Below, piece after piece: positions 1 through 64,000 of a stretch of DNA of 64,000 nucleotides. The stretch's first letter is position 1; the number at the start of each line of letters is the position of its first letter. The DNA is from an uncultured Verrucomicrobiae bacterium (GTDB taxonomy: Bacteria; Verrucomicrobiota; Verrucomicrobiia; Limisphaerales; JAFGQR01): assembly GCA_963788655.1 (NCBI GenBank), contig CAWBHS010000062.1, forward strand, positions 1 through 64,000. Reading direction: 5' to 3'. The position numbers and the translations under genes were made by a program. Below the pieces are notes generated by a model that made no database searches, was not told the DNA's origin, and saw nothing but the letters and a program-made list of their open reading frames with translations.

Positions 1-2
1 AT

Positions 3-182
3 CGGCTAAAAATCCTTTGCTATGATGGGTCGGGCTTGTGGATCTACGCCAAACGGCTGGACGCGGGGACGTTCGGCTGGCCCCAGGGCGAAGGCAGCAG
101 TCATTTGCTGCGGCCCGAGGAGCTGAGCCTGCTGGTCCACGGCATTGAGGGCACGCCTCGACGCCATTGGCATCGGCTCTAA
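3..182 (+). CDS. tnpB: IS66 accessory protein TnpB, C-terminal part (5' truncated by window; not in ORF track)
   Basis: Frame +3 reads RLKILCYDGSGLWIYAKRLDAGTFGWP...EELSLLVHGI, matching the IS66 Orf2 pattern KILxWDGxGxWxxxKRLExGxFxWP. Confidence 0.88.
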   Translation, partial: RLKILCYDGSGLWIYAKRLDAGTFGWPQGEGSSHLLRPEELSLLVHGIEGTPRRHWHRL

Positions 183-256
183 AACTTTTTTCTGTGGGGC
201 GCCCAATTCGCCGGACTCGCAAGACGCTTTCTGCCACCGTGCGCCCCGTGGCAGCG

Positions 257-1123
257 ATGCTCAAACTGCAGGGACGCCGGTTGAGGGCTGCGGATGTGGA
301 ACAGATCCGCGGCTTGATCGCCTCGCATCCGGGGTGGCATCGGCAACGGATCTCCCAAGAACTGGCGGAGCAGTGGCAGTGGCGCAACGCGAGGGGACAA
401 CTCAAGGACATGGCCGCCCGGACCCTGCTGCTCAAGCTGCAGGCGCGCGGTTTGGTGAACTTGCCGCCCCGCCGCCGACCACCGGTCCCGCGCCGGCGCG
501 CCCAACGCCCCGCCCCATCGTCGGCACCCCCGCAACCGGTCCAGGTCAGCTTGACCGATTTGGCCCCGCTGAGCGTGGAGGAAGTCAGCCGAGAGCCTGC
601 CGGACGCCGACTCCTGGACCGGGCTCTTCGAGAGTTTCATTATCTGGGCCACGGGGGCACCGTGGGCGAAAATCTGCAATACTGCCTCAAAGACCGAGCC
701 GATCGGCCGCTGGCCTGGGCGGTGTTCGGCGCGCCGGCTTGGAAGTGCCAGGACCGGGACCGGTTCATCGGCTGGAGGGTCGAACAAAGCGAACGCCATC
801 TGGCGCTCATCGCCAATAACACGCGCCTGCTCATCGTGCCCTGGCTCCAGGCGCCGGGATTGGGCAGTTGGTTCTTAAGTCGGATCAGCCGACGGATCCA
901 AGCCGATTGGCAGCGCAAGTATGGACATTCGGTGGCACTCCTGGAGACCTTCGTCCAAGCGAGCCGTTTCCGCGGCACGGTCTACCAAGCCGCCAATTGG
1001 CGCCGGGTGGGTTGGACCAAGGGGCGCACCCGCCAAGACCGCGAACGCACGATCCAGGCGCCGGTTAAAGCGGTTTACGTGTATCCGCTGCAAGCCCATT
1101 TCCGGGAGGTCCTCTGCGCATGA
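257..1123 (+). CDS. DUF4338 (DruA-like) domain protein inside IS66
   Basis: Motifs HYLG..VGENLQY, FGAPAWKCQDRDRFIGW, IANNTRLLIVPW, DWQRKYG..LLETFV..RFRGTVYQAANWRRVGWTKGR. ATG at 257 chosen; the stop overlaps the tnpC start (ATGA). Confidence 0.82.
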   Translation: MLKLQGRRLRAADVEQIRGLIASHPGWHRQRISQELAEQWQWRNARGQLKDMAARTLLLKLQARGLVNLPPRRRPPVPRRRAQRPAPSSAPPQPVQVSLTDLAPLSVEEVSREPAGRRLLDRALREFHYLGHGGTVGENLQYCLKDRADRPLAWAVFGAPAWKCQDRDRFIGWRVEQSERHLALIANNTRLLIVPWLQAPGLGSWFLSRISRRIQADWQRKYGHSVALLETFVQASRFRGTVYQAANWRRVGWTKGRTRQDRERTIQAPVKAVYVYPLQAHFREVLCA

Positions 1124-2734
1124 AAGAGCAGGAGGCCCTGCGTCGTCAACGGCAGCGGACCGAGCAGGCCCTGGCCGCCGCGCAGCAGGCCCTGCAGCAA
1201 CGCGACGAGCAGTTGCGGCAGACCCGCCAGGAACTGGAGGCGCACCAGCGGAAGCTGGCGGAGGCCCAGGCGATCATCGCCGATCTGAAGCAACAGCTCT
1301 TTGGTTCGAAAGCCGAGAAACTCAAACGCCGAGCAGGAAGCGCAACTGCACAAGCTGGCCAACGACCTCCAAGCGCAGGCCCAGGGTCCGGAGCCGCTGA
1401 GCCAGGAGGTGGTGGAGGCGGAGCAGAAGCAGGAGCGGGACGAACAGCGGCAGCGCAAAAAGAACCGCCGGAAGCGCCGCCATCTGCCGCCGGTCCAACT
1501 GGAAAAGCGAACCGAGGTTTTGGAGCCCCAGGACAAGTTCTGCCCCACCACCGGCCAACCCCGACCGCGCATCGGCCAGGAGGTCACCACCGAATATGAA
1601 TTCGAGCCGGCCAAGTTGATCATCAAAGAAACCGTCCGGCCCAAATACGGCGAGTGCGGGAAGGACTGCTGCTCGGGCGTGACCGTGGCGCCCCTGCCGC
1701 CGCGCTTGCTGCCGCAAAGCAAGCTCGGGCTGGGCCTGGCGGTGTTTCTGTTGCTCAGTCGCTTTGACGACCACATCGCCTACTACACGTTGGAACGGAA
1801 TTTTCGGGAGCGATTGGGCGTGGTGATCTCGCGCCAGCAAATGGTGCAGTGGGTCGAAAAGATCGCGCATTTGCTCCTGGCGATTTACTGGGCGATCTGG
1901 GAGGAACTCAAGTCGGGGAACTACCTGCAAGTCGACGAGACGCCCGTCAAAGTGCTCGATCCGGAAGTGCGCGGCAAAGCGGCCACCGGCTATCTTTGGT
2001 TTTACTCAGCGCCGCAGGGGGACGTGCGCTTGGAGTTCTGCGGCGGCCGGGGGCGGGATGGACCCGCCGCCCGGCTCGAGGGATTTGAGGGCACCATCCA
2101 AAGCGACGGCTACACCGTCTACGAGTCGCTGCGGCGAGGGAGTGGCGGGCGCCTGAAACGCATCGGTTGCCTGGGACATGCGCGGCGCCGTTTCTACAAA
2201 GCGCTCCAGGAATCACTCCAAGACGGGCTCTGGTTTATCCTGAAGATTCGGGAGCTCTATCGCATTGAAGACTCCCTGCGAGAGGCCTCGTTTGAGGAAC
2301 GGCGCCGCGTCCGCTTGGCTCGCACGCCGGCCATCTGGCGAGAGATGAAGCACCGCGCCGAACAGTTGCGCAAAGATCCACGGGTATTGCCGGCCAGCAC
2401 GCTGGGCAAGGCGGCCCGTTACTTCCTCAAGGAGTATACCGCGATGGTCGGATATCTGCGCGACGGGCGGTTCGAAATGGATAACAATCTCGTCGAAAAC
2501 GACGTGAGGCCTTCGGCGCTCGGCCGCCGCCGGTGGCTATTCATTGGGCATCCGGACGCCGGTTGGCGCAGTGCGGTCATTTACACCATCATCCAGAGCT
2601 GCCGGCGGCGAGACATCAATCCCCAGGAGTACCTGACCGACGGGCTGCGGCGCCTGCCCTCAATGAATGCGGCCGAGGTGAAGGAGTTAACGCCCAGCCG
2701 TTGGAAGCCCGTCCAGCCGGCAGCCACCCCATAG
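1120..2734 (+). CDS. tnpC: IS66 DDE transposase TnpC, one frameshift near 1322
   Basis: Coiled-coil N-terminus ending LFGSKAEKL, then in another frame LQVDETPVKVL, IQSDGY, CLGHARRRF, MDNNLVENDVRP..LGRRRWLF, INPQEYL. Confidence 0.92.
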
Positions 2735-2854
2735 CTTGGTGCTCGGCAGTTCATAGCCCCCGCTGCGCGATCCGTTCGCACCGGCCGGGCTGCCCCTTGG
2801 CCACCGTGCGCCGCCACCGCCTAGTGCCCCCCACGCACCTCCGTTAACGCTTAC

Positions 2855-3199
2855 GAAATAACCGGTGCCCGAGCCATCCACCACCAGCGATTTGTACCGG
2901 CCGCTGAACAAATGCCCAAAGAGCTGGTATCGCCGGTTGAAGCGCCTGGTATGGACACCCCAAAGCCATTTCATCCCCGCCACCAGGTTGGGTTGGGGCG
3001 TTTCGACGACCAGATGGAAGTGATTGGCCATCAGACACAGTGCATGCACCTGCCAACCGGTGCGTTGACAGCATTGCCCCAGGATTTCAATGAACGCCTC
3101 CCGATCGGGATCATCATGGAAAATCGCCTCGCGCCGGTCACCCCGGCTCATCAAATGGTAAAGGGCACCTGCATACTGGATGCGGAGCTTGCGCGCCAG
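2855..3199 (-). pseudogene. REP-associated tyrosine (Y1/HUH) transposase-like gene, 5' part, interrupted by IS66
   Basis: ARKLRIQYAGALYHLMSRGDRREAIF..DREAF, CLMANHFHLVVET (HUH), RRFNRR..GHLFSGRYKS. Homology ends at GYF, where the IS66 end begins. Confidence 0.85.
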
Positions 3200-3628
3200 G
3201 GGAAAAGCCTGGTGGAACGGCCACGATTGTCGATCGTGACACCTTTTTATCACGTTGCCACCATGGCGACTGCGGACTGCTGTTAGCCCACCAATTTTAC
3301 GCCTCGAGGTTTATGGAATCCGAGGGCCCATGCGCGCCATGCGGCATGTGGTAGCCTACATGGTCATCCGGTTTGAGGTTCTGAGCTGCCACTTTTTTTT
3401 GCGCGCCCGGAAGTTTGTGTGCGTTATACCGGCGGTAATACCCCTCGGCACTTACTGCTCATTGGGGGTCCGAAGCGCGAAATTATTCGGGATGTTCTCG
3501 AAGCAGACGCGGACACGGTTCTCACACGGCGAGTTAGCATCCCGACTTTCGGCTGGCATGATCGAACAATCACGCTAGTTTTAAGCCCGTTACACCCGTG
3601 GTTGCCCAACAATGAATCTGAAATCGTC

Positions 3629-5143
3629 ATGAACGGAATGTCCAGCATCGACATTGCCGTGTTGCTAATCTATCTGGCCGGCATGGTGGCGATGGGCTTT
3701 TGGTTCAGTCGCCGCAGTGGCACGCCCCAACAATTCATGGCCGCCAGCGGTGCGGTGCCGGGCTGGGCGGTGGGGCTCTCGATCTTTGGCACGTACGTGA
3801 GCAGCATTAGTTTCCTGGCGCTGCCGGGCAAAGCGTTTGGCCGCGATTGGAATGCCTTCGTTTTCAGCCTGGCCATCCCGCTGCCAACATGGGTGGCGGT
3901 TCGCTATTTCGTGCCGTTTTTCCGTCGCAGCGGCGAGGTGTCGGCCTACCAGCACCTCGAACATCGCTTCGGCCCGTGGGCGCGAACCTATGCCGTCATC
4001 TGTTACCTCCTGACGCAACTGGCGCGGATGGGCACCATTATGTATTTGCTCGCCCTCGCCCTGGCGCCCTTGACGGGTTGGAGCTTGGTGACGTTGATCC
4101 TGGTCACCGGCGTCATCACCATCGTTTACACGTTCGTCGGCGGCATCGAGGCGGTCATCTGGGCGGACGTGGTGCAGAGTCTGGTGCTGATCGGAGGCGC
4201 ACTGGCTTGCGTGGCCATCCTGGCGTTCGGTATGCCGCACGGGCCGGCGCAAATTTTTCAAATCGCGGCGGAGCATCACAAGTTTGGCCTGGGCAGCTTC
4301 GGACTGAACGTATCGCAAGCCACGTTCTGGGTCGTGCTGGGGTACGGCTTCTTCATCAACCTGCAAAACTTCGGCATCGATCAAAGCTACGTCCAACGTT
4401 ACGCCGCCGCGCGTTCGGAACGGGAAGCCACCAAGAGCGTCTGGCTGGGCGCGTTGTTGTACCTGCCCATCTCGGCCGTGTTCCTGTTCATCGGCACCGC
4501 GTTGTTTGCTTACTACACCGCTCACCCGGAACTGTTGCCGGCCACCCTTGACGCCCAGGCCAAACCAGACGCCGTGTTTCCTCACTTCATCAATTCGGCG
4601 TTGCCGGTGGGCTTGAGCGGCCTGGTGATCGCCGCCATCTTTGCCGCCGCCCAATCCACCCTGGCCAGTTCGATCAATTGTTCGGCCACGCTGACGTTGT
4701 GCGACCTATACCGGCGCTATTGGCGCCCCATGGCTTCGGATCGAGAATCCATGCGGGTGCTACGGGTGGCCACCGTAGGATTTGGCACCGCCGGTACGCT
4801 GACGGCCCTGGCCATGATCCGCGTGAAAAGCGCGCTGGATGCCTGGTGGAGCCTGGCGAGTGTTTTCAGCGGCGGCATGCTGGGCTTGTTTCTGTTGGGA
4901 TTGATCTCCCGGCGCGCCTCCAATCCGGCGGCCGCCACGGGCGTCATCCTCGGGGTGCTGGTGATCAGTTGGATGAGCTTGTCGCCCCATTGGACCGGAA
5001 CGCTGGAACCATTCCGCAGCCCCTTCCACAATTTCATGGCCATCGTGATCGGCACGTTGACCATTCTGCTGGTGGGTATGGTGGTGAGCGGACTGCTCCC
5101 CAGAAAGGCCCGTTCCGCGACCTCAACCAACCAATCCCATTGA
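3629..5143 (+). CDS. Sodium:solute symporter (SSS family)
   Basis: Multiple hydrophobic helices; [63 protein letters not shown]. Confidence 0.92.
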
Positions 5144-5173
5144 AAATCATTTTCTGAATTCCATCCCATCCTT

Positions 5174-6106
5174 ATGAATGCCGAACCAATTCCCCAACCG
5201 ATTTGCGGTATCATCCCGCCCATGATCACTCCGTTGCTCGACCGCGACAAACTCGACGTAGCCGGCCTCGAAAAAGTGATCGAGCACCTTCTGGCCGGAG
5301 GCGTGCATGGTCTGTTTATTCTGGGCACCACCGGGGAAGGTCCGAGCCTGAGCCATGCGTTGCGCCAGGAATTGATCGAGCGCACCTGCCAACAGGTCAA
5401 CCGGCGCGTCCCGGTACTGGTGGGCATCACCGACACCGCATTCATCGAATCAGTCACCCTGGCCTACCACGCCGCCGATTGTGGCGCGGACGCCGTCGTG
5501 CTGGCGCCGCCCTATTACATGCCCGAGGGCCAACCGGAATTGCGCGAATACCTGGCTCACCTGTTGCCAGAATTGGGGCTGCCGCTCTTTCTCTACAACA
5601 TGCCCCCGCTCACGAAAGTGCCGTTCGAGATCGAAACCGTGCGCTGGGCGATGGACCAACCGCCGATCGTGGGCATCAAAGACAGTTCCGGCGACATGGG
5701 CTATTTCCACCAACTCTGCCAACAGCAACCGCGCCGCCCGGATTGGACCCTGCTCGTCGGACCGGAACACTTGTTGGCGGAAGCCGTCCTGCTCGGCGGA
5801 CACGGCGGCGTCAATGGCGGCGCAAACCTTTATCCGGCCTTGTATGTAAAGTTGTATGACGCCGCCCGCGCCGGGGACTTGCCGCGAGTGCGGGAATTGC
5901 ACGCGCGAGTGCTCAAAGTGTCTGAACGACTCTACCGCGTGGGCAAACATCCTTCCGCTGTCATCAAAGGCATCAAGTGCGCTGCCGCGTGCCTGGGACT
6001 GTGCAACGATTTCATGGCGGAACCATTCCATCGCTTCCGCGAGCCGGAGCGGAACGTAATCGAACAAGCCGTGAAAGATTTGGCAGCGGTGGCGGCAGTG
6101 GACTGA
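5174..6106 (+). CDS. Dihydrodipicolinate synthase / N-acetylneuraminate lyase family protein
   Basis: GIIPPMITP, GLFILGTTGEG, LFLYNMP, GIKDSSGD (Schiff-base Lys). Confidence 0.9.
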   Translation: MNAEPIPQPICGIIPPMITPLLDRDKLDVAGLEKVIEHLLAGGVHGLFILGTTGEGPSLSHALRQELIERTCQQVNRRVPVLVGITDTAFIESVTLAYHAADCGADAVVLAPPYYMPEGQPELREYLAHLLPELGLPLFLYNMPPLTKVPFEIETVRWAMDQPPIVGIKDSSGDMGYFHQLCQQQPRRPDWTLLVGPEHLLAEAVLLGGHGGVNGGANLYPALYVKLYDAARAGDLPRVRELHARVLKVSERLYRVGKHPSAVIKGIKCAAACLGLCNDFMAEPFHRFREPERNVIEQAVKDLAAVAAVD

Positions 6107-6292
6107 CCGCCAGCGACGCCGCTGCTGAACCGTATCACCCCAGCTTCGAAACCACCGAGCAGGCTTGACGGCCTGAGATCGCGCCCCCCAGTTTGGGATT
6201 CGGATCCCGGGGGGTAAATACCGCCAGATTGTCACCGGCAATTTCCCTTTACAGGCAATAAGTGTCCGTGTACCTGTTAATGAGGTTCGCGT

Positions 6293-7039
6293 ATGAAGAA
6301 TGGATTGATCCTGCTGCTCTGGCTGAGCGCGTTGACCGCGAACGGCCAATCCGGCTTCGGCTCCGGTTCGCGGTTTGACTATTTCAACCGCCACCGGTTG
6401 TCGTCCCGCAGTCCGTTGCTGGAAGCTTACGAGATGGAACTGAGCATTCTCGAAAAGCAAGCGATTCGCCGGCGAAAGAAATTGCCAGTCAACGAGCCGG
6501 GGGAATTGGCCGGTTGGTTGATTTCGATTCAGACCAACGCCTTTTTTCTCAAACGCCGGTGGCAGGAATGGTATGAGCAAAACCCGGCCTACGCCGGCGG
6601 CACGCCCAACGTCATCCTGGACGATTATTTGCGCAGCATAACGCGCAGCAACGAACTGTTGACAAAAGCCGCAAACGAAAAGCCGGACCGCCAACTCGAA
6701 TTGGTACGGGACGTAGCACTGGACCTACAAATCAAGGCGGACAATTGCCGCAACTCCAAGGATGGCTTGGGCAAGATCATTCGCGTGCAAATCCGCACCA
6801 AGCACGACACTCAGGAAGTTCCCGGCTACGAGGTGTGGTATGTACAAAAAGGCTACTACGATGTTCCCAGCGCGCACGAACGGTTTCATCAACAAAGCAG
6901 CCCAACGGACTCGTTGAGCCTGTGGCCTGGCCGCTACGCGATATGGGTGCGCAAAGACGACTTCACCGGAAAACCGGCGACGATTCGAATTGGCGGCCAG
7001 GGCCAAAAGGAAATCGTCGTGGATTTGGAAGTTCCCTGA
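6293..7039 (+). CDS. Hypothetical secreted protein
   Basis: 248-aa ORF with a signal-peptide-like N-terminus; first of four tightly spaced co-oriented genes. Confidence 0.7.
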   Translation: MKNGLILLLWLSALTANGQSGFGSGSRFDYFNRHRLSSRSPLLEAYEMELSILEKQAIRRRKKLPVNEPGELAGWLISIQTNAFFLKRRWQEWYEQNPAYAGGTPNVILDDYLRSITRSNELLTKAANEKPDRQLELVRDVALDLQIKADNCRNSKDGLGKIIRVQIRTKHDTQEVPGYEVWYVQKGYYDVPSAHERFHQQSSPTDSLSLWPGRYAIWVRKDDFTGKPATIRIGGQGQKEIVVDLEVP

Positions 7040-7054
7040 TCCCGCAGCCCGCGC

Positions 7055-7657
7055 ATGGCCAAGACGAATCCAGTTCAGACCTGGCTCAAGCAAAGCCGAA
7101 AATCGTGGGCGGTGCTGGCGCAAGCGTCGGCTTGGGTGCTGGCGCTGGTGGGTGGATTCCTGCTGCCTCCGCCCACGGGCGGGTGGGGCGAAGCGGACAA
7201 AACCTGGCTGCGCTTTGGGCAGTTCTTTGTCGCGGTGTTGGTCGGTTTGATTTTCGTGCCGGTGTGGAAGTGGAAACAGAAAAAACACGCCCTGGGCTGG
7301 TGGGAAGCCGCAATGGTTTCGTTGGTTTTGGCGACCGGTGGTTTTTTCACCTACCAGTCGCTGACCGTCCGCTGGACGGGATATTTTTTTGAGGACAAAG
7401 TATTGCTCGGTTCGGAATACACCGACGTCGGTCGCACGTATGTGGAAAAACATCCCAACCTGCCGGTTCACTTGCTGCTGGAAGATTTCCTGGGACGAGC
7501 CGACGATATTTGGACGCACGAATCGATCACGCGGCGGCGGCTGATTCTCTCCGGGCTTTACCTCGGGTGCCTGCCCCTGCTGGCCGTGTGCCTTATTTCC
7601 GTGGTCCAAGCCAGCCAGTGTCTGAGCAGTACGCCTCCCAAAACGCACGCCCACTAG
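7055..7657 (+). CDS. Hypothetical membrane protein
   Basis: About four hydrophobic segments; 15 bp downstream of the previous gene. Confidence 0.7.
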   Translation: MAKTNPVQTWLKQSRKSWAVLAQASAWVLALVGGFLLPPPTGGWGEADKTWLRFGQFFVAVLVGLIFVPVWKWKQKKHALGWWEAAMVSLVLATGGFFTYQSLTVRWTGYFFEDKVLLGSEYTDVGRTYVEKHPNLPVHLLLEDFLGRADDIWTHESITRRRLILSGLYLGCLPLLAVCLISVVQASQCLSSTPPKTHAH

Positions 7658-7666
7658 TCCGGATTC

Positions 7667-7936
7667 ATGGCCAAAACGCTGCGCATTGTTGCCTTGATGA
7701 TTGCCCTTACGGTGCTGTTGTGGTGGCTGCTCGCCGGCGCCAATCGAGGCTGGACCAAGACCAGCGTAGCCGTCACCACCGTGGACGAAGTCACGGGCAT
7801 CGAAGGCATCGCCTACGTGAAACGCTTTGTGCCGGGTGTGGATTTTCTCGGGGGCGGACTCCTGGGAGCAGGATTCCTGGCGGCCCTCTCCGTTTGGTTC
7901 CGCAAAACGCAATCCAAAACTAAAATCGAAAACTGA
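7667..7936 (+). CDS. Small hypothetical membrane protein
   Basis: Two hydrophobic segments; operon-like spacing. Confidence 0.65.
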   Translation: MAKTLRIVALMIALTVLLWWLLAGANRGWTKTSVAVTTVDEVTGIEGIAYVKRFVPGVDFLGGGLLGAGFLAALSVWFRKTQSKTKIEN

Positions 7937-7953
7937 CACGGAAAGTACTGAAA

Positions 7954-8559
7954 ATGAAATTACTCACGCTCCTTCTCCTGACCTGCACGGCCACGTTGGC
8001 GCTGGCGGCGCCCCAGACCTTCGACTTCAAGGATCCCAAAGGCGTCAACAATGCCGTATTCAAACTCGATGCCCCGCTTGAGGCCATCAATGGCAGCGCG
8101 AATGGCATCTCCGGCGCGGTGACTTACGACCCGGAAAATCCCGCGGCGACCCAAGGCAAAATCGTCGTCGCCAGCGCTTCATTGCACGTTCCCAATCCCA
8201 TCATGAAAGGCCATTTGCAGAGCGATAAATGGTTGGACGTGGCCAAGTACCCGGAAATCTCGTTCGTGGCCAAGCAACTCGAACACGTGAAGACCAGCGG
8301 AAACACCACCTCGGCCGATGCGCGCGGCACGTTCACACTAAAAGGAGTGGCGAAGCCGATGACCGTTCCCGTCAAGCTGACCTATTTGAAAGACAAATTG
8401 CAGGCCCGCGTGCCCAACCTCAAAGGCGATTTGCTGGTCATCCGCGCGAACTTCACCATCCGGCGCGGCGATTTCAACCTCATGCCCGGCCAGTTCGAAG
8501 ACAAAGTCTCGGACACCATCGATCTCACGCTCAGTATCGCCGGAGCCGCCCCCCGCTGA
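7954..8559 (+). CDS. YceI family lipid/polyisoprenoid-binding protein
   Basis: Signal peptide; HLQSDKWLDVAKYPEISF, GTFTLKGVAKPMTVPV, FTIRRGDF. Confidence 0.88.
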   Translation: MKLLTLLLLTCTATLALAAPQTFDFKDPKGVNNAVFKLDAPLEAINGSANGISGAVTYDPENPAATQGKIVVASASLHVPNPIMKGHLQSDKWLDVAKYPEISFVAKQLEHVKTSGNTTSADARGTFTLKGVAKPMTVPVKLTYLKDKLQARVPNLKGDLLVIRANFTIRRGDFNLMPGQFEDKVSDTIDLTLSIAGAAPR

Positions 8560-8681
8560 CCGTCGGAACGGTTATCAAAGTCGGACCAGTATCCTCCGAG
8601 CCCAAATTTGCAAAGGAAGTCCACTATTGGCTCGAATCCCCAATCACGGCTCATTGTTCTCCCGACCGCCAAGTAGTCGAT

Positions 8682-9741
8682 TTATTTCAGCAGCTCAACC
8701 ATGGCTTTTCCCATGGCCTCGCCGACGTTCATGTAGGTCTCCGCGTTGCCATTGTAATGGCCGCCGGAACTCCCCCCTTTCGATAGCGGAGTGGCTGTAC
8801 ACGGTGGCAACGTTGCCCTTGAATTCCGGGTACTTGCCTGACTTGCCATCAACCGCGAACATGGCCTCAAGGAGTTTCCCCCCGTTGTCGCTGGCCCCCT
8901 TCTCGGTCTGGCCCAGCGTGGCGCAGACGAACTTGGCGTTGGGCGCGTCGAAGTCTTTGCGAAGCTGCTTGATGAGATGGACCAGGTTCCTCTCATATCG
9001 GCTGGCGAGCGCGCCACTGCGGCTGTCCCGATCCCCCTGCCACCAGAAGAACCCGGCGACCTCGTATTCCTTGGCCCCGGGATAGTAGGTATCCAGCTCC
9101 TCCAGCACTTTTTTCGCTCGGGCAATATCGCCGTCGTATTGCATGCCGGCGTACCAGCCGATCTTCTTCGGCTCCGTCCCTTTTTCCCAGCGCTCGGGCG
9201 ACCCCTTGTATCCGGGATGAATCCAAGTGACGCCCTTCTCGTCGGTGAACTCAAAGCCCTCGCTGCCCGGCGGCAGCAGGTCCCAGCCGAGGGCGCGATT
9301 GCCAATACAACTCTTGAGGAGGAGCACGGGCTCGTCGATGGCCTGCCCCAGGTAATACCCGATGCCGATCTCCGGACCAATTCTTCCGCCCGAGATGGTC
9401 AGCCATTCGTTGTTGAAGACCCGCATGGCGCCGGTGCCGCTTCCCATGACCCGCACGTTGCGAACATCTTTGCGGACGGTCCACGCGCCCGTGTCATCGA
9501 CCAGGTAAGGATAGAGCTTTTTCTCTTTCACCGCGTATTCGAGCGAGCCATCACCACCCTTGGTTTTTCCGAAGCCCAGCATGTTTGACTGCCCCAGAAG
9601 AATAAATACTTTTACCGGCTTACTCTCGTCGGCCGGCTTGCCGTCTGGATCGGGCAGTTGTGCGTGCAGGGAGGGGGCGGCCAGGAGAAAAAGCCCGAGC
9701 AGAGAGGCCCAAGAGTTCATTGTGTTTTTTTGCATATTCAT
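8682..9741 (-). CDS. Sialate O-acetylesterase (SASA / SGNH) domain protein, frameshift near 8780
   Basis: VFILLGQSNMLG, IGPEIGIG, FFWWQGDRD; C-terminus GHYNGNAETYMNVGEAMGKAMVELLK lies in a different frame ending at 8682. Confidence 0.82.
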
Positions 9742-9782
9742 TTCTTTCGGGTGGAACGGGACTATAGCCGACTTGATATAGC

Positions 9783-10010
9783 TCATGTCAAGTTGGATGG
9801 GGTTTTCTCCAGGCCCTGCGGCTCCGGGCCGGGGTGGGGATTGCCAGTCGCCTGGGGCAAGGAACCACGCAGTAGATTGATGGCATACTTGCGCGCGCAA
9901 CCGTGGTCCTCGTACAGCTCGTCGAGCATCCGGCTTTTGCCCTCGCGATTTCGCCGGGCATACCGGGCCTGTTGCTTGGGCAACCAATTTGTTTTCAGCG
10001 CTTGACTCAT
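9783..10010 (-). pseudogene. N-terminal remnant of an integrase-core (IS481/ISNCY-like) transposase
   Basis: MSQALK..QARYARRNREGKSRMLDELYEDHGCARKYAINLL resembles the RYxxAxxxEKxxILDEFxxxxGYxRKYAIRLL N-terminus; no catalytic domain follows. Confidence 0.6.
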
Positions 10011-10221
10011 GTTCAATCGCGCTGGATTTCCAGTGTCTTTTTTCCATGACTCAACGACCCCTTTGGCCTCCTCCCAGAATTTCTCCCCCGGTATCTTTTT
10101 ATTTGAGTCAACGCGTGATTGCATTTGGCGCCATCATTTGGCTTTCTTGTGCCCCGCGCTTCTGGTGGACTAAGAAGCTTGCTTTACAGTTTGCATCAAT
10201 CGAAACACGCTCCGCGTAACT

Positions 10222-11118
10222 ATGAACGCTATTGAAAACCGAATGAACCTGCGAACCGCACTCACCTTTGGCTCGATCGCTGCCGTGGCGCTAACGTCGC
10301 TTGTCGGCCGCGTCGCCGCTCAAGAACCCAAACCCATCAAGGCGCTGCTCATCGCCGGCGGCTGTTGCCACGACTACAAGACCCAGAAGGACATTCTCAA
10401 AAAGGGCCTGGAAGCGCGCGCGAATCTCGTGGTGGACATTATTTACTGTCCCGACGGTAGCACCCATCCGCCCCTCGAGATTTATGGAAATCCCGACTAC
10501 GCCAAGGGCTATGATGTCATTATGCATGACGAATGCGCGGCCGACATTTCCGACGCGGCGGTGATCGCAGGGGTGCTCAAGCCGCATCGCGACGGCATTC
10601 CGGGGGTAAACCTCCATTGCGCGATGCACTCGTATCGGATCGGCAATCCGGGCGAACCCGCCACGCCCGGCACCCCGCGCGCGATGTGGTTCGACTATCT
10701 CGGCATCCAATCCAGCGGCCACGGCGCGCAGTTGCCCATCGTAATCACCCAGAACGATTCGGAGCATCCGATCAACCAGGGTCTCGCCAACTGGACGACG
10801 ATCAACGAGGAACTCTACAACAACGTGAAGATCCGCGACACCGCGCATGCGCTCGCCCGGGGCCAGCAGATGGTGAAACGGAAGACGAAACAAGCCGACG
10901 GCACGGAAACGGTCACGGAAAAGCCGGTGGACTACGTGGTCACCTGGGTGAATGAGTACCAGCACAAGACCCGAGTGTTCAGCACCACCATCGGCCACAA
11001 CAACGCCACGGTCGCCGATCCAAGATACCTCGACCTCGTCACGCACGGCCTGCTCTGGGCCTGCGGCAAACTTGACGACCAAGGCCATCCGCTGCCGGGT
11101 TACGGCCCCAAGCAGTGA
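10222..11118 (+). CDS. ThuA-like (trehalose utilisation / class I GATase-like) secreted protein
   Basis: ALLIAGGCCHDY, VNLHCAMHSY, HPINQGL..EELY, RVFSTTIGH..GLLWACG. Confidence 0.85.
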   Translation: MNAIENRMNLRTALTFGSIAAVALTSLVGRVAAQEPKPIKALLIAGGCCHDYKTQKDILKKGLEARANLVVDIIYCPDGSTHPPLEIYGNPDYAKGYDVIMHDECAADISDAAVIAGVLKPHRDGIPGVNLHCAMHSYRIGNPGEPATPGTPRAMWFDYLGIQSSGHGAQLPIVITQNDSEHPINQGLANWTTINEELYNNVKIRDTAHALARGQQMVKRKTKQADGTETVTEKPVDYVVTWVNEYQHKTRVFSTTIGHNNATVADPRYLDLVTHGLLWACGKLDDQGHPLPGYGPKQ

Positions 11119-11157
11119 GCGGACGCCATTGACCCGATTGCCAAACACATTCCAATT

Positions 11158-12084
11158 ATGAAACGACCAATGCATCTGAACGCGATGACTCGACGGCAAT
11201 TTATCGAACGGGTGGCGGTGGGAAGCGGCACGGCGGGATTGCTGGTCGCCAGTGCGGCGAAAGCGGTGGCGAATCCGCTGGGCCTGCCGATTGGTTGTCA
11301 AGTCTGGCCCCTGCGTTCGACGCTCCAAGATCTTCCCGCGTTCACCAAGAAGGTCGCCGCCATCGGTGTATCCCGGCTCGAGCTCTGTTCGCCGATCGGC
11401 TACGGAGCCGAGTTCGCTTCCCTCGCGAACGGGAATGAGGTGAGAACGATTCTGGCCGACCACGGCCTGCGAGCCGAAAGCTCTCACTTCACCATGGGCG
11501 AATTGCGCAAGAGCCAGGAAAAATGCATCGAATGGGCGAAGGCCATCGGCATCACGCAGATGATCACGGCCAGCCTGGGCGACGGGAACGGGGGAAGCAA
11601 CCCGACGCTCGACCAAGTGAAAAAGGCGGCCGACGAATACAACCGGATCGCCGCCATGGCCGCTCAGGCGGGCATGCAGCAGGGCCTCCACAACGAAGGC
11701 TTCGAGCTTTCCATCGTGGATGGCCGGCGGACCTACGACCGGTTGCTCGATTTGCTCGACCCGAAGCTGGTCCATTTTCAGTTCCAGATGTCAACGATCA
11801 CGGCTGGCTTCGTGGGGGCCGATTATTTCCGGAAGTACCCGGGCCGCTTTTACTCGATGCACCTCCAGGACATCGATATGAGCCCGCCGGCTCCGTCGCG
11901 GGACAGTGCGCCCGCGGCGCGGCGCGGCGGACGGCACCCGCAGGTGGCGCTGGGCCAAGGCAGCATCGACTGGGTGAAAACCTTCACCGCCGCGAAGGTC
12001 GGCGGGGTGAAGAACTACTTTGTCGAGCAAACCTGGGAACTCACGCAACCAAGCGTGGCCTATCTCAAGACCCTGCAGGTTTGA
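11158..12084 (+). CDS. Sugar phosphate isomerase/epimerase (xylose isomerase-like TIM barrel) with Tat signal
   Basis: TRRQF twin-arginine motif; LHNEGFE, MHLQD, LGQGSIDW, YFVEQ. Confidence 0.85.
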   Translation: MKRPMHLNAMTRRQFIERVAVGSGTAGLLVASAAKAVANPLGLPIGCQVWPLRSTLQDLPAFTKKVAAIGVSRLELCSPIGYGAEFASLANGNEVRTILADHGLRAESSHFTMGELRKSQEKCIEWAKAIGITQMITASLGDGNGGSNPTLDQVKKAADEYNRIAAMAAQAGMQQGLHNEGFELSIVDGRRTYDRLLDLLDPKLVHFQFQMSTITAGFVGADYFRKYPGRFYSMHLQDIDMSPPAPSRDSAPAARRGGRHPQVALGQGSIDWVKTFTAAKVGGVKNYFVEQTWELTQPSVAYLKTLQV

Positions 12085-12315
12085 TCGCCTCCTGGACGCG
12101 GCCGATTCGAAGCCGCAACCCAGTCGCTCGATCACTATCACTCGGGAGTTCAGGTTAATCTGGTTGAACGCGCGTTGGTATTCATGGCAGAATTCGCGGC
12201 ACTCATGCAGAGTGCGCCAACATCCTGTGATCAAGGGAACCACAATTTGAGATTCCAGCGCGCGGGTAACCAGTTCCGCTCCAACTCGGAACTCCGGAGC
12301 CAAATGCAAAACCCC

Positions 12316-12388
12316 GTAGCAGCCGACGTAAGGAGGCTCTGATCTTTTTCGCCAGAAACAGAATGAGCCTCCTTACGTCGGCTGCCAC
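12316..12388. repeat. GTAG-type REP doublet (inverted pair)
   Basis: GTAGCAGCCGACGTAAGGAGGCTC ... GAGCCTCCTTACGTCGGCTGCCAC; relatives at 14244-14319 and 21171-21243. Confidence 0.8.
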
Positions 12389-12467
12389 GGGGTTCATAGG
12401 GGACGGTTCGTGCCGGACGTTGTCCCGTTGGGGCAAACATCCGTCGCACCCGGCGTCTTTCTGAAAA

Positions 12468-12537
12468 ACTTGCGTGGCGGTTTTGAGGAACAAGTCACGG
12501 GCGGCCCATGGGTCGGGGCCGGGGCATTGCACCATGA
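12468..12537. repeat. 70-bp direct repeat, copy 1
   Basis: 65/70 identical to 14472-14541 by manual alignment. Confidence 0.9.
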
Positions 12538-12563
12538 AGACGGCCACCATTCCTTTCGTCGGG

Positions 12564-13931
12564 TTACTCTCCGCCGGATGCTGGTTGCTTCGCCTTCTGG
12601 ATTGCTTGCACCACCTCACGCATTATCTGGCCTTGCTGGCCTTGCAAGGACGGCATTTGTGCCGCGGTTTCCGCCACCAAAAGCGCGTCAGTGATCCGTT
12701 GCTGCTCTATCAGAAACGCCACATACCGGAAGACCGCCTCGTTCGAGTCCGGACACAGGGCCCAGGCCTGGCGAAAGGCGACATCGGCCGCACGCGCCAT
12801 GCGCTCCTTTTCCGTGGCCTCGGTCGCGTGTTGCCTGCGCCAGGCGTAAAGCCCGGCGAGCGAACTCCGCAGCTTGGAAAACATCCGGTGGGAGTAGGCG
12901 TTTTCAATGAAACGCGGATCGCCCGTGAAACCGCGAAAATCCTGTTTCCCAAACGTCTTTGTGGCGAACGCAGCGATCTGCTCGAGCGACGTGTCGTCGG
13001 TCAACCAATCGCCGATCATCGGCCGGACCAGGGGCCGCCAATAATCGTGGTCCCGCGCGACGATTTGGTCGGACAATGCCGGCAGCGGCTGGTGGTTGAT
13101 CTTGAAAATCAGGCCGTGCGGTTCGAGGTGCGGATACATCCAGTCGAACGGGACACTTTCTTCGAAGCAAAATTCGCGGTCAGGATTTTTGTCGAAGATG
13201 AGTTTGGCCAACCGAGCTTTGACCTGGATCCGGGTCACCTGGCCATGGACTTGGACTTTGCCATCGGCGCCGACGGTCACGTCTTCACCGGGCTTGAGCT
13301 GATGTTTGCTCAACCGCAGAGCGGCCTCCTCCCTGTAATCATGGAGGGTTTTCTCCAAATCTTCGCCCGTTGGCGTGTAAATCTTTGTGCCATACATGGC
13401 GCGCAGGTATTCCAGGTACCCGGCGTCCGGCAGGCCACCCTGGGAAAGCGTGAAAAAGGGTTCCGCCTGCATCTGTGACTTTTGCAGTGCGGCGATGATG
13501 AAGAGTCCCGCATCCGTGCCGCCGAAATAGATGCTTCCCGCCGGAATGGAGGCGATGATGTTGGTTCCAAGTAGCATGGCGTATTTTTCATCGCCCTCGC
13601 CGAACGCTTCCAACGCGCCGAAAGTCTCCACCACCGCTTGCCACGCGATGCCGTATTGTCCCGCGTGCTTGCGCAATGCTATGAATGCGTTGCTAACCGC
13701 CCGCCAGTCGCCTTGGGCTGCCACCGCAAAAAAGGCTTGGACCTCGGAGGGCATTTTGTTCGTCGCGGCGTTTGCCTGCGCCTCCTTTTCCGCGACGAAC
13801 CATTTCAACTGGGTCACAAGCTCCGGATTCTTGAGCGACTGAAACAACGTCAGTTGTTTCTTGGCGCAGCCACTGATGAACAGCCCACCGCCAAGCATGG
13901 CTGCCCCCAGTGATTTGAGTGTGGTCTTCAT
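12564..13931 (-). CDS. Hypothetical lipoprotein with TPR-like C-terminus
   Basis: Lipobox-like ISGC after a hydrophobic leader; AFRQAWALCPDSNEAVFRY is TPR-like. The middle (YFGGTDAG, FEES.PFDWMYPHLEPHGLIFKIN) recalls soluble regions of DUF2723-type proteins, from memory only. Confidence 0.7.
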   Translation of the reverse strand: MKTTLKSLGAAMLGGGLFISGCAKKQLTLFQSLKNPELVTQLKWFVAEKEAQANAATNKMPSEVQAFFAVAAQGDWRAVSNAFIALRKHAGQYGIAWQAVVETFGALEAFGEGDEKYAMLLGTNIIASIPAGSIYFGGTDAGLFIIAALQKSQMQAEPFFTLSQGGLPDAGYLEYLRAMYGTKIYTPTGEDLEKTLHDYREEAALRLSKHQLKPGEDVTVGADGKVQVHGQVTRIQVKARLAKLIFDKNPDREFCFEESVPFDWMYPHLEPHGLIFKINHQPLPALSDQIVARDHDYWRPLVRPMIGDWLTDDTSLEQIAAFATKTFGKQDFRGFTGDPRFIENAYSHRMFSKLRSSLAGLYAWRRQHATEATEKERMARAADVAFRQAWALCPDSNEAVFRYVAFLIEQQRITDALLVAETAAQMPSLQGQQGQIMREVVQAIQKAKQPASGGE

Positions 13932-14010
13932 CGTTTTGCGTTTTGTGGCGATGCCATTTACATCTCATTACCAATTAGCTTTCAAGTTGAGACTTATGCG
14001 GAATCGAATT

Positions 14011-14079
14011 GGAGCGCGGACATTCCTATCCGCTCGCGCAGCCCCATCCCCGCCGAGCGGACAGGAATATCCGCACTCC
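14011..14079. repeat. GGAG-type REP-like doublet
   Basis: GGAGCGCGGACATTCCTATCCGC ... GCGGACAGGAATATCCGCACTCC, nested in a further TGAGACTT/AAGTCTCA inverted pair. Confidence 0.7.
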
Positions 14080-14243
14080 GCTTGAAGTCTCATTTTGAAC
14101 GGGAATTGGAATCAATACCATTTGCCCATTGCCATCACTGAATAGACACCGTCGCCGCCGGATTGGTATAGAAATCCGTGCGGGGTTTCATCGCTTGGGC
14201 CGGAATTACCGCCTGAGATCGTGTTTTGAAAGTCCTCAAATCT

Positions 14244-14319
14244 GTAGCCAACGACGTGAGCAGGTGGACCGTTTGGCCACTTGGCGCTGGCGAATCCGCT
14301 TCTTTACGTCGGCGGCTAC
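14244..14319. repeat. GTAG-type REP doublet
   Basis: GTAGCCAACGACGTGAG ... TTTACGTCGGCGGCTAC. Confidence 0.7.
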
Positions 14320-14471
14320 CCTTTTGAAACACGCTCTGAATGATGCAGCCCCCCTCAGGGTTAAGGAATGTCGGATCCTGTTCCCAGGGTAGCTCCGGCC
14401 GTGCAACCCAGAGCTGAATGATGCTACCGCGTTGCGGTTGTATTGGGCCACACCGGGAAATATTCTTAAAG

Positions 14472-14541
14472 ACTTGCGTGGCGGTTTTGAGGAACAAGTC
14501 GCGGGCGGCCCATTGGTCGGGGCCGCGGCCTTCCACCATGA
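14472..14541. repeat. 70-bp direct repeat, copy 2
   Basis: 65/70 identical to 12468-12537. Confidence 0.9.
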
Positions 14542-14585
14542 GAAGACTTCCGGGAAATTAGTGGGTATAGGTAAGTAAGATTGGG

Positions 14586-14694
14586 GCCGAACGACGATGA
14601 CCGACCGCCCCGAATGACGACCCGGCTGCCAAGCGAAACGCCAGACGCAAACCGCCAAGCGGGTGGATGGTTCGGTCGATCGCTTTTGTTAGGC
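14586..14694 (-). other. attC-like site (array 1)
   Basis: Minus strand: R'' GCCTAAC overlapping the cassette stop codon, inner arms GATCGACCG / CGGTCGGTC, R' GTTCGGC. Confidence 0.75.
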
Positions 14695-15105
14695 CATTGT
14701 TTCATCGTCTGTCTTTGGGATTTGTGGGGTTGTTGCTCTCGAACCGTGAAAATATGCGGTGGCCTTCGGTCGAAAAAGAAGGAAGATCGCGGTTCCAAAT
14801 ACCAAGCTGCGTAATATGAATCTGAACGGCGAGTAGTACATGAGATCGCCGATGACGTTGTATCCAAACCAAACGACGAGAAGCCAACGCGCCCAATGGA
14901 ATCCACAAACCATCAACACGCCGCAGATCACTCCGAGAATCGGTCCGATATAGAGTAGCGAAAACCGAATCGGATGCTGCGCCTTGAACTCGGCTACGCT
15001 TGGTTCGTTACCAAAAGTTGGCAGCAAGCTCGTGAGGAGCGCGATGCTTCCCAGCACGATCAATATCCAACTGATGACAGTAACTGAGCGAGGGCGTTTA
15101 TTCAT
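14689..15105 (-). CDS. Integron gene cassette, hypothetical membrane protein
   Basis: GTTAGGC lies 13 nt upstream of the ATG and the complementary GCCTAAC overlaps the stop; about four hydrophobic segments; lower GC than flanks. Confidence 0.78.
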   Translation of the reverse strand: MNKRPRSVTVISWILIVLGSIALLTSLLPTFGNEPSVAEFKAQHPIRFSLLYIGPILGVICGVLMVCGFHWARWLLVVWFGYNVIGDLMYYSPFRFILRSLVFGTAIFLLFRPKATAYFHGSRATTPQIPKTDDETMA

Positions 15106-15118
15106 AGCGTGTAAATTG

Positions 15119-15240
15119 GCCTAACAAGCTCAGCGACCGCCGCCGGAAACGCCCGGTCGGCTGCAACAATCGCTGATAAATTATCCGAACCGTCCGACTG
15201 CCCAGCGGGGCGGCGGTTCGCTGCAGCGCCCTGGTTGAAC
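15119..15240 (-). other. attC-like site (array 1)
   Basis: Minus strand: GTTCAAC-CAGGGCGCTGCAGCGAACCGCCGCC ... GGCGGCGGTCGCTGAGCTT-GTTAGGC; 122 bp with an extra base in the first arm. Confidence 0.82.
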
Positions 15241-15439
15241 GAAGCCGCTGCGCGGCGGGAAGAAGGGACGGCGGTCGGCTGGCGCCAACCGCGGGACTAG
15301 GTCCATTGCCTCCACGCTTCGATTTGTGTCCACATTCCCAGGGACCTTCGTTACCGTCGAAGGCGCCGGCCGGCCTCCAGGCGAAGCCGACGAGCCAACG
15401 TTATCCGTCAACTAACACTCGTATGCCTGGGCAACTCGT

Positions 15440-15739
15440 TCATGACTCCTGTGCGGGTCTCCGCAGGACAGCAACCCCGTACAAACCAAAAATGCCACTA
15501 AATGAAGTGGACACCAATTCCCATCCCTCGGCGTCAAGTTCTTCGAGCGCTGTTTCCAGCAGCCTGGTCGCCTGCCAGACTCGTCCGATGAAGCGGTCCT
15601 TCTCCGCCTTTCCGACCTGTTTGCCTGGAGTAGCAGGATCCGCCGAGGTAATGACCCAACGTCGGCCAGACCTATCTGCCGTACCGTAAATCAAGGTGAT
15701 GTGCTGCCACTTTGCCATCGGATATTGCTCAGGCCTCAC
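15440..15739 (-). CDS. Small hypothetical protein (DUF4177-like), possible cassette gene
   Basis: LETALEELDAEGWELVS motif; lies between attC and the intI remnant, but no clear attC of its own. Confidence 0.55.
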   Translation of the reverse strand: MRPEQYPMAKWQHITLIYGTADRSGRRWVITSADPATPGKQVGKAEKDRFIGRVWQATRLLETALEELDAEGWELVSTSFSGIFGLYGVAVLRRPAQES

Positions 15740-15969
15740 GTGGGAGTTCAGCGTAAACGCCCTGAAGGCGCCCGTTGGAATTCATGACATGTGTTCTCAT
15801 CATACATTGCCTTTCTCTGCTCCGCGGGGACGGTTATGCTGCAACGATTAGTTCAATTTTTTGAGCCGGCCAATGGCGACAACGACCAAACTAACCCATC
15901 CCGCATCCCATCGCAAGCCCCAAGGATCCCACCAGGAATCCCGCTTCCTACCGCACCTGCCCGCCGCCG

Positions 15970-16312
15970 CCAGCGAGCAAAAACTGGAGGCTTACCTTTC
16001 CCACTTGGCCCGGCAGGGAATTTCAGCCTCAACCCAAAATCAAGCCTTCTCCGCATTGGTGTTCTTTTATCAGCAAGTACCGAGATTGTCGCTGAAAATA
16101 ACGACGCCCGGCGCGCCAAAGTGCCGGCGCGCGTCCGGGAGGCACCCACGATTGAAGAAACGCGGACTTTGCTGGCGGCGGTGCCTGACCTGCACGGTTT
16201 GAACCGCGGGATCAATCAGTGCGCCATCCAACAGGTGATGGGTCACAAGTCGCAGCAGACGACCATGGGCTATTTCCATGCCGAGAATCTGAGCGTGCAC
16301 TGTCCGCTGGAC
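15970..16312 (+). pseudogene. intI: Integron-integrase-like remnant with frameshift and internal deletion
   Basis: KLEAYLSHLARQGISASTQNQAFSALVFFYQQV (IntI N-terminal motif), RRAKVPARV, then directly IQQVMGHKSQQTTMGYFH..SVHCPLD (compare GVxSPLD). Box I Arg and HxxR are missing. Confidence 0.75.
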
Positions 16313-16520
16313 TTTGGAACGGTTAGCGCGGGCGAACGGCTGGCAACACGGGCAAAAACTTGGACGGATAGAACGGCAATTAAACGCCACATCCTTTTTG
16401 CTCCGAATCCGTTGCGACCGGAGCTAGTATGGAGTGAGGTCAAGTTTTCGTAAGGCCCGCAGCGTGACTGAGGTGCGACTTCCAGTTGCAGTTTTGCCCT
16501 TGCTCGGTTACTACACACCC

Positions 16521-17578
<1,058 letters not shown>

Positions 17579-17581
17579 TCC

Positions 17582-18679
17582 ATGCTCAACACCACCACGC
17601 CGCGCGTGTTCATTGCCGCCACCCGGCAGAACGACGGCAAAACCACCACGTCGCTGGGACTGCTGGCGATGTTGCAACAGCGTTACCCGCGCATCGGTTA
17701 CATCAAGCCGGTCGGCCAACGGTTTGTCCTGGTGGAAGCCCTCAAGATCGACGAAGACTCGGTGCTGATGGACCAGGTGTACGGCTGAATTGTCCGCTCG
17801 AGGCCACCAATCCCATTGCCGTGGTTGCGGACTTTCACCCGCCGATACCTGCAGACCGCAGGCAACAACAAGGGCCTGGTGAAACGCATCCGCAACGCCT
17901 TCGACCGGGTGGCCTGGGAAAAGGACTTTGTGCTCTGCGAAGGCTCCGGCCACGCCGGGGTGGGTTCCGTGTTCGACCTGTCCAACGCGCGCATCGCCAA
18001 GATCCTGCAATCCAAAGTGGTCATCGTGACCCAGGGCGGCATCGGCAAACCGATTGACGAAGTCGCGATGAACCAGGCGCTGTTCGAACAGGAAGGGGTG
18101 GAAATCATCGGGGTCATCATGAACAAGGTCCTGCCCGAAAAAATCGATTACGTGACCGAGTTCGCCGGCCGCGGATTGAAACGCAAGGGCTTGGAACTTC
18201 TGGGCGTCATCCCGCACCACAATCTGCTGTCCAGCCCCACGGTGGACTTGATCCGGGAAGAACTCGACGCCGAGATGTTGAACAAGTCGCGGCAGGTTCG
18301 TGAATTGGTCGAGGACATCGTGCTCGGCGCGATGGGCGTCCACAATGCGGGCCGATTTTTCAAGAAAGGCGTGCTGCTCATCACCCCGGGCGACCGCGAG
18401 GACATCATCCTGGCCGCCGGCGCTTCCGGAACCGGTCCGGCTCCGCAACTCACCGGCATCGTCCTGACCGGGGGACTCCGGCCGGGACCGAGTGTGATCA
18501 AAGTCATTCAGCAGATGCGTTTCCCCGTGCTCCTGGCCCAGCAGGACAGTTACCAAGTGGCCTCGAAGGTCCACGACATCACCGTGAAAACCCGGCCCAC
18601 CGACAAGGAAAAAATTGTTCTCATTCGCGATTTGATCGCGCAACATGTGGACGTGAATAAGATTCTAAATGCATTGTAA
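17582..18679 (+). CDS. BioD-like P-loop + DRTGG domain protein (Pta N-terminal-like), frameshifted
   Basis: FIAATRQNDGKTTTSLGL, IGYIKPVGQ, LCEGSGHAGVGS, LLITPGDREDII. Confidence 0.85.
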
Positions 18680-18705
18680 ATTGAACCTCGGTTCGCTCCA
18701 GCACC

Positions 18706-19806
18706 ATGCCCTCTGAATTGCTCCTCAATCCGATGCTCGAAAGACTGCCCGTGTACCAGCCTGGCCGGCCTATCGAAGAGGTCGCCCGCGAGGTCGGACT
18801 CAATCCCGCCGACATCCTCAAGGTCGCTTCCAACGAGAATCCCCTGGGCCCGTCCCCGCTGGCCCTGGCCGCGATGGAAAAGGCCTTGCCCCAACTGCAC
18901 CTTTACCCGGATGGCAATGCCTATTATCTCAAGCAAAAGCTCGCTCAAAAACTTGGGGTTGAGCCGGAGAACCTCATCTTGGGCAACGGTTCCAATGAAG
19001 TCATCGAACTGCTCGGGCATGCCTTGATTCAACCGGGCACCGACGTGATCGTCTCCCAATACGCGTTTGCGGTGTACACCATCGTGAACCACCTGTTTGG
19101 CGGCAATCTGATCCCGGTGCCCGCCCGCGATTACGGCCATGACTTGCCGGCCATGCTCAAGGCGATAACGCCGCAAACCCGCGTGGTGTTCGTGGCCAAT
19201 CCCAATAATCCCACCGGCACCCTGGCGCCGCGGGCCCACGTCCTGCGGTTGGTCAATGAGGCGCCTCCCAACGTGCTGATCGCCGTGGACGAAGCCTACC
19301 TCGAATACCTGGAGAGTCCCACCGACCTCCTGTCTCTGGTGCGCCGCGGCGAGAAATCCAATTTACTGCTTCTGCGCACGTTCTCCAAGATTTACGGCCT
19401 GGCGGGTTTGCGCATTGGGTATGGTGTGGGGCACCCCGAACTGATTGCCGCCCTCGAAAAGATCCGCGAACCGTTCAACGTGAACACCATGGCGCAAGTG
19501 GCAGCCTTGGCGGCACTGGACGACCACGAACACATCGAGCGCAGCGTCCACAACAACAACGTGGGTTTGAAATACTTCGAGCAAGCCCTGGAAGAGGCCA
19601 AGCTCAAATTCGTTCCGTCCGTCGGCAACTTTGTTCTGGTCCAGGTGCGCGATGGCCAACGCGTCTTCACCGAACTCCAGAAGCTGGGCATCATCGTGCG
19701 GCCGATGGGGGGCTATCAACTGCCGGAATGGATTCGCATCTCGATCAGCACGCCGGCCGAAAACTCGAGGTGCATGGCCGCCTTGAACAAAGTATTGGCG
19801 CCTTGA
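18706..19806 (+). CDS. hisC: Histidinol-phosphate aminotransferase
   Basis: YQPGRPIEEV, KVASNENPLGPSP, NPNNPTG, DEAY, RTFSKIYGLAGLRIGY. Confidence 0.95.
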   Translation: MPSELLLNPMLERLPVYQPGRPIEEVAREVGLNPADILKVASNENPLGPSPLALAAMEKALPQLHLYPDGNAYYLKQKLAQKLGVEPENLILGNGSNEVIELLGHALIQPGTDVIVSQYAFAVYTIVNHLFGGNLIPVPARDYGHDLPAMLKAITPQTRVVFVANPNNPTGTLAPRAHVLRLVNEAPPNVLIAVDEAYLEYLESPTDLLSLVRRGEKSNLLLLRTFSKIYGLAGLRIGYGVGHPELIAALEKIREPFNVNTMAQVAALAALDDHEHIERSVHNNNVGLKYFEQALEEAKLKFVPSVGNFVLVQVRDGQRVFTELQKLGIIVRPMGGYQLPEWIRISISTPAENSRCMAALNKVLAP

Positions 19807-19840
19807 AACGTCCCGTCCCGGCGGCGTCCCGTTTGCGAAC

Positions 19841-21130
19841 ATGAAACCCACTGACCTGCGCGGAATCCTGCAGTACATTCCGCAGTTCCGCGAAAAGTGC
19901 TTCATCGTGGCGGTCGATGGCGCCATCGTCACGGGAGAGAATTTTGCCAATATCCTGCTGGACATCGCTGTCCTGCGGTCGCTGAACATCCACGTGGTCC
20001 TGGTCCACGGCGCCTCCGCCCAGGTCCGCGCGCTGGCCCACGAGAAGAACATCACCCCCTCGAATTTGGATGGCACCGGGATCACCGACGCGGACACGCT
20101 CCAGCTTTCCATCAAGGCCGCCAATCTGCTGACGCACAAATTGCTCGAAGGCTTGGCCTCCAGCGATCTGCGGGCCGTCTGCACCAACGGCATCATCGCC
20201 CACCCGACGGGTATTCTACAAGGCGTGGACCAGTTGTTCACGGGCAAGGTTGAGAAAGTGGACCTCGAACTGTTCCGCACCCTGCTCGATCAACGCATCA
20301 TTCCCGTGGTGCCGCCCCTGGGCTTTGATGGCGACGGCAAAACGTATCGGGTCAATTCCGATCATATTGCCGTCGCGTTGGCCGACGGCCTGAAAGCCAT
20401 CAAAGTCATCTTCATCACCACCTGCGACGGCTTGTTCCAACAGGGCCGCCTCATCCGGCAAATGCTCGCCGGCGATCTGGATCAAATCCTGGCCACCCGG
20501 CGGCAGGAGATTCTTCCGGAAATGCTTTCCAAAGCCATCCACGCCGCCGCCGCCTGCCGGGCGGGTGTCCCGCGCGTCCACATCATCAACGGGCAGGTGG
20601 ATGAGGGGTTGCTGGCGGAAGTCTTTTCCAACGAAGGCATCGGCACGCTGATTTACGCCAACGAATACCAGCAAGTCCGGCGGGCTTTGAAAAAGGACAT
20701 TCGCAACATCCAGCAACTCATCAAACACGCCGTCGCCACGGATGAACTTATCAAGCGGACCCGGGCCAATATTGAGAAACACCTCCAGGACTATTACATC
20801 TTCGAGATCGACAAGAACCCGGTGGCCTGCGTGGCTTTGCACGTGGACCGCGAACACAACAAAGGCGAACTGGCTTCGCTCTATGTCAGCCGGTCCCACG
20901 AAAACCAGGGCATTGGCCGCAAGCTCATTCAATTCGCGGAAAACCGCGCCCGGGAACTCGGCTTGAATGAACTCTTCGCCCTGTCCACGCAGGCCTTCAC
21001 CTATTTCCAGTCCAAAGGCGGATTCCTGGAAGGCACGCCCGAAGATCTCCCTCCGGCACGCCGGGAACGCTACGAACACAGCGGCCGCAAATCCAAAGTG
21101 TTGGTGAAACGCCTGGTCAAAGCAGCTTGA
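19841..21130 (+). CDS. argA: Amino-acid N-acetyltransferase (N-acetylglutamate synthase)
   Basis: Amino-acid kinase domain followed by a GNAT domain (ELASLYV..NQGIGRKL, LFALSTQ, GRKSKVL). Confidence 0.93.
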   Translation: MKPTDLRGILQYIPQFREKCFIVAVDGAIVTGENFANILLDIAVLRSLNIHVVLVHGASAQVRALAHEKNITPSNLDGTGITDADTLQLSIKAANLLTHKLLEGLASSDLRAVCTNGIIAHPTGILQGVDQLFTGKVEKVDLELFRTLLDQRIIPVVPPLGFDGDGKTYRVNSDHIAVALADGLKAIKVIFITTCDGLFQQGRLIRQMLAGDLDQILATRRQEILPEMLSKAIHAAAACRAGVPRVHIINGQVDEGLLAEVFSNEGIGTLIYANEYQQVRRALKKDIRNIQQLIKHAVATDELIKRTRANIEKHLQDYYIFEIDKNPVACVALHVDREHNKGELASLYVSRSHENQGIGRKLIQFAENRARELGLNELFALSTQAFTYFQSKGGFLEGTPEDLPPARRERYEHSGRKSKVLVKRLVKAA

Positions 21131-21170
21131 ACTCGGATATTCCACCCCGAGCTTCAAATACCGACAGGCT

Positions 21171-21243
21171 GTAGCAGCGGACGTGAGTCCGCTCACATCT
21201 TCCGCTTCCGAGGAAGTTGGAGCAGACTCACATCTGCGGCTAC
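21171..21243. repeat. GTAG-type REP doublet between convergent genes
   Basis: GTAGCAGCGGACGTGAGTCCGCTC ... GAGCAGACTCACATCTGCGGCTAC. Confidence 0.75.
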
Positions 21244-21300
21244 CTGATCCGACGCGTTAGCCGAAATTCGCGGTGGTTATTTGAATGTGTTGCTTTGCTG

Positions 21301-23292
21301 CTAATCGGCCTTCGTCAATTTCACGAAGCGCAGGTTGATGGCCTTCCAGGTCCGGGAATCTTTGGAGCGCATTGTGACGATCAGTTCGCCGGGTTGCTTG
21401 ATTTCCACAGGACCAAGCTGCACCACTTGGAATTTGTCCCAGGAACCTGTTTGCGCGGCTTTGCCCGGGAGCTGTTGTCCGCCGATTTCCACCACAAATT
21501 CTGACGCGGGCTGAACCGCCGCGCAACTGGCACTGACGTTGAACGTACCGGCTTGGGGAATTTGCACCTTCCACGAAACCCATTCGTCGGCACGGTCCCA
21601 GAAACCGATGTTCGGCTGGCCACCTTGCGCCTCCTGTTTGATCTGGTCGCCGTGCAATTCAGCGTCGGCCGCGAGGAGGTTGAGATTGCCCCGCGCATCC
21701 GGGCGAACGGGCTCGATGATTTGCACGATCGGCACTGCCTGGAGGTCGGTGCCGGTGATTCTCAACGCGGCAGTGTACTCCGACACTTTTTGGTCGGGTA
21801 GCGTTACGACCAAGCCATTGGTGCTTTGGGCGAACGCGAGCTTGCCCTCGTGGCCGAGGAGTTCCACCTGTTGAATCTGGTTGATGCTTTCGCCGTCGGG
21901 CCGGGCGAGGGACCGGACAGTCAGTTGGCCGTCCTCGGGCCAGCCGAGCGCAATGGCGTAAAGGGTCTTGCCTTTGGTCGTGAACCGAATGTCTTTGGCG
22001 GTGTAGGCATAGTTCTCATTGAAATGGCCGCCCTTTGTCTTGACCGCCGCCTTCGCCATAAACCTGCCAGGGACGCGTGCCGTAAATCGCCTCGCCATGA
22101 ATGGCAATCCAATCGGCCATCTGCTCCAGATCCTGCTCGACTTCGGGATCGATTGAACCGTCGGGACGCTGGACAATGTTCAGCAGGAGATTGCCGTTCT
22201 TGCTGACGATATCGACGAGCATGTGGATGGTCCAACTGACTGGACGGAACTTCCAGTTCTGGTTGTAAAACCAGTCGCCGATGGACGTGTCAGTCTGCCA
22301 CGGATCCGGATTGATCTTCGGCATCACCCCGCGTTCGAGATCCTCGACCCAGCGACCTTCGGATTTCTGTTTGCACGTGTACACCACCTCCAGTTGCCCG
22401 CCGTGACGGGCGGCGTTGGCGTTGTAAAGATGGGCAATCAGGCTCCGCCCCACCTCGTTGCCGAAGGGCACGCCGCCGTCGGTGTAGAGCAGGTCGGGAT
22501 GGTAGCATGTCCACGAGTTCCTTGATTTCGTTGAACCACTGTTGTTGCCAGCGCGGGTTTTTGCTGTACCAACCGGTGTCGCCGGGTTCGGCGGGAAAGT
22601 GGTACAGATCCCAATACTTCGGATTCGCGCCGTCGTACGGCACGCCGGCCAGCGGACCAGTCTTGTCCGAACCATGACTGGGTTGGAACCAGGTGAAGCT
22701 GGCGCCCAAATGCTCCGAGACGCCGAAGCGCAGACCGTATTTTTGCGCCGCTTTCTGCCAGTCACCGACCACGTCGCGTTTCGGGCCCATGTTGACGGCG
22801 TTCCACTTGTGCAACTTCGAATTCCAGAGGAAGAAATTGTCGTGGTGCGAGCCCATGCTGACGAAGTATTTGGCGCCGGCACGTTTGTAGAGTCGCCATC
22901 AAACGGTCGGGATCCCATTTCTCCGCCTTCCACAACGGAATGATATCCTTGTAGCCATTCGTGGACGGGTGGCCGTAGCGTTCCAGGTGATCCTGGTATT
23001 GCCGGTTTCCCTGAACGTAAATGTGCTTGGCATACCAATCGCCTTCCATCGGCACCGCCTGCGGTCCCCAATGCGCCCAGATGCCAAACTTGGCGTCGCG
23101 GAACCAATCCGGGCACTGGTAGTTCTTCAACGATTCCATTGTCGGCTGGAACGGCCCGGCGGCAACGGGCAGATCGAGTTTGGCCGCAGGCTTGGCGTCC
23201 TGGGCCGGTGCGGACGCGGGTAACAACCAAGCGCCGACGGCGGACAGGGATAACACGGTGAGAATGGTTCGAATCTTCAAAGTCGTTTTCAT
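21301..23292 (-). CDS. Alpha-L-fucosidase (GH29) with C-terminal carbohydrate-binding-like module, several frameshifts
   Basis: PDWFRDAKFGIWAHWGPQAVP, HHDNFFLWNS, PDLLYTDG, VSKNGNLLLNI, GEAIYGTRPW. Confidence 0.9.
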
Positions 23293-23823
23293 AGTTATGT
23301 CTCGCCCCGGTTCAATGCGGTAGCGTTGTTTGCTGGACACGGGCAAGAGACTACGGAAACGGGAGAAAACTTTCGATGCCAAATTTCTCCAAAACAGCGG
23401 ACAACGATCGACAGCGGGGGGCTGCACACATTGGAAGGAAGTCGGCTAAGCCGCGGCAGCGTTTGCGTCCGGCTGGAAAGTCTTCAAGGGCGACAATGCC
23501 GAATGGTTCCTCCACAAAACCAACGGCGCCCGCAAAGCCTATCGCCGCCTCTGGCGCAAGACCCACGTCGATCCCCTCATCGGCCAACGCCGCCAGCGCC
23601 GTCGTATGGCCAGCCACCTGGCCCGCACCCTGCCCCTTTACCAATGGTCCAACCCTGCCACGCGCGACCTGATGACCAACTTCACCACCGGCCTGATCGG
23701 CGAAAGGACCATCCCCAGCGCCGTCGCCCGCGACAACCACTACAACGACTGCGAACTCATGCTTGCCGTCGCCGCCGTCATCTGCGGCCTCATCGCCGAC
23801 ACCCGCACCAATGCTTGACTGGT

Positions 23824-23907
23824 GGAACGATCAGGGTGAGCGACCGCCGCCGACAGTAAGGGTGAAAAGCACAAGGCGCTCTCGAATCGCGGCCCAGCAT
23901 TGAACGA
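23824..23907 (-). other. Degenerate half attC-like site (distal end of array 2)
   Basis: GGTGAGCGACCGCCGCCGAC (23835-23854) is identical to 25686-25705, and GCCCAGC(A/G)TTGAACG follows at nearly the same spacing; the R''-side arm is missing. Confidence 0.6.
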
Positions 23908-23917
23908 CAACTTCATA

Positions 23918-24202
23918 TCAACGATACTCCAAACAGGTGGAGAGGAGCACAACGATGGCAAGTGACGAGCAAACGACACTCCATAAAATCAGCTTGGGAA
24001 TCCTCTCCTTTGCGCGACGGCATCGGACAATCACGATGCCGCCAAATAAAACATTCAGCGTAACCAATGGTAAAGCAACAAGAACCTCCTCAATGTCCAA
24101 ACTCGGAACAGTCTTCATACCGCCAGCCAGGAATACTAAGCCTGCTAGCGGCACACCAAGAACAGCGCAAATGATAGTGAGCACTGACAGTATCTTTTTC
24201 AC
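23918..24202 (-). CDS. Integron gene cassette, small membrane protein
   Basis: Three hydrophobic segments; GTG start 13 nt after R' GTTGGGC; lower GC. Confidence 0.7.
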   Translation of the reverse strand: MKKILSVLTIICAVLGVPLAGLVFLAGGMKTVPSLDIEEVLVALPLVTLNVLFGGIVIVRCRRAKERIPKLILWSVVCSSLAIVVLLSTCLEYR

Positions 24203-24215
24203 AGCGTGCGCAGTC

Positions 24216-25235
24216 GCCCAACGATGAGGTCAGCGACGGGAGCCAGCCGTCAATGACGTTCGATTTGTCTCTGCGCTAATCGGCTCTCCCGTTCGCTGCC
24301 GGGTAGGAGCCGGGGTTGCCCCCGGCGCCCCCCACAGACCCGTACGTGAACAATTCGCTCATACGGTTCGTCAGTACCCGCCTTGCCGCGGGCGACCCGA
24401 GCGGTGCCCCGCTCAAGCGCATGACACGTTGCTGCCCGTTGTGCAATCCAAGCGAGTTTCGTTGATCCAGATGTTGAGCTCGATGTCTCGTCTGGCCTTC
24501 CCTCGCCCAGTGGTCATGCCCGGCATTGCCTTCCCGCCGCCTCTCGGCCTGTATCGTGGGTCCCTTGGGCCTCAGTTCCCCACGCCTCCGATCCTGCGGC
24601 CTTACGGCCTCGGAATCCGCGGGTACTATGCGTTGCTACGACTACCTTCGTCCCTCCCGGCGGGTTCGCTTGCGGCTCCCTTCCGGTACCTTGGGTTGAG
24701 ACGTGGTCTTTTGTGTCCCGCCCAGCTCGCGCCAGGTTCGGCTCGTGGGCCGTCCGCCTCCAGCGGCCAACGCCAGGGTGGTGATGGTGCCGGTCACCCT
24801 GCTTCCGGCGGTTCTCCCCAAGGAGACGGGAGGTCCTCCCGAGTTCCCGGATTACCCCTTTAAGCATACGCCCCGATCTCAGATCCCGGATGGGTTCCAG
24901 TCCGCTCGCCTTAACGCGGACAGGACTGCTGCCTTCCAGTGGATGCAACTGTCGGCTTTGGGTCCGGTTGCCCGAACTTATCCCTGGTCCACCACTATAC
25001 ATTTTTCGGGATTCAATTCCGCGGCCTGCGCCCTCGCTTCCCCTCTGCTTCGCACACCACCTCTCGGTGATCGCACTTCGGTTCCGCTATCGACCCGGTG
25101 GCTAGCCTTTGGTCGAGTGGGATTGGTCAGCACCGCTGACGCACCCACTGGGTAATATTGACGAATTTCAAGGGGCGTCACCCCTCTTCCAACGTCCCGT
25201 GCTTGTCTCGGCACAAGCATCCGGTTTGGTTAGGC
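24216..25235 (-). other. attC-like site split by a group II intron (halves 25217-25235 and 24216-24297)
   Basis: Removing the intron gives GCCTAAC-CAAACCGGATGC|AGCGAACGGGAG ... CTCCCGTCGCTGACCTCATC-GTTGGGC (101 bp). Confidence 0.8.
24298..25216 (-). ncRNA. Group II intron, RT ORF almost entirely deleted (919 nt)
   Basis: 5' TTGTGCC; internal GGAACTCGGGAGGACC and CATAGTACC..GGGAAC..GACCC..GGGAAGG motifs; DV GAACCGTATGAGCGAATTGTTCACGTACGGGTC; DVI ...GCAACCCCGGCTCCTACCCGGC with candidate branch A at -7. Confidence 0.87.
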
Positions 25236-25459
25236 TCTTGTTTTATCAGTCTTAACTGCCGCAAGTAGTCCTTTGATGCTCCAAAGGCCAGTGCGCTATT
25301 TCTGGCCTGGGATTATTGTGCGCAACGCCGTATTCCTGATGACCAACTTGGCGCACGGTTTTCGCCGGTTGGCGCCACCGTATTAAAGATGGCTGAAATC
25401 ACGAGCTTCCGAACCGGCCGCATCTTGCCGAATGGCGGCCTCGACGGTAGCCTTAAGCC

Positions 25460-25690
25460 ATGTCTGGAATCGCGGAAATCCAAAAGGCGGTACTCGCCTT
25501 GCCGGTGGCACAGCGTGTCATGTTAACCGAGTCGTTGTTGGATTCCTTACCTCCGCTCGCGGAGGAGTGTTCGGAGGCCGATAAACTGGCCGAAGCAGAA
25601 CGGCGTGATCACGAGATCGAGAGTGGCGCCGTAAAGCCGCTAACCGAAGCGGAATTTTGGCGGTGCGTCGATGGGGACCGGAAACGGTGA
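25460..25690 (+). CDS. Putative addiction-module antitoxin component (TIGR02574-like)
   Basis: ALPVAQRVMLTESLLDSL..AEAERRDHEIESGAVKPL; no toxin gene follows. Confidence 0.8.
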   Translation: MSGIAEIQKAVLALPVAQRVMLTESLLDSLPPLAEECSEADKLAEAERRDHEIESGAVKPLTEAEFWRCVDGDRKR

Positions 25691-25797
25691 GCGACCGCCG
25701 CCGACTGGGACGGTGGACTCACGAGGCTTTCCCAAACTGCTGCCCAGCGTTGAACGGAGAAGCGGGGCGGCGGTTCATCTCCACCAACTTGTTGAAC
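25683..25797 (-). other. attC-like site (array 2), R' degenerate
   Basis: Minus strand: GTTCAAC-AAGTTGGTGGAGATGAACCGCCGCCCCGC ... CGGCGGCGGTCGCTCACC; same family as 15119-15240. Confidence 0.72.
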
Positions 25798-25892
25798 AAA
25801 GCCGCTGCGCGGCGAAGGTGGTCGGACGCGGTTGAGCTTGGCGGCAAATTATCGGTCAGCGACATGGCTGGAATCTATCATGCTGGCGGGGC

Positions 25893-26903
25893 ATGAAAAC
25901 TAAAAAACATGCCGCGAATGGCAACCCCACCAAAACCAACCTCAACCCCAACCTCCCCGCCATCCGCACGACCGGGCGCGAGTATGTCAACCCGGTCGAT
26001 TACCAGCATCCCTACCCGTGCCTGGCCCGCTTCGCCGACGTGCTGGCCCTGCGCTATGACGCCAATCGCCCCCGGCCCGCCTATTACCGGCAGGTGCGCC
26101 TGATCCACGAGCATTTCGGCGCCGACCCCAGCATGCTCACCGAGGACCAACTGCGCGACTATTTCCTGATGGTCAAGCTCCAGAAGCACTGGCAGCCCAA
26201 GTCCATCCGCCAGGCCCTGGCCGCGGCGCGCCTGTTCTTTGTCGAGCACCTGGCGCATCCCGACTGGCAGGTCTTTGCCCGGATCCGCGCCAAGGATCAT
26301 GACCGCTTGCCCGCGGTGCTCACCCGCCCGCAAGTCCACGATCTGCTGACCTTCATCCGCCTGCGCCGCTATCGCACGCCCATCAAACTCATCTATGTCT
26401 GCGGCTTGCGCTTGAGCGAATGTCTGGGCCTGACGATTCACGCTGTTCACGGCCGGGAAAACAAGTTGCGGATTCGCCGCGGCAAGGGCCAGCGGGATCG
26501 GATGCTGCCGTTGCCCACGTCCCTCTATCAGGAGCTGCGGGCCTATTGGGCGTTCCACCGCCATCCCCTGTTGCTCTTTCCCAATGTCGGCCGCGGGGCG
26601 CACACGCCCCAGGCGCTGGCCGCGCGCATGCACGCCGCCACCGGTCCCATGCCGCCCTCCTCGTTGCCGCGGCTATTGATTCTGGCCCGCAAGCAATTGA
26701 ACATCCCCGCCGCCTCGCTGCATTCCTTCCGCCATAGTTTTGCCACCCACTGGCTCGAGGCGGGCGCCCACCGGCCCACCATTCAACGGTTGCTGGGGCA
26801 CAAGCAGATCACCTCGACGATGATCTACCTGCACTTGACCCACCAGAGCGCCCAGGACGCCTGGCAGCTCATGGCCGCGCTGGGCCGCGGGCTGCCGCGG
26901 TAG
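25893..26903 (+). CDS. Tyrosine recombinase (phage integrase family)
   Basis: LPAVLT, CGLRLSE (R), GKGQRDR (K), HSFRH (HxxR), LLGH..STMIY (H, Y); no IntI-specific insertion evident. Confidence 0.93.
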   Translation: MKTKKHAANGNPTKTNLNPNLPAIRTTGREYVNPVDYQHPYPCLARFADVLALRYDANRPRPAYYRQVRLIHEHFGADPSMLTEDQLRDYFLMVKLQKHWQPKSIRQALAAARLFFVEHLAHPDWQVFARIRAKDHDRLPAVLTRPQVHDLLTFIRLRRYRTPIKLIYVCGLRLSECLGLTIHAVHGRENKLRIRRGKGQRDRMLPLPTSLYQELRAYWAFHRHPLLLFPNVGRGAHTPQALAARMHAATGPMPPSSLPRLLILARKQLNIPAASLHSFRHSFATHWLEAGAHRPTIQRLLGHKQITSTMIYLHLTHQSAQDAWQLMAALGRGLPR

Positions 26904-26928
26904 GTCGGCTACCTCCGCGTCCGCTCGC

Positions 26929-28074
26929 GTGAGCGCCACCGTCATCGGGGCGCGGCGTCGGTTCCTGCCCGCGTTCCTGGAAACCCATCCGCCGCTGGCG
27001 GAGGAACAACGCCGCGCCCTCTGGGCCTTCACCCATTGCCGCACGCCGGCCTTGGGCGGGCAGGCTTTTGCCTGCGCAGACAAAGCCTGCGGCCGCGTTC
27101 ACTTCGCCTGGCATTCCTGCAACCACAAAGCCTGTCCGCAGTGTGGCCGCCAAGCCACCGCCCGAGGGGTCCAGCGCGAATTGGCCCAGCTCGTGCGCGC
27201 TCCCTACTTCCTGGGCACCTGCACGCTCCCGGCCGAACTGCGCGGGCAGTTCTTCGGGCCCCACGCCCGCCAGGCTTACGACCTCTTCTTCCACGCCGTC
27301 TCCGGCGCCTTGCGGGAAAAGTTGGCCGCCGACAAAAACCTGGGCGCCCACCGCAGCGGCTTCACCGCCGTCTTGCATACCTGGACCCAGCGCCTGGAGT
27401 TTCATCCGCACCTCCACTGCCTGGTGCCCGGCGCGGGGCTGGATGCCGGCGGCCACTTCGTCCGCGGCAAGAACGAGGATCGCCTGGTGTTCCTGGGGCA
27501 TTTGAAAGCCGCCTTCCGTCAGCACTGCTACCGGCGCTTCAAGGAAAACAACTGGCCCGTCGATCCGGCCGTCTGGTCCACGGAGTGGAATGTCCAAATC
27601 CAACCGGTCGGCGCGGGGGTTCCCGCCGTGAAATACCTCGGCACCTATGTGGCGCGCACGGCCATCCGCGACGAACGCATCGTGGCGGTCGGGGACCAGA
27701 CGGTGACCTTCCGGTGGAAGGATCGCGATCACGATCGCCTCGCACAGTTGACGTTGCCGGGCATCGAGTTCGTGCGCCGCTACCTGCGGCACGTCCTGCC
27801 GCGAGGCCTGCGCTCGGTCCGCTATTACGGGTTCTGTCATCCCACCGCCAAGGCCCAGCGTCTGCGCGTGCAGTGCCACAGTGGCTTGCCGGTGCAATTG
27901 GGCGATCCCACGGTGGCCCCTTCCTCCCGTTCCACTCCGCCCTGTCCCGGTGGCGGCGGGCCGACGCGCTTCCTCGCGTCGGTTGGCCGATGGGCACGGA
28001 AGCGCGGGCCCCCGCGGCAACCGCCACGCCACCCGATCCCACCGCGGTCGAGCGCCGCTGCCATCGCCGCATGA
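26929..28074 (+). CDS. IS91-family rolling-circle (HUH/Y2) transposase with N-terminal Zn-binding domain
   Basis: HCRTPALGG..HSCNHKACPQC, LHTW..FHPHLHC (HUH), YLGTY (YxxxY), RHVLPRG..VRYYGF. Confidence 0.92.
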   Translation: MSATVIGARRRFLPAFLETHPPLAEEQRRALWAFTHCRTPALGGQAFACADKACGRVHFAWHSCNHKACPQCGRQATARGVQRELAQLVRAPYFLGTCTLPAELRGQFFGPHARQAYDLFFHAVSGALREKLAADKNLGAHRSGFTAVLHTWTQRLEFHPHLHCLVPGAGLDAGGHFVRGKNEDRLVFLGHLKAAFRQHCYRRFKENNWPVDPAVWSTEWNVQIQPVGAGVPAVKYLGTYVARTAIRDERIVAVGDQTVTFRWKDRDHDRLAQLTLPGIEFVRRYLRHVLPRGLRSVRYYGFCHPTAKAQRLRVQCHSGLPVQLGDPTVAPSSRSTPPCPGGGGPTRFLASVGRWARKRGPPRQPPRHPIPPRSSAAAIAA

Positions 28075-28350
28075 ATACCGCGCCTCAAAACAATCCGAGG
28101 TTCCGCGGGCGGGAAGCGCTTGCGGCGCGTGAGCCCCTCGGCGCTCGGAATCGGGGAAACCTCTCCTCCAAGCCACGTTTTCCGGCCTCCACCTCCAGTA
28201 AACCACGCGCACTTTACGTTCGGCCCGCTTCCCATCTCCTTTATGGTTCCCGGGCTCTCCTCAAAAGCGCCGCTCCGACCCATCGCGCTAGTCCTTCGGC
28301 TCAAATACAAGTGCCATAGGCTCTGGCGAACCGCCGCGTCGTTCGGGCTT

Positions 28351-28416
28351 GTTCAACCAGGGGTGTAGTTGCTGGCTCCGCTTCGCTCCGCAGCAATACA
28401 CCCTTTATTGTTCGGC
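28351..28416. other. attC-like site (array 2, proximal)
   Basis: GTTCAAC-CAG-GGGTGTAGTTGCTG ... CAGCAATACACCC-TTTATT-GTTCGGC; 66 bp with one bulged base; top/bottom strand assignment is ambiguous. Confidence 0.75.
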
Positions 28417-28426
28417 AATGAATGCG

Positions 28427-28717
28427 TCATGAAACCCAAAGTCCTTTCTTGTAGATTTCCCAACCCTTCTTTGTGCGCTTCAACCAGAGCGTCTGCCCCT
28501 TTCCTTCCAACCGTCCTGGTGTGACAACGCCAGTGCGAACCTCCACCTTATCTTTCGACTCTCTCTGAATGCTGAGAATCTTCTTGCCGGTCTCCTTCTT
28601 CACGACCGCCTCAATCGCAGATCGCTCCTTCTTCGTGATGGGTGGCTGCATTTCCGGCGGCTCACCCAAACAAACACAGGTGAACCCGAGAAGCAAAATG
28701 ATCGTGAGTACTCGCAT
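28427..28717 (-). CDS. First gene cassette of array 2, small basic secreted protein
   Basis: Signal-peptide-like start; flanked on the minus strand by GTTCGGC (28732-28738) upstream and complementary GCCGAAC (28410-28416) downstream. Confidence 0.75.
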   Translation of the reverse strand: MRVLTIILLLGFTCVCLGEPPEMQPPITKKERSAIEAVVKKETGKKILSIQRESKDKVEVRTGVVTPGRLEGKGQTLWLKRTKKGWEIYKKGLWVS

Positions 28718-28731
28718 CGCGTCAGATTGTT

Positions 28732-28959
28732 GCCGAACAATTATTCAACGAACCATCCGTTCGTATATTGAAACAGCAAAACTCCACGGGTAATCCAATT
28801 CATATCAACAGATTAAGTCAAATGGCAGTTCATGGTCAACACTTGGAATTCCTCCACCGCCTCCCTCGCCCGGCTCAGATCGCTTTCAATTGCCAACGGT
28901 TCGTAGATTGGGGCAGGTAATTTCAGGGCACATCACGTTTATTAAGCGAGGCTTGCGTC
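28732..28959 (-). promoter_or_regulatory. Candidate attI / promoter region
   Basis: GTTCGGC core with no attC palindrome on its upstream side; AT-rich non-coding stretch between the first cassette and the divergent intI remnant. Confidence 0.5.
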
Positions 28960-29190
28960 ATGCAGCGCCTCTCGGTCAATCCCGAAAAGACCTACGTCCA
29001 TTTGGCGCACGGATATGGCCTGTTTTTGCGGCAACCCAAACCGATGGCCGACCAGCCTGAGCCGAAATTGAGTCATTTCTGTCACCCTTGGCCGCGCCAA
29101 GCGCTTCGGCTTTAACCCAGAATCAGGCGTTTGACGCCCTCCTGCTGTTTTGTCGTGACGGCCTCAAAATAGAGTTCGGCGAACTCATGA
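28960..29190 (+). pseudogene. intI: Integron-integrase-like N-terminal remnant (not in ORF track)
   Basis: MQRLSVNPEKTYVH..YGLFL, frameshift, then EIESFLSPLA..SALTQNQAFDALLLFCRDGL; catalytic domain absent. Confidence 0.68.
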
Positions 29191-29598
29191 TTACCGTCGT
29201 CGTCATCTGCCGCCAGAGCACCGACACCCGCTCCAACACTTGACGCATCCCCTTGGCCATTTGCCATCGACCCCCGACATTCCCCCTTCAGTTCAGCCCG
29301 ATAGCGCAGAGTTGCACTCTGCTGGCCGCGACGTCAATCCCCTCTGGTTCCGAAGTTGCCGACGGCTTGCCGAATACAATTCGGCGATACAGCAGATTGA
29401 AAATCTGCGCTACGCAAAAGGCCAGTCCATCCTACCGTCTCATCAGAAACAGCGAACCAGGTTGAAGCACTGACCCCAATGATGTGAACGCCAAGGGAAA
29501 CAAAGCGGGGGGATCATGATGGATGCGAGAGCAGGCAATCCGGACTGGTCCCGCGTGACAGGTCATAAGAAATCAAGCAGACTTCGAGTCAGACCGAC

Positions 29599-30994
29599 AT
29601 GAACACGAAAGATTTAATCCAGTTGGGTGTACCACCGGGAGAACCGACGCGGCGGGGGATCGATTTCATTGCCCGCTATGTCCTCAAGGGACTCGACCGG
29701 GCAAAGCTGGCTGAAGAGGTCGAAGCCGTGGTGCAGCATCCCGAAGCGTTTGTTGAGGACGACCTGCGCGGTGAATTCGCAAAGGCGTTGCTCCGTGGCG
29801 AGCGCACGATCCCGCAGTCGCCGGCCGCCTGGCGGCAATGGGGCGAAGGACTGGATCCCGAAGCCATCAACCAGATGGGCCGCGCGTGCCAATTGCCCGT
29901 GGCCGTAGCGGGCGCGTTGATGCCCGACGCGCACGTGGGTTATGGTCTGCCGATTGGCGGCGTGCTCGCGACGGACCATGCGGTGATTCCGTATGCGGTG
30001 GGAGTCGATATTGCGTGTCGCATGAAGCTCACGGTGCTGGACCTGCCGCTGCGCGATCTGGAACGTCACCGCGAGCGACTCATCAAAGCCATTGAAACTG
30101 AAACGCGCTTTGGAATCGGGGCCATGTTCAAGCAACGCCGCGAACACGAAGTGCTGGAGGCGGATTGGTCGGTAAGCCCGGTGACCAGGCAGCACAAGGA
30201 TCGGGCTTGGGCGCAACTTGGCACCAGCGGCAGCGGCAATCACTTCGTCGAGTTTGGCGTGTTCACCAACGAGCATCCCATCGAAGGATTGCCCGCCGGT
30301 GAATACGTGGCGTTGTTGAGCCACAGCGGCAGCCGGGGCACGGGGGCGGCGGTGTGCAATCACTACAGCAAGCTGGCCATGGCGCAACACCTCGATCTGG
30401 CCCGGGAGCACAAGCACCTGGCGTGGTTGTCGCTCGATTCGGCGGATGGTCAGGAATACTGGGCGGCGATGGAATTGATGGGGCGTTACGCCGCGGCGAA
30501 CCATTCGCTCATCCACCGGCACCTGGCCCAACACCTTCGGCTTGGACGTGCTGCTGGACGTGGAAAACCACCACAACTTCGCGTGGAAAGAACGGCACGT
30601 CATTGATGGCGTCGAGCGCGACGTGGTGGTGCATCGCAAGGGCGCCACACCGGCAGGCGCGGGGGTGCTTGGCATCATTCCCGGCTCGATGGCATCACCG
30701 GGATTTCTTGTTCGCGGCAAAGGCGACCCGGCTTCGTTGAAATCGGCGTCGCACGGGGCGGGTCGCGTGATGAGCCGCACGAAGGCCATGGCGACGTTCG
30801 CTTGGGACAAGGTGAACCGGTTGTTGAAGGAGCGGGGTGTGAAACTCATCTCGGCGGGGCTCGACGAAGTGCCGGGAGTGTATAAGGACATTCACCAGGT
30901 CATGGCCGCGCAAGCCGACCTGGTGGAGGTGCTCGGCCGGTTTGATCCGAAGTTGGTCAAGATGGCGTCCCACGGCGAAAGACCGGAAGACTGA
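29599..30994 (+). CDS. rtcB: RtcB family RNA ligase, frameshift near 30540
   Basis: MPDAHVGYGLPIGGV, VGVDIAC, LGTSGSGNHFVE, HSGSRG, NHHNFA, HRKGATPA, IPGSM, SHGAGR, DEVP..YKDI. Confidence 0.93.
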
Positions 30995-31174
30995 CCAAAG
31001 CAGAGTTCGATGCTCGGTGGCCGGTTGCAGGGATAACGAGGCCCTCGGTCTTTATCCGTCCGATAAATCTGCTTTTTCAGGCGCTTGGCGCTTGAGGGAC
31101 GTCCGGTCATTGCGCCAGTATTGTGCGGACTTGCGATTTCGACTAATGTTTGGTCTTGTTGGAGTGGTTAAACG

Positions 31175-31819
31175 ATGGAACACGAGAACACAAAGAATAA
31201 CGATTTGAATTCGGCGCCTCCGGCAGATGGTGGGGCCGCGCGGGAGATTCCGATTCAGGAATCGCCTACCGACGCTGCTCCCGCCGCGGAGGCCAACGAC
31301 CTGAGCCAGGAGGCGATTGAGGAGCTAAAGCTCGAAGCGGCGAAAGCCAAAGAGCATTGGGAGCGGTTGCTGCGGGCCAGTGCCGATTTCGAAAACTACA
31401 AGAAACGGATGACCCGGGAACGGCAGGAGACCAGTCGATATGCCAACGCCGGTTTGTTGGAGAAACTGATTCCCGTGCTGGACCACTTTGAAATGGCGCT
31501 GGCGGCCGCCCAAAACACGGCCGACGAGTCGGTGCGGGCCTTTCACGAGGGCATGACGATGATTTACCAACAACTGCGGTCGTCACTGGCCGAAGCCGGC
31601 TTGGAGGAGATTGACGCCCAAGGGCAGCCGTTTGATCACAATTGGCACGAAGCGGTGTCGCAACAAGCCTCCACCGAGGTTCCGGAGGGCCAGGTCTTGC
31701 AGCAATTGCGCAAAGGCTACAAGTTGCGCGACCGGTTGCTGCGCCCGGCCAGCGTGGTGGTGGCCAAACCGCCCGAGGCCACGGTGACGGATGGTCAACC
31801 AGCCCCGGCGGAATCCTGA
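31175..31819 (+). CDS. grpE: Nucleotide exchange factor GrpE
   Basis: RASADFENYKKR, LIPVLDHFE, FDHNWHEAV, KGYKLRDRLLRPASVVV. Confidence 0.95.
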   Translation: MEHENTKNNDLNSAPPADGGAAREIPIQESPTDAAPAAEANDLSQEAIEELKLEAAKAKEHWERLLRASADFENYKKRMTRERQETSRYANAGLLEKLIPVLDHFEMALAAAQNTADESVRAFHEGMTMIYQQLRSSLAEAGLEEIDAQGQPFDHNWHEAVSQQASTEVPEGQVLQQLRKGYKLRDRLLRPASVVVAKPPEATVTDGQPAPAES

Positions 31820-31825
31820 TTGACC

Positions 31826-32969
31826 ATGGCTAAACGCGACTTTTACGAAGTGCTGGGGGTCAGCAAAGACGCCAGCGGTGACGAGATCAAGAAGGCGTAT
31901 CGCAAGCTGGCGGTTAAATACCATCCGGACAAGAACCCCGGCGACAAAGCGGCCGAGGAAAAATTCAAGGAACTGGGCGAAGCTTACGAAGCCTTGAGCG
32001 AGCCGCAAAAACGGGCGGCCTATGATCAATACGGCCATGCGGCCTTTGATGCGCGGGCACGCGCCGGCCGCGGCGGATTTGGCGGCGGTTTCCATGATCC
32101 TTTCGACATTTTCCGCGAAGTGTTTGGCGGGCGCGGCGGCGGCAGTATTTTTGACGAGCTTTTCGGCAGGCGGTCAAGCCGATCCCACCGCACCACAGCG
32201 CGGCGATGACCTGCGTTATGATCTGGAGATTTCGTTCCTCGAAGCAGCGCAAGGGTGCGAGAAGGAAGTGTCCATTCCCAAACTGGAAACGTGCGAACAC
32301 TGTCATGGCAGCGGGGCGGAAGCCGGTTCCAAGACACGGATGTGCTCCACGTGCGGCGGACGCGGGCAAGTGGCGATGGCGCGCGGATTTTTCAGCATCA
32401 CCCAGACATGTTCGCGCTGCCATGGAGCGGGGCATATTATTGAACATCCCTGCCGCACTTGTCATGGCGCGGGGCGCCGCCGGCACACGTCCAAGATCAC
32501 CCTGAAGATTCCGGCGGGCGTGGACACCGGAGCGCGCTTGCGATCCACCGGGAACGGCGAAGCGGGGGTGCGCGGTGGACCGTCGGGGGATCTGTACGTG
32601 GCGTTGCACGTCGCGCCGGACGACCTGTTCGAACGGGAAGGGGATGATCTGCTTTGCGAGGTGCCGGTCAGTTTCATCCAGGCGGCTTTGGGATCGGAGA
32701 TTGAGGTGCCGACGCTCAATGGCCGGGCACACATTGCCATTCCGGCCGGCACGCAAACGGGCACGGTTTTCCGCCTGAAGGGCAAAGGGGTGAAGAACGT
32801 GCAAGGCTATGGATGGGGCGATTTGCACGTCCGCGTGGCCATCGAAGTGCCGACCCGCCTGAATACCGCGCAACGGGAGAAGCTCGAGGAGTTTGCCGCG
32901 CTTTGCGATGAGACGGTCAATCCCAGAAGCCAAAGCTTTTTTGAAAAAGCCAAAAATCTGTTCCGATGA
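31826..32969 (+). CDS. dnaJ: Chaperone DnaJ, frameshift near 32165
   Basis: J domain with HPD, G/F region, four CxxCxGxG repeats. Confidence 0.95.
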
Positions 32970-33104
32970 GCGGGATCGGGACTGACCAAAACTTTGAGGA
33001 TGAACGGCGTCGGCCCCCGAGCACTCTCCGCCACAGTTCGGCATTTGTTCCCATCACTCAACATTTCCATCCCCCGTGTTTGCACGTGTGATGATCTCCG
33101 TTTT

Positions 33105-33859
33105 ATGCACCGATTTTATCTTCCGCCCGAACAGTGTGGTGACACCGCTCTCGTCCTGAGCGGCCGCGAAGCGCACCATGGATTACACGTGTTGCGGCTC
33201 CGCGCCGGTGACCGGGTGGTGGTGCTTGACGGGGTGGGCCATGAGTTCCTGGGCGAAGTGCAGGAGCTGAGCGCGACACGATTCAAATCGCCGTCCGACA
33301 GAAGAATCCGATCCCCCCCCTGCCGTATCAGGTGACCTTGCTGCAAGCGATCCCCCGGGGCAAAACGTTTGACACGATTGTGCAAAAAGCCGCCGAACTG
33401 GGCGTCAGCCGGGTTGTGCCGGTGCTGTCGGAACGGGTGGTGACGCAGCTCCACGACGATCGGGCCGAACACAAGATTGAAAAGTGGCAAACCGCCGCCA
33501 TCGAAGCGATCAAGCAATGCGGCTCCGCCTGGCTGCCGCGGATCGACGTGCCCTTGGCCCCCAAAGCCTTCCTGGGGCAAGGAGAGAAATTTGATCTGCC
33601 GTTGGTGGCCTCGCTGCAGGATGATCGTCGGCACCCGCGCGAATGGTTTCAAAAATTTCACGCGGAACATCAGCAGTCGCCGCAGACCGTTTGTGTCTGG
33701 GTGGGACCGGAAGGCGACTTCACGCCAGCCGAACTGAACGCCATCAAAGGCGCCGGCGCCCTGCCCATCAGCCTGGGACGGTTGGTCCTTCGCAGCGAAA
33801 CCGCCGCGGTTTATTGTTTGTCGGTCCTGAACTACGAACTGCAGGCCGGCGGGAGTTGA
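33105..33859 (+). CDS. rsmE: 16S rRNA m3U1498 methyltransferase, frameshift near 33270
   Basis: MHRFY..HHGLHVLRL, QKAAELGV, EAIKQCG, VGPEGDFT, SLGRLVLRSETA. Confidence 0.92.
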
Positions 33860-33864
33860 ACCGA

Positions 33865-35001
33865 TCAATCACCGGCATGGCCATCGGCCGAACCGATGGT
33901 GGATTGGATCAACACTCGAAACGCCCGCCCTAAGTGTTCCGGGTGAATGAGGGTTTGAAATTGGCGAACGCGAGCCGGGGACCATGGTTCCGCTGGCGGG
34001 CTGGCTGCCCACATCTGTTTGGCAATCCCAGTCAGGAAACGCGACTGCGGCCAAAGACCGTCGGTGCGCAGTCCGACAGCTTCACCTGTGTTTTGCAGGT
34101 GAGTGAAGTTGACGTGCGCGGTGAGATCCTGCTCGCCGGGATTGGCCAAGGGATCCGGCACGAGATGATGCCCCCGGTAGGCGCGCAAGGTGCCATTGGC
34201 GCGCCGCGGATCCAGGAACTCCTCCGCGCACAACCCGTAGTCGATGGTCATCAACTTGCCGGTCTTGAGGACGTGGGCCGCCTGTTTCCACCAAGCGATG
34301 GCCAGTGGACAGATTTCCAGGGTAAATCCATCGGGCAACACCTGCCTGAGCGATTCCGGCAAGTCCAATCCAGCCAGTTGCAGCCAGGTTTCGACGGCCG
34401 CCGGCGAGGCAAGGGGAATTTGCTGCCAATTGAAGCTGCCATCATTGCAGCAATCCACTCCCCATTCAAACCAGACGCGGTTTCCCGCATCCCAGCCGAA
34501 TCGCCGGATTGGGAAAGAGTCGAGCAACTCATTGGAGAAGATGATTCCGGTCACGGCCTGTTCACCCAAGGCTTTCAAGTCGGAAAACCACTGAACTTGC
34601 TCCGGGAAGGCGTCGAGTTTGTTCGCCTGCCAGGCGCGCCGTTCTTCGGATGGTTCGATGATCAGGTATTGGAGTCGCTTGGCCACAGCCGGCCGGTTTT
34701 TGCCCAGCCAGTGCAAAATATCCGCCGCCAATTGCCCATCGTGAGCGCCGGCCTCGACGAGTTGCACCGGCGCCTCCGGCAGCGAGTCGATCCATTCGGC
34801 AAACTGGCAGGCCAGCAATTCGCCAAACAAGGAGCCGGTGCAGGGGCTGGTGTAAAAGTCTCCGCTCCTGCCGATTACGCCGGGCTGGCGCTCATAATAG
34901 CCGGCTTCCGCGTCATACAAGGCCAGTTCCATAAACCGGGCAAACGAGATAACTCCTTGCCGTTGAATTTCCTGGCGCAACCTTTTTGCAATCCGTGTCA
35001 T
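33865..35001 (-). CDS. SAM-dependent methyltransferase, MidA/NDUFAF7 family
   Basis: ISFARFMELALY..GYY, GDFYTS, VEAGAHDG, SNELLDSFP, IDYG, PGEQDLTAHVNF. Confidence 0.9.
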   Translation of the reverse strand: MTRIAKRLRQEIQRQGVISFARFMELALYDAEAGYYERQPGVIGRSGDFYTSPCTGSLFGELLACQFAEWIDSLPEAPVQLVEAGAHDGQLAADILHWLGKNRPAVAKRLQYLIIEPSEERRAWQANKLDAFPEQVQWFSDLKALGEQAVTGIIFSNELLDSFPIRRFGWDAGNRVWFEWGVDCCNDGSFNWQQIPLASPAAVETWLQLAGLDLPESLRQVLPDGFTLEICPLAIAWWKQAAHVLKTGKLMTIDYGLCAEEFLDPRRANGTLRAYRGHHLVPDPLANPGEQDLTAHVNFTHLQNTGEAVGLRTDGLWPQSRFLTGIAKQMWAASPPAEPWSPARVRQFQTLIHPEHLGRAFRVLIQSTIGSADGHAGD

Positions 35002-35056
35002 TAAGTTGCCCGCAGACGGGGCTTCGGTATTTGTTTTGCTTCCGCTAGAGGCCTGT

Positions 35057-36153
35057 ATGGCGAAAATCGACGCTTTCTTCAACCTAATGTTCGAGCAAAA
35101 GGCCTCGGATTTGCACCTTTCCTCGGGCAATCCGCCCATCTTGCGCATTCACGGCGAATTGCAGCGGGTTGATTTTCCGCCGCTCGAGAACGATTCGCTC
35201 AAAGCGATGCTCTACGAAATCGCGCCGGAATATAAAATCAAGGTGTTCGAGGAAACCGGCGACGTCGATTTCGGCTACGAAATACCGAATGTCTCGCGGT
35301 TCCGCGCCAATTTCTTCAATCAAAAGAATGGGATCGGCGCCGTTTTCCGGCAGATCCCCAGCAAGGTGGTTACCTTCGAAGATTTTGAAAAAATGGATGC
35401 TCCGTTGCCGCCGGTGCTGAAGAAATTCTCCATGCTTCAGCGCGGGTTGATATTGGTAACCGGCCCTACCGGTTCGGGCAAATCCACCACGTTGGCCGCG
35501 ATGCTGGACTACGCCAATCGCAACCGGCGCGACCATGTATTGACGATTGAAGATCCGATCGAATTTGTCCACGAGAGCAAGAATTGCCTGGTGAACCATC
35601 GCGAAGTAGGCGTCCACACCAAGGCGATTTGCCTCCGCCTTGCGCGGTGCCTTGCGCGAAGATCCCGACGTGATTCTGGTGGGGGAATTGCGGGACCTGG
35701 AGACGATTGAACTGGCCATCACCGCCGCCAGCACGGGCCATTTGGTTTTCGGCACGTTGCACACGCAAAGCGCCGCCAAAACCGTGGATCGCATCATCGA
35801 CGTTTTCCCCGCCGAACAACAAAACAAGATCCGGGCAACCCTGTCCGAAGCCCTGAAGGGGGTGGTCGCGCAAAACTTGTTCAAGCGGGTGGACAAGAAA
35901 GGCCGCGTCGCCGCTCTGGAAGTACTGGTGTTCACCACCGCGGTGGCCAATCTTGATTCGCGAGGGTAAAACGCACCAGATTCCCGGCATGATTCAGGTT
36001 GGCAAAAAACTGGGCAATCAGCCGCTGGATGATTCCATTATGGAACATCTGCGCATGAAGCGGATTTCGCCGGAAGAAGCGTACGACAAGTGTCTGGACA
36101 AACGGAAATTCCGTCCGTTCCTGACCAATCCACCTTTGGACGATGAAGCGTGA
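35057..36153 (+). CDS. pilT: Type IV pilus retraction ATPase PilT, frameshifts near 35630 and 35955
   Basis: [48 protein letters not shown]. Confidence 0.92.
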
Positions 36154-36260
36154 CCGGGACGATCAAGCCAATGAACATGCGGCGTCAACCGGCGACCCCA
36201 AGCCCGGTGGCTGGACGGGGACTTTTCCGGCCGTACGCGGATTCTATTTCCCTGACTAAC

Positions 36261-37465
36261 ATGCGCCGTAACGAGTTGGAATATGTGCTGAGCACCATGC
36301 TGGACTTCAGCAAGGATGTCTCGGATCTCAACTTCACCGTGGACAAACCGCTCCAGGTGGAGGTTTCTGGGGTGCTGACCCCGGTGCAACTGAATCCACC
36401 GATCGAGCGTTTGACACCGTTCCAAACGGAAATGCTCGCGCTCAACCTGATCGGGAACAACCAACGGCTCATCGATGACCTGCTGCGCACCGGTTCCTGC
36501 GATTCGTCCTACTCGCTGATGGACGGGCGCGGTTCCGCATCAATGTGTTTTCCCAGCGCGGCAACTACTCGATCGTGTTGCGCAAACTCAACGCCCGGAT
36601 TCCGACCATTGGCGATCTGAACCTGCCGGACATCGTCCTGCACTCCGCCAAGGAGAAGACCGGCTTGGTGCTGGTGACCGGGGCCACCGGTTCCGGCAAA
36701 TCCACCACCCTGGCCGCGATGCTCGAAGAGATCAATGCCAACGAGGCCATTCACATCATCACGCTGGAAGACCCGGTGGAATTTGTTTACCCGCAGAAGC
36801 AGGCCACCATCAACCAGCGCGAACTGGGCAACGATTTCGACAACTTTTCCAATGGCCTGCGCGCCGCCTTGCGCCAGGCGCCCAAGGTGATTCTGGTGGG
36901 TGAAATGCGGGATCGGGAGACGGTCGAAATCGCCTTGAGCGCCGCGGAAACCGGCCACCTGGTTTTCAGCACGCTGCACACCATTGATGCCGGCCAGACG
37001 ATCAATCGTATTCTGGGCATGTTCGAACCCGACGAACAGGAACAAATCCGCTATCGCCTGGCGGACACGATCCGCTGGATCATCAGCCAGCGCCTGGCAC
37101 CCAAGATTGGCGGCGGCCGCTATCCGCTGGTTGAAATCATGGGCGCAAACTTGCGCACCAAGGAATCGATTGTCTTGGGTGAGAGCGAAGGGAAGAGCTT
37201 CTATGAGATCATTGAAGCCAGCCAAACCTTCGGCTGGCGGACGTTTGACGCCTCCTGCCTGGATGCGTTTGCCCGCGGGATCATTAGCGAGGAGATGGCC
37301 CTGGCCTATTGCAGCAAGCGCGGCATCGTGACCCGGGGCATTGACAATCTCAAGAAGAGCCGCGGCGAGGCGACCTCCAATATCACGGAATTGCGGATGA
37401 CGCCGAAAGCCGATCCGGCCAAGTTCGTTCCCGGGAACGTCCCCGCCTCCCTGCGACTGAAGTAA
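36261..37465 (+). CDS. PilT/PilU family ATPase, frameshift near 36530
   Basis: [42 protein letters not shown]. Confidence 0.9.
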
Positions 37466-37468
37466 GCC

Positions 37469-37930
37469 ATGACGAACGATTTTGAATTCATCACCGCGAA
37501 CGACAAGCCGGCGCTGCTGGGCTTGTCCACTCCCGAGCTGCAGGAAACGGCGAAAACTGCGTTCGATCAACTGGGCTTTAAAGTTCACACCGCCATCAAC
37601 CATGGGGAACTGCTCTATAAATTTGCCCAGATTCCCTATCAGGTGGTGGTGTTGGAAGAATTGTTCTCCGCTTCCAAACCCGAAGAAAACGAGAGCCTGA
37701 TCGCCTTGCAGCACATGCCGATGAGCCTGCGCCGCCACGCGGTCATTGTTCTCTTCGGTTTTTCGATGGCGACCTTCAATCCCTTGCAGGCCTTCCAATG
37801 CGGCGTGCATGCGGTCGTGAATCCCTCGGAGATGTTCTTGTTGATCCAATTGATTCAAAAGGCCGTGGCGGACAACGACCTTTTCCTGCACTCCTTCCGC
37901 GAAGCGCACAAACGCGGGCGCGTGGCCTAG
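37469..37930 (+). CDS. Hypothetical protein (receiver-like fold possible)
   Basis: 153-aa ORF starting 3 bp after the second pilT-family gene. Confidence 0.7.
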   Translation: MTNDFEFITANDKPALLGLSTPELQETAKTAFDQLGFKVHTAINHGELLYKFAQIPYQVVVLEELFSASKPEENESLIALQHMPMSLRRHAVIVLFGFSMATFNPLQAFQCGVHAVVNPSEMFLLIQLIQKAVADNDLFLHSFREAHKRGRVA

Positions 37931-38357
37931 CGTTCGGCAACAAGTAACGTGCTGTCGGCGTCCCGCCGGCAGAAACGAATGGCGAAGGGCTGTCCAGAAC
38001 CGCAAATATTTTGGATGGCTCAATTAACCGCAAAGTCACGAAGAGCGCATAGAATCTCATCAGCATCCTTTGCGCTCTTCGTGTCTTTGTGGTTAATCAG
38101 GCCATCCCCCGCCATCATCACATTCGAAGTCAATACTCGCCTCACATGGGTTGCGACTCCCCGCACCGGGCACTTGGTAATTGAGTAAAAGTAAGAGCAG
38201 GAGCAAGAGCAGGAATTGAGTTGGCGCTTGTTTGCTTGTTCGACATCAGCGTCAACCCACTTCCGCACGCCCCGTTCCCAACTGCCGGCAGAACGCTGGG
38301 CCGCACGCTGAGGTCTTTTTCCTTTTCTGAACGCACCGTTTCCTTCTTAACTGGCGC

Positions 38358-39102
38358 ATGAAACGCCTGGATGTGGCCCTGGTCGAGCGCGGTTTGTGCG
38401 ACAGCCGCGAAAAGGCCAAACGCCTGATCATGGCCGCGCAGGTCAGGATCAACCAACACCCGGCGCGCAAGCCCAGCGACGCGGTCAAAGACACTGACGA
38501 TCTCCGGCTGCTGGCGCGCGAGAAATATGTCAGCCGGGGCGGCCACAAATTGGAGCACGCGCTGCAGCACTTTCAAGTGTCGGTGGGCAACCTGACCGCC
38601 ATTGACCTCGGGGCTTCGACCGGCGGCTTCACCGATTGCTTGCTGCAACACGGCGCTGCTCGCGTGTACGCCGTGGACGTGGGACAGGGGCAACTGGCCT
38701 GGACGTTGCGCCAGGATCCGCGGGTGGTGGTCATGGAACGGACCAATGCCCGGACATTGAGCCCACAGCGATTTCCGGCACCGTTTGCCCCGGTGGAACT
38801 CGTCGTCATCGATTGCTCGTTTATTTCCCTGCGCAAAATCCTGCCCGCCGCCATTGCATTGCTGGGCGCGGCTGGTAGGATCATCGCGCTGGTTAAACCC
38901 CAGTTCGAAGCGGGCAAGGCCGAAGCTGACAAAGGCGAAGGCGTGATTACGGATCCGGCCGTTCACGAGCGGGTGTTGCAGGAGCTTGCGTGAATTCATC
39001 GCCCACGAAACCCCGTTGGTTTGGCGCGGGCTGACCGAATCCCCGCTGCGGGGACCGGCGGGCAACAAAGAATTTTTGGTGCTGCTTGAAAAAGAACCAT
39101 AA
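38358..39102 (+). CDS. tlyA: TlyA family rRNA methyltransferase, frameshift near 38990
   Basis: S4 domain RLDVALVERG, YVSRGGHKL, DLGASTGGFTD, LVKPQFE; SPLRGPAGNKEFL in the next frame. Confidence 0.92.
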
Positions 39103-39971
39103 ATCCATCCGGCGCGTTGGGCTGATCGCCAACTCGGACAAGGCGGCTTGCGGCAAACTGGTCCAGCGCGCGGCTCAACTCATCCACGAAGACGGGACGG
39201 ACGGTCTTCGCCGACCAGGCCACCGCCGAATTGGTCGGTTGGAAAAAGGAAACCTATGCCGACGCGGCCTCCCTGACGAAGCGGGTGGACCTGTTGATTG
39301 TCTTTGGCGGCGACGGGACGATGTTGCGGGTGGCGCGAGACATTGCCGGTTCCACGACGCCGATCCTGGGCATCAACGCCGGGGGATTGGGCTTTCTGAC
39401 CGATGTCCAGGCCCATCAAATGCCGCTGGCCTTGAACCAGGTTTGGGCCGGCGAAACCCAGTTGGCTTCGCGCTCCATGATCGAGGCCACAGGCCGGGTC
39501 GAAGGACGGGTGGTGAAGTTGCCGGCGTTGAACGACATTGTAATCTCGCGCGGCTTTGCACCCCACCTGGTGGATTTGGAAGTGACTGTGGACGGCGATA
39601 TTCTCACGCGCTATCGCTGCGACGGTTTAATCGTGTGTTCCCCCACCGGTTCGACGGCTTACTCCCTGTCGGCGGGCGGCGCCATTGTCGGCCCAACGGC
39701 GGAGGTGTTCGCTCTCACACCGATTTGTCCGCACACGTTGTCCAATCGCTCGGTGATCGTCGGATTGCAGTCCACTCTCCGCGTCAAGGTGTTGACCGCC
39801 AAGGCGGATACGGTGTTGTCAGCGGATGGCCAGGGGCCCACCCCCTTGACCTGCGGCGACATCATCACCATCCGCCGGAGCCGCCATGCCATCCGGTTTT
39901 TGCATTTGGCCGGCAGCAGCTTTTACGACACGCTGCGACGCAAGTTGAACTGGCGTGGCGCCAGTGTGTGA
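39086..39971 (+). CDS. nadK: NAD kinase, frameshift near 39195
   Basis: GGDGTML, GINAGGLGFL, LND, DGLIVCSPTGSTAYSLSAGG, PICPHTL. Confidence 0.93.
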
Positions 39972-40041
39972 GCGGGGGCAGGATTGGTTTCTTCCTGTCC
40001 GGAATTGAATTGCGAACGGAAGAGAAAGGCAGAACAGGCTT

Positions 40042-41070
40042 ATGGTACGCTTGAAAGATGTGGCCGCCCGCGCAGGGGTGTCCATCATGACCGTCTCCAA
40101 AGTGATGCGCGACGCATCGGACATTTCCGCGGCCACCAAGGCCCGGGTCCGGCAATTAGCCCTCCAGATGGGTTACATGCCCGATGCCATGGCGCAAAGC
40201 CTGCGCACCCGCACCACCAAGCTTTTTGGCCTGGTCGTTTCCACGGTGACTAATCCCATTGTAGCTCGCGTGGTGATGGCCATCGAAGGACAGGCCTTCG
40301 CGATGGGTTATGATCTGCTCGTAGCCCATTCACTCAACCTGCCGGAACGCGAGGAGCAAGTCATTCGCAAGATGCTGTCACGCCGGGTCGAAGGGCTGTT
40401 CATTTCGCCGGTGTACCGGTTGAAACCGCAAGCGCCCATTTACGAAGAACTCAGCAAACGGAACACGCCGACAGTCATCCTGGGCCAACGCGCACCGTTT
40501 TGCGAAAAGTTCACGGGGGTCGAGGTCGATGACCTGGCCGCCAGTTACCAAGTCACTAAGCATCTGTTGGAACTGGGGCATCGGCGGATTGCTTTCTTTG
40601 CCGGGGCGCAACTGTGGCCGTATTCCCAGGAACGCCTGGAAGGCTACCGGCGGGCGCTGCGCGATGCGAACGTCCCCTGGGATGACCGGTTGGTCTTTCT
40701 CGCCAGCAGCACGATCGAGGGAGGAGAGAAGACGACTCTGCAAATGTTGAACGAATCGCCCCAGGCCACCGCGATCCAGGCGGTCAACGATCAGGTGGCC
40801 ATTGGCGCCGTCAATGTTTTGTTGAATCAGGGGCTGCGCATTCCGGCCGATGTGTCAGTGGCCGGTTATGGCAACATTATGGCCAGCGAATATTTCCAAG
40901 TGCCCTTGACCACCGTCAACCACCCCAAAATGCGGCTGGGGCTGGCAGCCACGGAACTCATGCAGCAATTGCTGAAACAGGAACGGCCGGAATCCAAACG
41001 GCTGGGCGCCGAGTTGGTGGTCCGCAGCAGCACCGGCCCCGCGCCGTCACGAAAAAGTCCGGCTCCCTGA
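40042..41070 (+). CDS. LacI family transcriptional regulator
   Basis: LKDVAARAGVSIMTVSKV HTH; sugar-binding domain; PLTTV. Confidence 0.93.
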   Translation: MVRLKDVAARAGVSIMTVSKVMRDASDISAATKARVRQLALQMGYMPDAMAQSLRTRTTKLFGLVVSTVTNPIVARVVMAIEGQAFAMGYDLLVAHSLNLPEREEQVIRKMLSRRVEGLFISPVYRLKPQAPIYEELSKRNTPTVILGQRAPFCEKFTGVEVDDLAASYQVTKHLLELGHRRIAFFAGAQLWPYSQERLEGYRRALRDANVPWDDRLVFLASSTIEGGEKTTLQMLNESPQATAIQAVNDQVAIGAVNVLLNQGLRIPADVSVAGYGNIMASEYFQVPLTTVNHPKMRLGLAATELMQQLLKQERPESKRLGAELVVRSSTGPAPSRKSPAP

Positions 41071-41118
41071 TCAACCCCACCTCCGGCGTGCCGCGTGCGT
41101 GCTCACTCCTCCCCTGCC

Positions 41119-42615
41119 CTACTGCTCGCCAAGTTGTTGCAGAATCTTCAGGCAGCGTTCATTGAGCTCGCTCGCTCGCGGTGAGGACGCCGCTTCCGTG
41201 TAACATCGAAATTCCGGGGCATTACCCGACGGTCGCAGATGAACAATTTCGTCGTTGGCGAACGTCACGCGCACTCCGTCCGTCCGATCAATCGCCACGA
41301 CCGGTCCGTTCTCAGTTCCAAAAACCGCCACCAGTGCTTGTTTATCTTCGTCGGCGTTGCCCGTATTGAATCGCTCCAAAATAGCCCGGCTGCGGGCCGT
41401 CGGAAAATTCTTCAACCGGTCGCTGGCCGTGTAACGGGTGGGCAGTGAAGCCGTCAGTTGGCTGAGGGTCCGCTGCTCGCGACGTGCCAGCAACAAGACG
41501 CTTAACAGCAAAATCATCGCGTCGCGCGTGGGCAAAGCCCGCAGTGTTTTTCCACCCAGACCAAGGTCCGAATTGATAAGAAAGCCGCCGTTGGCTTCGT
41601 AACCAACGACGCGCCGGGCCCCCTGGGCCGAGGCTTCAATCATGGAAGTAATCACGTAGGGCGAGCCAATCCGGGTACGCCGGACTTCGTTGAACCAGCC
41701 ACATTTCTCAACGGCGGTATTGCAACTGACCGGCGTGCTCACCGAGTCGGCTTCCAAATATCGGGCGCACAAAATTCCGGCGACGTCACCGCGCAGCCAG
41801 TTACCCTGCTCGTCACTGATCAGGGGCCGATCACTGTCCCCGTCCGTGGAGACAATGGCGTCGAAACGGTGCGGCGCCGCCCACTGCCGCGCGAGTTGGA
41901 TGTCCTCGGGTCGGATGGCCTCGGTATCCACCGGGATGAATTTCTCCGAACGCCCTAAGGGAACGGTTTCCGCTCCCAGACCATGCAAGATCTCGAGCAA
42001 CAACTCCCGTCCGACCGCTGAATGCTGGTACACGCCCAATCGCAGGCCGCGCAAACAATCCGGCGGAAAGGCCTCCAGATACCGCGCCGCGTAGGCCTGG
42101 CGGGCATAGTCCTGCACCAACCAAGCCGTGTCTGCCTGCCGCACCAGGCTGCCCTGCTCATCAAACAATTGGTCTTCGATTTCGATTATCTGCTGACGAA
42201 TGCCCGCCTCGTCCGGCTTCAGAATTTCGCCGGCGCACTTGTTGAATTTGATACCGTTGCGGTCATCGGGGATGTGGCTGCCAGTGACCATCACGGCCGG
42301 TATTCTCTGGACCAGGCCAAATAACGCGACCGCCGGTGACGGAATCCTGCCGCAGTTCACCGCGATGCAGCCCAAATCCGTCGCGGCCCGGCACACCGCC
42401 TCGACGATACGGTCGGTGCTGGGCCGCAAATCTCCGGCGACGGCCACCTGGGTGCCCGAACCGGTAATTTCGCCGACAGATTGCAGGTACTGCAAGAATC
42501 CCCGCGTATAGGCGTAACACACCCGGTCGGTCATGGCGTCCGCCAGACCACGCGCGCCGCTGGTGCCGAACTGGACGCCCGACTGCTCCATCAATTCTTC
42601 AATGCTGATTTTCAT
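41119..42615 (-). CDS. Phosphomannomutase / phosphoglucomutase
   Basis: FGTSGARG, TGSHIP..RNGIK, DGDSDRP, GYEANGG, RPSGNAPE. Confidence 0.93.
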   Translation of the reverse strand: MKISIEELMEQSGVQFGTSGARGLADAMTDRVCYAYTRGFLQYLQSVGEITGSGTQVAVAGDLRPSTDRIVEAVCRAATDLGCIAVNCGRIPSPAVALFGLVQRIPAVMVTGSHIPDDRNGIKFNKCAGEILKPDEAGIRQQIIEIEDQLFDEQGSLVRQADTAWLVQDYARQAYAARYLEAFPPDCLRGLRLGVYQHSAVGRELLLEILHGLGAETVPLGRSEKFIPVDTEAIRPEDIQLARQWAAPHRFDAIVSTDGDSDRPLISDEQGNWLRGDVAGILCARYLEADSVSTPVSCNTAVEKCGWFNEVRRTRIGSPYVITSMIEASAQGARRVVGYEANGGFLINSDLGLGGKTLRALPTRDAMILLLSVLLLARREQRTLSQLTASLPTRYTASDRLKNFPTARSRAILERFNTGNADEDKQALVAVFGTENGPVVAIDRTDGVRVTFANDEIVHLRPSGNAPEFRCYTEAASSPRASELNERCLKILQQLGEQ

Positions 42616-42917
42616 GCTGTGCTAAGCCACCACGGACCAACCAACTGCTTTCGAGGATTAGAAGTAGAAGCAAACCACGCGCCAGTCAATGCAGCCAGCA
42701 GTGCAGTGGTGAAAGGTTGAAACGGAAGAACGCTTTGTGGCTGCTTACGAACAATTTCGATTGTTGCCGTACCGGGCAGCGTAGCCGCAATCCAAGTAGC
42801 GTGAATATCGACTTCGAACGTCGTGACGTGGGTGGATAGCCTGATTCCAGACTGTTTGTGGTCGAGGAGATTTGGGGCGTGGCTCAGCACCCCGGTGGCG
42901 TAACCCCAGCGGGAAAG

Positions 42918-42941
42918 GGCTCGACGGAGTCTCGCCCTACC
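42918..42941 (-). repeat. Single GTAG-type REP
   Basis: Minus strand GGTAGGGCGAGACTCCGTCGAGCC: GTAG followed by an imperfect hairpin. Confidence 0.6.
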
Positions 42942-43134
42942 GTTCGCTCTCACGCAACGGGACCGCAGCCCTTACTTGGAATCAGTCGGTTGAGTTTCCG
43001 GCTTGGCTGCTGGGGCGGGCGCTGGTTTTTCGACCGGCTTCGGATTACTGGGAGCGGCGTTGGTGGCCGGAGCCGATTCTTTGGGCTTAGCCGGAGCTGC
43101 GCCTTGATCCGTGCTTGAAGGGAATGGAACCGAT

Positions 43135-44628
43135 TCAATCTTTGCACCGCCCGCGGCGGAGTCCGTCTTCGGCTCCGTCTTCTGGGGCTCGGCTGGCGCT
43201 GTGGCTGCCTTTGGAGCTTCCGTCTTGGGAGGCCGCAGGAGTCACTGCCGGTTTTTCTGTCGTCGGTGCGGTGGCGGCTGGTTTGGCCGTTTCTGGTTTG
43301 ACGGGAGCCGCGTTTGTCTCCGTTTTCGCCGGAGCCGGCATCGCAACAGCGGCCTTGCCTTCTTCCTTCTTGGGTGCCGGCGGTGCTTCGGTCTTCCCGG
43401 GCAGTGGGGGCGGAGGAACCGGTTGAGCAATTTGCTTCTTCGGCGTCACGGGCAAAGTCGAAGCACTCTTCGGTTCTTCTTTCTTTTCTTCCTTCTTCTC
43501 CGCCAGTAAATCAGCGCGCGTCTTCAGGAACGGCTCCACGGTGTATTTGGATACCAGGTAGGTCCATTTCTCGCAGGCCTGTTCGTTCTTCAACTTGGTT
43601 TCCAGTTTGTCGGTTTTCTCTTTGAATTCCTTGTCGAGCTTTTCCTTGTCTTCTTTCTTTTCATCCTTGCCGGGCGTGCGTTCCTTGGGAATGTCGGCAC
43701 TGACCGCCACTTTGAAATAGTAGTTGTTGTCGTCCGCGGTCTCGTTCCCAATCTTGAGCTTGTAGGTGAATCCTTCAAACGTGCGCATGGTGGCTTCAAT
43801 GGGATGATCCATGCCGGTGACGGTGGCTTCATCGTTGGTGGCCACATCGTTAAAGGAAGCGTATGACAATGCGCTGGTCACACTGGAAATTTTCGTCTTG
43901 TCCAATTCCTCGCCCGGTTTCGCGTCCGCGAGTTTCCAATCGCCGGCTTCGGTCGGACGTTCCAGCGTCCAACTGTTCGTGGCGTTGGTGGATGTCACGG
44001 AGATGTAATTCGGTTTTTCGACTTTGAACCAGTCTTTGCTGATCCAATCCTGGGCGCGGGGGGCAAGCTGGGTCAACGGATCGGAAACCAACGCAATATC
44101 GTTCGGGCTGCCGTCCACCATCACGTAGCGGCCAACCGGATACGAGGAATCCCCGCCATAGGGGGATGGTTGAGAGGATTCGCGCATGACCTCTTTGCCC
44201 AGCAACAGCGTCTTGGTGGCCTTACCGGAATTGTCTTTGAACTCCACCAGCGTGGCATCGCCGTTTTTGGTGGGAGGCACCAACCCCAACGCCGGCAGAC
44301 GAGCGGGCGCCGCGTTGACGGCCTTGGCGATTTTAATGTCCACCAACTTGCGCAACTCTTCCGCCAGTTTGCCAAAATTGGCCGGGTACCCGTTACGCTC
44401 CTTCACCGTCCAAGTATCGCCGGTCTTGACCAAGTCCACGGCGTTGGAGCTGTTTTGAATATGAACCGTCGCCACCGAATTGATGTCGTAATCTTTGCCC
44501 AGCAACTTGCTGCCCATTTTCTGGGACGCGCGCTTGAACGAGGAGTCTTGGGTTTTCATGATGTACAAACCCGCACCGCCCAAAATCAATCCGAGGACAA
44601 TAATCAACAACAGTTGTTTCTTGCTCAT
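43135..44628 (-). CDS. DUF4340-like protein with Pro/Ala/Lys-rich tail (tail probably frameshifted, continuing towards 42950)
   Basis: N-terminal membrane anchor; position after gldG-like gene; low-complexity C-terminus. Confidence 0.75.
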   Translation of the reverse strand: MSKKQLLLIIVLGLILGGAGLYIMKTQDSSFKRASQKMGSKLLGKDYDINSVATVHIQNSSNAVDLVKTGDTWTVKERNGYPANFGKLAEELRKLVDIKIAKAVNAAPARLPALGLVPPTKNGDATLVEFKDNSGKATKTLLLGKEVMRESSQPSPYGGDSSYPVGRYVMVDGSPNDIALVSDPLTQLAPRAQDWISKDWFKVEKPNYISVTSTNATNSWTLERPTEAGDWKLADAKPGEELDKTKISSVTSALSYASFNDVATNDEATVTGMDHPIEATMRTFEGFTYKLKIGNETADDNNYYFKVAVSADIPKERTPGKDEKKEDKEKLDKEFKEKTDKLETKLKNEQACEKWTYLVSKYTVEPFLKTRADLLAEKKEEKKEEPKSASTLPVTPKKQIAQPVPPPPLPGKTEAPPAPKKEEGKAAVAMPAPAKTETNAAPVKPETAKPAATAPTTEKPAVTPAASQDGSSKGSHSASRAPEDGAEDGLRRGRCKD

Positions 44629-44706
44629 GTGTTCAGTTCTTCAGTTTGAATCCGTATCGTGCTACAGAAAAAAGGTTCATCTGCTCGCCCGCCGAGCCGC
44701 CGGGCC

Positions 44707-46608
44707 TCACCGTGCCACCGTCTTGCGCTTGCGAACAATGGCCAGCGCAATCCCCAAAATCGTCACCAGCAAGGGCATCCCGGCGATGTTCGCCCACTTG
44801 AGTTCATTCTCCAGACTCTCTTCATCGCGACGCAATTTCTTACGAACCTCGCGCAGCGCCCGATTGGCTTCGGCTTGTTTTTGTTGGAGATTGGCCATTT
44901 CGGTCCGGGCTTCGGGCGACAAGATAAAGCGTTGGTTGCCCTCCTTCTTGCTTTGGATCTCGCTGATCTTTTGCTGGGCTTCCTGCAATTGCTTCTCGAA
45001 GCCGGCAATTTGGGCTTGATAACGTTTTTGCGCTTCAGCCCGCATGTCTTCGACAACGGTGAAAGGCCGGCGAATGCTGGCCCGGCTGCGGGCGCCAATC
45101 AGGTTGATGTCACCCGCCATCTGTTCGGTAATGCTCTGTACAAAAGTGAGGTTGCCGTTGAACGGTTGCGCCAGTCCGAAGATGGGCAGTTTGCGCACGC
45201 AGAAATTGTCATAGATCATGTCCGCGTCGCCAATCAGGTACACGAAGTTGTCATTCTTGGACTCTTTTAGGTATTCCTTGGCCGGCTCCGCGGCTTTTTC
45301 CTTGTCCTTGTCGGCTTCGCTTGTGGACGTGTCGGCCGGTTTGCCATCCGGAAACGCCGTCTTGAATTTGCCCGTCAAGCGGACGGCCAGATTCAGGTCC
45401 AGGCCGCTGGGTTTGAAATCCGTGACAATTTTTTGCCCGCCGCCCTGGGCCATGAAGGTTTCCACCATTTCCGAATTGGTCGAGGAGTGGAGCAGCGTTT
45501 CCATGCTCAGTCCCTTGACCGGAGTGCCGGTGAATGCGCCGGCCGCCGGCATGAGAATGTTGTCGAACTGGCTCATGATCGCATCCTGGCTGTCGATGCC
45601 GCGCTTGTTGAGGAACAGCCAGGTGGGTTCGAGGCGCTGGCGTCCATCTGGCCCGGCCAAATCGGCCTTCATGAAATTCAAGTCCGCGACCACTTTGCCG
45701 GTGTTAAAATCGATGCCCCAGGCAGCAAACAACTTGGGCAGCGAACTGCCGTTGCCCATTTGCATGCCCATCGGCCCCGGATTGGATTGATCCACCAGGC
45801 ACAACGGATCGACAAAGGCCACCAGCTTGCCGCCGCGCAGCACGAACTGGTCAAGGGCAAACTGGGCCTTGTCCGTAATGCCCTTCGGATGAATCACCAG
45901 CAGCACCTGGATGTTTTGGGGGATTTCCTCGACCTCCATGCCAACCGTTTCCACTTCAAAATCGCGCTTCAATTCATTGATGATGATCCACGGCGGCGTG
46001 CCCTGCTGGCCCATGCGCATCATATTCGGATTGGCAGGCATGCCGTTGAGCGGCAAGGGGGACATCACGCCCACCACGGGTTTGTTGGTGCTCATCACCT
46101 GGGAAATGGTGCGGGCCAGATCGTATTCCAATAACCGCTCGCGCTCCGGGGTCAGAAAGGGCAACGACGCTTTGGCCGGTTCCTGGCTGACCGCCACGCC
46201 GAGGTAGAATTGTTCACCGCCCGGCAGGTTGCGCGGCTCGATGCCATCCAACCGCGCCAGATCTTCCGCCTCGGAATCCGGCTCCGGATCAAACTTACGG
46301 ATCTCGATGTTCTGGGGATTCTGTTGACGGAATTCCTGGAGCAAATCCTCAACGCTTTGGGCGTAATTCTTGTACTGCGACGGCACCTGTTGCTCGCTCT
46401 TCGAGTAGTAGAAACGCACCTCGACCGGCGAATCGATGCGGTGCAGAATTTCCTTGGTGCCGGGTGACAGGGTGTAGAGTTTGTCTTCGGTCATGTCCAC
46501 GCGCATCCGGATCGCGTTGAAGATCAAATTCACGCCCACGACGACCAGGAACATGAACGCCACGCCAATGGCGGAGTAGAGCAGAGTCTCAGTTTTTTTG
46601 TGCTTCAT
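44707..46608 (-). CDS. GldG-like ABC transporter auxiliary protein
   Basis: RVDMTEDKLYTLSPGT, LEYDLARTI, ALDQFVLRGGKLVAFVDP; C-terminal transmembrane helix. Confidence 0.88.
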   Translation of the reverse strand: MKHKKTETLLYSAIGVAFMFLVVVGVNLIFNAIRMRVDMTEDKLYTLSPGTKEILHRIDSPVEVRFYYSKSEQQVPSQYKNYAQSVEDLLQEFRQQNPQNIEIRKFDPEPDSEAEDLARLDGIEPRNLPGGEQFYLGVAVSQEPAKASLPFLTPERERLLEYDLARTISQVMSTNKPVVGVMSPLPLNGMPANPNMMRMGQQGTPPWIIINELKRDFEVETVGMEVEEIPQNIQVLLVIHPKGITDKAQFALDQFVLRGGKLVAFVDPLCLVDQSNPGPMGMQMGNGSSLPKLFAAWGIDFNTGKVVADLNFMKADLAGPDGRQRLEPTWLFLNKRGIDSQDAIMSQFDNILMPAAGAFTGTPVKGLSMETLLHSSTNSEMVETFMAQGGGQKIVTDFKPSGLDLNLAVRLTGKFKTAFPDGKPADTSTSEADKDKEKAAEPAKEYLKESKNDNFVYLIGDADMIYDNFCVRKLPIFGLAQPFNGNLTFVQSITEQMAGDINLIGARSRASIRRPFTVVEDMRAEAQKRYQAQIAGFEKQLQEAQQKISEIQSKKEGNQRFILSPEARTEMANLQQKQAEANRALREVRKKLRRDEESLENELKWANIAGMPLLVTILGIALAIVRKRKTVAR

Positions 46609-46669
46609 AGTGCAAACGCTTCGTTCGGAGAATTCTCATCAAGTTTCATCAAACCACGGGCCCCGGGCC

Positions 46670-47416
46670 TCATCCGGCCCGCAAGTTGCGCAGAATCACC
46701 CCGGTGCAAAACAGCGGGAAAATGGTCAACGATGCAAAGAAAACCAAGTCCCGCAGATCGATGACTCCGCGCTGAAAGCCGATGAAATGCGGCATTACGC
46801 TGAACGAGGACACCAACGATACCAACCACTCCGGCGCCCAACGGACCAACAAATTGGTCACTGGCTCCCACCCCGCCAGGATCAGGAAGAAACAAATCAC
46901 GACCGACAGAATAAAACTGATGACCTGGTTACGCGTGATAGCTGAAGTCATGCACGTCACGGCCAAATAGCCGCCCGCCAGCAACAGGCTGCCCAGATAG
47001 CCGGCAAAGATGGCGGACACGTCCGCGTCCCCCAGGAAACAAACGGTCAGGAACACCGGGAACGTCAGGGCGAGGGCCAGGATCAGGAACAGCCAACTGG
47101 CGATGAACTTGCCGACAATCGCCTGCCAGGGGGTAATCGGCATGGTCAGCAGCAATTCCATGGTGTGGAGCCGCCGTTCCTCGGACCACAACCGCATCCC
47201 AGCGGCCGGCACGAGGAACAGGTACAGCCACGGGTGCCACATAAAAAATGACGCCAGAGAGGCCTCGCCCCGGTCGAAGAAGCCGCCCAGCATGAACGTG
47301 AAGAAACCCGCCAGTAGCAGGAAGATCACAATAAACACGTACGCCACCGGGGTATAGAAATAGGCGCTCAATTCCCGTTTGGCGATGGTCCAGGTATTTT
47401 GCCAGGCACTAGTCAT
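46670..47416 (-). CDS. ABC-2 permease, GldF-like
   Basis: KRELSAYFYTPVAY, MRLWSEERR..ELLLTMP, GKF, TRNQVI. Confidence 0.9.
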   Translation of the reverse strand: MTSAWQNTWTIAKRELSAYFYTPVAYVFIVIFLLLAGFFTFMLGGFFDRGEASLASFFMWHPWLYLFLVPAAGMRLWSEERRLHTMELLLTMPITPWQAIVGKFIASWLFLILALALTFPVFLTVCFLGDADVSAIFAGYLGSLLLAGGYLAVTCMTSAITRNQVISFILSVVICFFLILAGWEPVTNLLVRWAPEWLVSLVSSFSVMPHFIGFQRGVIDLRDLVFFASLTIFPLFCTGVILRNLRAG

Positions 47417-48411
47417 GGCTGCACCTCCGCGACTGGGGCTTCGACCGCCCGTTCTCGTTCCGTTGCCGTTTCGGACCAAGTGATATTGCGAAACACTTCG
47501 TCCAATCGTCCTTCTTCCGTATGTAATTCATCAATCGTCCATCCTTCCGTCGTGGTGACCTCAGCCACCAATCGCGCCAATTCACCGTCGGCCGTTTTCG
47601 GCTTGGGATAGGCCCGGGCCCAAACCGCTCCCTGTTGGGTTTTCACAATCGCGGCCTTGCGGGCCAAAGGCACGGCCGCCAGCTTTTGTTTCACCAAGTC
47701 CGCCGCCACATTGAGGACGCGCAACGATACCGCGCCGGCTATATCGGATTTTTGCTTGAGATCATCCGGGGTGCCGTTGGCCACGATCTTGCCGCGGTCA
47801 ATGATGATCGCCCGCGTGCAAGCGGCATCGACTTCCTCCAAAATGTGCGTCGAAAAAATGATCGCCTTCTTCTCGCCCATCCGCCGGATCAACTGCCGCA
47901 CCTCGTGTTTCTGATTGGGGTCCAACCCGTCGGTGGGTTCGTCCAACACGAGCACCTCCGGATCATGAATGATCGACTGGGCAAAGCAGGTGCGGTGGCG
48001 ATAGCCCTTGGACAACGTATCCACACTCTGGTGCAACACGGGTTCGAGGAAACACAGTTCCACGGCGCGGTTGACCGCCTTGCGCCTGGCGTCGCCGCTC
48101 AACCCGCGCAGCGACGCGCAAAAGTTGAGGAAGCCATGGACGGTCATGTCATTATAGGAAGGCGCATTCTCCGGCAGGTAACCGATCAGCCGTTTCGCCG
48201 GGATGGGATTTTCGGCCATGTCATGCCCCCCCACCGTCACCTTCCCATCCGTAGGCGGGATAAATCCGGTAATCATCCGCATCGTCGTGGACTTGCCCGC
48301 CCCATTGGGTCCGAGGAAGCCCAGGACTTCGCCACGTTCCACCGCAAAAGACACGTGATCGACGGCCTTTTTCGGTCCAAACGATTTCGACAAATTCTGA
48401 ACTTTAATCAT
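47413..48411 (-). CDS. ABC transporter ATP-binding protein, GldA-like
   Basis: GPNGAGKSTT, LSKGYR, LDEPTDGLDP, STH. Confidence 0.93.
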   Translation of the reverse strand: MIKVQNLSKSFGPKKAVDHVSFAVERGEVLGFLGPNGAGKSTTMRMITGFIPPTDGKVTVGGHDMAENPIPAKRLIGYLPENAPSYNDMTVHGFLNFCASLRGLSGDARRKAVNRAVELCFLEPVLHQSVDTLSKGYRHRTCFAQSIIHDPEVLVLDEPTDGLDPNQKHEVRQLIRRMGEKKAIIFSTHILEEVDAACTRAIIIDRGKIVANGTPDDLKQKSDIAGAVSLRVLNVAADLVKQKLAAVPLARKAAIVKTQQGAVWARAYPKPKTADGELARLVAEVTTTEGWTIDELHTEEGRLDEVFRNITWSETATERERAVEAPVAEVQP

Positions 48412-48682
48412 GTTGCGTTGTTCCCAAAACCATTGGAATGGTCGTTCCAAATAACTTTTCGTTCCGGGGATGTAAAGTGGTTTTCTTACGCTGGCGAATT
48501 ACATTTTTGTAATCCGCGCGTAACCTTTCTGAATCGCAGGTGATTGACGGACACGGATCAAACCGAGTTCATTTCGTCAGTCGCCCGCGAGCAATCCGCA
48601 ACCGATCGGCAGACGCACCAGGGCGATTGTTTGGGGTAGAGTTGGAAACGATTGGCGCGCGGTTCGGGCGCCCTTCGATAAG

Positions 48683-48726
48683 TCGCGCCAGCGTTTGGTA
48701 TGCGTCCGGCTGGCCGGCGCTTTCGA
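48683..48726. repeat. REP-like unit related to 56682-56830
   Basis: Near-identical to the reverse complement of 56787-56830. Confidence 0.7.
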
Positions 48727-48887
48727 ACATCGGGCATCTCATATTCCGGAAGCCGTTCCTAATTACGGTCGGGGTCCAAGCAATCTCCCGTGAACCGGAG
48801 CAATTGGGATTTCGGCCTTTTGCTCCACCCTTTTGGCGTGACGGCGCGGCGGGATTATGGAACGGTTGCCGGCCAGATCACTGCATT

Positions 48888-49730
48888 ATGGAAATCAAGA
48901 AAGCCATTCTGACTGCCGCCGGCAAGCACCAGCGCACTCTGCCCCTGCAAACACTGGTGGATCGCGACGGGACCACCAAATCCGCCCTGGCCATTTTGAT
49001 CGAAGAAATTCTGGCCGCGCGCATCGACGAAGTGTGTGTCGTGGTTTCGCCCGGTGATGAACACGCCTACACGACCGCCGCCGGCGAACACGCCGGACGC
49101 CTGCATTTTGTGGCGCAGAAGTCACCGCGCGGATACGGACACGCGGTCGTTTCGGCCCACGAATTCGTGGGCGACCAACCCTTCCTGTTGCTGGTGGGCG
49201 ATCATCTGTATGTCAGCGGCACCAACCGACGTTGCGCGGCGCAACTGGTCGAGATCGCCGCCACGGAGAACTGTGCCGTCTCGGCGGTGCAACCCACTCA
49301 CGAGAGCAAGTTGCCCTTTTACGGCACCATCGGCGGACGGCGAGTCGCGGGACGCAAAGGTCTTTATGAAGTGGCCGAAGTGCTGGAGAAACCGACCCCC
49401 ACCGAAGCGGAGCAGAAACTGATCGTTCCCGGATTGCGAGCGGGACATTATCTCTGTTTTTTCGGCATGCACGTGTTGACTTCCGCCGTGATGCAGATTC
49501 TGGCGGACGAGGTTTCCCGGGAAGACCAATCCGACCATATCCACTTGACGCCTGCTCTGGCCAAATTAGCCGCCCGCGAGCGTTATTTGGCCGGCGAATT
49601 GGAAGGACGCCGTTATGATATTGGCGTCAAATACGGTCTGCTCACCGCGCAACTGGCCCTCGCTCTCGACGGCCAGGATCGGGACGAGGTGTTGACCGGG
49701 TTGGTCGAGTTGTTGGCCGCGCGAAAGTAA
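48888..49730 (+). CDS. Sugar-phosphate nucleotidyltransferase (UTP-glucose-1-phosphate uridylyltransferase-like)
   Basis: [32 protein letters not shown]. Confidence 0.85.
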
Positions 49731-49772
49731 ACGTGAGGCGGGAGCGTCATTCAAATTGGCTACCTTCGTCAC

Positions 49773-49888
49773 GAATGACCAAGGCCCAATGACCAATGAC
49801 CAGTTGATCAACTGACCGCAGTTCGAACTTTGGCTGGTCATTGGGATTTGGGCATTCTCTGGGCCTTGGTCATTGGTCATTGGCCATT
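49773..49888. repeat. Inverted arrays of AATGACC/GGTCATT heptamer repeats between convergent genes
   Basis: AATGACCAAGGCCCAATGACCAATGACC ... GGGCCTTGGTCATTGGTCATTGG. Confidence 0.75.
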
Positions 49889-49943
49889 CCGGACGCTTCC
49901 CCGGTGCCGCGGCAGGGAAAACCCAGCCCCAACCGAATGTCTA

Positions 49944-50987
49944 TCAGGCGTGCTTGCGATGCGAATGGCGTTCGGCGGAATTGTCGGCGGCAAAAATCAC
50001 TTGGTGCGTTCGCAAGGCGTCCGCCAAACTGGTCAAGGGCATGTCGTAGCCCGCGTCCAAGGCGGTGAAGAACGCTTCAAACAACGCCTGGTACGGATGA
50101 TCGTCGGCCTTACCGGAATCGAGCAGTTTCATGGACAACTCGCTCCACTGGTGATTGTCCAGCCCCGGCAGGTAGGTCGAATAGAATTTGTTGTCGAGCA
50201 ATGTTCCTTCACTGCCAACCAGGTGGACGTGAAAATAATATGGACCGTGACTATCGATCACCGAGGCCACCTTGCCCACGCGTCCATCTTTGAACTTCAG
50301 GATCGTGACGCTGGTGGTGGGATATTCGTATTGGGAAAAATCACGGTTCGCCGAATGGGTGTTGTAACTGCTGACCACCTCGACGTCCGCTCCCATGCAA
50401 TAAAGCAGCGCGTCGAGGGCATGGCACCCTGCCGACAGCAGGCTGCTGCCGCCGGATGATTTGTGGATGTTCCAACGATATTGGCCGTACTCCGGACCGA
50501 TACCGTGGTAATAATCCACTTCCCCGTAATGAATCTTGCCCAGCAGACCGCGATCGATCATGGCTTTGGTGGCCTGGATTTGACTCGAATAGCGGCACTC
50601 GAAGCAGACGCACGTCTTGACCTTGGCCTCGCGCACGGCCTTTTCAATGGCCAGGCAATCCTCCCAATTGAAGGCCAGCGGCTTTTCGATGATGAGATGC
50701 TTGCCCGCCTTGGCGCCCAGAATTGCCTGCATCGCATGGTGCTCCGGATAGCTGCAGATCGCCACCACCTGGATGTTTTTATCGGCCAACAGAGCTTCCA
50801 ACTTGTTGTAAACGGTGATGGCGCAGCCATGCTTGGCACTGAGTTGGGCGGCATCCAGTTTGCGGGTGGAACAAACGGCCGTGACCTGGCCCAAGGAGGT
50901 GGCATTGATCGCGGAAATATGTGCGCTGCTAACCCAGCCGTAACCGATGATTCCTACGTTGTATTTTTTCGCTGTCATAACGGGCAT
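49944..50987 (-). CDS. Gfo/Idh/MocA family oxidoreductase
   Basis: GIIGYGWV, AGKHLIIEKP, GGSSLLSAGCHALD. Confidence 0.92.
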   Translation of the reverse strand: MPVMTAKKYNVGIIGYGWVSSAHISAINATSLGQVTAVCSTRKLDAAQLSAKHGCAITVYNKLEALLADKNIQVVAICSYPEHHAMQAILGAKAGKHLIIEKPLAFNWEDCLAIEKAVREAKVKTCVCFECRYSSQIQATKAMIDRGLLGKIHYGEVDYYHGIGPEYGQYRWNIHKSSGGSSLLSAGCHALDALLYCMGADVEVVSSYNTHSANRDFSQYEYPTTSVTILKFKDGRVGKVASVIDSHGPYYFHVHLVGSEGTLLDNKFYSTYLPGLDNHQWSELSMKLLDSGKADDHPYQALFEAFFTALDAGYDMPLTSLADALRTHQVIFAADNSAERHSHRKHA

Positions 50988-51603
50988 TGTCAGTTTGGTT
51001 CAACGCATAACCGATGGCATCGGTTTTGGCCCGGAATGTCAAAGCAAAAGCGAGGGGGCGAATGGGGTGGAGCAGCCTTACCACCCTGCGCATTGTTGGG
51101 CTGCGGACAGGTGCAGTGGGATTTTGCCCAGTACCCGCAAGGAGTTGAGCCGAAGTCTGAGCCCCGATCAGCTCCGTGAGCAGGGATTCAGTTTTCGCCA
51201 GTCGGGCCAGCCCCGAAAGCAAGTGCAGATAGCGCGAGGTATCGGTTACCGGCGCCACCACCACGAAAACGAACCGCACTGCCGTGGTACGGGGAGCGCC
51301 CCACGCCACCGGCTGCGGGCTTCGGCCGAACGCGAACCGCAATCGGTCATCCGAATTGCTCCGGGCATGGGGAAACGCCAAGCCACCGTCGGTGGCGGTG
51401 GATGAAAGATATTCGCGTGTCAATGCCGCATTGTAGAACGGCAAAACATCCTGCACCCAACCCTGGGTGTGCAACACCTGGGTCAACTCCTTGATTACTC
51501 CCGCCATATCGCGCTCCCGAAGTTCCGGTACCACCAAGGATGCATCCGCAAAATCCGCCAGCGACAACGCGGATGGCAGCGAGATGGCAGAACTAAGAGG
51601 CAT
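50929..51603 (-). CDS. PTS IIA (Ntr/fructose-type) domain protein; true 3' end probably near 51100
   Basis: REYLSSTATDGGLAFPHAR (phospho-His motif), YLHLLSGLARL. The track ORF overlaps the next gene, suggesting a late frameshift. Confidence 0.8.
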   Translation of the reverse strand: MPLSSAISLPSALSLADFADASLVVPELRERDMAGVIKELTQVLHTQGWVQDVLPFYNAALTREYLSSTATDGGLAFPHARSNSDDRLRFAFGRSPQPVAWGAPRTTAVRFVFVVVAPVTDTSRYLHLLSGLARLAKTESLLTELIGAQTSAQLLAGTGQNPTAPVRSPTMRRVVRLLHPIRPLAFALTFRAKTDAIGYALNQTDNARYDSEKIQRRNHRLRLG

Positions 51604-51988
51604 TCTCGACGACGCTTTCGACGCTTTTCTTGGTTTTACGCGGCCGCCGCTTGGGAGTCGGTGCTGGATTGGCGGGCGCCGTGGGAGCCACCTCTGCTTC
51701 AAGGTGCAGGTAGCGCCCGCAATTGCCGCAAATCTGAATATCGTCGCCGTGCCGCAACACTTGCATGGCGCCGATGGCCAGGCCCATGTGGCATGCGCGA
51801 CAGACGCCGTTTCGCACCAGGGCGACGCCCTTCTTACCGCGGGCCATCATGCGGTCGTAATGACCCAGAATTTGGGGGGGGATGGTGGCTCGGAGTTTTT
51901 CGACGGCTGCTTTTACCTTGGGGGAATTGACTTTGACTCCCATTTCGATGGTCTGAAGTTCGAACAGATTAGCCATGATTTGCTTCAT
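51593..51988 (-). CDS. Small C4-type zinc-ribbon protein
   Basis: GVCRACHM..ICGNCGRYL; basic tail. Confidence 0.8.
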   Translation of the reverse strand: MKQIMANLFELQTIEMGVKVNSPKVKAAVEKLRATIPPQILGHYDRMMARGKKGVALVRNGVCRACHMGLAIGAMQVLRHGDDIQICGNCGRYLHLEAEVAPTAPANPAPTPKRRPRKTKKSVESVVENAS

Positions 51989-52202
51989 ACCGGAAAGCTC
52001 TCGCAACTGGCGTGCCAGGCTTTAAGCTTCCCGTGCAACCTGTTGCGAAGTAAATGGAATTAAACAATGAACGGATTTCTCAATGCGCGCGAATGAAGTT
52101 CTTAATTGGCGATTAGTGCATTCTTTGCACAAAAATGATTGGAGAAGTGCAGCGAGCTGAGTTGCTATTCCATTTTTCGGCGGGCCCGTTTATGTTCGGC
52201 CA

Positions 52203-53331
52203 ATGAACGTCACGGTACACGGCCGCACCCGCCATTATCGCACCGTCGCTTACGATTCGCGGGCGAATGAAGTGCGGTTGATTGAACAGCGCCGGCTGCC
52301 GCACGGTTTCCAAATCGTCGGCACGCCGGATTATCGCGCGACGGCAGTGGCCATACGCGACATGGTGGTCCGGGGCGCGCCGGCGATTGCCGCTACCGCA
52401 GCTTACGGTCTGGCGCAAGGCGCGCAGAGTTTTCGTGGCAAAGATCCGGCAAAATTCGAGCGGCATCTGGACACGGTTTATCGCGTGTTAAAAGACGCCC
52501 GCCCTACGGCGGTGGATCCGGTCAATGCCATGAACCGTGTGCGTCAGGCCATGAACCGCGGAGCCACGGTGTCGGACCAGCAACAGTTGGCCATTGTCGC
52601 TGCCGAGACCTTCGCTGACGAAAGCGTCGAACACTGCCGGTCCATTGGTGAGCACGGCGCGAAACTAATCCGCGCCGGCGCTCGTGTTTTGACGCATTGT
52701 AATGCCGGGTGGTTGGCGTGCGTGGACATCGGCACCGCGACGGCGCCAATCTACGCGGCGCAAGCCAAAGGCAAGCAATTCCATGTCTTCTGTGATGAAA
52801 CCCGGCCCCGCTGCCAGGGTGCTTCGCTCACCGCTTGGGAGTTGTGCCAGCAAGGGGTTTCGCATCAGGTCATCGCCGACAATGCCGCCGGCCACTTGAT
52901 GCAGCGGGGCGAAATCGATCTGGTCATCGTGGGCAGCGATCGCACGTTGGGCCGCACGGGCGAAGTGGCCAACAAGATCGGCACCTACACCAAAGCCGTG
53001 TTGGCAGCGCGGCACGGGATTCCATTCTACGTGGCCATCCCGCTCTCGACCATCGATTGGAATTTGCGCCGCGGTTTCGACATTCCCATCGAAGAACGGG
53101 ACGCAGCCGAAGTGCTGGGCGCCTGGGGCGCGATTCAAGCGCCAAAGCTCCAAAGGCTGCGGACAAAAACGCACCGGGACATCCACATACATCCGCATCG
53201 CCAATCCCGGCAGCGGCGCGCGCAATCCGGGCTTCGATGTGACCCCGCCCGAACTCATCACCGGCATCATCACGCCGGCTGGGATTTTCAAACCCGCTGA
53301 GTTATGGAAGAATCGAGCACTCCTGAAATAG
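52203..53331 (+). CDS. mtnA: S-methyl-5-thioribose-1-phosphate isomerase, frameshift near 53180
   Basis: [41 protein letters not shown] in the next frame. Confidence 0.93.
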
Positions 53332-53354
53332 AGAGGCAATGAGACGTTAAGCGA

Positions 53355-54250
53355 ATGAACCGAAACCAACCCATCCAACTTGCCTTCGCCATTGCTCTCG
53401 GATTACTGGCCGGTATCGCGATGACCTCGGCCCAGCAAAAGATCGACGAGGCCGGGGAGCAAAAACAATGGGAGGTTCTGAAGAATTGTCGCTTGTTGAC
53501 CAACGCGTTGATGGATGGCGACAGCTTCCATGTTCAATGCCAGGATCGGGAATACATTTTTCGACTGGTACTTTCGTGGATGCCCCTGAGACGGATTCGA
53601 GTCAGCAAGAACGCATCGTTGACCAAGCCGCCTACTTTGGAATTTCTCCCCAGGACATTCCCCGTGCCGGAGAACTGGCCAAGCGCTTGGCGAAGTCCAT
53701 CCTGGAAAAGAAATCGATCACCACCATCACTCGCTGGCGCAGTGCCGGCGGCCGGAGTGCGTTGGCCCGGTTTTATGCAGTCATTCTGGTGGATGACAAA
53801 AACCTCGCCTTCGAGTTGGTGCGGCACGGTCTGGCTCGCATCTATGGTTACCGGGCCAATTGGCCTGACGGACCGCGCTCCACCACGTTTATCAATCAGC
53901 TCAAGAATGCCGAACTTCAGGCCCGGGAACAAAAACTTGGCGTTTGGAATGTGACTCAGTTCCTCCCATCCGAAGACGCCGCCACGGCCCCGCGAACTTC
54001 CATGGCCACGAATCTTCCCGTTGTCCAAACGGAATCCCCGGTTGCTCCCTCGGCTCGAATCGATTTGAACCAGGCCAGCCGTGAAGCACTCATGCGCCTG
54101 CCGGCCATTGGGCCGATACTGGCCGACCGGATTATTGCGCAGCGTCCGTATGCGACCGTGAACGAACTGCGAAATGTCCGGGGCATTGGCCCCAAAACCA
54201 TGGATCGGCTGCGTTCTTTGGTGACCGTGGGTCTGCCGGAGCGGCCATAG
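53355..54250 (+). CDS. Secreted thermonuclease-like domain fused to ComEA-type helix-hairpin-helix domain, frameshift near 53565
   Basis: DGDSFHV..FRL, VDAPET, ELVRHGLAR, AREQKLGVW; IDLNQAS..LPAIGP..RIIAQRP..VRGIGPK. Confidence 0.8.
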
Positions 54251-54574
54251 GGCCGATGTTGAAATCCCGATTCAATGGCCAACAGGCGGTAGCCGACGAC
54301 GCGCGGAGGCGGACGACGAACCAAGACCGAGAAACGAAATCCGAGAAATGAAAAAGTTTGAAGCCCCAAATCCGCATGCACCGGCGTGATGAAGCTTTGA
54401 CTTCCTACGAATTAAATTGGGAGCTGCTTTCGGGAATCGGATTTCGGATTTCCTTTCGGCCTTCGGTCATCGGTCTTTGGATTTTGACCCGTTGCTGTCT
54501 ATTCTGGCGATTTGACACAGACGCCGTTTTGTTGTGTGATGCGCCGCAGTCAACGTTAATTGCTTAAACAGACT

Positions 54575-56344
54575 ATGAACCGTTTCAAGTTTTTTGCAGT
54601 TCCGGGAATCGTTCCCGCTGGTTTTGTTGTTTCCGTGATGCTGGTGGCCAGTGCCGGCTTCAATCCCGTTCACGCCGCCGAGCAACCGGCCTCGGTGCCG
54701 AAGTGGGGCAGGTTTGAAACCACGCTGGAGAGCTCGACCAACTACCCCAATCCCACCCAGGATGCCAAAGTCGGCGTATTGTTCGAAGCGCCTTCGGGCA
54801 AGTCGTATCGGGCATACGGTTTCTGGGATGGCGGACACACGTGGCGGCTGCGGTTTTCGCCCGATGAAACCGGCAAGTGGTCGTATCGCACTGCCTGCAG
54901 CGACACGAGTAACGCGGGCCTGCAAAACCAAAGCGGAACCTTCCAATGCACCGCCGCGGAGAAGAAGACCCGATTTACGGAACACGGGCCGCTCAAAGTC
55001 TCGCCCGATGGCCGCTACTTGATGCACGAGGACGGCACGCCGTTTTTCTGGCTGGCTGACACAGCTTGGAACGGCCCCTTGTTATCTTCGGACGAGGATT
55101 GGAATTATTACCTCAAGGAACGCACGCGGCAGAAATTCGATGCGGTGCAATTTGTCACCACCCAGTGGCGGGCCGCGCCGGACGGTGATCGCCAGAAACA
55201 TCTGGCGTACACGGGCACGGACAAGCTCGTGATCAACCCGGAGTTCTTCCAGCGGCTTGACAAGAAAATCGACGCTTTGAACGAAGCCGGACTGCTGGCG
55301 GTGCCGGTGATGTTGTGGGACATCGCCGGTGGCTCGAATCCAAAAATCAATCCGGGCGTTTCGCTGCCGGATGATCAGGCGGTGCTGCTGGCGCGCTACA
55401 TGGTCGGGCGTTGGGGCGCGAACGCCGTGGTGTGGATTCTGGCCGGCGATGGCAATTACCGTGGGGAAAAAGCGGCGCGTTGGAAACGCATCGGCCGGGC
55501 GGTATTTGAAGGCCTGCCCCACGCGCCGGTGACCATGCACCCCGGCGGCATGCAATGGGTTTGGAAGGAGTTTAAAGATGAGGACTGGTACGACATTGTT
55601 GGCTACCAAAGCGGCCATGGCGACGACGACAATACCTTGAAGTGGCTGATCGAAGGCCCGATGACGGAGGATTACGCCCGACTGCCGCATCGGCCATTCA
55701 TCAACCTCGAACCGCCATACGAAGGCCATCTGGGGTATCAATCCAAGAAACCCCTCAGCGCGGAGCACGTTCGCCGGGCTTTGTATTGGTCGCTGTTGAA
55801 TGCGCCGACGGCAGGCGTCTCTTATGGCGCGCACGGAGTCTGGGGCTGGGACGATGGCACCAAGCCGCCCACGGACCATCCGAATACCGGCACGCCCAAA
55901 CCATGGAAGGAGGCGCTCAAGATGCCGGCGGCCGAGCAGATGCCGCACCTGTATGATTTCTTTGCGTCGGTGGATTGGTGGCGTTTGTCGCCGGCCTCAA
56001 TGTTCATTGTGAACCAACCGGGTAAACAAGATCCGCGCAAGTTCATTGCTGCTGGTCGCACCTATCCCAATGATCTGATGGTTATTTACGTCCCGGAAGA
56101 TCGCACGGTGGAAGTCAAACTGGACGCCATGCCCCCATCGCCACAAGTAACTTGGTTCAATCCGCGCACCGGCGAGAAAAGTCCCGCAGTGGGGGTGGTG
56201 ACCACCAGCACGTGCCAATTCCCATCTCCCGCGGAAGGCGATTGGATCCTTTACATGTACACGCAGACGGAAAAGGAGAAAGCCAAAGCAAAAGCCGCGG
56301 ACAAGCCCGCCGAGAAACCGGCCGAAAAGCCTGAGGCGAAGTGA
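54575..56344 (+). CDS. DUF5060/DUF4038 (apiosidase-like, GH140-related) secreted glycoside hydrolase
   Basis: GFWDGG.TWRLRFSP, DGTPFFWLADTAW, YQSGH, INLEPPYE, YGAHGVW, WFNPRTGE. Confidence 0.82.
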   Translation: MNRFKFFAVPGIVPAGFVVSVMLVASAGFNPVHAAEQPASVPKWGRFETTLESSTNYPNPTQDAKVGVLFEAPSGKSYRAYGFWDGGHTWRLRFSPDETGKWSYRTACSDTSNAGLQNQSGTFQCTAAEKKTRFTEHGPLKVSPDGRYLMHEDGTPFFWLADTAWNGPLLSSDEDWNYYLKERTRQKFDAVQFVTTQWRAAPDGDRQKHLAYTGTDKLVINPEFFQRLDKKIDALNEAGLLAVPVMLWDIAGGSNPKINPGVSLPDDQAVLLARYMVGRWGANAVVWILAGDGNYRGEKAARWKRIGRAVFEGLPHAPVTMHPGGMQWVWKEFKDEDWYDIVGYQSGHGDDDNTLKWLIEGPMTEDYARLPHRPFINLEPPYEGHLGYQSKKPLSAEHVRRALYWSLLNAPTAGVSYGAHGVWGWDDGTKPPTDHPNTGTPKPWKEALKMPAAEQMPHLYDFFASVDWWRLSPASMFIVNQPGKQDPRKFIAAGRTYPNDLMVIYVPEDRTVEVKLDAMPPSPQVTWFNPRTGEKSPAVGVVTTSTCQFPSPAEGDWILYMYTQTEKEKAKAKAADKPAEKPAEKPEAK

Positions 56345-56349
56345 AATGG

Positions 56350-56415
56350 CCAAGGCCCAATGACCAAGGCCCAATGACCAAGGCCCAATGACCAAGGCCC
56401 AATGACCAAGGCCCA
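56350..56415. repeat. Tandem 14-bp repeat CCAAGGCCCAATGA, four copies plus a partial
   Basis: Directly visible, no spacers; same family as 49773-49888. Confidence 0.9.
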
Positions 56416-56557
56416 GAGAATGCCCAACTTCCAATGCCCATAGCAGTGGCTGGCCGCCTGCGATCTGGCTGGGTCTTGGTGCTTGGTCCTTCTTTGGGAT
56501 TTATTATGGGCATTGGTCATTTTGTCGGCATCTGTTCATTCGCACGATTCGCCTGCA

Positions 56558-56622
56558 TCCGTTTCTGCCGGCGGGACGCCGGCAGCACGTCAGGCAGCGT
56601 GCTGCCGGCATCCTGCCGGCAG
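56558..56622. repeat. REP-like inverted pair; related copy at about 37948-37982
   Basis: CTGCCGGCGGGACGCCGGCAGCACG ... CGTGCTGCCGGCATCCTGCCGGCAG. Confidence 0.7.
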
Positions 56623-56681
56623 TTTGGAACGGCCCGTTCCCAAAATACCAAACGCCCAACTACCTGCGGCACCTGGCAACT

Positions 56682-56830
56682 TCGCGCCAGCGTTTGGAGT
56701 GCGTGGAGCTTGCTCCCGCTTTCGTTGAACCAACGCGTCACACGAGGGAAAGCAACGCCAGAAAAGTCTCGAGATACTCTCTCCCGTCGAAAGCGCCGGC
56801 AAGCCGGACGCACTCCAAACGCTGGCGCGA
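56682..56830. repeat. GGAG-type REP doublet
   Basis: TCGCGCCAGCGTTTGGAGTGCG ... CGCACTCCAAACGCTGGCGCGA, a perfect 22-bp inverted repeat. Confidence 0.8.
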
Positions 56831-56959
56831 CGAATCCAAGCCTTTCCGAAACAGCTTCAATCACCACGTTCCATTGAACCGACCGGCGTACCTCTTCAAA
56901 TTGAGCCTTGGTTCATGGTCCTTCTCTGGAGCTTGGGCTTTGGTCATTGGCCCTTACCG

Positions 56960-57994
56960 TCAGTAGCTCATCCGGTCCAATTTCACTTTGCCGCGGAAGA
57001 TCCAATAAATGCTGATGGTGTAGGCGATCACGATCGGCACGCCGATGATGGCGATGACCAGCATGATGCCGAGCGTTTTGTGGGAGGAAGCGGCATTGAT
57101 GATGTTCAGGCTGCGGGCGGGATCGGGATTGCTGAAAATGAGGTTCGGGTACATTTCCAATCCAAACAACCCCATCAAGGCTGCCATGGCCAAACAGGAA
57201 GACCAAAACGCCCGCACCTCGCGCCGGCGATAGATTTCCCGGGGGATGTTGGCGATGGCCAGCATGTTGACGATGGCCACGCTGAACAGCCACGGCTGCG
57301 CCCGGATGCGCGCCGCCATGTGCGGCACATAAAGCAAGCGTGGCCATGGTGGTGGTGGCGTAGCAGATGATGAAAAAGATGATGCAGTTGTTGACCCAAC
57401 CGCGGACCCTTTGCTGCAGTTCGCCTTCGGTTTTCATGACGGCGTAAATGGAACCGTGCATCATGAACAATGCCAGCGTGGTCACGCCCAGCAACAGCGG
57501 ATAGGGACCAAGCAACCCGAGAAACGTGCCGGCGAACTCGGCCCCGTTCATCCAGCGGGATACCCCAGGCGATGTTGCCCATCGCGACGCCAATCAACAC
57601 ACTGGACAGCACACTGCTGCCGCAAAACGCCACGTCCCACGCCTGGCGCCACCGGCGCGATGGGTTGCTTGCTGCGAAACTCGATGGCCACCGCCCGGAA
57701 TATCAAGGCCACCAGCAGCAGGACAAAGGCGAGATAAAATCCGGAGAACACCGTCGCATAAACATCCGGGAACGCCGCGAACAGCGCGCCGCCGCCGGTG
57801 ACGAGCCAGACTTCGTTGCCATCCCACACCGGGCCGATGGCGTTGAACATGATCCGTCGTTCCTCGTCCGTCCGGGTAAACAGGTGCAGTGCGCCGACGC
57901 CGAGGTCGAAACCATCCAACATGGCGTAGCCGGCGAGGAGCACGCCGATGAGGATGAACCAGACGGTATTGAGATCGAGGGAGCCGAAATTCAT
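56960..57994 (-). CDS. cydB: Cytochrome bd oxidase subunit II, several frameshifts
   Basis: [37 protein letters not shown]. Confidence 0.93.
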
Positions 57995-59364
57995 GGTTGG
58001 TGGGGAGTGGGCAAGGCCAGTTTGCCGGCCGGTTTAAGGTCTTCCGCATCCGGACCGTGCTGGATTTTGTCGTTCAGCAGGTAAAGGAAGAGCACGAAGA
58101 GCAGAACATAAATGGCGGTAAACAGAATCAGCGACGTCAAGACCACTTCCGCGCTGACGACTCCCGGCTCCGATAGCCCCTGCGAGGTGCGCATCAGGTG
58201 GTACACAATCCACGGCTGGCGACCAACCTCAGCAGCAAACCAGCCGGCCTGGTTGGCTATTTGCGGGCCGAGCACGGAGAACACCAGCAGGATCAGCATC
58301 CAGCGTTTCTCAAAGAGCGAGCCGCGCCAAAAATACAGGAAGCCCAAGGCGGCGATGAGCACCATGGCGAAGCCGACCCCGACCATCAGATGAAAGAATT
58401 GGAAGTTCACATTCACCGGAGGACGGTCCTCCGGTTTGAACGCGCGCAGTCCGGTAACTGGTTCGCTGGCGTTCCCGTGGGCCAGCCAACTCAACATGCC
58501 GGGAACGGCCACACCGTGAACGGTTTCGTTCTTTTCATCCACCCAGCCGAACAAGTGCAACGGCGCGTGCGCCGTGGTGTCGTAGAGCCCCTCAAACGCC
58601 GCCAGTTTCTCCGGCTGGTTCTTAGTGACGCCCACCGCGCTTTGGTGGCCGGAAAAAATTTGCAGCGCGGCCACCACCAAGGCGACGGTCAGCCCCACGC
58701 GCAGTGAGGCACGCGCAAAGTCGTGATGCCGTTGCTTCAGCAAATACCAGGCGCTGACGCTCACCACGAGAAACGCCCCCGCCTGCCAGGCGCCGCCCAG
58801 CACATGGAACAGCCGCTCCATCGAGGATGGATTGAAGACCATCTCCCAAAAACTCGTAATCTCGGCGCGCCGCTTTAGACCTTCCCCCACGAGGTGATAC
58901 CCCGCCGGCGTTTGCATCCAGGAATTGGCCACCACGATCCAGATGGCGCTGAAGTGCGCGCCTAAACAGACCATGCACGTCGAGAAGAAGTGCAGTTTGC
59001 GGCCCACCCGGTCCCAACCAAACAGGAGCACCGCCAAAAAACCCGATTCGAGAAAAAATGCAAAAATACCTTCCGCCGCCAGGGCGCTGCCGAAGACGTC
59101 GCCCACGTACCGCGAATAAGCGGCCCAATTGGTGCCGAATTCGAACTCCATCACAATGCCCGTGGCCACGCCGATGGCGAAAGTCAGCGCAAAGACCCGG
59201 GTCCAGAAGCGCGCCATTTGGTGGTAAATGGGATTGTTGGTTTTGAGCCAGAGTCCCTCCATGATGACCAGCATCACGCCCAATCCGATGCTGAGCGGTG
59301 GATACAAATAGTGGAAGCCGATCGTCAGGGCAAATTGAACGCGCGATAGTATCAGGACATCCAT
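57991..59364 (-). CDS. cydA: Cytochrome bd oxidase subunit I
   Basis: [46 protein letters not shown]. Confidence 0.95.
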
Positions 59365-59768
59365 ATCGGGCGGGTTCATAACATCGCCCAAAGATCTGGT
59401 CAAGCAGCAGGCCGGCGAATCCGTGGCACCGGCGCCAAACGCGGTGTCTCAAAACGGGGCACCGTGTCGATATTTTGGAGCGTTGGCCGGTTACGGATAG
59501 AATCGGCTTGAGCAGATCAGAATTTCCCGGGGCAGCTAACCTACTTGTTGGCGGGTAGTGGTCCGCCGGAAAACGCGAGGGAAATCGCCCCGTTTTGTGG
59601 AGCTTTCCGGTTCCGGTGACCTGCGGGCGTTCGGTCAGCGCCTGGGCCCGCCCGTCTGCATCAAATTGCGACACCGTTCTCAGAAGCTGCCCAAACTTTT
59701 GGCAGCACTCCTGCTAAAGTCTGCCCGGATTGTTCCGTTAGAACAAGCAGAGACGCGATGATCGCGAT

Positions 59769-60251
59769 ATGAAACCAAATGGAATCAGCAGCCGATGCCG
59801 GCGAGCCGGGCACGGGGCGTTCACCCTGATCGAGGTCCTCATCGCCATGGCGGTGGTCGGAGTGGTGTTTGTCGCCCTGTATTCGGGAATGACGTACGGC
59901 TTCTCGGTGATTCAATACACGCGGGAAAACTTGCGGGCCACGCAAATTCTACTTGAAAAGGCCGAAACCATCCGCCTTTACACTTGGAGCCAACTCAACG
60001 ACGGCCATTTCATTCCGAAGAAGTTTACCGAAAGCTACTATCCACCCGGCTTGGATGGGGGCAGCAGCGGCATCGTTTACGAGGGGGAATTCAAGGTTAA
60101 AAACATGGATCTTCACACCAATTACGATGACGAAATGAAGCAGGTCGTCATCACCCTGGGCTGGAGGCCGGACAAGAAAGGCAAGCCCACCCGCACCCGC
60201 ACGTTAACCACTTACGTTGCCGAAAATGGACTGCACAAATACATCTTCTAA
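59769..60251 (+). CDS. Prepilin-type N-methylation domain protein (PilV/GspI-like)
   Basis: GAFTLIEVLIAMAV. Confidence 0.85.
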   Translation: MKPNGISSRCRRAGHGAFTLIEVLIAMAVVGVVFVALYSGMTYGFSVIQYTRENLRATQILLEKAETIRLYTWSQLNDGHFIPKKFTESYYPPGLDGGSSGIVYEGEFKVKNMDLHTNYDDEMKQVVITLGWRPDKKGKPTRTRTLTTYVAENGLHKYIF

Positions 60252-60783
60252 ATCACCGCCGGGCCGGCGCTCGACCGGTTTTACGCTGGTCGAGTTCATG
60301 TTTGCAATGGCGGTGGGCGGCCTGGTCTTAACCGCGGTCATCTCGTTTGTCATCTACACCGGCCGCGGTTTCGCCGGCACGATGAACTACATCGATCTCG
60401 AGTCGCAGAGTTCGCTGGCGATGGACCGGCTCGTGAAAGAGATTCGCCAAACGGGCGAACTGGTGGATTTCACTTCCAACAAACTGGTGTTTGTGGATTA
60501 CGATTCGAATCTGCTGACTTATGCGTATTCGCCGGCGGACGAAACTCTGGTCCGCTCCAAGAATGGCGAAACCAATGTCCTGCTCACCGGGTGTGATACG
60601 CTGACCTTTGCCATCTACCAGCGCAACACCATCATCAATTCCTACAACCAATATCCGACCAGCCTGCAAGCCAGCAACACCAAGGTGGTGCAGATCAACT
60701 GGCTCTGCTCCCGCAAGGTAACCGGGACGAAACTCAATACCGAAAGTGTGCAAACCGCCAAAGTGGTGATCCGCAACCAATAG
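60217..60783 (+). CDS. Prepilin-type protein (PilW/GspJ-like); exact start uncertain
   Basis: GFTLVEFMFAMAV. Confidence 0.82.
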   Translation: MPKMDCTNTSSKSPPGRRSTGFTLVEFMFAMAVGGLVLTAVISFVIYTGRGFAGTMNYIDLESQSSLAMDRLVKEIRQTGELVDFTSNKLVFVDYDSNLLTYAYSPADETLVRSKNGETNVLLTGCDTLTFAIYQRNTIINSYNQYPTSLQASNTKVVQINWLCSRKVTGTKLNTESVQTAKVVIRNQ

Positions 60784-60788
60784 ACAGT

Positions 60789-62244
60789 ATGAAGACATTC
60801 CTTTGCCCGCGCTCCGCCGTTCGCGGTAGTGTTTTGTTGACCACCATGGTCATTATCGGGGTGACCGGCCTGGTGCTCTTGACGTATCTCACGTTGGTCC
60901 GGCACCAGAATGTTGTTGTGGCCCGGTCCCAATCCTGGAATACGTGCATCGCGATTGCCGAAGCCGGAGTCGAGGACGCCCTGGCGCACCTGAACAAGAA
61001 CGGCGTCAACAAGACCGGTTCGTTTTTCGAAGTTACGGACCTGGCGTCCCAAGGCTGGATCAGCACCAACGGCCAGTATTATGTGCGTCGGGCCATCGAC
61101 GACTGTTATTACGAGGTGTACATCAAAGAAGGCGCGCGACCCGTGATTACCGCGACCGGCTATGTTCCGGCCCCCGCAAATTTCGCGGCCAAGACTCGCC
61201 CCTTCCTGGCGGCGCATACTCCGCTGCCGTGGGATTCCGGGCAGACCTTCTTGTCCCGCACCGTGCAGGCGAAGTGCCGGGCGGTCGGCCGTTTCACCAA
61301 AGCCATTGTGGCCCGCGACAAAGTCGAGCTGAACGGCAAGTACATCATCGTGGACAGCTATCATGCCTACGATCCCGCCGCCAGCACTTACGATCTGAAC
61401 AATCCCAACGATCCCGGCCAGTACGACGTCAGCAAACGCCAGGACAACGGGGACGTGGCGGTGATGGAGGGAATGTCCGACGAACTCAAGATCAGCGACG
61501 CCGAAGTGTGGGGCAAAGTGGCGACCGGTCCGGACGGCAACCTCAAGACGAACAAGTCTGTGGTGGTGGGCAGCATCGCCTGGCACGACTCCGGCCAAAA
61601 AGGCGTGGAGCCAGGCTGGGCCACGGAGGACGCCAGCTTTGACATGCCGAGTGTGACGGTTCCCTTTGCCCATGGCTTCGCGCCGTCCAGCGGAACAGTG
61701 GGTACCAACACCTATGATTACATTCTGGGGAATGACGATTACGAGGTGAGTCAGTTGGGCGGTAACAATCGCGGCAAGGTGTTGGTTACCGGCACTGCCC
61801 GCATCCTCGTCACCAGCAAAATTGACTTCAGCGACGATCCCAAAGATGAGGAAGGCATTGAGTTCGAACCCGGAGCCCGATTGGAGATTTATATGAAAGG
61901 CAAAGACGCCAAGCTGGTGGGCAAGAAGCAAAAAAAGAATCAGATCTCCGAACGCATGGGCTTCAACAAGGACGGCAACACCACCAACTTCTTTTACTTC
62001 GGCTCGGACAAGAACGAAAAACTGGAGCTCAAAAACATGGATGAATTTGTTGGGTTAATTTATGCACCCAATGCGGAAATCACCTTGAAAGCGGGTAACC
62101 TCAAGTACCTACAAGTGCCAGCTCTACGGCGCCATTCTGGGTAAGAAGGTCAAATTGGAAAAGAACGCCAACCTGCACTACGACGAGAACATCGGCGCCC
62201 TGGCGGCCGATAGCTACGTCGTCGAGTCGTGGCGTGAATTGTAA
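60789..62244 (+). CDS. PilX/GspK-like minor pilin with large C-terminal domain, frameshift near 62105
   Basis: RGSVLLTTMV (no E5), IAEAGVEDAL, GLIYAPNA; LHYDE..YVVESWREL in another frame. Confidence 0.8.
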
Positions 62245-62322
62245 GCTAGTCCGGCAGCAGCCCTGTTTGGTGGGGGGCGGCTGGAAAGCCGCCATTTGAT
62301 TAATGTCGCGCCAACCCGCCGG

Positions 62323-64000
62323 TTACTGCGTTCCCAAGCGCATCAATGCTTCGAGTATTTCTCCGCGAACTTGATCGGCGACCGAACGGTTTTTAGGTGC
62401 CTTCCAATAAATGAGGGTTGCTGAAGTCATACCGCCAGTGACGCGGTCCGCCGCCGAGTTGAGCAAGGTACGAGCTGCCTTGAGCGCCCCGTTCTGGACG
62501 CCCTGTCGCTCCAATGCCTCCACGCGTTTACGCAGCAGGCAAAGGTATTCAAAGTCCTCGACTCCCTCGCGAATGGCTTCGAAGTGTTTTCCGGACGTCA
62601 CGGAGTTTCGGTCCAGGAACAACGGCGTGTAAGCACCAACCTGGCTGGCGTATTCGTTCCAGGAGGAAGCGCCATTGGAATCGCCGAACGCCCAATACCC
62701 CGCCCCCTCGGCGCCATACTTCCAGCAAAACCATGGCTGCATGCGGTGATAGCTGTAGGGGTCCAATAGTCGGCCCGGCCCGCTGCATGAATAGAACCAC
62801 AGCCGGCGTCCCGCCTGCCGCTGTTGGACGTAGAAATCCGCAAAGGATTGGCCGCGGCTGATCCACATCGGCAGGTTGGGACAAAGCACGTCGCTTAGTT
62901 CGAACAACTCCGGCGTCGCCTGAGTGGGATCTGGCCAGGTGGGATCTTCCCAAATCACCACATCCGGCTGGGCGGCGCGGATGACCTTCGCGTATTCCAC
63001 AATGATCCGGTCCTGTTCGCGCGAATGGGGTTCATCCACCAAGAGCAAACCCAGTTCGTGCGGTGGGACGTGCCATTGCTTGAGTTGGCCGGCCCACCAG
63101 TTGATCCAGTCGGTAACCGCCCGGCGGAACGCCGGTGTGCCCATTTGGAAACCAGCGAATCGCTCGCCCACACTCACGAAGACGTAGTAGTTGCGGGCGT
63201 GCGGCCAGCGGTCCAGCCAGGTCCGGAATTCCGCGGGGCTGGGTGGTTCGGTCATCCGACCGCCGGCGTCGTATTGGCCACGGGCCAGGACGGCTCCTTG
63301 CGCCCAGGGCGAATCGACAAAGTGCTCCCGCAGGTAACGAATGAAGTCCCCGCGGTTCTGGGGGGTGACTTCGTAAATGCGCTCGCGGTCGGTGTAATCC
63401 CATCCGCCCAGGTGAAGCGTTGGCTGATCGGGAAACCGCAACGGAGCAAGTGACAAGTGGATGGGAATCGTTTGGTTCTCCATGCCGGCCGATTGAATCA
63501 GGATTTGGCCGGAATGTTTTCCGGCGGGCACCGTTTCCGGGTGAAACGTCAGCCAAACCTGTCGCGTCAGGCCGGCGGGAATCCGCAATCCAAACTGTCC
63601 TGCCAGTTGCGGCACGACCGGCAAGGCCGCCGCGACCGGCACGCCGGATTGAGTGTCGGTGAAAGGAACTTCGTGGACGGTGATCCAGCCGGGATTCATT
63701 CCACCGGGCAAGCCCTCCAGAACCAACGTGACTGCGGCTTCAGTCTCACCGGCATTGCTGAGGTTGAACGCGGCGCTGCGATACTCGTTGCCCATCATCG
63801 TCACGTCGATGGCCACCTTGCCTTTGATTGGCGCGGCGGTAGGGCTGAGCATGTCCCAACGATTGTTTTGCCAAACGACAATTCCGGCCAGGCCAAGAGC
63901 CCGCCAGATGCCGGCTTGCACCGCAAAGATTCGCCGGTGCAGGTCATTGATTGGGAAGATGGTGGTGAAGTCTTCAGGGGAGGCAATTTTGGTTGCAGGA
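62323..64000 (-). CDS. DUF4091/GH123-like protein, 5' end outside the window
   Basis: LVDEP, LWFYSC, WKYGAEG..YW, FEAIREGVEDFEYL; frame stays open to the window edge. Confidence 0.72.
   Translation of the reverse strand, partial: PATKIASPEDFTTIFPINDLHRRIFAVQAGIWRALGLAGIVVWQNNRWDMLSPTAAPIKGKVAIDVTMMGNEYRSAAFNLSNAGETEAAVTLVLEGLPGGMNPGWITVHEVPFTDTQSGVPVAAALPVVPQLAGQFGLRIPAGLTRQVWLTFHPETVPAGKHSGQILIQSAGMENQTIPIHLSLAPLRFPDQPTLHLGGWDYTDRERIYEVTPQNRGDFIRYLREHFVDSPWAQGAVLARGQYDAGGRMTEPPSPAEFRTWLDRWPHARNYYVFVSVGERFAGFQMGTPAFRRAVTDWINWWAGQLKQWHVPPHELGLLLVDEPHSREQDRIIVEYAKVIRAAQPDVVIWEDPTWPDPTQATPELFELSDVLCPNLPMWISRGQSFADFYVQQRQAGRRLWFYSCSGPGRLLDPYSYHRMQPWFCWKYGAEGAGYWAFGDSNGASSWNEYASQVGAYTPLFLDRNSVTSGKHFEAIREGVEDFEYLCLLRKRVEALERQGVQNGALKAARTLLNSAADRVTGGMTSATLIYWKAPKNRSVADQVRGEILEALMRLGTQ

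Follow-up and report, generated by a model that had tools for sequence, protein, structure and literature searches.

The 64,000-nt stretch of DNA analysed here (the window) contains a group II intron that has lost its open reading frame (ORF) and splits an attC site in two. In all likelihood it is an ORF-deleted class E-like (IIB-type) intron whose lineage homes into the top strand of attC, at the junction between the spacer and L''. The features are listed in Table 1.

Table 1. Features of the intron, the split attC and its neighbours (window coordinates).
Feature	Position	Strand	Basis or remark
ORF-less group II intron, 919 nt, class E-like lineage	24298..25216	-	Rfam matches, same-genome copies, retained pairs
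Domain I portion including the EBS1 hairpin	24874..25126	-	Rfam RF02005 match
EBS1 hairpin, loop with GCAUCC (24941-24946)	24936..24953	-	Loop word tracks exon word
Deletion junction, IEP ORF lost	24438..24443	-	About 1258 nt missing relative to C38 copy
Domain V, AAC replacing AGC triad, G opposite the middle A	24337..24369	-	Sequence, RF00029 alignment
Domain VI, bulged A 7 nt from 3' splice site; intron end GGC	24298..24335	-	Sequence, RF00029 alignment
R'' box of split attC, GCCTAAC	25229..25235	-	Fits RYYYAAC; pairs with R' in joined fold
5'-arm spacer of split attC	25217..25228	-	Last 6 nt are IBS1 GGATGC (25217-25222), the 5' exon end
L'' arm of split attC, 3' exon start, AGCGA-A-CGGGAG	24282..24297	-	Pairs with L', bulged A at +6
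L' arm of split attC	24232..24248	-	Read from sequence, joined-exon fold
R' box GTTGGGC, cassette boundary	24216..24222	-	Fits GTTRRRY
Neighbouring attC, degenerate L'' (ATGAAC), poor R'	25677..25797	-	Sequence reading; 9-bp L''/L' core
Partial attC, L'/R' half only	23838..23912	-	Direct repeats D1/D2; 76-78% identical to the 25677..25797 attC
Intact empty attC, same family, spacer end CGCTGC	15119..15240	-	Pattern scan
Intact empty attC, same family	14586..14694	-	Pattern scan
94-aa hydrophobic ORF, cassette downstream of split attC	23918..24202	- (intron strand)	ORF list
76-aa antitoxin-like ORF, cassette upstream of split attC	25460..25690	+ (opposite intron)	Pfam Unstab_antitox, 36.2 bits

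The group II intron that the first-pass annotation had placed here is recognized by Rfam. RF02005 (group-II-D1D4-6) matches the domain I portion with 85.7 bits (E = 1.7e-22; gathering score 49), and RF00029 (D5/D6) matches 24298-24371 of the minus strand with 36.7 bits, slightly below its gathering score of 40. The 5' junction reads GGATGC/UUGUGCC and the 3' junction CCUACCCGGC/AGCGAAC; the intron end CCUACCCGGC is kept across the attC-associated clade. Both junctions had been given to within 1-2 nt and prove exact, the 5' one because relatives with unrelated flanks and the EBS1-IBS1 pairing agree on its position. The intron retains 177 of the 184 consensus pairs of domains I-III, a consensus derived from 46 distinct D1-D3 sequences; retention in the other copies ranges from 0.946 to 0.995, with a single copy at 0.826. 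The RNA parts of three copies in the same genome (C38, C24, and C59) are 82-88% identical to the window intron.

Two of these copies are full-length (C38, 2171 nt; C24, 2183 nt; or 2173 and 2185 nt when the 5' junction is placed by comparison with relatives and EBS1-IBS1 pairing) and encode a 433-aa RT/maturase, with a TIGR04416 score of 322.9 bits (cut-off 300). The protein has an RVT_1 domain and a weak GIIM match and is devoid of an endonuclease domain; the C38 and C24 proteins are 90% identical. The C38 ORF lies at 2226-3527 of locus L002. The intron-encoded RT/maturase is absent from the window copy. Aligned with either full-length copy, the window copy shows a gap flanked by query positions 774/779, and in C38 coordinates the deletion starts at codon 16 of the ORF and ends 3 nt past the stop codon. 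The window intron derives from the ~2.17-kb ORF-bearing introns of the same genome, a loss that goes beyond what the first-pass annotation had claimed. The sequences come from a binned assembly with 86% completeness and 5.6% contamination; the copies therefore need not all belong to one cell.

The ORF-less form is rare. Among 56 complete elements, 54 fall in the 2150-2199 nt bin and only the window copy is near 900 nt; it is also the one ORF-less copy in this genome. The window copy might be a dead relic, with its ORF deleted in place and its splicing and movement lost, as would fit the missing IEP, the rarity of the form (1/56, a single copy in the genome), and the absence of an exon-exon joint from the contigs of public runs, all of which lie inside the intron and leave the flanks uncovered. 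Decay of this kind is at odds with the ribozyme, whose pairs are as well retained as those of the full-length copies, whose EBS1 fits its own exon over 6 bp, and whose D5 and D6 are intact. The same assembly also holds the two full-length copies with their 90% identical proteins. Furthermore, other studies have yielded short contigs, from a DNA run and from an RNA library, that span the deletion junction by 31 nt and weakly hint at persistence of the form elsewhere. We consider a dead relic possible but rather unlikely.

The termini and domain V of the window intron are atypical, as the first-pass annotation had pointed out. The intron reads UUGUG ... GGC instead of the boundary consensus 5' GUGYG ... 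AY 3', and its D5, which begins GAAC, has AAC instead of the group II consensus triad AGC (or CGC). Clade-wide, the termini are U[CU]G[UC]G at the 5' end and GGC at the 3' end. The AAC triad with its opposing G is found in all 14 clade members that bear a 3' end, taken from the genome-contig scan and from this genome. The UYGYG start, the GGC end, and the AAC triad are lineage traits rather than decay. A D5 with AAC may be active, as AAC is conserved in multi-copy, full-length elements.

When the exon halves (19 and 82 nt) are joined by script, the resulting 101 nt fold into an attC hairpin, in keeping with the 101-bp attC expected upon removal of the intron. In the joined fold, R'' pairs with R', and L'' and L' form a stem with one bulged A; the site has boxes matching RYYYAAC and GTTRRRY, imperfect L''/L' repeats, and an extrahelical base. 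The intron separates the R''-side spacer from L''. An empty 101-nt paralogue of this attC is present at C38:52347-52447.

The two intact, empty attC sites of the window (Table 1) were located with a family-specific pattern, which replaced exact R boxes combined with a minimum-free-energy fold (only two sites found). The spacer of the attC at 15119..15240 fits the EBS1 of the C24 and C59 copies. As for the cassettes next to the split attC, the 94-aa ORF has no match in Pfam or NCBIfam, and the 76-aa antitoxin-like ORF scores 26 bits on TIGR02574, under the cut-off. The attC cluster of the window holds no integron integrase, and the tyrosine recombinase adjoining it reaches just 141 bits (cut-off 265). 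This recombinase adjoins an IS91 transposase. The window's own attC set thus resembles a cluster of attC sites without integrase; intI is present beside the same attC family on C59 and C49.

Relatives of the intron were pooled from genomes and metagenomes. In the metagenome scan, 526 stretches encode a relative of the protein, and 80 of them (69-87% identical) were kept; most of those with readable flanks lie in attCs. The lineage is widespread in the environment. AAC is found 10-12 nt upstream of the junction in 55 of the 59 clade members with a readable flank. The distance from R'' to the intron is 10 nt at 17 loci and 11 nt at 37 loci; the 12 nt reported earlier for the window copy is confirmed and is the only 12 in the set. 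Among 86 relatives, 82 begin the 3' exon (+1) with A. Of 70 clade members, 49 have an L''/L' stem that starts at +1 with a single bulged base at +6; the same test is passed by 55 of 5000 positions drawn at random from genomes and by none of 37 outgroup introns. This L-box test replaced a strict fold-based closure test, which under-called attCs (46/70).

Of the 70 3' flanks, 21 do not pass the L-box test in its strict form; roughly five of these are attC-like by eye and the rest are not. At least L020, L023, and several metagenome loci are outside attC, so ectopic, non-attC copies exist in the clade. Despite these copies, the homologues are not in non-attC targets as a rule: they share the site (AAC, 55/59; L''/L' stem, 49/70), as expected if the lineage has an attC-targeting rule of its own, which the first-pass annotation had proposed.

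In the window copy, EBS1 GCAUCC forms 6 contiguous Watson-Crick base pairs with IBS1 GGAUGC, the pairing with the 5' exon that had been suggested as a check. Across the relatives, at least 6 contiguous EBS1-IBS1 pairs counted from exon position -1 are observed at 45 of 55 loci, compared with 135 of 1100 cross-paired controls, and the loop word and the exon word change in step over 15 IBS1 types (5-mers). The match is poor at the other 10 of the 55 loci, which include the C24 copy; the C59 copy has the same EBS1 loop as C24 and is also mismatched to its exon. For EBS2-IBS2, a fixed-offset complementarity scan of six introns yielded only conserved, non-covarying words. For EBS3, the +1 base is near-invariant, and the deviating loci lack the relevant part of domain I.

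Some loci are not independent. The metagenome loci L103-L105 and L107-L109 share one 5' flank, and L017, L018, and C24 share one attC type. Sharing of this sort would be expected if the attC association went back to one old insertion that spread with its cassette, with no repeated site-specific homing. Such a history is contradicted by the 15 IBS1 words with EBS1 changing to match, by the many unrelated L''/loop sequences, by the same attC type being preceded by different upstream sequences, and by empty attCs of matching type in the same genome. A single spreading insertion is thus exceedingly improbable, and repeated homing is the preferred reading.

The orientation of the attC family can be read from two arrays anchored by integrase genes. 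The intI gene on the plus strand at C59:66134 has attCs to its left on the minus strand, and the intI gene on the minus strand at C49:288364-289293 has attCs to its right on the plus strand; each of the two genes contains one in-frame stop. All three Pfam-matched cassette ORFs (Imm74, Peptidase_S26, and FGE-sulfatase) are on the array strands and end at the R'' side. The extra (bulged) base is on the R''-L'' arm. In addition, a 139-aa ORF on the intron strand ends 12 nt before the R'' of the C38 target. The count of open frames close to the junction favours the intron strand by 18 to 11 (29 loci; 5 of the 11 share one flank), a test that is too weak because the DNA is GC-rich.

Based on the two intI-anchored arrays, the Pfam-matched cassette ORFs, and the bulge-carrying arm, we assign the intron to the top (cassette-sense) strand of attC, in line with the earlier claim that it lies on the same strand as the cassette genes. 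The opposite assignment would put it in the recombinogenic bottom strand, as in IIC-attC introns, with intI co-oriented with the cassettes. The R boxes do not tell the strands apart, since the R'' and R' consensus sequences are mutual reverse complements, and the upstream cassette ORF of the window is on the strand opposite the intron; the count of 18 to 11 is also a narrow one. Both arrays and all three cassette ORFs nevertheless speak for the top strand, as does the single extra base, which is on the arm next to the box preceding the ORF-distal end. Even on the reversed strand, the insertion would be 5' of the stem, not after it, and would still be unlike the TTGT/T at R'' used by IIC-attC introns. 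We regard a reversed strand as very unlikely.

Over residues 2-431, the clade protein and the L100 protein share 41% identity. The latter has the same accession as Kl.pn.I5 on pKPN3, and the match to Kl.pn.I5 is full-length, domain X included. Kl.pn.I5 is class E1 according to the supplement rows of Leclercq et al. 2012. In a tree of 74 rows, the introns associated with attC group together as a clade of 11 rows (SH-aLRT 100) nested in the Kl.pn.I5-containing family, and the class D and F references are on long branches outside this family. As in class E, the protein is of the RT-X type without a D/En domain, and it clusters with the class E reference; the class label refers to this single reference and to a tree built without IIC-attC proteins. 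Judging from these comparisons, the clade protein groups with class E1 Kl.pn.I5. The separate intron lineage proposed in the first-pass annotation is borne out to this extent. Class D was rejected (33% identity to E.c.I9, RT part only; long tree branch), as was class F/g3 (30% identity to Ni.ha.I1; long tree branch). NC_007959, which we take to be the same Nitrobacter hamburgensis plasmid as CP000320, has the intron gene at the coordinates published for CP000320. A compact IIC ribozyme was also rejected, as domains I-III span ~770 nt.

The solved structure that best matches the clade protein is that of an IIC intron protein (7UIM, 158 bits), and IIC proteins likewise have no endonuclease domain, so the window intron could be taken for an aberrant member of the IIC-attC lineage. 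That it is one is barely conceivable, given the full-length match to a class E1 protein including domain X, RNA of ~870 nt outside the ORF, and an EBS1 of 6-8 nt, compared with 412 nt and a reduced EBS1 for the IIC ribozyme in the relevant part of PMC3753933; strand and position differ as well. We therefore keep the class E-like assignment.

IIC-attC introns are class C introns that, in the descriptions of PMC3001079 and PMC7923331 drawn on here, recognize the hairpin and enter the bottom strand in antisense orientation to the cassettes; their insertion point is at R'', in the word TTGT/T, behind the stem-loop. Like the window lineage, IIC-attC introns such as S.ma.I2 and Kl.pn.I3 are endonuclease-less mobile introns that are site-specific in attC and split it. 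In contrast, the window lineage has a class E-like protein, is on the top strand in cassette sense, inserts 10-12 nt after R'' directly before L'', and uses a 6-8 bp EBS1-IBS1 pairing with the variable spacer. With class E introns (Kl.pn.I5 and Se.ma.I1) it shares an RT-X protein without endonuclease domain, a IIB-like RNA, an EBS1 loop in domain Id, and a purine-purine mismatch at the middle triad position of D5. Kl.pn.I5 has a GUGCG start, an AGC triad, and intergenic homing sites on plasmids rather than in attC, whereas the window clade has a UYGYG start, a GGC end, an AAC triad, and an attC target.

Non-IIC introns have been seen in integrons before. Sonbol and Siam 2021 (PMC7923331) describe H.ha.F1 and H.ha.F2 of Halorhodospira halochloris and UHB.I2 as non-IIC introns in cassette arrays in cassette sense. 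In the relevant passages of that paper, the proteins of H.ha.F1 and H.ha.F2 are class E and the copies are 5'-truncated with an undefined insertion point, and UHB.I2 is class CL1 and lies just past an attC; these passages give no conserved attC position, EBS1 covariation, or clade-wide targeting, and the comparison is by description. Likewise by description, Vi.vu.I1 is a non-IIC intron in a chromosomal integron, a class D intron listed in a cassette of Vibrio vulnificus in Table S1 of PMC3552965, a table without attC position. The window copy can also be compared with other introns that have lost their ORF. ORF-less bacterial group II introns were reportedly described by Simon et al. in 2008; they too are IEP-less ribozymes that descend from relatives with an ORF in their own genome, and here the deletion is mapped.

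The observations suggest the following mechanism. The EBS1 loop (6-8 nt) of domain I pairs with IBS1, the final 6-8 nt of the attC spacer, which is variable; this much is shown by the covariation. The invariant A at +1 would act as IBS3. The R'' box (AAC, -11 to -13) and L'' (A[GC]CGAAY) could be read by the intron protein or by a further RNA element. By analogy with the RmInt1 paradigm, the lack of an endonuclease domain makes it probable that insertion requires target DNA in single-stranded form at the replication fork. The window copy has no RT/maturase; for any help in splicing, and for any movement, it would have to rely on the proteins encoded by the full-length C38 and C24 copies. In DNA, the intron parts R'' from L''-L'-R'; IntI should therefore lose this attC, and the two cassettes would be fused. 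Because the intron is co-oriented with the cassettes, it could be transcribed with them and spliced from the RNA.

A 2015 review, in the part relevant here, confines attC targeting to class C introns (PMC4424553), and the corresponding part of a 2022 integron review mentions IIC-attC introns alone (PMC8876359). The present comparison shows what appears to be a second, unrelated route by which introns find attC, sense-strand pairing to the variable spacer, in a monophyletic class E-like clade. This bears on how environmental cassette arrays are stabilized or fused and on the open question of cassette origin. Integron annotation is affected as well, since split attCs will be missed. The natural AAC triad is relevant to ribozyme chemistry, and the retargeting of EBS1 within the clade is the property exploited in targetron design.

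A bolder reading, which we rate as improbable, is that class E-derived introns are active, widespread, and specialized for attC on the sense strand, acting as a reversible lock on cassettes and as a route to new ones, with a working AAC triad. If so, insertion would disable the attC for IntI in DNA, and splicing would restore an intact cassette transcript. Because the intron would be co-transcribed with upstream genes and its 3' exon is L''-L'-R', an attC could be attached to a new gene, either by recombination between copies or by reverse splicing into a transcript followed by reverse transcription. To our knowledge, cassette making by IIC-attC introns has been proposed and never observed; the window lineage would provide a sense-strand route to new cassettes. 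In the same case, AAC for AGC with a swapped opposing purine would represent a catalytic core variant that occurs naturally and functions.

The 919-nt element is matched by two Rfam group II intron models (Table), RF02005 (group-II-D1D4-6) at 85.7 bits and RF00029 (D5/D6) at 36.7 bits, in agreement with the group II intron that the first-pass annotation had placed here. No reverse-transcriptase frame was found inside it in the ORF list. Searched for the intron, the window's own assembly gave four copies, one in the window and the others on contigs C38, C24, and C59. The copies on C38 and C24 are full length (2171–2173 and 2183–2185 nt, respectively, depending on the placement of the 5' junction), and the copy on C59 is truncated. 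Positions 3–774 and 779/780–919 of the window intron align with both full-length copies, which contain ~1258 extra bases in between. The extra bases hold an ORF for a 433-aa protein that reaches 322.9 bits with the NCBIfam group II RT/maturase model, whose cut-off is 300, and contains RVT_1 and a weak GIIM match; a Pfam search found no endonuclease domain in it. As the full-length copies carry this ORF in the gap, the window intron is an ORF-less derivative. The deletion extends from ORF codon 16 to three bases beyond the stop codon. The window copy retains 177 of the 184 consensus pairs of domains I–III, inside the range of the full-length copies (0.946–0.995), and is a predicted ribozyme.

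Features of the split attC, its surroundings, and related contigs of the same assembly (positions without a contig name are in the window)
Feature	Position	Strand	Basis or remark
Group II intron, 919 nt	24298–25216	−	Rfam matches
RF02005 match	24874–25126	−	gathering score 49
RF00029 match	24298–24371	−	slightly below gathering score 40
EBS1 hairpin loop, domain I	24936–24953	−	covaries with end of 5' exon
Cassette ORF downstream of split attC	23918–24202	− (intron strand)	ORF list
Antitoxin-like ORF, cassette upstream of split attC		opposite to intron strand	Pfam
Overlapping 404- and 221-aa ORFs, different frames	22016–23427	−	just left of attC cluster
Tyrosine recombinase, then IS91-family transposase	25893–28074		recombinase: Phage_integrase 88.6 bits, integron-integrase model 141 bits (cut-off 265); transposase: 282.7 bits
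Recombinase similar to that of the window	C44:24352–25185		
Unoccupied paralogue of window attC, 101 nt	C38:52347–52447		
Truncated intron	C59:55738–56208	array strand	internal domain I deletion; ends abruptly within RT frame
intI match	C59:66134–67021	+	one in-frame stop (TAA)
intI match	C49:288364–289293	−	one in-frame stop (TAG)
Imm74 and Peptidase_S26 cassette ORFs	C59 array	pattern strand	Pfam
FGE-sulfatase domain protein, cassette ORF	C49 array	pattern strand	Pfam

Contigs from four public runs match as short pieces within the intron only, with the flanks uncovered and no exon-joining contig, and such interior pieces are uninformative on splicing. The deletion junction is bridged by 31 letters in one contig each of a DNA run and an RNA library. 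The contigs that span it, from a salt-marsh DNA run and a rhizosphere RNA library of separate studies, match window positions 24407–24652 with 1–2 differences.

The exon halves (19 and 82 nt) join into 101 nt, in which R'' (GCCTAAC) pairs with R' (GTTGGGC) around an internal spacer bubble and the L''/L' stem has a single bulged A in a scripted fold. This fold and the unoccupied C38 paralogue substantiate the proposal that removal of the intron restores a 101-bp attC. The pool for comparison comprised 80 metagenome loci (69–87% protein identity; kept of 526 stretches that encode a relative of the protein), genome-contig loci, and the copies of the window's own assembly. Of the 59 5' flanks with 20 nt or more, 55 carry AAC 10–12 nt ahead of the junction (17 loci at 10, 37 at 11, and the window alone at 12, as first read), and the first base of the 3' exon is A in 82/86. 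An L-box test required the 3' exon to pair over its first 13 bases with a downstream stretch, with exactly one bulge (+6) and at most 2 mismatches in 12. Of the 70 flanks that reach 100 nt, 49 passed this test, compared with 55/5000 random genomic positions and 0/37 outgroup introns. Among the 21 failures, ~5 resemble attC by eye; others do not (L020, L023, L103, L117, L133, L169, and L181, among others), indicating that ectopic or rearranged copies exist.

Two metagenome loci (L105 and L109) have the usual R''-spacer 5' flank, and the 3' end of their intron directly abuts the L'/R' half; the L'' arm and loop are absent. Multi-copy relatives from Vicinamibacterales (L045–L049; 42% protein identity) all lie in front of the same ~200-nt repeat, which starts CYGYAACG and has a fold that is not attC-like.

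To assign the strand, we scanned the genome with the family pattern (YAAC, spacer, A[GC]CGAAY ... TCG[CG]T, spacer, GTT). The pattern is on the minus strand directly left of intI on C59 and on the plus strand directly right of intI on C49, reading away from intI in both arrays, which is the usual arrangement. All three Pfam-matched cassette ORFs of the two arrays are on the pattern strand, and the stops of the Imm74 and Peptidase_S26 ORFs lie slightly inside the R'' end of the attC that follows or within 17 nt of it. The C38, C59, and window introns share the strand of the local pattern; the C38 target follows a 139-aa ORF on the intron strand, with its stop 12 nt ahead of R''. The single extra base is on the R''-L'' arm, to which attC extrahelical bases belong. 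An open-frame test near the junction is weakly in favour of the intron strand (18 versus 11). The intI-anchored arrays and their cassette ORFs thus uphold the top-strand assignment. As judged from these flanks, the lineage is shown to insert site-specifically in the attC sense strand, where the spacer meets L''.

A third integron integrase match, on C69, is intact but at a contig end. The truncated C59 intron lies ~4.4 kb past the end of the intI-linked array, as marked by its last detected attC. In the window, the recombinase/IS91 pair directly adjoins the R'' end of an attC (25677–25797). On the left side of the attC cluster, the overlapping ORFs are suggestive of a gene with a frameshift.

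In relatives with unrelated flanks, the intron always starts U[CU]G[UC]GCC and ends ...CCUACCCGGC; the atypical termini are a lineage trait. Kl.pn.I5 has a canonical GUGCG start. The EBS1 loop of domain I covaries with IBS1, the end of the 5' exon. The loop GCAUCC of the window pairs with exon GGAUGC, CCAUCG of C38 with CGAUGG, and CCAGUG of many loci with CACUGG; further pairs are GGAGC/GCUCC, GCAUGC/GCAUGC, and CUAGUGAU with AUCACUAG. At least six contiguous pairs from exon position −1 are formed in 45 of the 55 loci with readable 5' flank and loop, versus 135/1100 cross-paired controls, and IBS1 comprises 15 different 5-mers. The covariation therefore confirms the earlier placement of the 5' splice site to the nucleotide, and indicates that the lineage retargets through EBS1 change; from these alignments, EBS1–IBS1 pairing is shown to guide insertion. 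Ten loci lack a match, including C24. The C59 loop is identical to that of C24 (GCAGCG) and likewise mismatches its own exon; this loop suits other attC spacers, e.g., that at window 15119–15240. A complementarity search at fixed offsets among six introns found no covarying EBS2–IBS2 pairing.

Among reference introns of classes D, E, and F, the protein is closest to E1. It is 41% identical (residues 2–431) to the protein of an 11,970-bp K. pneumoniae Col plasmid, versus 33% to class D E.c.I9 (RT part only) and 30% to class F/g3 Ni.ha.I1 (coordinates from the supplements of PMC3552965); identity to an S. meliloti plasmid intron protein is 44% over the full length. The Col plasmid protein has the accession of that on pKPN3 at the Leclercq et al. 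coordinates for Kl.pn.I5, labelled E1 in their supplement, and another paper names the intron of ~12-kb Col plasmids Se.ma.I1/Kl.pn.I5. In a quick IQ-TREE protein tree (74 rows, with these three class references), the introns associated with attC make up a clade of 11 rows (SH-aLRT 100) nested within a large family holding Kl.pn.I5; the D and F references have very long branches. One locus (L027) is outside the clade, yet has the same attC position. The RNA minus ORF is ~870 nt with a 6–8-nt EBS1, unlike a IIC ribozyme (412 nt, reduced EBS1, without EBS2; PMC3753933).

The AAC triad noted at first reading is a lineage trait: all 14 clade members with a 3' end (genome-contig scan and the window's assembly) have domain V starting GAAC, with G facing the middle A, as do the sister groups. 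In the remainder of the family, which is Kl.pn.I5-like, domain V starts GAGC and the facing base is A. AAC thus represents a swapped purine–purine pair that multi-copy full-length elements conserve, rather than decay. Across the family (domain V of window 24337–24369 and L017–L100), the middle triad base faces a purine: 28 loci combine AGC with a facing A, and 23 have AAC, in most cases with a facing G. The swap tracks the tree.

IIC-attC introns insert in the bottom strand, antisense, at TTGT/T in R'' (PMC3001079, PMC7923331). In a 2015 review, class C is the only class credited with attC targeting (PMC4424553). Sonbol and Siam (2021) describe a CL1 intron that immediately follows an attC, as well as two class E fragments with truncated 5' ends on the cassette strand of an integrase-less attC cluster, and cite one odd top-strand IIC intron (PMC7923331). 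Table S1 of PMC3552965 records a class D intron from a cassette of a Vibrio chromosomal integron. Full-text literature searches gave no account of attC homing by a class E lineage. The comparisons support the element as an attC-homing group II intron that differs from known ones in class, strand, position, and recognition rule, as expected for the separate lineage with its own targeting rule proposed at the outset.

In a probable mechanism, the A at +1 would act as IBS3, and the conserved R''/L'' words may be recognised by the protein or a further RNA element. Insertion would probably use target DNA that is single-stranded at the replication fork, following the example of the endonuclease-less RmInt1. 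Those class E introns that have been assayed in vitro spliced hydrolytically and required EBS1 but not EBS2 (PMC3753933). IntI acts on the folded attC bottom strand (PMC7923331), and the split attC would no longer be foldable or cleavable by IntI. The intron would be co-transcribed with the cassettes, and the ORF-less copy would depend on the protein of the full-length copies.

Follow-up and report, generated by a model that had tools for sequence, protein, structure and literature searches.

An IS91-family element with an IntI/Xer-like recombinase gene located within an attC of a verrucomicrobial integron

For integron attC sites, different mobile elements have been described. According to the accessible parts of the respective papers, IS1111-attC elements of the IS110 family are insertion sequences homing to attC (PMC9229058), and group IIC-attC introns occupy the point that separates a cassette gene from its attC, in antisense orientation relative to the cassettes (PMC3001079). 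IS91-family elements cause no target duplication. Their oriIS has a subterminal palindrome next to a tetranucleotide of the 5'-GTTC/CTTG type, T being its second base, and their terIS a palindrome adjoining a GTTC-type cleavage site (PMC13181058, accessible part). ISShvi3 and 'IS91-like' elements in Shewanella integrons are remarked on in one sentence of the accessible text of PMC9229058. The portions of PMC8876359, PMC11023631 and PMC7923331 that are available mention IS91 in general terms only, and a term search of PMC9330008 came back empty. In the openly readable literature searched, that remark was all that turned up on IS91-type elements targeting attC.

The mobile unit and its ends

The window, i.e. 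the whole analysed stretch of 64,000 nucleotides, contains an intact IS91-family element, whose limits were taken from comparison with relatives. Its features are listed below.

25791-25797, + strand: left terminus GTTGAAC, terIS-type, conserved where the homology of related loci begins
25801-25813, + strand: small subterminal palindrome GCCGC-TGC-GCGGC, present in all left ends, including those of the 33-35% identical L044 and L045
25893-26903, + strand: tyrosine recombinase, IntI/Xer-like, 336 aa, catalytic RKHRHY complete (Pfam Phage_integrase 5.5e-25, Phage_int_SAM_4 4.7e-07)
26929-28074, + strand: IS91-family HUH-Y2 transposase, 381 aa, with HxH and YxxxY (Y2_Tnp 1.3e-41, Zn_Tnp_IS91 6.6e-18)
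28344-28409, + strand: right end, oriIS-type, with GGGCTT, the foot GTTCAAC (28351-28357), CAGG, a hairpin and the spacer CTTTATT (29 distinct right ends)

The transposase combines HUH-Y2 with the N-terminal zinc-binding domain of the IS91 family and reached 282.7 bits with the NCBIfam IS91 equivalog NF033538 (cut-off 125). Its residues H159, H161, Y236 and Y240 were invariant in 35/35 homologous transposases. R173, K198, H277, R280, H303 and Y312 of the recombinase were likewise invariant in 31/31 homologues, and the motifs of both enzymes, claimed to be complete from the sequence alone, are indeed so. An intact recombinase gene beside the transposase gene was found in 40 ORFs of related and plasmid loci. 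The recombinase scored far below the cut-offs for IntI (TIGR02249, 141.4 vs 265 bits; NF011946, 79 vs 435). Between two aligned stretches it has 44 residues vs 71 in IntI4, so the IntI-specific segment is lacking. An IS110-family DEDD transposase domain, as in IS1111-attC elements, was detected by Pfam in neither element protein.

The G+C content of the element is 0.67-0.68 vs 0.56-0.61 in the adjoining DNA. A decay of this copy, suspected earlier, is no more than possible: both ORFs are intact, and the departures from columns conserved to at least 90% amount to 9 of 118 positions in the recombinase and 6 of 88 in the transposase.

Homology with 47 related loci starts at 25788-25791 and stops at 28412-28417. 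The sequence-only reading had proposed a unit of 2.57 kb. Its left limit at 25791 could be retained, but not the stretch 25791-28357, as the relatives give 25791-28409 (2,619 bp). By this comparison the mobile unit takes in the right hairpin and leaves out the left attC. The heptamers GTTGAAC (25791-25797) and GTTCAAC (28351-28357) are both present on the + strand as had been read. In the whole window these two heptamers were counted 19 times vs 9.3 ± 2.8 in shuffled sequence, and 0 of 100 shuffles reached 19.

At the left end the pattern GTTG-AAC-NAA-GCCGC-NNN-GCGGC is conserved, a palindrome with a GTTC-type cleavage tetranucleotide as in terIS of the IS91 family. In the right hairpin (28362-28402, about 45 nt) a single base bulges from the 5' arm, and the loop is variable. 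The hairpin ends 7 nt from the element end, the spacer occupying 28403-28409. Total length varied from 56 to 107 nt among the relatives, and five of the ten predicted pairs showed compensatory changes. All 29 distinct right ends were directly followed by GTT (as GTTA, GTTC or GTTG) and then by unrelated sequence, so that a subterminal palindrome abuts a tetranucleotide of the GTTC/CTTG kind, as at oriIS. In L035, tandem head-to-tail copies lie 2,562 bp apart with the junction ...CCTT^GTTGAAC (a caret marks a junction or cut). Such a circle or tandem junction is predicted to fold as a perfect long hairpin GTTCAAC...GTTGAAC with -27.9 kcal/mol.

Both heptamers had been described as terminal boxes of attC-like palindromes. 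Imperfect palindromes are found at both, of which the left one is an attC and the right one (28351-28416) is a bulged hairpin of the element. The hairpin is 82-97% identical among the 29 distinct right ends, while the genes of the 47 related loci are about 60-80% identical; hence the right palindrome is a property of the element and not a resident attC. Therefore the cassette-like unit from 28357 to 25673, which had been considered, is not the unit that moves. Mimicry of attC is weakly indicated, since the hairpin obtained 3.8 bits with the attC model R2 (see below).

The split attC and the association with attC in related loci

The attC and its surroundings in the window comprise the following features.

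25673-25790, + strand, corresponding to the attC bottom strand: remainder of the resident attC (spacer, L'', loop, L', R'; model R1 35.8 bits, E 4.9e-07; model R2 24.6 bits)
28410-28416, + strand: GTTCGGC, target DNA and not element; complementary to GCCGAAC, the R'' box displaced from the neighbouring 96-aa cassette
28427-28738, - strand: cassette with the split attC, starting G^TTCGGC (28738 downward), ATG at 28717, stop 10 nt before R''
28921-29243, + strand: integron integrase remnant, frameshifted, truncated and divergent from the cassettes (Phage_int_SAM_4 3.3e-04; TIGR02249 19 bits, E 7.4e-04)

Two covariance models were used for attC. R1 was trained on left flanks including GTTGAAC, and its matches on left flanks and on the hairpin (17.1 bits, minus strand) are partly circular for this reason. 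Hence R2 was built from 31 array attCs away from elements. It was made for this analysis and is not the IntegronFinder model; its independence is partial, because the training sites were chosen with R1. The textbook attCs of aadA1 and cmlA1 were recognised by R2 with 43.4, 43.2 and 31.8 bits. In 292,077 bases R2 gave 99 matches (about 1 per 3 kb), all on the strand of the element genes.

The left palindrome 25673-25797, which was outside the R1 training set, was identified as attC by the covariance models, with paired core boxes, L-box stem and bulges. Its distal box is degenerate, GGGGACC in place of RYYYAAC. On the cassette-sense strand the left terminus of the element reads GTTCAAC and stands in for the R'' box. 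Reverse-complemented, GTTCGGC behind the hairpin equals GCCGAAC (28732-28738), with which the neighbouring cassette starts; the 96-aa ORF of this cassette had no family match. Since this 7-mer is the displaced R'' of the neighbour cassette, the element splits one attC. By comparison of the sequences it lies between R'' and the rest of this attC, without target duplication and with its genes antisense to the cassettes. As the terminal GTTCAAC replaces the displaced R'', insertion restores the target junction, which allows tandem copies to accumulate. The integron in the window is dead, and so are both integrases there.

Related loci were obtained from one scan seeded with peptides of the window protein. 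Thus only close relatives were sampled, with one genome per species; most loci are on MAG contigs and many come from one phylum. The search for attC in the flanks of homologues, suggested with the sequence-only reading, showed strong enrichment: 30 of 36 evaluable left ends lie inside an R2 attC match, and two more are tandem junctions with another copy. Position and orientation of the insertion were identical at all attC-abutting left ends. The remaining four (L013, L030, L048 and L053) had no R2 match. L048 lies within an array, and its site appears attC-like by eye. L053 is clearly not inserted at an attC; it lies outside any integron and has no hairpin at its site. It still abuts GTTG, which fits tetranucleotide-guided HUH chemistry. 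The GTT tetramers are indeed ordinary cleavage and target tetranucleotides of the IS91 family (PMC13181058, accessible part), but the objection that they were hit by chance did not hold.

The antisense position of the element genes in the array, read earlier, agreed with the strands of the attC matches and with the ORFs: in 36 of 43 intervals between attCs the longest ORF runs opposite to the element genes. The next attC begins with a box whose reverse complement was compared with the 7-mer behind the hairpin. The two agreed at 35 of 48 variable positions (shuffles 28.0 ± 1.9; 12 of 10,000 reached this value), a set including the tandem pair L035, the near-duplicates L033 and L036 and, for the window, a partner box chosen by eye. 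With the nine loci left without those pairs, 28 of 36 positions agreed vs 23.0 ± 1.6 (166 of 20,000 shuffles). Pairing with the distal box of the left attC gave 40/68 vs 36.4 ± 2.9, reached by 1,434 of 10,000 shuffles. Here the partner had been wrongly chosen, since within an array the distal box is part of the following cassette. A pattern-plus-folding scan for RYYYAAC...GTTRRRY was empty or far too unspecific and was dropped. A co-mobilised cassette was considered for L001 and L004; their common left flank of about 1.2 kb encodes an IS110-family transposase and no cassette gene.

Flanks on both sides vary between the loci, which indicates independent insertions. Insertions at the same point of attC occur in a Verrucomicrobiota-type array, in an array on a Salinivibrio plasmid and in a class 1 integron, there within the aadA1 attC. 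The last case (L049) is on RCS41_p, an E. coli IncC plasmid, in a clinical class 1 integron with aadA1 on one side and qacEdelta1 on the other, and was the one case among 72,556 plasmids; E. coli complete genomes had no copy. The occupied site reads ...GAACGAATT^GTTGAAC...TTATTT^GTTAGAC...(aadA1 end), vs ...GAACGAATTGTTAGAC... uninterrupted in R100. Thus the empty site that had been asked for was available, and the comparison gives a simple insertion between GAATT and GTTAGAC with no target-site duplication, as for IS91, on a copy with a protein pair 32-33% identical to that of the window. The right end of L049 is 94.9% identical to a Shewanella plasmid, so it probably belongs to the same lineage as ISShvi3 and the 'IS91-like' elements of Shewanella integrons. 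Together with the left ends abutting attC, this simple insertion speaks for the earlier proposal of a self-mobile IS91-type element with its own recombinase targeting attC.

Recombinase-bearing IS91 relatives were also found on rhizobial and Cupriavidus plasmids (L051, L052). They have other end sequences, and R2 detected no attC nearby. Therefore the recombinase as such does not explain attC targeting. The GTT trinucleotide alone cannot explain the attC specificity either.

Possible mechanisms of insertion

From the sequence comparisons the element is probably a member of a rolling-circle subgroup of the IS91 family, with an IntI/Xer-like recombinase gene upstream of the transposase gene and site- and orientation-specific insertion into attC. 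According to the published IS91 model with displacement from oriIS to terIS, the transposase would nick behind ...AAC at the ori junction, on the cassette-sense strand, and peel this strand off as far as GTTCAAC, the ter end. Where single-stranded DNA exposes an attC R'' box, the peeled strand would then be joined behind its RYYYAAC, and the trinucleotide AAC/GTT would be the counterpart of the GTTC/CTTG target tetranucleotide of the family. That the cassette-sense strand is the one cut and transferred is our inference; a tyrosine recombinase cutting one base earlier would fit the junctions equally well. The recombinase might help to target or tether on folded DNA, it might resolve tandem products, or it might itself be the integrase.

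The last of these roles is central to a two-enzyme cycle as in CTXphi, a single-stranded DNA phage. Here the HUH enzyme would make single-stranded circles, and the recombinase would integrate the folded ori hairpin into a folded cassette-sense attC, cutting AA^C as IntI does. The nearest solved relative of the recombinase is VchIntIA/IntI4 (2a3v, E 1.4e-25), its best NCBIfam match is an integron integrase model, it is kept intact beside the transposase in the 40 ORFs, and the junctions permit a cut one base before the HUH position. The junction hairpin of -27.9 kcal/mol also has an attC-like bulge and a variable loop, but at 3.8 bits R2 does not recognise the hairpin, the recombinase is without the extra segment of IntI and with 141 vs 265 bits far under the family cut-off, and at L053 there is no hairpin at the insertion site. 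Moreover, the transposase retains both tyrosines, which suffice for both steps in IS91. Such a cycle is considered possible but rather unlikely.

An ordinary gene cassette encoding IS91 genes and moved by IntI via the right hairpin as its own attC would explain the occurrence within cassette arrays. It would also explain why the unit begins with TTGAAC and is closed by a palindrome with GTTCAAC as its first box, complementary to GTTGAAC, like a circularised cassette. The hairpin, however, is on the strand opposite to all resident attCs and scores poorly (R1 17.1 bits, biased; R2 3.8 bits), and in the array it is the R'' side of the resident attC that forms the junction, not G^TT of R', where cassettes join. 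The ends match those of the IS91 family and L053 lies outside any integron, so that we regard this explanation as very improbable. Equally hard to credit is that an ordinary relative of IS91 targets GTTN and became associated with attC by selection (arrays as safe havens) or by shared ancestry. GTT is the usual kind of target of the family, many loci come from one phylum and one copy is at a non-attC GTTG. Shared ancestry is opposed by flanks which differ on both sides and thus indicate independent insertions. Furthermore, 30 of 36 insertions at the same nucleotide of different attCs in one orientation face an R2 background of about 1 per 3 kb, and the same position recurs in the Verrucomicrobiota-type array, the Salinivibrio plasmid array and the aadA1 attC.

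A further proposal appears unlikely, though it is of interest. The recombinase might bind both the folded ori hairpin and attC in a two-enzyme single-strand pathway with the HUH transposase, the element might carry whole phased cassettes, and the pair could be a relative of the ancestor of the integrase/attC system. Since all attCs present the same ...AAC^ junction, the next attC would bring a read-through beyond the ter end to a halt. If true, this read-through would be an IntI-independent transfer of cassettes from environmental chromosomal arrays to mobile class 1 integrons.

Significance and comparison with known systems

The known attC-homing elements are IS1111-attC and the group IIC-attC introns. 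Beside these, the present element would form a third kind with a different mechanism, namely a HUH transposon of the single-strand, rolling-circle type whose partner recombinase is nearest to the integron integrase. Its spread reaches from large Verrucomicrobiota-type cassette arrays over a Vibrionaceae plasmid to a clinical class 1 integron, and about thirty related genomes have it at the same point of attC. With this element one can ask how a target of three bases is restricted to a folded DNA site and what purpose the accessory recombinase of this IS91 subgroup has, and it allows a test of rearrangement or export of cassette arrays without IntI. For annotation, it adds attC-like boundaries which cassette-calling programs may misread.

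In common with IntI and attC cassettes, the element has a recombinase whose closest solved structure and NCBIfam model are those of IntI, and an ori hairpin with a bulge, a variable loop and core-like 7-mers in inverted arrangement. In contrast to cassettes, this hairpin is inverted relative to the array and the element joins at R'', not at R'. IS1111-attC elements share the homing to attC, and in L001 and L004 an IS110-family transposase gene lies in attC beside the element; they differ by a DEDD transposase, other ends and the lack of a recombinase. For ISShvi3 the accessible text of PMC9229058 gives no rule of position, orientation, ends or spread, and it is set beside the present element by description only. 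Group IIC-attC introns, according to the available part of their description, have a comparable location at attC and the same antisense orientation, but are retroelements inserting into bottom-strand sequence, whereas the IS91 model implies the cassette-sense (top) strand here. In the accessible part of PMC5371416, 25 of 30 sedentary arrays carry the bottom strand on the leading-strand template; for arrays with the present element the cassette-sense strand would be expected on the lagging-strand template. With the IS91 family (IS91, IS801, IS1294 and the ISCR relatives) the element shares HUH-Y2, insertion without target duplication, oriIS downstream of the transposase gene and palindromic ends. 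In contrast to this family, it has an additional IntI/Xer-like recombinase gene, its target is almost always one attC position in one orientation, and its terminal GTTGAAC/GTTCAAC double as attC core boxes.

Extent and genes of the mobile unit

Related loci (n = 47) were taken from one scan with one genome per species; most are contigs of Verrucomicrobiota MAGs, a few belong to other phyla. Their nucleotide homology to the window has its left limit at 25788-25791. Both element genes share about 64-80% nucleotide identity across these loci; homology fades 3' of the transposase gene and resumes at 28344-28416 with 82-97% identity. All 29 distinct right ends have the form GGGCTT-GTTCAAC-4 nt-hairpin-T-rich spacer; the next bases are GTT in each case (29/29), beyond which the loci have unrelated sequence. 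Of the hairpin's 10 consensus pairs, 5 show compensatory changes; one base is bulged on the 5' arm, and the loop sets the total length at 56-107 nt. Conservation is as high at the left end, GTTGAAC-NAA-GCCGC-NNN-GCGGC, and extends to relatives with only 33-35% identical transposases. Tandem copies in locus L035 lie 2,562 bp apart with the joint ...CCTT/GTTGAAC (slashes mark junctions). From the homology limits, the conserved right ends and this joint, the mobile unit in the window is 25791-28409 (2,619 bp), right palindrome included, with GTTGAAC at 25791-25797 and GTTCAAC at 28351-28357. Its G+C content is 0.67-0.68, compared with 0.56-0.61 in the surroundings. The following genes belong to it:

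25893-26903 (+): tyrosine recombinase, 336 aa
26929-28074 (+): IS91-family HUH-Y2 transposase, 381 aa

The complete catalytic residues and HUH and YxxxY motifs reported by the sequence-only reading were confirmed with homologues from the related loci. R173, K198, H277, R280, H303 and Y312 of the recombinase (30 homologues) and H159, H161, Y236 and Y240 of the transposase (34 homologues) are all present and invariant. At columns conserved to at least 90%, the window recombinase deviates at 9 of 118 and the transposase at 6 of 88, W80G and C342G included; mild decay of this copy is therefore possible, but not shown. The weight of such arguments is affected by two broken genes in the window, an alpha-L-fucosidase gene spread over three frames (21301-23427) and an RtcB ligase gene spread over two (29599-30994), which are either pseudogenes or assembly indel errors.

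The best NCBIfam match of the recombinase was the integron integrase model with 141.4 bits (cut-off 265), followed by XerC with 120.9 bits. The nearest solved structure was VchIntIA (2a3v, E 1.4e-25); the alignment falls into two stretches, and the recombinase has 44 residues between them versus 71 in IntI4. Owing to the score below cut-off and the shorter intervening segment, the enzyme is classed as IntI/Xer-like and, by the tests applied, not as an IntI.

Further copies were observed. In L035 and L037, overlapping loci of one chromosome, three copies lie head-to-tail and a fourth about 3 kb off at another attC. Right-end hairpins also stand alone at attC junctions elsewhere, lacking the genes and preceded by no more than about 50 nt of element sequence (L025 3388-3501, L019 737-808, L026 2567-2615). 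Possible origins are copies that aborted or suffered deletion, and small non-autonomous derivatives.

Insertion into attC sites

To the left of GTTGAAC, nearly all loci have an imperfect palindrome that starts with an RYYYAAC box (attC consensus nomenclature). Of the 20 pairs in the consensus fold of 19 aligned left flanks, 15 show compensatory changes; the 3' arm bears two bulges. Covariance model R1, built from this alignment, found 98 sites in the related loci, 96 of them on the element-gene strand and grouped in arrays (about 20 in L015, about 14 in L046). Since R1 is circular for its training flanks, a second model, R2, was built from 31 array sites, none adjoining an element; these were picked by R1, so its independence is partial. 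R2 gave 99 matches, all on the element-gene strand. It scored 43.4 bits for the aadA1 attC of plasmid R100, and in L049, a locus on the E. coli IncC plasmid RCS41_p, 43.2 bits for the interrupted aadA1 attC and 31.8 bits for that of cmlA1. In total 37 distinct left ends were available (34 from loci and window, plus L048, L049 and L053); L012 has no upstream sequence, so 36 were evaluable. Scoring homologue flanks with an attC model had been put forward by the sequence-only reading as a check on its proposed attC targeting, and the result agreed with it.

Position of the 36 evaluable left ends relative to R2 matches
30/36: ending within an R2 match, including both window sites, 25791 and 15234
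2/36: at tandem junctions (L035)
4/36: no R2 match (L013, L030, L048, L053)

L048 has no R2 match, yet its flank is attC-like by eye and lies within an array. In L053, on a Photobacterium plasmid, the insertion is clearly outside attC (...AGTGA/element/GTTGTAA).

When plasmids were searched with the recombinase protein, an occupied site with an empty counterpart came to light. On RCS41_p, a "site-specific integrase" and an "IS91 family transposase" (32-33% identical) form a pair with the same kinds of ends, which sits in antisense orientation within a class 1 integron, between its aadA1 and qacEdelta1. The occupied site reads ...GGCTTGAACGAATT/GTTGAAC...element...CCTATCCTTATTT/GTTAGACATTATTTGCC, the empty site in R100 ...GGCTTGAACGAATTGTTAGACATTATTTGCC. 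The comparison shows a simple insertion, free of duplication, that separates the spacer from the complement of R''; in the aadA1 attC, R'' is GTCTAAC, immediately 3' of the aadA1 stop codon. As element and flank both start with GTT, the position of the cut is defined to within three bases. The full RCS41_p element was present in one of 72,556 plasmid records, and its right end shows 94.9% identity to a Shewanella plasmid; the set of complete E. coli genomes lacks the element. A further copy lies on a Salinivibrio plasmid within an array of small opposite-strand ORFs.

Recombinase and IS91 pairs on pNGR234a and a Cupriavidus plasmid have different end sequences, and no attC was found nearby. 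Judging from these pairs, attC homing is a trait of the GTTGAAC/GTTCAAC subgroup and not of every recombinase-bearing IS91. In the pNGR234a pair (L051, around 3200-3495 and 5577-6000) the left terminus GGACTAA is complementary to the foot of the ori hairpin, TTAGTCC. The inverted CACATAAT / ATTATGTG motifs flanking this pair suggest that a different kind of palindromic repeat may be the target of its subgroup.

The window contains a second dead integron (15119-16453) with an integrase remnant in two frames (15861-16453, +) and attCs at 15119-15240 and 14586-14694. A solo element left end, GTTGAACGAAGCCGCTGCGCGGCG, occupies the R'' position of the former at 15234-15257; the remainder of this copy is gone. 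An ORF-less group II intron (24216-25232; Rfam group-II-D1D4-6 at 24874-25126 (-), 85.7 bits) is bordered by a GTTAGGC box (about 25221-25227) on one side and an attC remainder (24216-24310, R2 29.2 bits) on the other, and seems to split an attC near R'' as well. Published group IIC-attC introns lie in the bottom strand, whereas this one is on the cassette-sense strand. In L001 (929-2305) and L004 (3782-5173) the attC adjoining the IS91-type element contains an IS110-family transposase gene (DEDD_Tnp_IS110 and Transposase_20), which shares the strand of that element. This gene likely belongs to an IS1111-attC-type element, which would mean that two kinds of attC-homing IS are piled up at adjacent sites. 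Two highly stable, long perfect hairpins at 12279-12433 and 38022-38098 (about -90 and -44 kcal/mol in a crude fold scan) are unrelated to the attC family.

Strand and the displaced R'' box

In 36 of 43 intervals between successive attC matches, the longest ORF was opposite to the element-gene strand; it often took up 80-97% of the interval. R2 matches in L049 and L050 are likewise opposite to aadA1 and cmlA1, and window ORF 14689-15105(-) has its TAA stop inside a GCCTAAC box. These strands indicate that the attC-model strand is the attC bottom strand and that, relative to the cassettes, the element genes run antisense, in agreement with the earlier reading.

On the hairpin side, the first box of the next attC marks where the adjoining cassette starts, and the 7-mer past the element hairpin is this box in reverse complement. 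Matches were found at 35 of 48 variable positions, compared with 28.0 +/- 1.9 after shuffling (reached by 12 of 10,000 shuffles). With the tandem junction, a near-duplicate locus and the hand-picked box of the window removed, 28 of 36 matched versus 23.0 +/- 1.6 (166 of 20,000). Exact matches include the rare boxes GCATAAC, GGCTAAC and GTCTAAC. This complementarity identifies the 7-mer as the displaced R'' of the adjoining cassette, with the palindrome across the element as remainder of the same attC. At the split site in the window lie:

28738: start of the 96-aa cassette (G/TTCGGC), whose ORF ends 10 nt short of GCCGAAC (28416-28410)
25790-25673: remainder of its attC, distal box degenerate
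28921-29243: adjacent integrase, a frameshifted stump

A direct repeat of about 66 nt with about 80% identity occurs at 23751-23819 and 29179-29244. In its final 22 codons, ORF 23450-23818(+) is similar to the tail that is fused to the integrase stump (29061-29243), and a half attC (23824-23906) follows the first repeat copy. Repeat and half attC may be the trace of a rearrangement. A 76-aa antitoxin-like ORF (25460-25690, Unstab_antitox 6.1e-09), opposite to the cassette strand, overlaps the attC remainder with its last codons; no toxin partner was recognised.

Mechanism and relation to known IS91 elements

Sequence comparison established the ends, exact position, orientation, absence of duplication, intact genes and regenerated ...AAC/spacer junction; regeneration of this junction by the terminal GTTCAAC accounts for the tandem copies. 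According to the accessible text of PMC13181058, IS91 elements cause no target duplication and have an oriIS subterminal palindrome beside a 5'-CTTG/GTTC-type target tetranucleotide and a terIS palindrome beside a GTTC-type cleavage site. The ends of the element fit this description. Replication runs from oriIS to terIS in the IS91 model (PMC7923331, PMC13181058; accessible parts). Under this model the cassette-sense strand would be the one whose 5' end lies at ori; it would be cut where the flanking ...AAC and the terminal GTTCAAC end, and joined at the end of an R'' box. In sedentary arrays, the leading-strand template carried the bottom strands in 25 of 30 cases (accessible part of PMC5371416). 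The lagging-strand template would then expose the cassette-sense strand, a possible reason for the single orientation.

The observed junctions would also allow integration of a single-stranded circle by the recombinase. Against this speak the missing IntI segment, the insertion outside attC in L053 and the element hairpin, which is attC-like in shape but scored only 3.8 bits with R2, so that the proposed mimicry of attC is not established. For a plain gene cassette moved by IntI, both orientation and junction are wrong. Chance or selection on an ordinary GTTN target cannot yield 30 of 36 ends at one nucleotide in a single orientation.

IS91 relatives with an upstream integrase have already been catalogued. 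Beyond a remark in the accessible part of PMC9229058, the full-text literature covered, with ISfinder, TnPedia and most subscription journals outside its scope, did not describe IS91-type elements as targeting attC. We rate the element as a member of the IS91 family with a new, precisely defined target.
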